The notes beneath the pieces were generated by a model, which was given only the letters and a program-made list of their open reading frames with translations, ran no database searches and had not been told where the DNA came from. Positions 1 through 32,441 of a stretch of 32,441 nucleotides of DNA are shown here, one piece after another. The first letter of the stretch is position 1; the number at the start of each line of letters is the position of its first letter. The stretch comes from a virus. Its lineage: Duplodnaviria > Heunggongvirae > Uroviricota > Caudoviricetes. The position numbers and the translations under genes are program-made. Location: the IMG/VR virus record IMGVR_UViG_2541047895_000011, one strand, 5' to 3'.

Positions 1-1011
1 TTATAACGTCACTCCGCCTTTTAGTGGATTCAGAGCGACGGCATTTTGCAGGTAGTCAGGCGCAAGGTGCGCATAGGCCATCGTCTGCTGAATGCTCGCA
101 TGTCCCAGAATCTGTTGCAGTGCGATTATATTGCCCCCGTTCATCATGAAATGGCTTGCGAATGTATGCCGCAGGATGTGGGTTGCCTGATTGGGTGGTA
201 TATCAGGTTTCACTCTGCGTAAAATCCCGCAAAATTTCTCATAATCAACTTTGAATAATTTGGCGCTTGCCTCCTCTTTAACTTTTTTCTCCAGTTCCTC
301 AGAAATCGGCACGGTTCGCTTTTTACCGTTTTTGGTTTTCAGGAAGGTAACCCTGCAATTTGTAATCTGTGCTGGTTTTAGCGTGGCAACTTCCGTCCAT
401 CTTCCTCCAGTGCTCAGACATAAAAGCGCGACAAGTAAGTCATCACCAGCCAAAACATTTAACAGTTTTTCGATTTCTGCTTTTTCCAGGAACGTCATTT
501 CAGGGTTGGCCTCCGCCAGTGGCGGCAGTCCGTGAATTGGGTGTTGCCCGGAAAATTCATCCAATTGAATTAATTTTGTGAACATGCCGGATAATCGGTA
601 CATGTCACGGTTTATCGTTGCGGCACTGATACCATCACGTAGTCGTATGGAACGATAATCCATCAAAGCCCTTTTGCTCATCCGGCTCACTGGTATATCA
701 CCTATGCCGCTGATGGTTTTGAGTAGATGATTAAACTCTTTTGTTCCATGCTCGTGGTTTTGCCCGTGATATTTCCACCAGATGTCCAGCAACTCACTCA
801 AAGTTCGGCGGTCTGCTCGCTGGCCTCCCCATTCTTTCTGACTGGCATTGGCGATTGTGTATCGCTCAAATGCTAGTGCTTCAGCTTTTCTTTCGAATTT
901 CCTGCGGATGCGTTTTCCGTCGCGACCGCGAGGTCTAATGTCCACTTCATAGCGACCATCATCGAGCTTCTTAATTGCCATAAGAAAGCCCTCCGGCGCT
1001 GTATTCACCAT
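1..1011 (-). CDS. int: Phage integrase (tyrosine recombinase), P2 Int-like
   Basis: 336-aa ORF; C-terminal region has the tyrosine-recombinase pattern (HILRHTF ... LGHASIQQTMAYAHL with the terminal Tyr); lies immediately downstream of the C repressor on the same strand, as in the P2 C-int operon. Confidence 0.9.
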   Translation of the reverse strand: MVNTAPEGFLMAIKKLDDGRYEVDIRPRGRDGKRIRRKFERKAEALAFERYTIANASQKEWGGQRADRRTLSELLDIWWKYHGQNHEHGTKEFNHLLKTISGIGDIPVSRMSKRALMDYRSIRLRDGISAATINRDMYRLSGMFTKLIQLDEFSGQHPIHGLPPLAEANPEMTFLEKAEIEKLLNVLAGDDLLVALLCLSTGGRWTEVATLKPAQITNCRVTFLKTKNGKKRTVPISEELEKKVKEEASAKLFKVDYEKFCGILRRVKPDIPPNQATHILRHTFASHFMMNGGNIIALQQILGHASIQQTMAYAHLAPDYLQNAVALNPLKGGVTL

Positions 1012-1050
1012 CTTGGTAGCAAATGGTGAAAATGTAATCTTTATATAGAG

Positions 1051-1344
1051 TTAGCCAATCCTTTTCGCGGAGTGGTTGGACTCTGTTGACTCTGGCCCAA
1101 TGTGCGCGAGAGCCGGTGCGATTTGTCCTGCGTCCGGCGCGGTTTTATCTGTCATAAGCCATAGAGCATATTTTTGGAATGTGGGATGCATAGTGATTTT
1201 TAGCAAAGCTGTGCCACCGGGTTCAAAGTTTCCTCCTTCATATTTTTTAAGTGTGCTTAGCGGTAACTCTATGATTTCACAGAATTTTGATTGGCTTAGC
1301 CCTTCAGCCTCACGCAAGGCCTTAATCTTTTCGCTTAATTTCAT
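1051..1344 (-). CDS. C: Immunity repressor, P2 C-like; C-terminus conserved (GQIAPALAH), N-terminal HTH region divergent
   Basis: 97-aa ORF divergent from cox across a 121-bp switch region; the C-terminal motif matches my recollection of P2 C, the N-terminal part does not, suggesting a different immunity specificity. Confidence 0.75.
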   Translation of the reverse strand: MKLSEKIKALREAEGLSQSKFCEIIELPLSTLKKYEGGNFEPGGTALLKITMHPTFQKYALWLMTDKTAPDAGQIAPALAHIGPESTESNHSAKRIG

Positions 1345-1400
1345 TTGACATGGTGCCTATATAGGGACTAAATTCCCTCAAAACTGGAACCTATATAGGT
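1345..1400. promoter_or_regulatory. C/cox switch region: candidate Pe promoter (-35 TTGACA at 1345..1350) and two copies of the palindromic 10-mer CCTATATAGG (1356..1365 and 1390..1399), candidate C operators
   Basis: Read directly: TTGACA at 1345..1350 with a possible -10 (TAAATT) about 18 bp downstream; two identical 10-bp palindromes 34 bp apart centre to centre, the first inside the promoter spacer. P2-type repressors are known to bind repeats overlapping Pe. Confidence 0.5.
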
Positions 1401-1465
1401 TCCATTGATTTGAGAATAAACCAGCGTCTAAACGGTTTTGAGTGGTTTAGAAAGGGCTGGATCCT

Positions 1466-1753
1466 ATGAGGGTACCATATATGGACGCTGAAAATTATGT
1501 GATTCAGTATCCGCTTGATGCGGTTCATGTGGATAAATTTGCTGATTTATTAGGGAAGCCAAAGACAGCCGTCAGTGAAATGGTGAAGGCAAATAAATTA
1601 CCAATTATTGAATTGCGTGATCCTTGCAAACCGAAGGCTCGTGCCGGTGAAAAATGGGTTTTCATTCCTGAGTTTAATCGCGCTGTACGTGAGGCGTTTT
1701 ATAACCGACCGGTTGAACAGCGTGATGCATGGCTTTTGTGGATGGGGTTGTGA
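1466..1753 (+). CDS. cox: Cox-like excisionase / transcriptional regulator
   Basis: 95-aa ORF, first gene of the rightward early operon; shares the P2 Cox pattern as I recall it (KLP.I...DP....RAGE.WV..P.WN ... RD.WL.W.GL). Confidence 0.75.
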   Translation: MRVPYMDAENYVIQYPLDAVHVDKFADLLGKPKTAVSEMVKANKLPIIELRDPCKPKARAGEKWVFIPEFNRAVREAFYNRPVEQRDAWLLWMGL

Positions 1754-1755
1754 TT

Positions 1756-1926
1756 ATGAATGAGCCGCGTTGTATTGCTCAGTTACTGCGTAACGAAAGC
1801 CCCAGGGCGATTGACTTCACCATCACCCACGGGAAGGGGCGCAAGGGAATCATTATCCGCACCAAAAAGCAGAGTCCGTTAAAGAAGGCTCTGACCTTTC
1901 TGAAAAGCCGGAGGGTATGGAAATGA
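1756..1926 (+). CDS. Small hypothetical early protein (position of P2 orf78)
   Basis: ATG at 1756 three nt after the cox stop; about 56 aa; function unknown. Confidence 0.4.
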   Translation: MNEPRCIAQLLRNESPRAIDFTITHGKGRKGIIIRTKKQSPLKKALTFLKSRRVWK

Positions 1927-2423
1927 CAGTGATGACGCTTAATCTCGTTGAAAAACAGCCAGCAGCTATGCGCCGGATAATTGGTAAGCATCTTGCCGTC
2001 CCTCGCTGGCAGGATACATGTGATTATTATAATCAGATGATGGAGCGCGAACGGTTAACGGTTTGCTTTCATGCGCAGTTAAAACAGCGTCACGCAACGA
2101 TGCGTTTTGAAGAAATGAACGACGTCGAACGTGAACGGCTGGTTTGTGCAATTGATGAACTGCGTGGGGCATTCTCAAAACGCCGTCAGGTTGGCGCAAG
2201 TGAGTATGCATATATTAGTTTTTTAACAGTCAGTCAGCGTCGTACTTTATTTATGCATGCAGGATTGACTGAAAAAGAATTCAACCAGCCATACTGGCGA
2301 ATTAATGAAGAATCATGTTACTGGCGTGATGCTTTATTCCGTGCATTACGTGAATTATTCAGCCTGTTTGAGTACGCACCGACAATTCTGACGTCGGTAA
2401 AACCAGAGCAATATCTGCATTAA
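1923..2423 (+). CDS. B: Replication gene B-like protein (assigned by position and size, 166 aa)
   Basis: ORF track gives 1917..2423; ATG at 1923 has better spacing from the GGAGG at about 1910..1914 and gives 166 aa, the size of P2 B. Assignment is by synteny and length only. Confidence 0.5.
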   Translation: MTVMTLNLVEKQPAAMRRIIGKHLAVPRWQDTCDYYNQMMERERLTVCFHAQLKQRHATMRFEEMNDVERERLVCAIDELRGAFSKRRQVGASEYAYISFLTVSQRRTLFMHAGLTEKEFNQPYWRINEESCYWRDALFRALRELFSLFEYAPTILTSVKPEQYLH

Positions 2424-2486
2424 ATAATTAACCAGAGTTTTTAACGCACTTAATCGTGCGGGGCTTCTTTTTGCCTGGAGAAAGTC

Positions 2487-2711
2487 ATGCATACAGTTTC
2501 TGAAAATCAGTGCGGTAAATACGCATTACTGCTGCAACAGGCCAGAACCGAAGCACAGGCCGACGCTGCGACGCGCTTTTCTTCTCATCTTGACGCCATG
2601 ATTCGCCACATCACAAAGGCGGAGTTATCCCGCGTGGAGATAGTCGAGCTGCTCAGTCAGGAGTCGGAAAAATTTCACAACATCGGATTGTCTCGCGGGG
2701 AGGTGCTTTGA
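2487..2711 (+). CDS. Hypothetical early protein (position of P2 orf80)
   Basis: 74-aa ORF in the early operon; its stop overlaps the next start. Confidence 0.5.
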
Positions 2712-3013
2712 TGTCCTGTTCTCATTCAGTTGTATTACTGAACAATGCCTTAAAAATCGCCGTTATGAAAAATGGCGATTTGTCTCTTATTCAACTTGGT
2801 CTTGATAAAGAAAAACGCGAAATAACTGAATCTGTTATCGCGATTTATCAGAGTGAATTAAACCTCCTGTCTGATGTGGTCAATTTACTTGTTAAACGCG
2901 CTGTATTTCACAAGCAAATTTCCTCCGTGGATGAACTGACGAAATTAACGACAGAAATCGCCAGCTATTGCGCTGATGAATTTAAAAAACTGAACGACAA
3001 AAGGAACTGGTAA
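2708..3013 (+). CDS. Hypothetical early protein (position of P2 orf81)
   Basis: 101-aa ORF, translationally coupled to its neighbours (ATGA and TAATG overlaps). Confidence 0.5.
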
Positions 3014-3237
3014 TGCCGGACAACGTAGATTTTATTCAGGAACAACAGGCTGAATTACTGGAGCGCCAGATTAACGCGGCAAGGGTAAAACATTGTGGTG
3101 CTTCTGCGCTGGTTTGCGAAGAGTGTGACGCGCCAATACCTGCTGCCCGTCGTGCGGCTTATCCGTCAGCCACGCGTTGTGTTTCCTGTCAGTCAGTCTT
3201 TGAAGCAAAAAACAAACATTACCGGAGAACGGCATGA
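3013..3237 (+). CDS. TraR/DksA-family C4 zinc-finger protein (position of P2 orf82)
   Basis: 74 aa with two CxxC pairs (CEECDAP ... CVSCQ) in the spacing typical of the DksA/TraR zinc finger. Confidence 0.65.
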   Translation: MPDNVDFIQEQQAELLERQINAARVKHCGASALVCEECDAPIPAARRAAYPSATRCVSCQSVFEAKNKHYRRTA

Positions 3238-3509
3238 GTATTCGTATTGAAATTGGCGAACGTTATGTCGTTACCAGTGACAGCTTTCAGTTTATTCTCC
3301 ACGAGAAAAAGAGAGCTGAAAGCGGTAAAAATGCCGGTCAGGAATGGCTGGCGGTAGTTGGTTATTACCCGAAATTAAGCCAGCTCGTTTCCGGCCTGAT
3401 GCATCACGATATTCTGACCGGAAGCGCAAAATCTTTTGCTGATTTAAACGCGCAGGTTGAGCAACTCAGCAAGCGTTGTTCAGAGGCTTTTGGCTCACAT
3501 GGCCGTTAA
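3234..3509 (+). CDS. Hypothetical early protein (position of P2 orf83)
   Basis: 91-aa ORF; its stop overlaps the start of A. Confidence 0.5.
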   Translation: MSIRIEIGERYVVTSDSFQFILHEKKRAESGKNAGQEWLAVVGYYPKLSQLVSGLMHHDILTGSAKSFADLNAQVEQLSKRCSEAFGSHGR

Positions 3510-5808
3510 AGCCTCCGGGCATTTTGTCCCTCCGTCAGCATTTGCCGCAGGCACCGGTAAGACGTTTACCGGTGCTTATGCATGGAACGCGCCACGCGAG
3601 GCCGTCGGGCGCGAAAGACCCCTTACACGTGACGAGATGCGTCAGGTGCAAGGTGTTTTATCCACGATTAACCGCCTGCCTTACTTTTTGCGCTCGCTGT
3701 TTACTTCACGCTATGACTACATCCGGCGCAATAAAAGCCCGGTGCACGGGTTTTATTTCCTCACATCCACTTTTCAGCGTCGTTTATGGCCGCGCATTGA
3801 GCGTGTGAATCAGCGCCATGAAATGAACACCGACGCGTCGTTGCTGTTTCTGGCAGAGCGTGACCACTATGCGCGCCTGCCTGGAATGAATGACAAGGAG
3901 CTGAAAAAGTTTGCCGCCCGTATCTCATCGCAGCTTTTCATGATGTATGAGGAACTCTGCGATGCCTGGGTGGATGCGCATGGCGAAAAAGAATCGCTGT
4001 TTACGGATGAGGCGCAGGCTCACCTGTATGGTCATGTTGCTGGCGCTGCACGTGCTTTCAATATTTCCCCTCTCTACTGGAAAAAATACCGTAAAGGACA
4101 GATGACCACGAGGCAGGCATATTCTGCCATTGCCCGTCTGTTTAACGATGAGTGGTGGACTCATCAGCTTAAAGGCCAGCGTATGCGCTGGCATGAGGCG
4201 TTATTGATAGCTGTCGGGGAGGTCAATAAAGACCGTTCTCCTTATGCCAGTAAACATGCCATTCGTGATGTGCGTGCGCGCCGTCAGGCAAATCTGGAGT
4301 TTCTTAAATCGTGTGACCTTGAAAACAGGGAAACCGGCGAACGCATCGACCTTATCAGTAAGGTGATGGGCAGTATTTCTAATCCTGAAATTCGCCGGAT
4401 GGAGCTGATGAACACCATTGCCGGTATTGAGCGTTACGCCGCCGCAGAGGGTGATGTGGGGATGTTTATCACGCTGACCGCGCCGTCAAAGTATCACCCG
4501 ACACGTCAGGTCGGAAAAGGCGAAAGTAAAACCGTCCAGCTTAATCACGGCTGGAATGATGAGGCATTTAATCCGAAGGATGCGCAGCGTTATCTCTGCC
4601 GTATCTGGAGCCTGATGCGCACGGCATTCAAGGATAATGATTTACAGGTCTACGGTTTGCGAGTCGTCGAGCCACACCACGACGGAACGCCGCACTGGCA
4701 TATGATGCTTTTTTGTAATCCACGCCAGCGTAACCAGATTATCGAAATCATGCGTCGCTATGCGCTCAAAGATGATGGTGACGAAAGAGGAGCCGCGCGA
4801 AACCGTTTTCAGGCAAAACACCTTAACCGGGGCGGTGCTGCGGGATATATCGCGAAATACATCTCAAAAAACATCGACGGCTATGCACTGGATGGTCAGC
4901 TCGATAACGATACCGGCAGGCCGCTGAAAGACACTGCCGCGGCTGTTACCGCATGGGCGTCAACGTGGCGCATTCCGCAATTTAAAACGGTTGGCCTGCC
5001 GACAATGGGGGCTTACCGTGAACTACGCAAATTGCCTCGCGGCGTCAGCATTGCTGATGAGTTTGACGAGCGCGTCGAGGCTGCACGCGCCGCCGCAGAC
5101 AGTGGTGATTTTGCGTTGTATATCAGCGCGCAGGGTGGGGCAAATGTCCCGCGCGATTGTCAGACTGTCAGGGTCGCCCGTAGCCCGTCGGATGACGTTA
5201 ACGAGTACGAGGAAGAAGTCGAGAGAGTGGTCGGCATTTACGCGCCGCATCTCGGCGCGCGTCATATTCATATCACCAGAACGACGGACTGGCGCATTGT
5301 GCCGAAAGTTCCGGTCGTTGAGCCTTTGACTTTAAAAAGCGGCATCGCCGCGCCTCGGAGTCCTGTCAATAACTGTGGAAAGCTCACCGGTGGTGATACT
5401 TCGTCACCGGCTCCCACGCCTTCTGAACACGCCGCAGCAGTGCTTAATCTGGTAGATGACGGTGTTATTGAATGGAATGACCCGGTGGTCGTGAGGGCGC
5501 TCAGAGGCGCATTAAAATACGGCCTGAGAAGACCAAACCGTCAGCAAAGAAACGGAATACCGTTAAAACCGCATGAAATAGCACCATCGGCCAGGCTGAC
5601 CCGGTCAGAACGAATGCAAATTACCCGTATCCGTGTTGACCTTGCTCAGAACGGTATCAGGCCTCAGCGATGGGAGCTTGAGGCGCTGGCGCGTGGGGCG
5701 ACCGTAAATTATGACGGGAAACAATTTACGTATCCGGTTGCTGATGAGTGGCCGGGATTTTTACAAACAGAAATTGTTTTTGGGATTAATAAGTTATCTC
5801 TAAGCTAA
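3499..5808 (+). CDS. A: Rolling-circle replication initiator endonuclease, P2 gpA-like
   Basis: Large ORF (track 3457..5808); ATG at 3499 (MAVKASG...) overlaps the upstream stop and matches the P2 A N-terminus as I recall it; contains the tyrosine-rich motif GYIAKYISKN typical of rolling-circle initiators. Confidence 0.9.
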   Translation: MAVKASGHFVPPSAFAAGTGKTFTGAYAWNAPREAVGRERPLTRDEMRQVQGVLSTINRLPYFLRSLFTSRYDYIRRNKSPVHGFYFLTSTFQRRLWPRIERVNQRHEMNTDASLLFLAERDHYARLPGMNDKELKKFAARISSQLFMMYEELCDAWVDAHGEKESLFTDEAQAHLYGHVAGAARAFNISPLYWKKYRKGQMTTRQAYSAIARLFNDEWWTHQLKGQRMRWHEALLIAVGEVNKDRSPYASKHAIRDVRARRQANLEFLKSCDLENRETGERIDLISKVMGSISNPEIRRMELMNTIAGIERYAAAEGDVGMFITLTAPSKYHPTRQVGKGESKTVQLNHGWNDEAFNPKDAQRYLCRIWSLMRTAFKDNDLQVYGLRVVEPHHDGTPHWHMMLFCNPRQRNQIIEIMRRYALKDDGDERGAARNRFQAKHLNRGGAAGYIAKYISKNIDGYALDGQLDNDTGRPLKDTAAAVTAWASTWRIPQFKTVGLPTMGAYRELRKLPRGVSIADEFDERVEAARAAADSGDFALYISAQGGANVPRDCQTVRVARSPSDDVNEYEEEVERVVGIYAPHLGARHIHITRTTDWRIVPKVPVVEPLTLKSGIAAPRSPVNNCGKLTGGDTSSPAPTPSEHAAAVLNLVDDGVIEWNDPVVVRALRGALKYGLRRPNRQQRNGIPLKPHEIAPSARLTRSERMQITRIRVDLAQNGIRPQRWELEALARGATVNYDGKQFTYPVADEWPGFLQTEIVFGINKLSLS

Positions 5809-5930
5809 GACGCTCAAAGCAAGAGATTATTTTACTGTACGTAGCCATCTGGAATTGTGGCTGTGTTAAAACGCTCGAGATTTTTTGGATATCCAGTTAT
5901 ACTCCGCTTAGAAATCATTCGGAGACTAAG

Positions 5931-6977
5931 ATGGCGGTAAAAGTTGTTGATCTTTTTTGCGGTGCTGGCGGTTTAACGCACGGCTTACATTTGGCCGGAT
6001 TGGACGTTGTCGCAGGCATTGATTTAGAAGGTGAGTGTCGTGTTGCATACGAAAGCAATAATGATGCACTTTTTATTGAAAAAGATATATCTCTGGTGAC
6101 AAAAGATGAAATCGAAAATCTTTTTGAAGGGGCAAGTGTTAAAGTATTGGCCGGATGTGCACCTTGTCAGCCATTTTCTAAATATACTCAGGGAAAAGAT
6201 AAAAAAAATGATAAAAAGTGGCCGTTATTATATGAGTTTGAACGTTTAATAAAAGACACGAAACCAGAAATAGTTACAATGGAAAACGTTCCTGATGTGA
6301 CAAAACATTCTGTCTATGATGATTTTTATAATACCTTAATAGCATTGGGTTATTATGTTTGGGCAAATAAGATTGAATGTGTAGATTTTGAGGTTCCGCA
6401 AAACAGAGTGAGGCATGTATTACTCGCATCTAAATTTGCGCCGATTTCTCTGATGAAACCACAAACATCGGTAAAGCTGACAGTTAGGGATTGCATTGGT
6501 AATTTACCTTCGATTGAAGCGGGACAAGCAGATCCAAAAGACCCTCTCCATAAGGCGAGTAGATTGAGTGAAATTAATCTCAAACGTATTCTACATTCAA
6601 AACCGGGGGGGACATGGAGGGATTGGCCTGCTGAATTAATCGCTTCATGTCATGCCAAGAAAAGTGGGCAGGGATATGCCAGTGTTTATGGTCGTATGTC
6701 TTGGGATAAACCGAGTCCAACGATAACTACACTTTGTTATGGTTTTGGTAATGGACGTTTTGGTCATCCCGAGCAGCATCGTGCAATCTCACTTAGGGAA
6801 GCAGCATTACTTCAAACGTTTCCTGTTACATATTCATTTACCCAACCGGGCGAGCCGATCAAAATGAAAAATGTCGGGCGTATGATAGGTAATGCTGTTC
6901 CTGTAAACTTAGGTAAAGCGATTGGTCTTTCAATAGTACATCATTTGAAAGAGTTTCACCCCGCCGCTCTTAAATAA
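5931..6977 (+). CDS. DNA (cytosine-5)-methyltransferase, Dcm family
   Basis: 348 aa with motif I (DLFCGAGG), catalytic PCQ motif IV (GCAPCQPFS), ENV motif VI (MENVPDV), QNRVR motif VIII and a C-terminal GNAVPV motif; GGAG Shine-Dalgarno 6 nt upstream of the ATG; AT-rich compared with the phage backbone. Confidence 0.9.
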   Translation: MAVKVVDLFCGAGGLTHGLHLAGLDVVAGIDLEGECRVAYESNNDALFIEKDISLVTKDEIENLFEGASVKVLAGCAPCQPFSKYTQGKDKKNDKKWPLLYEFERLIKDTKPEIVTMENVPDVTKHSVYDDFYNTLIALGYYVWANKIECVDFEVPQNRVRHVLLASKFAPISLMKPQTSVKLTVRDCIGNLPSIEAGQADPKDPLHKASRLSEINLKRILHSKPGGTWRDWPAELIASCHAKKSGQGYASVYGRMSWDKPSPTITTLCYGFGNGRFGHPEQHRAISLREAALLQTFPVTYSFTQPGEPIKMKNVGRMIGNAVPVNLGKAIGLSIVHHLKEFHPAALK

Positions 6978-7675
6978 GCCTGAGTATCAAGATAAGTTTG
7001 TATATTTTCAAGGATGCAGTTGAGATAATGAAAAACTTCATCCTTCATTTCTGTTAGTGTATCAATAGATGTATCTCTGCCTTTGTTTCTAAATGATTCA
7101 GAACCATGAGCAAGGTCGTTTCTGGCCTTTTTTATTGGAAGTAAATTGCAACCATTTCGCGTTATTTCTGAATCTGTATCTGCTGAGAAGCCATATTTTT
7201 CAGCGACTTCTCTAATTTTTCTAGCATCAACATTTCCAGAAAATAACGGATTTTTATTTGATTGGATAAGTTTTTTGTGAGCGTTTAGCCACTCTTTAAA
7301 TATAACTTTTGCAATGTTCCCTTGTGAGAAATCTATTTTCCCATTTGGTGATTGTAAACTATGAAATGCTACTCTTGTAAGGTTTTCATTTACAGTGTCT
7401 GCACATAATGATTCATTAGACATTAAAACATTATGAATGTCTTCTATTGCATTGGAAATGGTTGCTTCAATGAGATTGTACAATATAATAAATGCATTAG
7501 CCTTTAAAATATGAGTCATGTCAATATCAATGGGTTGTTGTATAGGCGCATCGCTTGTATTCTCTTTATAGACTAGAGATGGTTTTTTGTTTATTAGTAA
7601 CTGAATGAATGAGAAGTATTCATTAATATCTTGCATTCTTTCTTGGAAAAGAATTTTACTTGTCATCTCCTCCAT
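6956..7675 (-). CDS. HEPN-like protein (candidate Rx4H motif, RNDLAHG), putative RNase effector
   Basis: 239-aa ORF, second gene of the leftward operon, 10 nt downstream of the DUF262 gene; near the C-terminus, KKARNDLAHGSESF fits the HEPN Rx4-6H signature; AT-rich. Domain call is by eye and not profile-verified. Confidence 0.55.
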   Translation of the reverse strand: MEEMTSKILFQERMQDINEYFSFIQLLINKKPSLVYKENTSDAPIQQPIDIDMTHILKANAFIILYNLIEATISNAIEDIHNVLMSNESLCADTVNENLTRVAFHSLQSPNGKIDFSQGNIAKVIFKEWLNAHKKLIQSNKNPLFSGNVDARKIREVAEKYGFSADTDSEITRNGCNLLPIKKARNDLAHGSESFRNKGRDTSIDTLTEMKDEVFHYLNCILENIQTYLDTQAYLRAAG

Positions 7676-7685
7676 TTACTTGGCC

Positions 7686-8831
7686 TCACTCCATATTTTC
7701 ATCTTCATTTTCATCTTCGTCGACAATATTTTCTGGAATGTCTTTCCCAAGCAACTTGTTTTTTACATATTCAATGCGTGCTTTAACTTTGGGTTTAGAG
7801 TTGCTGGCATCTGAACGTGTGTGCGTGATAAACTCTTTCGAGTTGATCCAGTCATCAATATTTTTAGGAACTAAATTGGGTTCTTCCTCTAGTGCTAATG
7901 TTGCACCGACGGCAAGAGCTTCGAAACGAATCCTAGGAACAGTGGTGGCGTTTTTCACCTTTCTGAAACCATTTGGGAAATGTGTATTAATGAATTGGCA
8001 CATTTTATGAAATTTTTCCGCCAGCATAGCTGCGTTTTCATCTGTATATTCGGCATTTTTACGTTTTAAATAGGTTGTAAGAAATTCATCAACGCTTTTT
8101 CTGAAATCAAGATATTCTTCAGTGTAGGCAAAGTAGCGTAGTGCCAATTCTGGATATTCAGAGCGACGTTTTCTTGCATCTCCCAAAGGACAGATGCTAT
8201 GAAATAGAGGATCTTCGGAAATTTCATTGATAAATGCAAGGAATGGCCCATCATGGCTACCTTGCCGTTGTTCCATTGTTGTTAGTTTTTTTCCGCCAGT
8301 ATTCAGACGGTCAAAAATTTCCCTTCTTGTCTCTTCGTCACAATGTTCTGTAAGTTCAATCATTCGAATAGTTTTTCTATCAAAACGTAGGCGACGGGGA
8401 GTACTGAAATCAGAATATTTAAAACCATTGGCTGTGACTAATTTCTGCAGGCCTTCAAGAGTTAGTTTGTTATTGGTAAATTGGTGTAGGGTTCTTATTC
8501 GTTGGCTACCGTCAACAATTTCAAGTCTACCTTCATTTTCACCTGAACCAATATCGGCAACGAATATGTAAGGTATAGGAAGATTTAAAAGCAGAGATTC
8601 AATGAAACGGGATTTTTGCTTGTTGTTCCAGATAAACTCCCTTTGGTAGTCAGGTATAAAAAGCTCTGCCTCATCTTCTTCAAGACCATTCTGAAATTTG
8701 TCCACAATAACACTTATCGGGAACTCACGTATTTCATGGTCAGTGATTTTTTGCATTTCAACTATGCTTTGATCTAAAAGCTCCTTTTCTTCTTTAGTTT
8801 TTGGGGTATGTTCTGCTTTTTTTCTCGCCAT
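7686..8831 (-). CDS. DUF262 / ParB-like (GmrSD N-terminal-type) protein with acidic C-terminal tail
   Basis: 381 aa; N-terminal region has the DUF262 hallmarks (IPDYQREFIW followed by EIVDGSQRIRTL, a DGQQR-type motif); no recognisable DUF1524/HNH module; C-terminus is DEDENEDENME; first gene of the leftward operon starting near cos. Confidence 0.75.
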   Translation of the reverse strand: MARKKAEHTPKTKEEKELLDQSIVEMQKITDHEIREFPISVIVDKFQNGLEEDEAELFIPDYQREFIWNNKQKSRFIESLLLNLPIPYIFVADIGSGENEGRLEIVDGSQRIRTLHQFTNNKLTLEGLQKLVTANGFKYSDFSTPRRLRFDRKTIRMIELTEHCDEETRREIFDRLNTGGKKLTTMEQRQGSHDGPFLAFINEISEDPLFHSICPLGDARKRRSEYPELALRYFAYTEEYLDFRKSVDEFLTTYLKRKNAEYTDENAAMLAEKFHKMCQFINTHFPNGFRKVKNATTVPRIRFEALAVGATLALEEEPNLVPKNIDDWINSKEFITHTRSDASNSKPKVKARIEYVKNKLLGKDIPENIVDEDENEDENME

Positions 8832-8970
8832 GAGCTTATTATCCTACTATGCGTGTGATTGCATTAAATTGCATGTTAAACAAAAGCATAATCTATATCA
8901 GTCAATCAGCCAGTGGCAAGGTGTTGTGATTACAATGCAACTGCATTAGAACCGACTCATGAAGCGGGCG

Positions 8971-8989
8971 GGCGAGGCGGGGAAAGCAC
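8971..8989. other. Candidate cos site (19-nt P2-type cohesive end, GGCGAGGCGGGGAAAGCAC)
   Basis: Sequence matches the P2 cohesive-end sequence as I recall it, and sits where expected, between the A-side cargo and Q. Confidence 0.6.
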
Positions 8990-9131
8990 TGCGCGCTGGC
9001 GGTGGTGCTGATTTTATTTTTTCAGCGTCTGAGCGCGTCGTGGCGGCGTTTAGTCTGCCCGTTGGGGTGTTGGTGTGTTTGCGGGATGTTTTGTGCGGTG
9101 GGGAGCGTGTGAGGGCGTGATGACAGGGTGT

Positions 9132-9153
9132 AAAAAAGCCGCCCGCAGGCGGC
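9132..9153 (-). terminator. Rho-independent terminator after Q (leftward transcript)
   Basis: GC-rich hairpin (GCCGCC-CGCA-GGCGGC, 9138..9153) immediately after the Q stop, followed on the minus strand by a run of six T (9132..9137). Confidence 0.6.
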
Positions 9154-9158
9154 GATGT

Positions 9159-10193
9159 TCAGCCGTTGTCAGTGTCCAGTGAGTAGTTTTTAAAGCGGAT
9201 GACCTCCTGACCGAGCCAGCCGTTTATCTCGCGGATCCTGTCCTGTAGCGGGATAAGCTCATTGCGGACAAAGACCTTTGCCACTTTCTCAATATCGCCC
9301 AGCGACCCGACGTTTTCCGGCTTGCCACCCATCAACTGAAAGGGGATGCGGTGCGCATCAAGCAGGTCAGCGGCGCTGGCTTTTTTGATATTAAAAAAAT
9401 CGTCCTTCGTTGCCACTTCACTGAGCGGGATAATTTTAATACCGTCGGCTTTTCCCTGTGGGGCGTAGAGAAACAGGTTTTTAAAGTTGTTGCGGCCTTT
9501 CGACTTCACCATGTTTTCGCGAAGCATTTCGATATCGTTGCGATCCTGCACGGCATCGGTGACGTACATGATGTATCCGGCATGTGCGCCATTTTCGTAA
9601 TACTTGCGGCGGAACAGCGTGGCCGACTCATTCAGCCAGGCAGAGTTAAGGGCGCTGAGATATTCCGGCAGGCCGTACAGCTCCTGATTAATATCCGGCT
9701 CCAGCAGGTGAAACACGGAGCCGGGCGCGAAGGCTGTCGGCTCGTTGAAGGACGGCACCCACCAGTAAACATCCTCCTCCACGCCACGGCGGGTATATTT
9801 TGCCGGTGAGGTTTCCAGTCTGATGACCTTACCGGTAGTGCTGTAACGCTTTTCCAGAAACGCATTACCGAACACCAGAAAGTCCAGCACAAAGCGGCTG
9901 AAATTCTGCTGTGAAAGCCACGGATGCGGGATAAATGTCGAGGCCAGAATATTGCGTTTAACGTAAATCGGCGAGCTGTGATGCACGGCAGCACGCAGGC
10001 TTTTTGCCAGACCGGTAAAGCTGACCGGCGGCTCATACCATCTGCCGTTACTGATGCACTCAACGTAATCCAGAATGTCACGGCGGTCGAGTACCGGCAC
10101 CGGCTCGCCAAAGGTGAATGCCTCCATTTTCGGGGCGCTGGCGGTCATTTTTTTTGCCGCAGGTTGCGGTGTTTTCCCTTTTTTCTTGCTCAT
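9159..10193 (-). CDS. Q: Portal protein, P2 gpQ-like
   Basis: 344 aa, identical in length to P2 Q; adjacent to cos and transcribed leftward together with P. Confidence 0.9.
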   Translation of the reverse strand: MSKKKGKTPQPAAKKMTASAPKMEAFTFGEPVPVLDRRDILDYVECISNGRWYEPPVSFTGLAKSLRAAVHHSSPIYVKRNILASTFIPHPWLSQQNFSRFVLDFLVFGNAFLEKRYSTTGKVIRLETSPAKYTRRGVEEDVYWWVPSFNEPTAFAPGSVFHLLEPDINQELYGLPEYLSALNSAWLNESATLFRRKYYENGAHAGYIMYVTDAVQDRNDIEMLRENMVKSKGRNNFKNLFLYAPQGKADGIKIIPLSEVATKDDFFNIKKASAADLLDAHRIPFQLMGGKPENVGSLGDIEKVAKVFVRNELIPLQDRIREINGWLGQEVIRFKNYSLDTDNG

Positions 10194-11965
10194 CAGTAAA
10201 ACTCCAGAATGGTGGATGTCAGCGGTGTGCTGATACCGGCGGTGAGTGGCTCATTTAACAGGGCGTGCATGGTCGCCCAGGCGAGGTCGGCGTGGCTGGC
10301 TTCCTCGCTGCGGCTGGCCTCATAGGTGGCGCTGCGTCCGCTGCTGGTCATGGTCTTGCGGATAGCCATGAACGAGCTGGTGATGTCGGTGGCGCTGACG
10401 TCATATTCCAGACAGCCACGGCGGATAACGTCTTTTGCCTTGAGCACCATTGCGGTTTTCATTTCCGGCGTGTAGCGGATATCGCGCGCGGCGGGATAGA
10501 ACGAGCGCACGAGCTGGAACACGCCGACACCAAGGCCGGTGGCATCAATACCGATGTATTCGACGTTGTATTTTTCGGTGAGTTTGCGGATGGATTCCGC
10601 CTGAGTGGCAAAGTCCATGCCTTTCCACTGGTGACGCTCAAGTATTCTGAATTTGCCACCGGCCACCACCGGCGGTGCCAGCACCACGCATCCGGCGCTG
10701 TCGCCACGGTGTGACGGGTCGTAACCAATCCATACCGGGCGGGAGCCGAACGGATTGGCGGCAAATGGTGCATAGTCTTCCCATTCTTCCAGCGTGTCGA
10801 CCATGCAGCGTTGCAGCTCCTCGAACGGGAACACCGACGCCTTGTCGTCAACAAATTCACACATGAACAGGTTTTTAAAATCGTCGGCGCTGTTTTCGCG
10901 TTTGAGCTGCTCAATGTCGAACAGCGTGCAGCCGCCTTTCAGGGCGTCCTCAATGGTGACAATCTGCCGCCACTGGCCGTCCGCACAGAGAAGACCTCCG
11001 GCAAGGGCGTTATGACTGACGTCGATTTCCACGCGTTCGGCGGCGCTGGCGCGTCCCCGGTTAAACAGTTCACCCGACCAGAACGGGTAGGCGTCGTGCG
11101 CCAGCGTGGACGGGGTGGAGAAATAGGTCGAACGCAGGTGACTCTGTGAGGCCATACCTGATGCCACCTTACGCAGTACCTGAAAATTCGGGATCCAGAA
11201 AATCTCGTCGACGTACAGGTCGCCGTTATGGCTCTGCGCGGTGTTGGAGTTGGTGCCGAGAAAAATCAGTTTTGCGCCGTTATTGCCCAGGACAATCGGG
11301 TCACCGGTCAGGTCAACGTCAACCAGACGGGCAAAGGCGATGATGTATTCACGGAATACATACGCCTGCGTTTTACTGGCCGACAGAAAAATCTGGTTAT
11401 GGCCGGTTTTCAGGGCGCGCAGCAGCGCCTCGCGGGAAAAATAAAACGTCGCGCCAATCTGGCGGGATTTCAGGATATCGCGGATGCGGTGCTCAAGCCC
11501 GGCGCGATACCAGTGCAACTGATAGTCGAAAGACTGCTCAAAGAAAATCTGCTCCAGCTTTTCGATGGCCTCGTCACTGAAAAAATTCTTTTTCGGTTTG
11601 CGCCGCCCGCCTTTGTTGCGGTTAGCGACGTTCGGATTAAGGTCTGCCTCGTTGCCGGTCTGGCTGTAACGGTTGACCCGTGCCAGTCGTTCAATCTGGC
11701 GTCCCAGCAGGTCAATTTCCTTGAAGTCACCGCCGGTTTTCTGCGGTTTGATGATGAGCTGGGTCAGCCGCGCTTCCAGACTCATTTCGACACGGCTGAT
11801 GGGGGCAACGCTGTCCCAGCCGTCGCGCTGTTTCCAGCTCTGCACCGTCGGGCGTTTCATCTGCAACATGGCGGCAATCTGCGGCACGGAAAACCCCTGC
11901 CAGTACAGCAGCGCCGCCTGACGACGCGGGTCGTGTAAAAGAGTGGTGTCTGTGGTGATGGTCAT
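10193..11965 (-). CDS. P: Terminase large (ATPase) subunit, P2 gpP-like
   Basis: Track ORF 10193..11995 begins at a non-ATG codon; the ATG at 11965 (MTITTD...) has a GAGG Shine-Dalgarno and gives 590 aa, the size of P2 P. Confidence 0.9.
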   Translation of the reverse strand: MTITTDTTLLHDPRRQAALLYWQGFSVPQIAAMLQMKRPTVQSWKQRDGWDSVAPISRVEMSLEARLTQLIIKPQKTGGDFKEIDLLGRQIERLARVNRYSQTGNEADLNPNVANRNKGGRRKPKKNFFSDEAIEKLEQIFFEQSFDYQLHWYRAGLEHRIRDILKSRQIGATFYFSREALLRALKTGHNQIFLSASKTQAYVFREYIIAFARLVDVDLTGDPIVLGNNGAKLIFLGTNSNTAQSHNGDLYVDEIFWIPNFQVLRKVASGMASQSHLRSTYFSTPSTLAHDAYPFWSGELFNRGRASAAERVEIDVSHNALAGGLLCADGQWRQIVTIEDALKGGCTLFDIEQLKRENSADDFKNLFMCEFVDDKASVFPFEELQRCMVDTLEEWEDYAPFAANPFGSRPVWIGYDPSHRGDSAGCVVLAPPVVAGGKFRILERHQWKGMDFATQAESIRKLTEKYNVEYIGIDATGLGVGVFQLVRSFYPAARDIRYTPEMKTAMVLKAKDVIRRGCLEYDVSATDITSSFMAIRKTMTSSGRSATYEASRSEEASHADLAWATMHALLNEPLTAGISTPLTSTILEFY

Positions 11966-12138
11966 GAATACCTCGCCGTGATGAATACACGGCAAGGCTA
12001 CTTAGTCGCGCCCCGCGATTCGCTAAGGTGCTGTTGTGTCAGTGATAAGCCATCCGGGACTGATGGCGGAGGATGCGCATCGTCGGGAAACTGATGCCGA
12101 CATGTGACTCCTCTAATCACTATTCAGGACTCCTGACA

Positions 12139-12993
12139 ATGGCAAAAAAAGTCTCAAAATTCTTTCGTATCGGCGTTGAGGGTGACACCTGTGACGGGCG
12201 TGTCATCAGTGCGCAGGATATTCAGGAAATGGCCGAAACCTTTGACCCGCGTGTCTATGGTTGCCGCATTAACCTGGAACATCTGCGCGGCATCCTGCCT
12301 GACGGTATTTTTAAGCGTTATGGCGATGTGGCCGAACTGAAGGCCGAAAAGATTGACGATGATTCGGCGCTGAAAGGCAAATGGGCGCTGTTTGCGAAAA
12401 TCACACCGACCGATGACCTTATCGCGATGAACAAGGCCGCGCAGAAGGTCTATACCTCAATGGAAATTCAGCCGAACTTTGCCAACACCGGCAAATGTTA
12501 TCTGGTGGGGCTGGCCGTCACCGATGACCCGGCAAGCCTCGGCACGGAATACCTGGAATTCTGCCGCACGGCAAAACACAACCCCCTGAACCGCTTCAAA
12601 TTAAGCCCTGAAAACCTGATTTCAGTGGCAACGCCCGTTGAGCTGGAATTTGAAGACCTGCCTGAAACCGTGTTCACCGCCCTGACCGAAAAGGTGAAAT
12701 CCATTTTTGGCCGCAAACAGGCCAGCGATGACGCCCGTCTGAATGACGTGCATGAAGCGGTGACCGCTGTTGCTGAACATGTGCAGGAAAAACTGAGCGC
12801 CACTGAGCAGCGCCTCGCTGAGGTGGAAACCGCCTTTTCCGCACTTAAGCAGGATGTGACTGACAGGGCGGATGAAACCAGTCAGGCATTCACCCGCCTG
12901 AAAAACAGTCTCGACCACACCGAAAGTCTGACCCAGCAGCGCCGCAGCAAAGCCACCGGCGGTGGCGGTGACGCCCTGATGACGAACTGCTGA
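12139..12993 (+). CDS. O: Capsid scaffolding protein, P2 gpO-like
   Basis: Track ORF 12073..12993; the ATG at 12139 (MAKKVSKFF...) gives 284 aa, the size of P2 O; divergent from P, as in P2. Confidence 0.85.
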   Translation: MAKKVSKFFRIGVEGDTCDGRVISAQDIQEMAETFDPRVYGCRINLEHLRGILPDGIFKRYGDVAELKAEKIDDDSALKGKWALFAKITPTDDLIAMNKAAQKVYTSMEIQPNFANTGKCYLVGLAVTDDPASLGTEYLEFCRTAKHNPLNRFKLSPENLISVATPVELEFEDLPETVFTALTEKVKSIFGRKQASDDARLNDVHEAVTAVAEHVQEKLSATEQRLAEVETAFSALKQDVTDRADETSQAFTRLKNSLDHTESLTQQRRSKATGGGGDALMTNC

Positions 12994-13051
12994 CCGGCGT
13001 CAGTCAGTCCGGGAAAACCTTCACGATTAACCCTTAATTTCAGGAAAAACT

Positions 13052-14125
13052 ATGCGCCAGGAAACCCGCTTTAAATTTAATGCCTACCTGTCCCGTGTTG
13101 CCGAACTGAACGGCATCGACGCCGGTGATGTGTCGAAAAAATTCACCGTTGAACCGTCGGTCACCCAGACCCTGATGAACACCATGCAGGAGTCCTCTGA
13201 CTTTCTGACCCGCATCAACATTGTGCCGGTCAGCGAAATGAAAGGGGAAAAAATTGGTATTGGTGTCACCGGCTCCATCGCCAGCACCACCGACACCGCC
13301 GGTGGCACCGAGCGTCAGCCGAAGGACTTCTCGAAGCTGGCGTCAAACAAGTACGAATGCGACCAGATTAACTTCGATTTTTATATCCGCTACAAAACGC
13401 TTGACCTGTGGGCGCGTTATCAGGATTTCCAGCTCCGTATCCGTAACGCCATTATCAAACGTCAGTCCCTTGATTTCATCATGGCCGGTTTTAACGGCGT
13501 GAAGCGTGCCGAAACCTCTGACCGCAGCAGTAACCCGATGCTGCAGGATGTGGCGGTCGGCTGGCTGCAGAAATACCGCAATGAAGCCCCGGCGCGCGTG
13601 ATGAGCAAGGTTACTGATGAGGAAGGTCACACGACCTCTGAGGTCATCCGCGTGGGTAAGGGCGGTGATTATGCCAGCCTTGACGCACTGGTGATGGATG
13701 CGACCAATAACCTGATTGAACCGTGGTATCAGGAAGACCCTGACCTTGTGGTGATTGTGGGGCGTCAGCTGCTGGCGGACAAATATTTCCCCATCGTTAA
13801 CAAGGAGCAGGACAACAGCGAAATGCTGGCCGCTGACGTCATCATCAGCCAGAAACGCATCGGTAACCTGCCGGCGGTACGCGTCCCGTACTTCCCGGCG
13901 GATGCGATGCTCATCACGAAGCTGGAAAACCTGTCCATCTACTACATGGATGACAGCCATCGCCGCGTGATTGAGGAAAACCCGAAACTCGACCGCGTGG
14001 AGAACTACGAGTCAATGAACATTGATTACGTGGTGGAGGACTACGCTGCCGGTTGTCTGGTGGAAAAAATTAAGGTCGGTGATTTCTCCACACCGGCTAA
14101 AGCGACCGCAGAGCCGGGAGCGTAA
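13052..14125 (+). CDS. N: Major capsid protein, P2 gpN-like
   Basis: 357 aa, follows O, as in P2. Confidence 0.9.
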   Translation: MRQETRFKFNAYLSRVAELNGIDAGDVSKKFTVEPSVTQTLMNTMQESSDFLTRINIVPVSEMKGEKIGIGVTGSIASTTDTAGGTERQPKDFSKLASNKYECDQINFDFYIRYKTLDLWARYQDFQLRIRNAIIKRQSLDFIMAGFNGVKRAETSDRSSNPMLQDVAVGWLQKYRNEAPARVMSKVTDEEGHTTSEVIRVGKGGDYASLDALVMDATNNLIEPWYQEDPDLVVIVGRQLLADKYFPIVNKEQDNSEMLAADVIISQKRIGNLPAVRVPYFPADAMLITKLENLSIYYMDDSHRRVIEENPKLDRVENYESMNIDYVVEDYAAGCLVEKIKVGDFSTPAKATAEPGA

Positions 14126-14128
14126 CCG

Positions 14129-14872
14129 ATGACGAGTCCCGCACAGCGCCACATGATGCGGGTCTCGGCAGCGATGACCGCGCAGCGGGAAGCCGCCCCG
14201 CTGCGACATGCAACTGTCTATGAGCAGATGCTGGTCAAGCTGGCCGCAGACCAGCGCACACTGAAAGCGATTTATTCAAAAGAGCTTAAGGCCGCGAAAA
14301 AGCGCGAACTGCTGCCGTTCTGGTTGCCGTGGGTGAACGGTGTGCTGGAGCAGGGCAAAGGTGCACAGGATGACATTCTGATGACGGTCATGCTGTGGCG
14401 TCTGGATACCGGCGATATTGCCGGTGCGCTGGAGATTGCCCGTTATGCCCTGAAGTACGGTCTGACCATGCCGGGTAAACACCGCCGCACCCCGCCGTAC
14501 ATGTTCACCGAGGAGGTCGCACTCGCGGCCATGCGCGCCCACGCTGCCGGTGAGTCTGTGGATACCCGCCTGCTGACGGACACCCTTGAACTGACCGCCA
14601 CGGCTGATATGCCTGATGAAGTGCGCGCAAAGCTGCACAAAATCACCGGTCTGTTTCTGCGTGACGCTGGTGATGCCGCAGGGGCGCTGGCGCACCTGCA
14701 ACGCGCGACACAGCTCGACTGTCAGGCAGGCGTCAAAAAAGAGATTGAACGACTGGAGCGGGAGCTGAAACCGAAGCCGGAGCCGCAGCCCAAAGCTGCC
14801 ACCCGTGTCCCGCGTAAGACCCGGAGCGTGACACCGGCAAAACGTGGACGCCCGAAAAAGAAAGCCAGTTAA
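14129..14872 (+). CDS. M: Terminase small (endonuclease) subunit, P2 gpM-like
   Basis: 247 aa, follows N; basic Lys/Arg/Pro-rich C-terminus. Confidence 0.85.
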   Translation: MTSPAQRHMMRVSAAMTAQREAAPLRHATVYEQMLVKLAADQRTLKAIYSKELKAAKKRELLPFWLPWVNGVLEQGKGAQDDILMTVMLWRLDTGDIAGALEIARYALKYGLTMPGKHRRTPPYMFTEEVALAAMRAHAAGESVDTRLLTDTLELTATADMPDEVRAKLHKITGLFLRDAGDAAGALAHLQRATQLDCQAGVKKEIERLERELKPKPEPQPKAATRVPRKTRSVTPAKRGRPKKKAS

Positions 14873-14971
14873 CAACCGAATGCGCCCCGCGCCAGGGCGG
14901 CACGCCGGTCAGTGACGGTGAATTACCTGACACTGCACCGGCGTCCACCGCCCGACTTTTCAGAGGTAGTC

Positions 14972-15481
14972 ATGATGACGCTGATTATTCCGCGAAAGGA
15001 GGCTCCCGTGTCCGGTGAGGGTACGGTGGTCATCCCGCAACCGGCAGGCGACGAGCCGGTGATTAAAAACACGTTCTTTTTTCCCGATATCGACCCGAAG
15101 CGCGTCCGGGAACGTATGCGCCTTGAGCAGACCGTCGCCCCCGCCCGTCTGCGTGAGGCCATCAAGTCAGGCATGGCTGAAACGAATGCGGAGCTGTACG
15201 AGTACCGCGAACAGAAAATTGCCGCCGGTTTTACGCGTCTGGCGGACGTTCCGGCGGACGACATCGACGGTGAAAGCATCAAAGTTTTTTACTACGAGCG
15301 CGCCGTGTGTGCGATGGCGACCGCGTCACTTTATGAACGTTATCGCGGTGTGGATGCCAGTGCGAAAGGCGACAAGAAGGCCGACAGCATTGACAGCACC
15401 ATTGATGAGCTGTGGCGGGATATGCGCTGGGCAGTGGCGCGCATCCAGGACAAGCCGCGCTGCATCGTGAGTCAAATCTGA
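14972..15481 (+). CDS. L: Head completion/stabilisation protein, P2 gpL-like
   Basis: Track ORF 14912..15481; the ATG at 14972 has a GAGG Shine-Dalgarno and gives 169 aa, the size of P2 L. Confidence 0.8.
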   Translation: MMTLIIPRKEAPVSGEGTVVIPQPAGDEPVIKNTFFFPDIDPKRVRERMRLEQTVAPARLREAIKSGMAETNAELYEYREQKIAAGFTRLADVPADDIDGESIKVFYYERAVCAMATASLYERYRGVDASAKGDKKADSIDSTIDELWRDMRWAVARIQDKPRCIVSQI

Positions 15482-15684
15482 TGAAGACCTTTGCGCTACA
15501 GGGCGACACGCTCGACGCCATCTGTGTCCGGTATTACGGGCGCACTGAGGGTGTGGTTGAGACCGTGCTCGCCACAAATCCGGGACTGGCTGAACTGGGT
15601 GCGGTGCTGCCACACGGCACCGCCGTCGAACTGCCCGACGTTCAGACCGCGCCCGTGGCTGAAACTGTCAATCTGTGGGAGTAA
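15481..15684 (+). CDS. X: Tail protein X (LysM-like), P2 gpX-like
   Basis: ATG at 15481 overlaps the L stop (TGATG); 67 aa (MKTFALQGDTLDAI...), the size of P2 X. Confidence 0.75.
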   Translation: MKTFALQGDTLDAICVRYYGRTEGVVETVLATNPGLAELGAVLPHGTAVELPDVQTAPVAETVNLWE

Positions 15685-15687
15685 CGC

Positions 15688-15969
15688 ATGACAGCAGAAG
15701 AAAAAAGCGTCCTGTCGCTTTTCATGATTGGGGTGCTGATTGTTGTCGGCAAGGTGCTTGCCGGTGGTGAACCCATCACCCCGCGTCTGTTTATCGGTCG
15801 CATGTTGCTCGGTGGTTTTGTCTCGATGGTTGCCGGTGTTGTTCTGGTGCAGTTTCCTGACCTGTCACTGCCTGCGGTGTGCGGCATCGGCTCCATGCTG
15901 GGTATCGCCGGTTATCAGGTGATTGAGATTGCCATTCAGCGCCGCTTTAAGGGCAGGGGGAAACAATAA
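15688..15969 (+). CDS. Y: Holin, P2 gpY-like
   Basis: 93 aa with hydrophobic segments; first gene of the lysis cassette. Confidence 0.8.
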   Translation: MTAEEKSVLSLFMIGVLIVVGKVLAGGEPITPRLFIGRMLLGGFVSMVAGVVLVQFPDLSLPAVCGIGSMLGIAGYQVIEIAIQRRFKGRGKQ

Positions 15970-16466
15970 TGCCGGTAATTAACACGCATCAGAATATCGC
16001 CGCCTTTCTCGACATGCTGGCCGTGTCCGAAGGGACGGCGAATCATCCGCTGACGAAAAACCGGGGCTATGACGTGATAGTCACCGGACTGGACGGAAAG
16101 CCGGAAATCTTCACCGACTACAGTGACCACCCGTTCGCACATGGCCGACCGGCGAAGGTGTTTAACCGTCGCGGTGAAAAATCCACGGCCTCCGGTCGCT
16201 ATCAGCAGCTTTACCTGTTCTGGCCGCACTACCGCAAACAGCTTGCCCTGCCGGATTTCAGTCCGTTGTCACAGGACAGACTTGCCATTCAGTTGATCCG
16301 CGAACGCGGTGCACTGGATGACATCCGGGCGGGACGTATTGAGCGCGCCATTTCACGCTGTCGCAATATCTGGGCGTCCCTGCCGGGTGCCGGTTACGGT
16401 CAGCGTGAGCATTCACTGGAAAAACTGGTCACCGTCTGGCGTACCGCCGGCGGCGTACCGGCTTAA
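15969..16466 (+). CDS. K: Endolysin, P2 gpK-like
   Basis: 165 aa, follows the holin; size and position of P2 K. Confidence 0.85.
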   Translation: MPVINTHQNIAAFLDMLAVSEGTANHPLTKNRGYDVIVTGLDGKPEIFTDYSDHPFAHGRPAKVFNRRGEKSTASGRYQQLYLFWPHYRKQLALPDFSPLSQDRLAIQLIRERGALDDIRAGRIERAISRCRNIWASLPGAGYGQREHSLEKLVTVWRTAGGVPA

Positions 16467-16480
16467 ACGGAGTAAACACC

Positions 16481-16906
16481 ATGAAGAAATTATCCCTTTC
16501 ACTGATGCTGAACGTGTCGCTGGCGCTGATGCTGGCACTGTCCCTGATTTACCCGCAGAGCGTGGCCGTCAGTTTTGTCGCTGCCTGGGCGATTCTGGCG
16601 ACGGTTATCTGTGTGGTTGCCGGTGGTGTCGGCGTGTATGCCACTGAGTATGTGCTGGAACGCTACGGGCGGGAGCTGCCGCCGGAATCGCTGGCCGTGA
16701 AGATTGTCACGTCGCTGTTTTTGCAGCCGGTGCCGTGGCGCAGACGGGCGGCGGCTCTGGTGGTGATGGTGGTGACGTTTATCTCGCTGGTCGCTGCCGG
16801 GTGGATTTTTACCGCGCTGATTTATCTCGTGGCGTCGGTGTTCTTCCGGCTGATACGTACGGCCTGCCGTCAGCGGTTTGAGGGGCGGGAACCATGTCAA
16901 AGCTGA
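16481..16906 (+). CDS. lysA: Lysis accessory membrane protein LysA
   Basis: 141 aa with several hydrophobic helices; position of P2 lysA. Confidence 0.75.
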   Translation: MKKLSLSLMLNVSLALMLALSLIYPQSVAVSFVAAWAILATVICVVAGGVGVYATEYVLERYGRELPPESLAVKIVTSLFLQPVPWRRRAAALVVMVVTFISLVAAGWIFTALIYLVASVFFRLIRTACRQRFEGREPCQS

Positions 16907-17319
16907 TGATTGTGCTGGTTGTGTTGTTATCGCTGGCGGTGGCGGGACTGTTTCTGGTGAAGCATGAAAACGCCAGCCTGCGCGTCTCGCTGGACAGGGC
17001 AAACAATGTCGCCAGCGGGCAGCAGACGACCATCACCATGCTGAAAAACCAGCTTCATGTTGCCCTTACCAGGGCAGACAAAAACGAGCTGGCGCAGGTG
17101 GCACTGCGTCAGGAACTGGAGAACGCCGCGAAACGTGAAGCACAGCGCGAGAAAACCATCACGAGGTTACTTAATGAAAACGAGGATTTTCGCCGCTGGT
17201 ATGGCACTGACCTGCCTGATGCTGTGCGCCGGTTGCACCAGCGCCCGGCCTGCACCGACGCCAGTGATTGTCGCCAACGCCTGCCCGAAAGTGAGCCTTT
17301 GCCCGATGCCGGGCAGTGA
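16894..17319 (+). CDS. lysB: Lysis protein LysB (Rz-like spanin component)
   Basis: 141 aa with an N-terminal transmembrane segment then a charged coiled-coil-like region; position of P2 lysB. Confidence 0.75.
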   Translation: MSKLMIVLVVLLSLAVAGLFLVKHENASLRVSLDRANNVASGQQTTITMLKNQLHVALTRADKNELAQVALRQELENAAKREAQREKTITRLLNENEDFRRWYGTDLPDAVRRLHQRPACTDASDCRQRLPESEPLPDAGQ

Positions 17320-17464
17320 CCCGGAGACGAACGGCGATTTAAGTGCCGATATCCGGCAGCTTGAGAACGCGCTGGCACGCTGTGCCAGCCAGGTAAAAAT
17401 GATTAAACACTGTCAGGACGAAAACGATGCTCAAACCCGACAGCCTGCGCAGGGCACTGACTGA
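17174..17464 (+). CDS. lysC: Lysis protein LysC (Rz1-like lipoprotein), starts inside lysB in another frame
   Basis: ATG at 17174 with a GAGG Shine-Dalgarno; 96 aa beginning MKTRIFAAGMALTCLMLCAGC (lipoprotein-type signal with lipobox Cys). Confidence 0.65.
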   Translation: MKTRIFAAGMALTCLMLCAGCTSARPAPTPVIVANACPKVSLCPMPGSDPETNGDLSADIRQLENALARCASQVKMIKHCQDENDAQTRQPAQGTD

Positions 17465-17894
17465 TGCCGTCACGGTGCTGAAAACCAGCCCCGAGATGCT
17501 GCGGATATTCGTGGATAACGGGAGTATTGCCTCCACACTGGCTGCGTCGCTGTCATTCGAAAAGCGTTACACGCTCAATGTCATTGTGACCGACTTTACC
17601 GGTGATTTTGACCTGCTTATTGTGCCGGTGCTGGCGTGGCTGCGGGAAAATCAGCCCGACATCATGACCACCGACGAAGGCCAGAAAAAGGGCTTCACGT
17701 TTTATGCAGACATCAACAATGACAGCAGCTTTGATATCAGCATCAGCCTGATGTTGACCGAGCGCACGCTGGTCAGTGAGGTGGACGGCGCGCTGCATGT
17801 GAAGAATATCCCGGAACCCACGCCGCCGGAGCCGGTCACCCGCCCGATAGAGCTTTATATCAATGGCGAACTGGTGAGCAAGTGGGATGAATGA
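17427..17894 (+). CDS. R: Tail completion protein, P2 gpR-like
   Basis: 155 aa; position and size of P2 R. Confidence 0.8.
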   Translation: MLKPDSLRRALTDAVTVLKTSPEMLRIFVDNGSIASTLAASLSFEKRYTLNVIVTDFTGDFDLLIVPVLAWLRENQPDIMTTDEGQKKGFTFYADINNDSSFDISISLMLTERTLVSEVDGALHVKNIPEPTPPEPVTRPIELYINGELVSKWDE

Positions 17895-18339
17895 GTTTAA
17901 GCGTTTTGAAGACCAGCTGACCGGACTTATTGAGTCGCTGTCACCGTCAGGGCGTCGGCGGCTGAGTGCAGAGCTGGCGAAGCGTCTGCGGCAGAGTCAG
18001 CAGCGTCGGGTGATGGCACAGAAAGCCCCGGACGGCACACCCTACGCGCCACGCCAGCAGCAGAGCGCCAGAAAAAAGACCGGTCGTGTTAAGCGAAAAA
18101 TGTTTGCGAAACTTATCACCAGTCGTTTTTTGCATATCCGCGCCAGCCCGGAACAGGCATCAATGGAATTTTACGGCGGGAAGTCGCCGAAAATCGCCAG
18201 TGTGCATCAGTTCGGTCTGTCGGAAGAAACCCGGAAAGACGGTAAGAAAATTGATTATCCGGCGCGTCCTCTGCTCGGCTTTACCGGTGAGGATGTGCAG
18301 ATGATTGAAGAGATTATTCTGGCTCACCTCGACCGTTAG
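17887..18339 (+). CDS. S: Tail completion protein, P2 gpS-like
   Basis: 150 aa; position and size of P2 S. Confidence 0.8.
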   Translation: MNEFKRFEDQLTGLIESLSPSGRRRLSAELAKRLRQSQQRRVMAQKAPDGTPYAPRQQQSARKKTGRVKRKMFAKLITSRFLHIRASPEQASMEFYGGKSPKIASVHQFGLSEETRKDGKKIDYPARPLLGFTGEDVQMIEEIILAHLDR

Positions 18340-18405
18340 TTGTGCCATTCCTGACACCTCATCGTCACATTGCCGCCGGTATGACCCGGCGGCATCCTTC
18401 CCGTT

Positions 18406-19041
18406 ATGAACACTCTCGCAAATATTCAGGAACTCGCGCGCGCACTGCGCAACATGATTCGCACCGGCATTATCGTCGAAACCGACCTTAACGCCGGTCG
18501 CTGCCGCGTGCAGACCGGCGGCATGTGCACCGACTGGCTTCAGTGGCTGACCCATCGCGCAGGACGTTCGCGCACATGGTGGGCACCTTCCGTGGGGGAG
18601 CAGGTGCTGATTCTGGCCGTGGGCGGTGAACTCGACACGGCGTTCGTTCTGCCGGGGATTTATTCCGGCGATAACCCCGCGCCGTCTGCATCGGCGGATG
18701 CCCTGCATATCCGTTTCCCTGACGGGGCGGTGATTGAGTATGAACCTGAAACCAGTGCGCTCACGGTAAGCGGAATTAAAACGGCCAGCGTGACGGCTTC
18801 TGATTCTGTTACTGCCACGGTGCCGGTGGTCATGGTGAAAGCGTCAACCCGCATCACCCTGGACACACCGGAGGTGGTCTGCACCAACAGGCTGATTACC
18901 GGCACGCTGGAAGTACAGAAGGGCGGGACGATGCGCGGCAACATTGAACACACCGGCGGTGAACTCTCATCAAACGGTAAGGTACTGCATACCCATAAAC
19001 ACCCCGGCGACAGCGGCGGCACAACCGGGAGTCCTCTATGA
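18406..19041 (+). CDS. V: Baseplate spike protein, P2 gpV-like
   Basis: 211 aa; position and size of P2 V. Confidence 0.85.
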   Translation: MNTLANIQELARALRNMIRTGIIVETDLNAGRCRVQTGGMCTDWLQWLTHRAGRSRTWWAPSVGEQVLILAVGGELDTAFVLPGIYSGDNPAPSASADALHIRFPDGAVIEYEPETSALTVSGIKTASVTASDSVTATVPVVMVKASTRITLDTPEVVCTNRLITGTLEVQKGGTMRGNIEHTGGELSSNGKVLHTHKHPGDSGGTTGSPL

Positions 19042-19385
19042 CAGCACGTTATCTCGGAATGAATCGCAGTGATGGCCTGACTGTCACTGACCTTGAGCAT
19101 ATCAGCCAGAGTATCGGCGATATCCTGCGCACGCCGGTCGGCTCACGGGTGATGCGTCGTGATTACGGCTCGTTGCTGGCGTCAATGATTGACCAGCCGC
19201 AGACCCCGGCGCTTGAGTTGCAGATTAAGGTCGCCTGTTACATGGCGGTGCTGAAATGGGAACCCCGCGTCACCCTGTCATCCGTCACCACTGAGCGCAG
19301 TTTTGACGGGCGAATGACGGTCACGTTAACCGGCCAGCACAACGACACCGGCCAGTCACTTTCGTTAACCATCCCTGTGAGTTGA
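19038..19385 (+). CDS. W: Baseplate wedge protein, P2 gpW-like
   Basis: 115 aa; overlaps the V stop; position and size of P2 W. Confidence 0.85.
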   Translation: MTARYLGMNRSDGLTVTDLEHISQSIGDILRTPVGSRVMRRDYGSLLASMIDQPQTPALELQIKVACYMAVLKWEPRVTLSSVTTERSFDGRMTVTLTGQHNDTGQSLSLTIPVS

Positions 19386-19389
19386 AACC

Positions 19390-20298
19390 ATGCCGATTAT
19401 CGACCTGAACCAGCTACCCGCACCGGATGTGGTCGAAGAGCTGGACTTTGAAACCATTCTTGCCGAACGCAAGGCGACACTGATTTCCCTTTACCCGGAA
19501 GACCAGCAGGAGGCGGTCGCCCGTACCCTGACGCTGGAATCCGAGCCTCTCGTCAAACTGCTGGAGGAAAATGCTTATCGTGAGCTTATCTGGCGTCAGC
19601 GTGTGAATGAGGCCGCACGGGCGGTGATGCTGGCCTGTGCTGCCGGTAATGACCTTGATGTGATTGGTGCCAATTACAACACCACGCGCCTGACTATCAC
19701 CCCGGCAGATGATTCGACCCTCCCGCCGACACCGGCAGTGATGGAGTCTGACACCGATTATCGTCTGCGTATTCAGCAGGCGTTTGAAGGTTTAAGCGTC
19801 GCCGGGTCGGTGGGTGCCTATCAGTATCATGGTCGAAGTGCCGACGGGCGTGTCGCGGATATCTCTGTCACCAGTCCGTCTCCGGCCTGCGTCACCATCT
19901 CTGTGCTGTCACGTGAAAATAACGGTGTTGCATCCGAAGACCTGCTGGCCGTGGTGCGTAACGCCCTTAATGGCGAGGACGTCAGGCCGGTGGCCGACCG
20001 CGTGACCGTACAGTCTGCCGCCATTGTTGAATACCAGATAAACGCCACGCTTTACCTTTACCCAGGCCCCGAAAGCGAACCCATCCGCGCTGCCGCCGTG
20101 AAAAAACTGGAAGCGTATATCACGGCACAGCACCGGCTGGGGCGCGACATCCGTCTGTCTGCCATTTATGCCGCTTTGCATGTGGAAGGTGTGCAGCGTG
20201 TCGAACTGGCTGCACCGCTGGCCGATATCGTGCTTAACAGCACGCAGGCGTCTTTCTGTACCGAATACCGCGTCGTGACCGGAGGCTCGGATGAGTGA
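19390..20298 (+). CDS. J: Baseplate protein, P2 gpJ-like
   Basis: 302 aa; position and size of P2 J. Confidence 0.85.
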   Translation: MPIIDLNQLPAPDVVEELDFETILAERKATLISLYPEDQQEAVARTLTLESEPLVKLLEENAYRELIWRQRVNEAARAVMLACAAGNDLDVIGANYNTTRLTITPADDSTLPPTPAVMESDTDYRLRIQQAFEGLSVAGSVGAYQYHGRSADGRVADISVTSPSPACVTISVLSRENNGVASEDLLAVVRNALNGEDVRPVADRVTVQSAAIVEYQINATLYLYPGPESEPIRAAAVKKLEAYITAQHRLGRDIRLSAIYAALHVEGVQRVELAAPLADIVLNSTQASFCTEYRVVTGGSDE

Positions 20299-20821
20299 TT
20301 CGCGACTGCTGCCGACCGGCTCATCACCGCTTGAGGTAGCCGCCGCAAAAGCCTGTGCGGAAATTGAAAAAACACCGGTCAGTATTCGTGAGCTGTGGAA
20401 CCCGGACACCTGCCCGGCAAATCTGCTGCCGTGGCTGGCGTGGGCGTTTTCGGTCGACAGATGGGATGAAAAGTGGCCGGAAGCGACAAAACGCGCCGTT
20501 ATCCGCGATGCGTATTTCATCCACTGTCATAAAGGCACTATAGGTGCAATCCGGCGTGTGGTGGAGCCGCTCGGCTATCTCATCAACGTGACGGAGTGGT
20601 GGGAAAACAGTGACCCGCCCGGCACCTTCCGGCTTGATATTGGTGTACTGGAAAGTGGCATCACAGAGGCAATGTATCAGGAAATGGAACGGCTGATTGC
20701 TGATGCCAAACCTGCAAGCCGTCACCTTATTGGCCTGAACATTACCCGGGACATTCCCGGCTACCTGTTCGCCGGTGGTGTGGCTTACGACGGCGATGTA
20801 ATTACGGTTTACCCCGGATAA
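20291..20821 (+). CDS. I: Baseplate protein, P2 gpI-like
   Basis: 176 aa; overlaps the J stop; position and size of P2 I. Confidence 0.85.
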   Translation: MSDSRLLPTGSSPLEVAAAKACAEIEKTPVSIRELWNPDTCPANLLPWLAWAFSVDRWDEKWPEATKRAVIRDAYFIHCHKGTIGAIRRVVEPLGYLINVTEWWENSDPPGTFRLDIGVLESGITEAMYQEMERLIADAKPASRHLIGLNITRDIPGYLFAGGVAYDGDVITVYPG

Positions 20822-20831
20822 GTGAGGAATA

Positions 20832-23024
20832 ATGAGCACAAAATTCAGAACCGTTATCACCACTGCCGGTGCAGCAAAGCTGGCAGCGGCAACCGCACCG
20901 GGAGGGCGGAAGGTCAACATTACCACGATGGCCGTCGGGGATGGCGGTGGTAAATTGCCTGTCCCGGATGCCGGACAGACCGGGCTTATCCACGAAGTCT
21001 GGCGACATGCGCTGAACAAAATCAGTCAGGACAAACGAAACAGTAATTATATTATCGCAGAGCTGGTTATTCCGCCGGAGGTGGGCGGTTTCTGGATGCG
21101 TGAGCTTGGCCTGTACGATGATGCGGGAACGCTAATTGCCGTGGCAAACATGGCCGAAAGTTATAAACCAGCTCTTGCCGAAGGCTCAGGGCGTTCGCAG
21201 ACCTGCCGCATGGTCATCATCGTCAGCAGTGTGGCCTCAGTGGCGTTGACTATTGACACCACAACGGTGATGGCGACGCAGGATTACGTTGATGACAAAA
21301 TTGCAGAGCACGAACAGTCACGACGTCACCCGGACGCTTCGCTGACCGCAAAAGGTTTTACTCAGTTAAGCAGCGCGACCAACAGCACGTCTGAAACACT
21401 GGCCGCAACGCCGAAAGCGGTAAAGGCCGCATATGACCTTGCTAACGGGAAATATACTGCACAGGATGCCACTACAGCGCGAAAAGGTCTTGTCCAGCTC
21501 AGTAGTGCCACCAACAGCACGTCTGAAACGCTCGCCGCAACACCAAAAGCGGTTAAGGCAGCGTATGACCTTGCTAACGGGAAATACACTGCACAGGACG
21601 CCACCACAGCGCGAAAAGGCCTTGTCCAGCTCAGTAGCGCCACCAACAGCGATTCTGAAACGCTTGCGGCAACGCCAAAGGCGGTAAAAGCAGCATATGA
21701 CCTTGCTAACGGGAAATATACCGCACAGGACGCCACCACAGCGCGAAAAGGCCTTGTCCAGCTCAGTAGCGCCACCAACAGCGATTCTGAAACGCTTGCA
21801 GCAACGCCAAAGGCGGTTAAGACAGCGTATGACCTTGCTAACGGGAAATACACTGCGCAGGATGCCACCACGGCACGGAAAGGCCTTGTCCAGCTCAGTA
21901 GCGCCACCAACAGCGATTCTGAAACGCTTGCAGCAACGCCAAAGGCGGTTAAGACAGCGTATGACCTTGCTAACGGGAAATACACTGCGCAGGATGCCAC
22001 CACGGCACGGAAAGGCCTTGTCCAGCTCAGTAGCGCCACCAACAGTGATTCTGAAACGCTGGCCGCAACACCAAAAGCAGTGAAGTCTGCCTATGACAAT
22101 GCTGAAAAACGTCTTCAGAAAGATCAGAACGGTGCGGATATTCCGGGAAAGGATACCTTCACGAAAAATATCGGTGCCTGTCGTGCTTATAGCGGCGCTT
22201 TGAGCACTGAAGCCGGAAACTGGACAACCGCTCAGTTTATTGAATGGCTGGATTCCCGTGGTGCATTTAATCATCCGTACTGGATGTGCAAATGTTCATG
22301 GTCATACGGCAATAATAAAATTATTACCGATACTGGCTGTGGAACTATTCATCTTGCAGGTTGCGTTATTGAGGTTATGGGTAATAAAGGTGCCATGACC
22401 ATCCGTGTAACAACACCAAGCACTTCCACCGGAGGCGGCACCACTAACGCTCAATTCACTTATATTAATCATGGTGATGCTTATGCCCCCGGCTGGCGAC
22501 GAGACTACAACACGAAAAACCAGCAGCCTGCATTTGCTTTAGGGCAAACAGGAAGCAGGGTTGCAAATGATAAAGCTGTTGGCTGGAACTGGAATAGCGG
22601 TGTTTATGATGCAGATATCAGCGGTGCATCGACATTAATCCTCCACTTCAATATGAATGCGGGGAGTTGCCCTGCCGTACAGTTCCGTGTGAATTATAAG
22701 AACGGCGGTATTTTTTATCGTTCAGCACGTGATGGTTATGGATTTGAGGCTGACTGGTCAGAGTTTTACACCACAACCCGCAAACCCTCTGCGGGAGATG
22801 TTGGTGCATATACCAAAGCTGAATCGGATTCTCGCTATGTACGAGATATTCGCCTGGGCACACGTGTTGTTCAGACTATGCAAAAAGGTGTGATGTATGA
22901 AAAATCAGGCCATGTAATTACAGGGCTTGGTATTGTCGGTGAAGTCGATGGTGATGACCCCGCAGTATTCAGACCAATACAAAAATACATCAATGGCACA
23001 TGGTATAACGTCGTACAGGTGTAA
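20832..23024 (+). CDS. H: Tail fibre protein, P2 gpH-like, with an internal tandem repeat array and an AT-rich C-terminal domain
   Basis: 730 aa; P2-like N-terminal part, then six in-frame 44-aa repeats, then a Cys-containing C-terminal domain of lower GC. Confidence 0.9.
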   Translation: MSTKFRTVITTAGAAKLAAATAPGGRKVNITTMAVGDGGGKLPVPDAGQTGLIHEVWRHALNKISQDKRNSNYIIAELVIPPEVGGFWMRELGLYDDAGTLIAVANMAESYKPALAEGSGRSQTCRMVIIVSSVASVALTIDTTTVMATQDYVDDKIAEHEQSRRHPDASLTAKGFTQLSSATNSTSETLAATPKAVKAAYDLANGKYTAQDATTARKGLVQLSSATNSTSETLAATPKAVKAAYDLANGKYTAQDATTARKGLVQLSSATNSDSETLAATPKAVKAAYDLANGKYTAQDATTARKGLVQLSSATNSDSETLAATPKAVKTAYDLANGKYTAQDATTARKGLVQLSSATNSDSETLAATPKAVKTAYDLANGKYTAQDATTARKGLVQLSSATNSDSETLAATPKAVKSAYDNAEKRLQKDQNGADIPGKDTFTKNIGACRAYSGALSTEAGNWTTAQFIEWLDSRGAFNHPYWMCKCSWSYGNNKIITDTGCGTIHLAGCVIEVMGNKGAMTIRVTTPSTSTGGGTTNAQFTYINHGDAYAPGWRRDYNTKNQQPAFALGQTGSRVANDKAVGWNWNSGVYDADISGASTLILHFNMNAGSCPAVQFRVNYKNGGIFYRSARDGYGFEADWSEFYTTTRKPSAGDVGAYTKAESDSRYVRDIRLGTRVVQTMQKGVMYEKSGHVITGLGIVGEVDGDDPAVFRPIQKYINGTWYNVVQV
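21352..22098. repeat. Six tandem copies of a 132-bp (44-codon) unit inside H, the phage tail-fibre repeat
   Basis: The motif ACCAACAGC recurs at 21378, 21510, 21642, 21774, 21906 and 22038, exactly 132 bp apart; units 4 and 5 appear identical; the encoded unit is GLVQLSSATNS(T/D)SETLAATPKAVK(A/T)AYDLANGKYTAQDATTARK. Confidence 0.9.
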
Positions 23025-23027
23025 TTT

Positions 23028-23555
23028 ATGCAGCATTTAAAAAATATTACTGCGGGTAATCCCAAAACTATTGCCCAATATCAACTGACAAAAAATTTTG
23101 ATGTTATCTGGTTATGGTCTGAAGACGGAAAAAACTGGTATGAGGAAGTAAGTAATTTTCAGGAAGACACGATAAAGATTGTTTACGACGAGAATAATAT
23201 AATTGTCGGCATCACCAGAGATGCTTCAACGCTTAACCCTGAAGGTTTTAGCGTTGTCGAGGTTCCTGATATTACCGCCAACCGACGTGCGGATGACTCA
23301 GGTAAATGGATGTTTAAGGATGGTGCCGTGATTAAGCGGATTTATACGACAGACGAACAGCAGCAACTGGCAGAATCACAAAAGGCAACTTTACTTTCCG
23401 AAGCTGAATCCGTGATTTTGCCGCTGGAGCGCGCTGTCAGGCTGAATATGGCAACAGATGAGGAACGCAGCCGACTGGAAGCATGGGAACGCTACAGCGT
23501 TCTGGTCAGCCGTGTGGATCCTGCAAATCCTGAATGGCCGGAAATGCCGCAATAA
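23028..23555 (+). CDS. G: Tail fibre assembly chaperone, P2 gpG-like
   Basis: 175 aa immediately after H; size and position of P2 G. Confidence 0.85.
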
Positions 23556-23776
23556 GTTGTATAAGCTCTGGTGTGAGATTACATATCTATGGCACAGAGT
23601 AAAGCCTAATCTGACAGGCCGCTCTGTGTCTGGAGTAGATTTTAGTAAAGCATTATTTCATTAGTGCAAATTCTAAACAATACATTTTATGTATATGATA
23701 TCCTGCGGACTTTAATGACTTGGTTTAGGCTAACCAGATAACACTGAAGGAATATTTTTGATAATTAAGGTGCGGT

Positions 23777-24370
23777 ATGTTTACTAAGCGACGATTAAAA
23801 AATATTAACTGGGAGGCAAGTTCAGTGATTCTTGCTATGGTTCTCTTTGTTGGAAATATATTTTATACAAATCATCGTGATGATATAAGCATGGAGGCTG
23901 AGAGAGACAGTATCAGAACAATGTTTGCATATGAAATCGCTAATAACCATCGCGCTCTCACTTTTCTTGATAAAACGAGAAATATTGGCTTTGACGAAAA
24001 TTCGGAGCATTTTGTTGGCGAGCCTTTTGCCATTAATGTCGAATCATTAGGAGGGCCTCGCTTACAGATTGCATTAAACCAGACTGATAAAGTTTTTAAA
24101 GCCTACTTCAGTGAATTAAGTAAACTTGATAAAGAGGATGTTACTCTTCTTATGGACTATTACCATGAGCAAAGCATCCTGCTGGAGTGTGTAAAATCTA
24201 CGTTAGAGAAGATGAAAAGCAATAATGATATTAAAGTTGATATTGATGGTTACTTATTAGAAGAACACTTCATGAATGAGTTTAATCTTTCTAATATTTT
24301 GCTTAAACGCTATAGCCATTTGTTGTCACAACACCTCAAAAAACCTGAAACAAAAGATTTACATAATTGA
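23777..24370 (+). CDS. Hypothetical membrane-anchored protein at the P2 Z/fun cargo position
   Basis: 197-aa ORF in an AT-rich island between G and FI; N-terminal hydrophobic segment (SSVILAMVLFVGNIFY); a terminator hairpin follows downstream; no motif I recognise. Confidence 0.6.
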   Translation: MFTKRRLKNINWEASSVILAMVLFVGNIFYTNHRDDISMEAERDSIRTMFAYEIANNHRALTFLDKTRNIGFDENSEHFVGEPFAINVESLGGPRLQIALNQTDKVFKAYFSELSKLDKEDVTLLMDYYHEQSILLECVKSTLEKMKSNNDIKVDIDGYLLEEHFMNEFNLSNILLKRYSHLLSQHLKKPETKDLHN

Positions 24371-24577
24371 TGATCTGCTAATGGTTATTCATGGGATAAC
24401 TATGTTTTATATGTAATCCAACTCAGATGAATTATTGATTCTGGATAATAACCGCAGAGCGGCATATACCCTGACAGGCAAATGTCCGCTTCTTGCTCAA
24501 AGCAGACTGTCAGATTTGATAACTTTTGGGTTATGTAAATTGTCAGTCGGAAAATGAGTGTGTGCAAATCAGGACAG

Positions 24578-24600
24578 GCGGGCGAATTGCCCGCTTTTTC
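24578..24600 (+). terminator. Rho-independent terminator downstream of the Z/fun-position ORF
   Basis: Hairpin GCGGGC-GAATT-GCCCGC followed by TTTTTCTTT. Confidence 0.65.
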
Positions 24601-24699
24601 TTTATCTGTTGTTTCATCCCCTGACCAGCCAGCTCAAATAGCGTCTCATGCTTTGCACAACAGAAAATAGTTGCACCCATTAACCACGGAGTTAAACGG

Positions 24700-25890
24700 A
24701 TGAGTGACTATCATCACGGCGTGCAGGTGCTGGAGATTAACGACGGCACCCGCGTCATTTCCACCGTATCCACCGCCATTGTCGGCATGGTCTGCACGGC
24801 CAGCGATGCGGATGCGGAAACCTTCCCCCTCAATAAACCGGTGCTGATTACCAATGTGCAGAGCGCAATTGCAAAGGCCGGTAAAAAAGGCACGCTGGCG
24901 GCATCGTTGCAGGCCATCGCCGACCAGTCAAAACCGGTCACCGTTGTCGTGCGTGTGGAAGACGGCACCGGCGACGACGAGGAAGCGAAACTCGCGCAGA
25001 CCGTTTCCAATATCATCGGCACCACTGACGAAAACGGTCAGTACACCGGACTGAAAGCCCTGATGGGGGCTGAGTCGGTTACCGGCGTTAAACCGCGCAT
25101 TCTTGGTGTGCCGGGGCTGGACACCAAAGAGGTTGCCGTCGCACTGGCATCGGTATGCCAGGAACTGAATGCATTCGGGTATATCAGCGCATGGGGCTGT
25201 AAAACCATTTCCGAGGTGAAAGCCTACCGCCAGAATTTCAGCCAGCGTGAGCTGATGGTTATCTGGCCGGATTTCCTCGCATGGGATACGGTCACCAGTA
25301 CCACCGCCACCGCGTATGCCACCGCCCGTGCGCTGGGGCTGCGCGCTAAAATCGACCAGGAGCAGGGCTGGCATAAAACGCTGTCCAACGTCGGGGTAAA
25401 CGGTGTTACCGGCATCAGTGCATCTGTATTCTGGGATTTGCAGAAGTCTGGCACTGATGCTGACCTGCTGAACGAGGCAGGCGTCACAACGCTGGTTCGC
25501 CGCGACGGTTTCCGTTTCTGGGGTAACCGTACCTGCTCCGATGACCCACTGTTCCTCTTTGAAAGCTACACACGCACTGCGCAGGTACTGGCCGACACGA
25601 TGGCTGAGGCGCACATGTGGGCTATTGATAAGCCCATCACCGCAACGCTGATTCGCGACATCATTGACGGCATCAATGCCAAATTCCGCGAACTGAAAAA
25701 CAACGGTTATATCGTGGATGGCACATGCTGGTTCAGTGAAGAATCCAACGATGCGGAAACCCTCAAGGCCGGAAAACTGTATATCGACTACGACTATACA
25801 CCGGTGCCTCCTCTCGAAAACCTGACCCTGCGCCAGCGTATTACTTCCAGATACCTGGCAAGTCTGGTCACCTCGGTTAACAGCAATTAA
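24700..25890 (+). CDS. FI: Tail sheath protein, P2 gpFI-like
   Basis: 396 aa; size and position of P2 FI. Confidence 0.9.
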   Translation: MSDYHHGVQVLEINDGTRVISTVSTAIVGMVCTASDADAETFPLNKPVLITNVQSAIAKAGKKGTLAASLQAIADQSKPVTVVVRVEDGTGDDEEAKLAQTVSNIIGTTDENGQYTGLKALMGAESVTGVKPRILGVPGLDTKEVAVALASVCQELNAFGYISAWGCKTISEVKAYRQNFSQRELMVIWPDFLAWDTVTSTTATAYATARALGLRAKIDQEQGWHKTLSNVGVNGVTGISASVFWDLQKSGTDADLLNEAGVTTLVRRDGFRFWGNRTCSDDPLFLFESYTRTAQVLADTMAEAHMWAIDKPITATLIRDIIDGINAKFRELKNNGYIVDGTCWFSEESNDAETLKAGKLYIDYDYTPVPPLENLTLRQRITSRYLASLVTSVNSN

Positions 25891-25902
25891 GGAGCCTGAC
25901 CG

Positions 25903-26421
25903 ATGGCAATGCCGCGCAAACTCAAGTTAATGAACGTCTTTCTGAACGGCTACAGCTATCAGGGCGTCGCGAAGTCCGTCACGCTGCCAAAACTGACCCG
26001 TAAGCTCGAAAACTATCGCGGTGCGGGGATGAACGGCAGCGCACCGGTAGACCTCGGCCTTGATGATGATGCTCTGTCAATGGAGTGGTCGCTTGGGGGC
26101 TTCCCGGATTCGGTTATCTGGGAGCTTTACGCCGCAACCGGCGTGGATGCCGTGCCGATTCGTTTTGCCGGTTCTTACCAGCGCGACGATACCGGCGAAA
26201 CGGTGGCCGTCGAAGTGGTCATGCGTGGACGTCAGAAAGAAATCGACACCGGCGAGGGTAAACAGGGAGAAGACACCGAGTCGAAAATCTCCGTGGTCTG
26301 CACCTATTTCCGGCTGACGATGGACGGTAAGGAGCTGGTCGAAATTGACACCATCAACATGATTGAGAAGGTGAACGGCGTCGACCGGCTGGAGCAACAC
26401 CGCCGCAATATCGGCCTGTGA
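25903..26421 (+). CDS. FII: Tail tube protein, P2 gpFII-like
   Basis: 172 aa; size and position of P2 FII. Confidence 0.9.
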   Translation: MAMPRKLKLMNVFLNGYSYQGVAKSVTLPKLTRKLENYRGAGMNGSAPVDLGLDDDALSMEWSLGGFPDSVIWELYAATGVDAVPIRFAGSYQRDDTGETVAVEVVMRGRQKEIDTGEGKQGEDTESKISVVCTYFRLTMDGKELVEIDTINMIEKVNGVDRLEQHRRNIGL

Positions 26422-26477
26422 TTTTCATCCGGTCAGCCTGGCTGACCGGTTAACCCCGATTCATAAGTGAGAAAACC

Positions 26478-26753
26478 ATGAACAAAGAAAATGTGATTAC
26501 CCTGGACAATCCGGTCAAACGTGGTGAGCAGGTCATCGAACAGGTCACGCTGATGAAACCCAGTGCGGGGACGCTGCGCGGTGTCAGTCTGGCCGCGGTC
26601 GCAAACTCCGAAGTCGATGCACTGATTAAAGTGCTGCCGCGCATGACGGCACCGATGCTGACCGAGCAGGAGGTCGCCGCACTGGAACTGCCTGACCTTG
26701 TGGCGCTGGCCGGTAAGGTGGTCGGTTTTTTGTCGCCGAACTCGGTGCAGTGA
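26478..26753 (+). CDS. E: Tail assembly chaperone E (zero-frame product)
   Basis: 91 aa; ends just after a GGTTTTTTG slippery motif. Confidence 0.85.
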   Translation: MNKENVITLDNPVKRGEQVIEQVTLMKPSAGTLRGVSLAAVANSEVDALIKVLPRMTAPMLTEQEVAALELPDLVALAGKVVGFLSPNSVQ

Positions 26754-26905
26754 CGTTCCCGAAAAATCTCTCGGTCGATGACCTGATGGCGGATGTGGCA
26801 GTGATATTTCACTGGCCGCCATCAGAACTGTATCCCATGAGCCTGACCGAACTCATCACATGGCGCGAAAAGGCGCTCCGGCGAAGCGGAAACACGAATG
26901 AGTAA
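26478..26905 (+). CDS. Tail assembly chaperone E+E' (predicted programmed -1 frameshift product, about 142 aa)
   Basis: T-run slippery site at about 26726..26732 near the 3' end of E; the -1 frame stays open and terminates at the TAA at 26903..26905, which overlaps the T start codon; total length matches P2 E+E'. End coordinate inferred from the T start and carries about 1 nt uncertainty from hand counting. Confidence 0.55.
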
Positions 26906-29345
26906 CAATGTAAAATTACAGGTATTGCTCAGGGCTGTTGACCAGGCATCCCGCCCGTTTAAATCCATCCGCACAGCGAGTAAGTCGCTGTCGGGGGATA
27001 TCCGGGAAACACAAAAATCACTGCGCGAGCTGAACGGTCACGCATCCCGTATTGAGGGATTCCGCAAGACCAGTGCGCAGCTCGCCGTGACTGGTCATGC
27101 ACTTGAAAAGGCACGGCAGGAAGCCGAAGCCCTTGCCACACAGTTTAAAAACACCGAACGTCCGACCCGTGCTCAGGCGAAAGTGCTGGAATCCGCAAAG
27201 CGAGCGGCGGAGGACTTACAGGCGAAATATAACCGCCTGACGGATTCCGTTAAACGCCAGCAGCGGGAACTGGCCGCTGTGGGAATTAATACCCGCAATC
27301 TTGCACATGATGAGCAGGGACTGAAAAACCGTATCAGTGAAACCACAGCACAGCTTAACCGTCAGCGCGACGCGCTGGCGCGTGTCAGTGCGCAACAGGC
27401 AAAACTTAACGCAGTAAAACAGCGTTATCAGGCCGGAAAGGAACTGGCCGGAAATATGGCCTCAGTGGGCGCTGCCGGTGTGGGGATTGCTGCTGCGGGA
27501 ACGATGGCCGGAGTTAAGCTGCTGATGCCCGGTTATGAGTTTGCGCAGAAAAACTCAGCATTGCAGGCCGTGCTCGGAGTGGCAAAAGACTCCGCCGAAA
27601 TGGCCGCGCTCCGCAAACAGGCGCGCCAGCTCGGCGACAACACCGCCGCCTCGGCGGACGATGCAGCCGGTGCGCAGATTATCATTGCGAAAGCGGGTGG
27701 AGATGCTGCGGCTATTCAGGCGGCAACGCCGGTCACGCTGAATATGGCACTGGCGAATCAGCGGTCGATGGAAGAAAACGCGCAACTGTTGCTGGGGACT
27801 AAGGCATCCTTTCAACTGTCAAATGATGATGTCAGCCATGTGGGCGACGTGTTGTCGGCAACGATGAATAAGTCGGCGGCTGATTTTCAGGGACTCAGTG
27901 ATGCACTGACTTACCTCGGTCCGGTTGCGAGGACGGCAGGTGTAAGTCTTGAGCAGGCAGCGGCCATGACAGGTGTGCTGCATGACAATAACATCAGGGG
28001 GTCAATGGCGGGTACGGGGAGTAGTGCCGTTGTCACCCGATTACAGGCTCCGACAGGGAAAGCATGGGAAGCACTAAAAGAGCTTGGCGTTAAAACCTCG
28101 GACAAAAAGGGAAATATGCGTCCGTTGTTCACCATTCTGAAAGAGATTCAGGCCAGCTTTGATAAACACAAGCTGGGAACGTCTCAGAAGGGGGAATACC
28201 TTAAAACCATTTTTGGTGAGGAAGCCCTGAAATCAGCGAACGTTTTACTGGCAGCGGCTGCAAGCGGAAAACTGGATAAGCTGACCGCCACGCTGAAAGC
28301 CTCGGACGGTAAAACGGAAGAGCTGGTTAAAATCATGCAGGATAACCTCGGCGGTGACTTTAAGGAGTTTCAGTCTGCTTATGAGGCGGTGGGGACAGAC
28401 CTGTTTGACCAGCAGGAAGGCGCACTGCGTAAGCTCACTCAGACGGCCACAAAGTATGTGTTAAAACTCGACGGCTGGATCCAGAAAAACAAATCACTGG
28501 CGTCAACCATCGGCCTCATTGTCGGTAGCGCACTGGCGCTTACTGGCATCATCGGTGCCATTGGTCTTGTAGCCTGGCCGGTTATCACCGGCATCAATGC
28601 CATTATCGCGGCAGCAGGCGCAATGGGGGCAATCTTCACGACGGTTGGCAGTGCTGTTATGACGGCCATCGGGGCGATTAGCTGGCCGGTTGTGGCCGTG
28701 GTGGCCGCCATTGTCGCCGGGGCGTTGCTTATCCGTAAATACTGGGAGCCTGTCAGCGCATTCTTTGGCGGTGTGGTTGAAGGGCTGAAAGCGGCATTTG
28801 CGCCGGTGGGGGAACTGTTCACGCCACTGAAGCCGGTGTTTGACTGGCTGGGCGAAAAGTTACAGGCCGCGTGGCAGTGGTTTAAAAACCTGATTGCCCC
28901 CGTCAAAGCCACCCAGGACACCCTGAACCGTTGCCGTGACACGGGCGTCATGTTCGGGCAGGCACTGGCTGACGCGTTGATGCTGCCGCTTAATGCGTTC
29001 AACAAACTGCGCAGTGGTATTGACTGGGTACTGGAAAAACTCGGTGTTATCAACAAAGAGTCAGACACACTTGACCAGACCGCCGCAAGGACTCATGCCG
29101 CCACGTATGGCACCGGTGGTTATATTCCGGCGACCAGCTCTTATGCAGGCTATCAGGCTTATCAGCCGGTCACGGCACCGGCTGGCCGCTCTTATGTGGA
29201 CCAGAGTAAAAACGAATATCACATCAGCCTGACGGGTGGTACTGCGCCGGGGACACAGCTTGACCGCCAGTTACAGGATGCGCTCGAAAAATACGAGCGG
29301 GATAAACGTGCGCGCGCCCGTGCCAGCATGATGCATGACGGTTAA
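26898..29345 (+). CDS. T: Tail tape measure protein, P2 gpT-like
   Basis: 815 aa, identical in length to P2 T; coiled-coil N-terminal part, Gly/Ala-rich hydrophobic central segment. Confidence 0.9.
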   Translation: MSNNVKLQVLLRAVDQASRPFKSIRTASKSLSGDIRETQKSLRELNGHASRIEGFRKTSAQLAVTGHALEKARQEAEALATQFKNTERPTRAQAKVLESAKRAAEDLQAKYNRLTDSVKRQQRELAAVGINTRNLAHDEQGLKNRISETTAQLNRQRDALARVSAQQAKLNAVKQRYQAGKELAGNMASVGAAGVGIAAAGTMAGVKLLMPGYEFAQKNSALQAVLGVAKDSAEMAALRKQARQLGDNTAASADDAAGAQIIIAKAGGDAAAIQAATPVTLNMALANQRSMEENAQLLLGTKASFQLSNDDVSHVGDVLSATMNKSAADFQGLSDALTYLGPVARTAGVSLEQAAAMTGVLHDNNIRGSMAGTGSSAVVTRLQAPTGKAWEALKELGVKTSDKKGNMRPLFTILKEIQASFDKHKLGTSQKGEYLKTIFGEEALKSANVLLAAAASGKLDKLTATLKASDGKTEELVKIMQDNLGGDFKEFQSAYEAVGTDLFDQQEGALRKLTQTATKYVLKLDGWIQKNKSLASTIGLIVGSALALTGIIGAIGLVAWPVITGINAIIAAAGAMGAIFTTVGSAVMTAIGAISWPVVAVVAAIVAGALLIRKYWEPVSAFFGGVVEGLKAAFAPVGELFTPLKPVFDWLGEKLQAAWQWFKNLIAPVKATQDTLNRCRDTGVMFGQALADALMLPLNAFNKLRSGIDWVLEKLGVINKESDTLDQTAARTHAATYGTGGYIPATSSYAGYQAYQPVTAPAGRSYVDQSKNEYHISLTGGTAPGTQLDRQLQDALEKYERDKRARARASMMHDG

Positions 29346-29416
29346 GGAGGTGACGAAAAATGATGCTCGCGTTAGGTATGTTTGTTTTTATGCGCCAGAC
29401 GCTGCCACACTAGACC

Positions 29417-29839
29417 ATGCAGCGTGAATCAGATTATCGCTGGCCGTCAAATTCCCGTATCGGCAAACGGGATGCCTTTCAATTTCTCGGTGTGGGTGAG
29501 GAAAACATCACGCTGGCCGGTGTGCTTTATCCCGAACTGACCGGCGGCAAGCTGACGATGACCACGCTCAGGCTGATGGCAGAGGAAGGTCGGGCGTGGC
29601 CGTTGCTGGATGGCACCGGCATGATTTACGGCATGTATGTCATCAGTAAGGTGAGTGAAACAGGGAGTATTTTCTTTGCAGACGGCACACCCCGAAAAAT
29701 TGATTTTACGCTGTCGCTCACCCGCGTTGATGAATCACTGGCCGCGCTTTATGGCGATATCGGTAAACAGGCGGAATCGCTCATCGGTAAGGCTGGCAGT
29801 ATGGCGACTAAATTCACGGGTATGACGGAGGCGGGATAA
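29417..29839 (+). CDS. U: Tail protein U-like; C-terminal 140 codons of a 159-codon frame interrupted by an in-frame TAG at 29411..29413
   Basis: Track ORF starts at the ATG at 29417; a strong AAGGAGG Shine-Dalgarno at 29344..29350 serves an upstream in-frame ATG at 29360 (MMLALGMFVFMRQTLPH-stop-TMQRESD...); 29360..29839 would give 159 aa, the size of P2 U. Confidence 0.8.
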   Translation: MQRESDYRWPSNSRIGKRDAFQFLGVGEENITLAGVLYPELTGGKLTMTTLRLMAEEGRAWPLLDGTGMIYGMYVISKVSETGSIFFADGTPRKIDFTLSLTRVDESLAALYGDIGKQAESLIGKAGSMATKFTGMTEAG

Positions 29840-31002
29840 TGCTGGATGCGCTGACATTTGATGCAGGCAGTACGCTGACGCCGGATTATATGCTGATGCT
29901 CGACAGCAGGGATATTACCGGCAATATCAGCGACCGTCTGATGAGCATGACCCTGACCGATAACCGGGGCTTTGAGGCTGACCAGCTTGATATTGAACTG
30001 AACGATGCCGACGGGCAGGTCGAGCTGCCGATTCGTGGCGCTGTCCTGACGGTGTATATCGGCTGGAAAGGTTTTGCCCTGGTATGCAAAGGGAAATTTA
30101 CCGTTGATGAGGTTGAACACCGGGGCGCGCCGGATGTGGTCACCATCCGCGCCCGGAGTGCAGATTTTCGCGGGACGCTCAATTCCCGCCGTGAAGGCTC
30201 ATGGCATGCCACCACACTCGGTGCGATTGTTGAGGCGATAGCCTCCCGTAACAAGCTGGAAGCCAGTGTTGCTCCGTCACTGGCCGGAATTAAAATCCCG
30301 CACATCGACCAGTCGCAGGAGTCCGATGCGAAATTCCTGACCCGCCTTGCTGAACGCAACGGCGGTGAGGTGTCGGTAAAAATGGGAAAACTGTTGTTTC
30401 TCAAAGCGGGGCAGGGGGTGACGGCCAGCGGTAAAAAAATCCCGCAGATTACCATCACCCGCAGCGACGGCGACCGTCATCATTTTGCGATTGCTGACCG
30501 TGGAGCTTACACCGGCGTAACGGCAAAGTGGTTACACACCAAAGACCCGAAGCCACAAAAGCAGAAGGTAAAACTGAAACGCAAAAAGAAAGAGAAACAC
30601 CTGCGCGCACTGGAGCACCCGAAAGCGAAACCGGTCACGCAGAAGAAAGCGCCAAAAGTACCGGAAGCGCGCGAAGGTGAATACATGGCCGGTGAGGCTG
30701 ACAATGTTTTTGCCCTGACCACGGTATATGCCACGAAAGCGCAGGCCATGCGCGCCGCTCAGGCGAAGTGGGATAAACTGCAACGGGGTGTAGCGGAGTT
30801 CTCCATCAGTCTGGCTACTGGTCGGGCAGATATTTACACGGAAACGCCGGTCAAAGTGTCAGGTTTTAAGCGCGTCATAGACGAGCAGGACTGGACAATC
30901 ACTAAGGTGACACACTTTCTGAATAATAGCGGCTTCACGACGTCCTTAGAGCTTGAGGTCAGGCTTTCTGATGTGGAGTACGAAACAGAAGATGATGAGT
31001 GA
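29839..31002 (+). CDS. D: Tail protein D-like (late tail/baseplate protein)
   Basis: 387 aa, identical in length to P2 D; follows U. Confidence 0.9.
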   Translation: MLDALTFDAGSTLTPDYMLMLDSRDITGNISDRLMSMTLTDNRGFEADQLDIELNDADGQVELPIRGAVLTVYIGWKGFALVCKGKFTVDEVEHRGAPDVVTIRARSADFRGTLNSRREGSWHATTLGAIVEAIASRNKLEASVAPSLAGIKIPHIDQSQESDAKFLTRLAERNGGEVSVKMGKLLFLKAGQGVTASGKKIPQITITRSDGDRHHFAIADRGAYTGVTAKWLHTKDPKPQKQKVKLKRKKKEKHLRALEHPKAKPVTQKKAPKVPEAREGEYMAGEADNVFALTTVYATKAQAMRAAQAKWDKLQRGVAEFSISLATGRADIYTETPVKVSGFKRVIDEQDWTITKVTHFLNNSGFTTSLELEVRLSDVEYETEDDE

Positions 31003-31083
31003 TGTTTATTATTTATCTATTTGTTTTATAAGGATAAATTAACTAAAATGGCACCATCAACAAAACCGGAAGAGGTGCTCGCG

Positions 31084-31302
31084 ATGTTTCATTGTCCTTT
31101 ATGCCAGCATGCCGCACATGCGCGTACAAGCCGCTATATCACTGACACGACAAAAGAGCGTTATCACCAGTGTCAGAACGTGAATTGCAGTGCCACGTTC
31201 ATCACTTATGAGTCGGTACAGCGATACATCGTGAAGCCGGGAGAAGTCCACGCCGTAAGGCCGCACCCGTTGCCGTCAGGGCAGCAAATTATGTGGATGT
31301 GA
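31084..31302 (+). CDS. ogr: Late-gene transcriptional activator Ogr (Cys4 zinc finger)
   Basis: Track ORF 31021..31302; the ATG at 31084 gives 72 aa (MFHCPLCQHAAHARTSRYI ... CQNVNCSATF), matching P2 Ogr in size and in its CxxC ... CxxxxC arrangement. Confidence 0.85.
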   Translation: MFHCPLCQHAAHARTSRYITDTTKERYHQCQNVNCSATFITYESVQRYIVKPGEVHAVRPHPLPSGQQIMWM

Positions 31303-31313
31303 TCACAAAAATA

Positions 31314-31338
31314 GCCCCTCAGTTGAGGGGCTTTATTT
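31314..31338 (+). terminator. Rho-independent terminator after ogr
   Basis: Hairpin GCCCCTC-AGTT-GAGGGGC followed by TTTATTT. Confidence 0.7.
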
Positions 31339-31430
31339 ATGGTCGATGTGGACGCTATGTGGACAGTGCTTGATATAAATCCATTTATATCATCATGTTA
31401 GGTGCTTTTTTGTGACACCATCCCTGTCTT

Positions 31431-31457
31431 CCCCCACATGATGTGGGGGTTTTTTTT
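31431..31457 (+). terminator. Rho-independent terminator in the attR/host junction region
   Basis: Hairpin CCCCCACA-TGA-TGTGGGGG followed by eight T; about 80 bp upstream of fieF. Confidence 0.55.
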
Positions 31458-31538
31458 ATCCTCAATTTGCCTGCTGCTTAATGCATTGCAGATGATTTGC
31501 TTCCGTTATACTACCGTCAGTTGATAGCGGGAGTATTT

Positions 31539-32441
31539 ATGAATCAATCTTATGGACGGCTGGTCAGTCGGGCGGCGATTGCTGCGACGGCGATGGCTTC
31601 GCTGCTATTGCTGATTAAAATTTTTGCATGGTGGTATACCGGGTCGGTGAGTATTCTCGCCGCGCTGGTGGATTCGCTGGTGGATATCGGCGCGTCGTTG
31701 ACGAATTTACTGGTGGTGCGATATTCCCTGCAACCTGCCGACGATAATCACTCGTTTGGTCACGGTAAAGCTGAGTCCCTCGCGGCGCTGGCGCAAAGTA
31801 TGTTTATCTCCGGTTCGGCACTATTCCTGTTTTTGACGGGTATTCAACATCTGGTATCTCCAACACCGATGACAGATCCAGGCGTCGGGGTTATCGTGAC
31901 AATTGTGGCGCTAATTTGTACGATTATCCTTGTCTCGTTTCAGCGTTGGGTGGTGCGCCGGACGCAAAGCCAGGCGGTGCGGGCTGATATGCTACATTAC
32001 CAGTCTGATGTTATGATGAACGGCGCAATTCTGCTGGCGCTGGGGTTGTCCTGGTACGGCTGGCATCGCGCCGATGCTCTGTTTGCATTGGGGATCGGCA
32101 TCTATATTTTATATAGCGCGTTACGCATGGGATATGAGGCGGTACAGTCATTACTGGATCGCGCATTGCCTGATGAGGAACGGCAAGAAATTATTGATAT
32201 CGTGACTTCCTGGCCGGGTGTTAGCGGCGCTCACGATCTTCGCACGCGGCAGTCAGGGCCGACCCGCTTTATTCAGATTCATTTGGAAATGGAAGACTCT
32301 CTGCCTTTGGTTCAGGCACATATGGTGGCGGATCAGGTAGAGCAGGCTATTTTACGGCGTTTTCCGGGATCGGATGTGATTATCCATCAGGACCCCTGTT
32401 CCGTCGTACCCAGGGAGGGTAAACGGTCTATGCTTTCATAA
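31539..32441 (+). CDS. fieF: Cation-diffusion facilitator, ferrous-iron/zinc efflux pump FieF (YiiP)
   Basis: Track ORF 31497..32441; the ATG at 31539 with a GGAG Shine-Dalgarno gives 300 aa beginning [53 protein letters not shown], which I recognise as enterobacterial FieF; marks the host flank. Confidence 0.9.

Follow-up and report, generated by a model that had tools for sequence, protein, structure and literature searches.

The window (the whole stretch of DNA that was analysed, 32,441 nt) contains a complete P2-like prophage. Its sequence starts at position 1 with the int stop codon (minus strand) and runs up to the host gene fieF. The integrase is of the Wphi type, and 321 of its 326 residues (98%) are identical to those of Wphi Int. 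A cox gene is also present. The Cox binding sites would sit in the P' arm at attL, beyond the window. The last phage gene is annotated as ogrK or ogr in the matching genomes and phages. The coordinates of these and the other features are given in Table 1.

Two predicted hairpins follow ogr. Both have the GC-rich stem and the U-tract of Rho-independent terminators. The first (31313-31332) has an 8-bp stem with 6 GC pairs and is followed by TTTATTT. Its fold has an energy of -16.7 kcal/mol (z = -4.1 against shuffles), and it aligns with the terminator annotated in P2 (NC_001895). The second (31431-31449) has the sequence CCCCCACA-TGA-TGTGGGGG, with an 8-bp stem and a 3-nt loop, and is followed by eight T residues at 31450-31457. 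In a 61-nt context it folds at -19.7 kcal/mol (z = -2.6 against shuffles). A scan of 30900-31700 found three terminator-like sites, compared with 0.8 +/- 0.9 in shuffles, and no promoter-like sites. The T-run ends 81 nt before the fieF ATG (31539). This is the layout given by the first-pass annotation, which placed ogr and its terminator ahead of a second hairpin about 80 bp from fieF.

The P arm of the attachment site lies between the two hairpins. Its coordinates and those of the IHF-like region were transferred from the P2 RefSeq annotation through an alignment of P2, Wphi and the window. The P2 record annotates the ogr terminator, Int P arm, IHF site, core, Cox sites and P' arm. The repeat ATGTGGAC occurs at 31346-31353 and again at 31357-31364, 11 bp apart, and the two copies are candidate Int sites. 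The arm-repeat consensus published for P2-type integrases is tgTGGaCa (PMC3448106). At 31388-31400, TATCATCATGTTA differs by 1 mismatch from the IHF consensus WATCAANNNNTTR and is a putative IHF site. Int and IHF probably bind at this P arm, as judged from these motifs. Phage DNA continues past the ogr terminator for about 80 bp of unique sequence and then for 47 bp that are shared with the host. The first-pass annotation had ended the phage backbone at the ogr terminator. That boundary has to be moved: 31333-31413 is phage-specific and shares homology with the P arm and IHF site annotated in P2, and free phages match the window to 31460.

The prophage carries cargo elsewhere. A block of three genes (5931-8831) lies between replication gene A and the portal gene. 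It encodes a C5 cytosine DNA methyltransferase, a HEPN protein and a GmrSD_N/DUF262 protein, and it looks like an anti-phage defence island. Its position is presumably that of the P2 'old' hotspot. An AT-rich island (23560-24690) separates the tail-fibre assembly gene from the sheath gene, at what we take to be the second P2 cargo hotspot (Z/fun). Its 197-aa ORF matches only phrog_3829 (unknown function); searches of Pfam and PADLOC gave no match. Wphi-site phages have a third cargo position in the gap that separates the P arm from the ogr terminator. It holds a 213-aa hypothetical ORF (WP_000416606.1) in EC16, strain 219 and AHM21C2872I. In EC16, IS150 is also present there.

Table 1. Coordinates of features in the window.
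Feature	Position	Strand	Basis
Tyrosine integrase, Wphi type, acts on att sites	1-984	-	Pfam Int_N and Phage_integrase
cox, excision directionality factor and switch repressor	1466-1753	+	Pfam Phage_Cox, E 1e-23; role from P2 record annotation
C5 cytosine DNA methyltransferase	5931-6977	+	Cargo block
HEPN MAE_28990-like protein	6956-7675	-	Cargo block
GmrSD_N/DUF262 protein	7686-8831	-	Cargo block; matches PADLOC models NsnA and PD-T4-2_A
197-aa ORF in AT-rich island	23777-24370	+	phrog_3829
ogr, late-gene activator, last phage gene, 72 aa	31084-31302	+	Pfam Ogr_Delta, E 1e-21
Predicted Rho-independent terminator of ogr and the F operon (phage)	31313-31339	+	Terminator scan, fold, P2 NC_001895 alignment
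P arm, two direct candidate Int arm-type repeats	31343-31370	+	Alignment with P2 'Int P arm' protein_bind feature
AT-rich IHF-like bending region of the P arm	31374-31405	+	Alignment with annotated P2 IHF site
attR common core, 47 bp	31414-31460	+	Four-way alignment; cpxQ annotation in MG1655
Strand-exchange interval	31414-31440	+	Segregation of the loop polymorphism
Predicted second terminator, duplicated copy of the cpxP/CpxQ Rho-independent terminator	31431-31457	+	Scan, fold, K-12 annotation, four-way alignment
Host-only DNA, native fieF upstream region	31461-31538	+	Empty-site identity
fieF, host CDF metal exporter	31539-32441	+	Pfam Cation_efflux and ZT_dimer

Core of attR

We searched 5426 complete E. 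coli genomes by megablast with positions 31250-31700. All 5426 match the window from 31414 onward. In non-lysogens, including K-12 MG1655, homology starts only at that position; in K-12 it falls on fieF and on cpxQ, which encodes a small RNA. In free P2-like phage genomes the homology runs from gene D across ogr and ends at 31460. These phages include Wphi, P24B2, fiAA91-ss, R18C and P2-like phages grown on Yersinia and Salmonella. Host and phage homology thus overlap at 31414-31460, the core of attR.

The empty-site and attL comparison proposed by the first-pass annotation for finding the core repeat was run as a four-way alignment. It used MG1655 attB, the attR of the window, the attL of lysogen 2015C-4136CT1 and Wphi attP. 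It gave a single 47-bp block with the four expected combinations of flanks, GACACCATCCCTGTCTTCCCCCACATG[A/C]TGTGGGGGTTTTTTTTATC. The attR core in the window is GACACCATCCCTGTCTTCCCCCACATGATGTGGGGGTTTTTTTTATC, and it occurs there once. It is identical to Wphi attP at 47/47 positions and to the attL core. It is also identical to attB of A-allele empty sites, and K-12 attB differs by a single loop base.

The window begins at the int stop codon, and attL lies outside it. The int end of strain 2015C-4136CT1 is 100% identical to window positions 1-1331, and its attL carries the identical 47-bp core. The prophage of this strain (NZ_CP027550.1, 3663170-3694285) is also 100% identical at 31250-31700, yet it is 134 bp shorter overall.

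The chromosomal site is empty in MG1655 and SF-173. In both strains cpxP is directly upstream of fieF, a gene order that the first pass had given for K-12 and that proved correct. Lysogens have the order cpxP-attL-int ... ogr-attR-fieF. The host part of the window is 100% identical to the empty site of SF-173. The attR junction is carried by about 790 of the 5426 genomes, and in 623 of these ogr directly adjoins the junction, as it does in the window. The Wphi integration class is thus present in roughly one-seventh of complete E. coli genomes.

The P2 locI core, AAAAAATAAGCCCGTGTAAGGGAGATT (27 bp), corresponds exactly to the annotated attP core position in the P2 record. A search that allowed up to 3 mismatches did not find it in the window, in keeping with the first-pass statement that the P2 core is absent. 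The P2 core is unrelated to the window core, so the target site differs. The suspected specificity other than locI is that of Wphi, as judged from the core (47/47) and Int (98%).

From these alignments we conclude, with a probability of about 93%, that the stretch is an ordinary attR of a Wphi-type P2-like prophage, with a 47-base core that copies the 3' end and terminator of CpxQ. The partner attL was read in another strain, with the 134-bp difference in prophage length. The right prophage-host junction does lie upstream of fieF, as first annotated, and the 47-bp core (31414-31460) replaces the ogr terminator as the right boundary of the prophage. Integration of Wphi at cpxP-fieF was already known. 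Wphi attB has been placed at MG1655 position 4104392, and L-413C has the same core (PMC3448106). Prophage Wphi1 of E. coli W is listed at cpxP-fieF (PMC3032704). The finding is ordinary in this respect, and the current understanding of site-specific recombination is unchanged by it.

The 17-mer GTTAGGTGCTTTTTTGT was scanned over 596 Gb for lysogens of other species. This pattern was too short and gave chance matches only, in unrelated taxa. None of the matches continued into the core.

Side of strand exchange

Base 31441, in the loop of the second hairpin, is polymorphic among empty sites (A in SF-173, C in K-12). Every phage attP and every P'-linked copy that we read has A. With C-loop queries of 111 and 112 nt the alleles were inseparable by identity band; queries of 76 and 77 nt with a strict E-value separated them. 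The 76-nt attR query (Wphi-type P arm, C loop) matched 790 genomes, 154 of them at 100%, many of which may be clonal and not independent events. The 77-nt attL query (C loop, ECCWS199-type P' arm) matched 421 genomes, with a best identity of 98.7% and none perfect. The 112-nt attL query (C loop, window-type P' arm) matched 530, with a best identity of 99.1% and none perfect. Neither C-loop attL query gave a perfect match that would place C at attL, and the identity bands allow a rare C with a second mismatch.

Four lysogens were read on both sides (ECCWS199, JX4-T, G6/7 and strain 219). All four have A at attL and C at attR. Their Int and D proteins carry different accessions, and three different P' arm sequences are represented among them. 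Sequence to the right of the exchange is phage DNA at attL and host DNA at attR. The exchange is therefore located to the left of 31441, within 31414-31440. It follows that host DNA makes up at least the loop base, descending stem, T-run and all downstream sequence of attR, and that the matching 3' part of CpxQ at attL is supplied by the phage in lysogens. Wphi-type lysogeny rewrites the 3' end of host CpxQ in this way, and in K-12-type hosts the C of the terminator loop becomes A at attL. No variation was seen in the left 27 bp of the core in any sequence read, which limits how closely the crossover can be placed. The natural A/C polymorphism provides a free in vivo mapping of the crossover side.

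These alleles also bear on where the phage ends. The junction could be placed between the two terminators, with the phage ending just after the ogr terminator and the second hairpin being purely the host cpxP terminator, without duplication. That placement accounts for the identity of the second hairpin and all downstream DNA to the empty site. It is refuted by the attP sequences of free phage genomes, which have the same hairpin, and it also conflicts with the P-arm DNA at 31333-31413 and with the second copy of the hairpin that lysogens bear at attL. We regard it as scarcely credible. The second terminator could instead be wholly phage-derived, with host DNA only from 31461. The core is indeed present on the phage, and since both alleles are A in the window, its sequence alone is uninformative here. 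The C-allele lysogens speak against it, however. They show the host C at attR and the phage A at attL, so at least 31441-31460 is host-derived, and a wholly phage-derived terminator is very improbable. A phage origin of this terminator had been named in the first pass as a result that would overturn its junction. It holds only insofar as the hairpin is also on the phage, inside the core; the loop base and everything to its right are host-derived in attR.

The reading as an ordinary attR implies the following steps. The phage tyrosine integrase would recombine attP with attB within the core, to the left of 31441, and integration would duplicate the core. The attL copy would complete CpxQ and the cpxP terminator, with its 5' part from the host and at least the loop, descending stem and U-tail from the phage. 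The attR copy would be a 5'-truncated CpxQ remnant, and its terminator would now lie between the phage late genes and fieF. This terminator may insulate fieF. Together, attR and attL would be the substrate of excision dependent on Int, Cox and IHF.

The sequence of the core suggests candidate positions for cleavage by Int. The core of a tyrosine recombinase usually consists of two short inverted sites flanking a 7-bp spacer. An inverted repeat, GACA-CCATCCC-TGTC (GACA-N7-TGTC), lies at 31414-31428 and is the stem of the small internal hairpin of CpxQ in the predicted fold. It starts 50 nt past the second arm repeat, the same distance as the GCCC...GGG inverted repeat in the P2 core. By its layout it may represent the core-type sites of Int.

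We also considered that the loop base might lie within the overlap region, where heterology would block integration. This was rejected, as C-allele hosts are lysogenised and the alleles segregate cleanly to attR and attL. Lysogens make up ~154 of ~1080 C-allele genomes and ~636 of ~4340 A-allele genomes, which are rough counts that depend on how BLAST seeded partial matches. Similar lysogenisation of both alleles fits a loop base outside the overlap region.

Some genomes retrieved by these queries differ in structure. ECCWS199 contains a prophage remnant of ~1.9 kb with the order cpxP-attL-int-truncated C-ogr-attR-fieF. Both att sites and int are retained. At least six further genomes are among the best matches for both the attR and the attL C-loop queries. 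In one of these, EC21Z-063, the attL-attR spacing is the same ~1.8 kb as in the ECCWS199 remnant. The divergent attR junctions of EC21Z-014, CAVP776 and AHM21C2872I differ only in the P arm. Within the chromosome of CAVP776, a P arm and core are followed by a different P' arm and int, much as in attP, and the G-run of the hairpin lacks 1 nt. A tandem or nested P2-like lysogen may account for this junction.

CpxQ as the target gene

CpxQ is processed by RNase E from the cpxP 3'UTR and forms the non-coding arm of the Cpx response to envelope stress (PMC9438474). The MG1655 annotation places cpxQ at 4106330-4106387, immediately after cpxP. The core corresponds to nt 15-58 of this 58-nt sRNA and 3 nt beyond it. 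Within this part lie the U-tail and two hairpins, the small internal one and the terminator. Nucleotides 1-14, UUUUCCUUGCCAUA, belong to the host alone and include C11, which is required for pairing with cfa mRNA (PMC6755755). In lysogens, the complete 58-nt CpxQ is retained at attL. A functional copy would need all 58 nt behind cpxP, together with the 5' seed and the context for RNase E processing. The remnant at attR has phage DNA in place of nt 1-14 and is not a functional copy by that standard. The core rebuilds the sRNA and the cpxP terminator, which explains its length. By annotation and alignment, Wphi attB is the 3' two-thirds of the envelope-stress sRNA CpxQ. The first-pass annotation had placed the prophage in or next to the cpxP-fieF intergenic region. 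It does lie between these genes, but the site is not plain intergenic DNA.

The partial CpxQ at attR or attP might be expressed by read-through of the ogr terminator. The product would be a shortened, CpxQ-like RNA that binds Hfq and serves as a regulator or sponge. In favour of this, 44 of the 58 nt are preserved, among them the terminator hairpin and U-tail. The ogr terminator also has an interrupted T-tract (TTTATTT), and CpxQ is prominent in Hfq RIL-seq during lambda infection (bioRxiv 10.1101/2024.10.31.621285). Expression nevertheless appears improbable to us: the scan of 30900-31700 gave no promoter-like site of its own for the copy, and CpxQ nt 1-14 are missing, including the C11 needed for cfa pairing (PMC6755755). 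A target-gene 3' end carried by an integrating element usually keeps the gene intact, and this leaves nothing further to explain. We likewise think it unlikely that the CpxQ-derived core is more than a passive landing pad, with a read-through RNA of this kind perturbing the Cpx circuit during phage development.

Rfam contains no CpxQ family. Rfam model RF02628 (Hrs1, Hfq-regulated sRNA 1) matches the cpxQ locus on the opposite strand (window 31391-31457, minus). It scores 32.9 bits on the truncated window copy and 41.4 bits on K-12 cpxQ, both below the gathering score of 56.4. Hrs1 looks as if the reverse complement of CpxQ had been modelled.

Among searchable papers, we found none that links CpxQ with a phage attachment site. 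In these papers the Wphi site appears only under the name cpxP-fieF or as a coordinate. The site was mapped ten years before CpxQ was described. The overlap of CpxQ with the core can be read directly from present annotation and is a minor addition rather than a discovery. With it, CpxQ joins the small RNA genes (cyaR, rybB, ssrA and tRNAs) that serve P2-like phages as landing sites.

Comparison with known phages

The closest known system is Wphi (Peduovirus Wphi; AY135739, NC_005056). It has the identical 47-bp core, an Int with 98% identity and the same chromosomal site. Near-identity with the window extends to its ogr terminator, P arm and IHF-like region. There are a few single-base changes in the P arm, and the P' arm of a close lysogen diverges beyond about 10 bp from the core. 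The window prophage also bears other cargo genes.

P2 attP has a similar layout, with ogr, its terminator, the direct repeats of the Int P arm (TGTGGAC), the IHF site, the core, the Cox sites, the P' arm and int. The alignment of P2, Wphi and the window holds across the terminator, both TGTGGAC repeats and the AT-rich IHF region, and then breaks down totally at the core, where the 27-bp P2 sequence is unrelated.

The choice of an RNA gene as target is shared with other P2-like phages. According to the genome paper on E. coli W, rybB and cyaR are occupied by P2-type prophages and ssrA by a non-P2 element (PMC3032704). In phage 186 (tRNA-Ile), Fels-2 and SopE-phi (ssrA) and the P2-like prophages at rybB and cyaR, the phage core likewise duplicates the 3' end of an RNA gene. 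A long core of this type leaves the gene intact after insertion in 186-type and other P2-like phages (PMC3448106; table in PMC3032704). CpxQ differs from these targets in being a 3'UTR-derived sRNA processed by RNase E, rather than a tRNA, a tmRNA or a free-standing sRNA gene.
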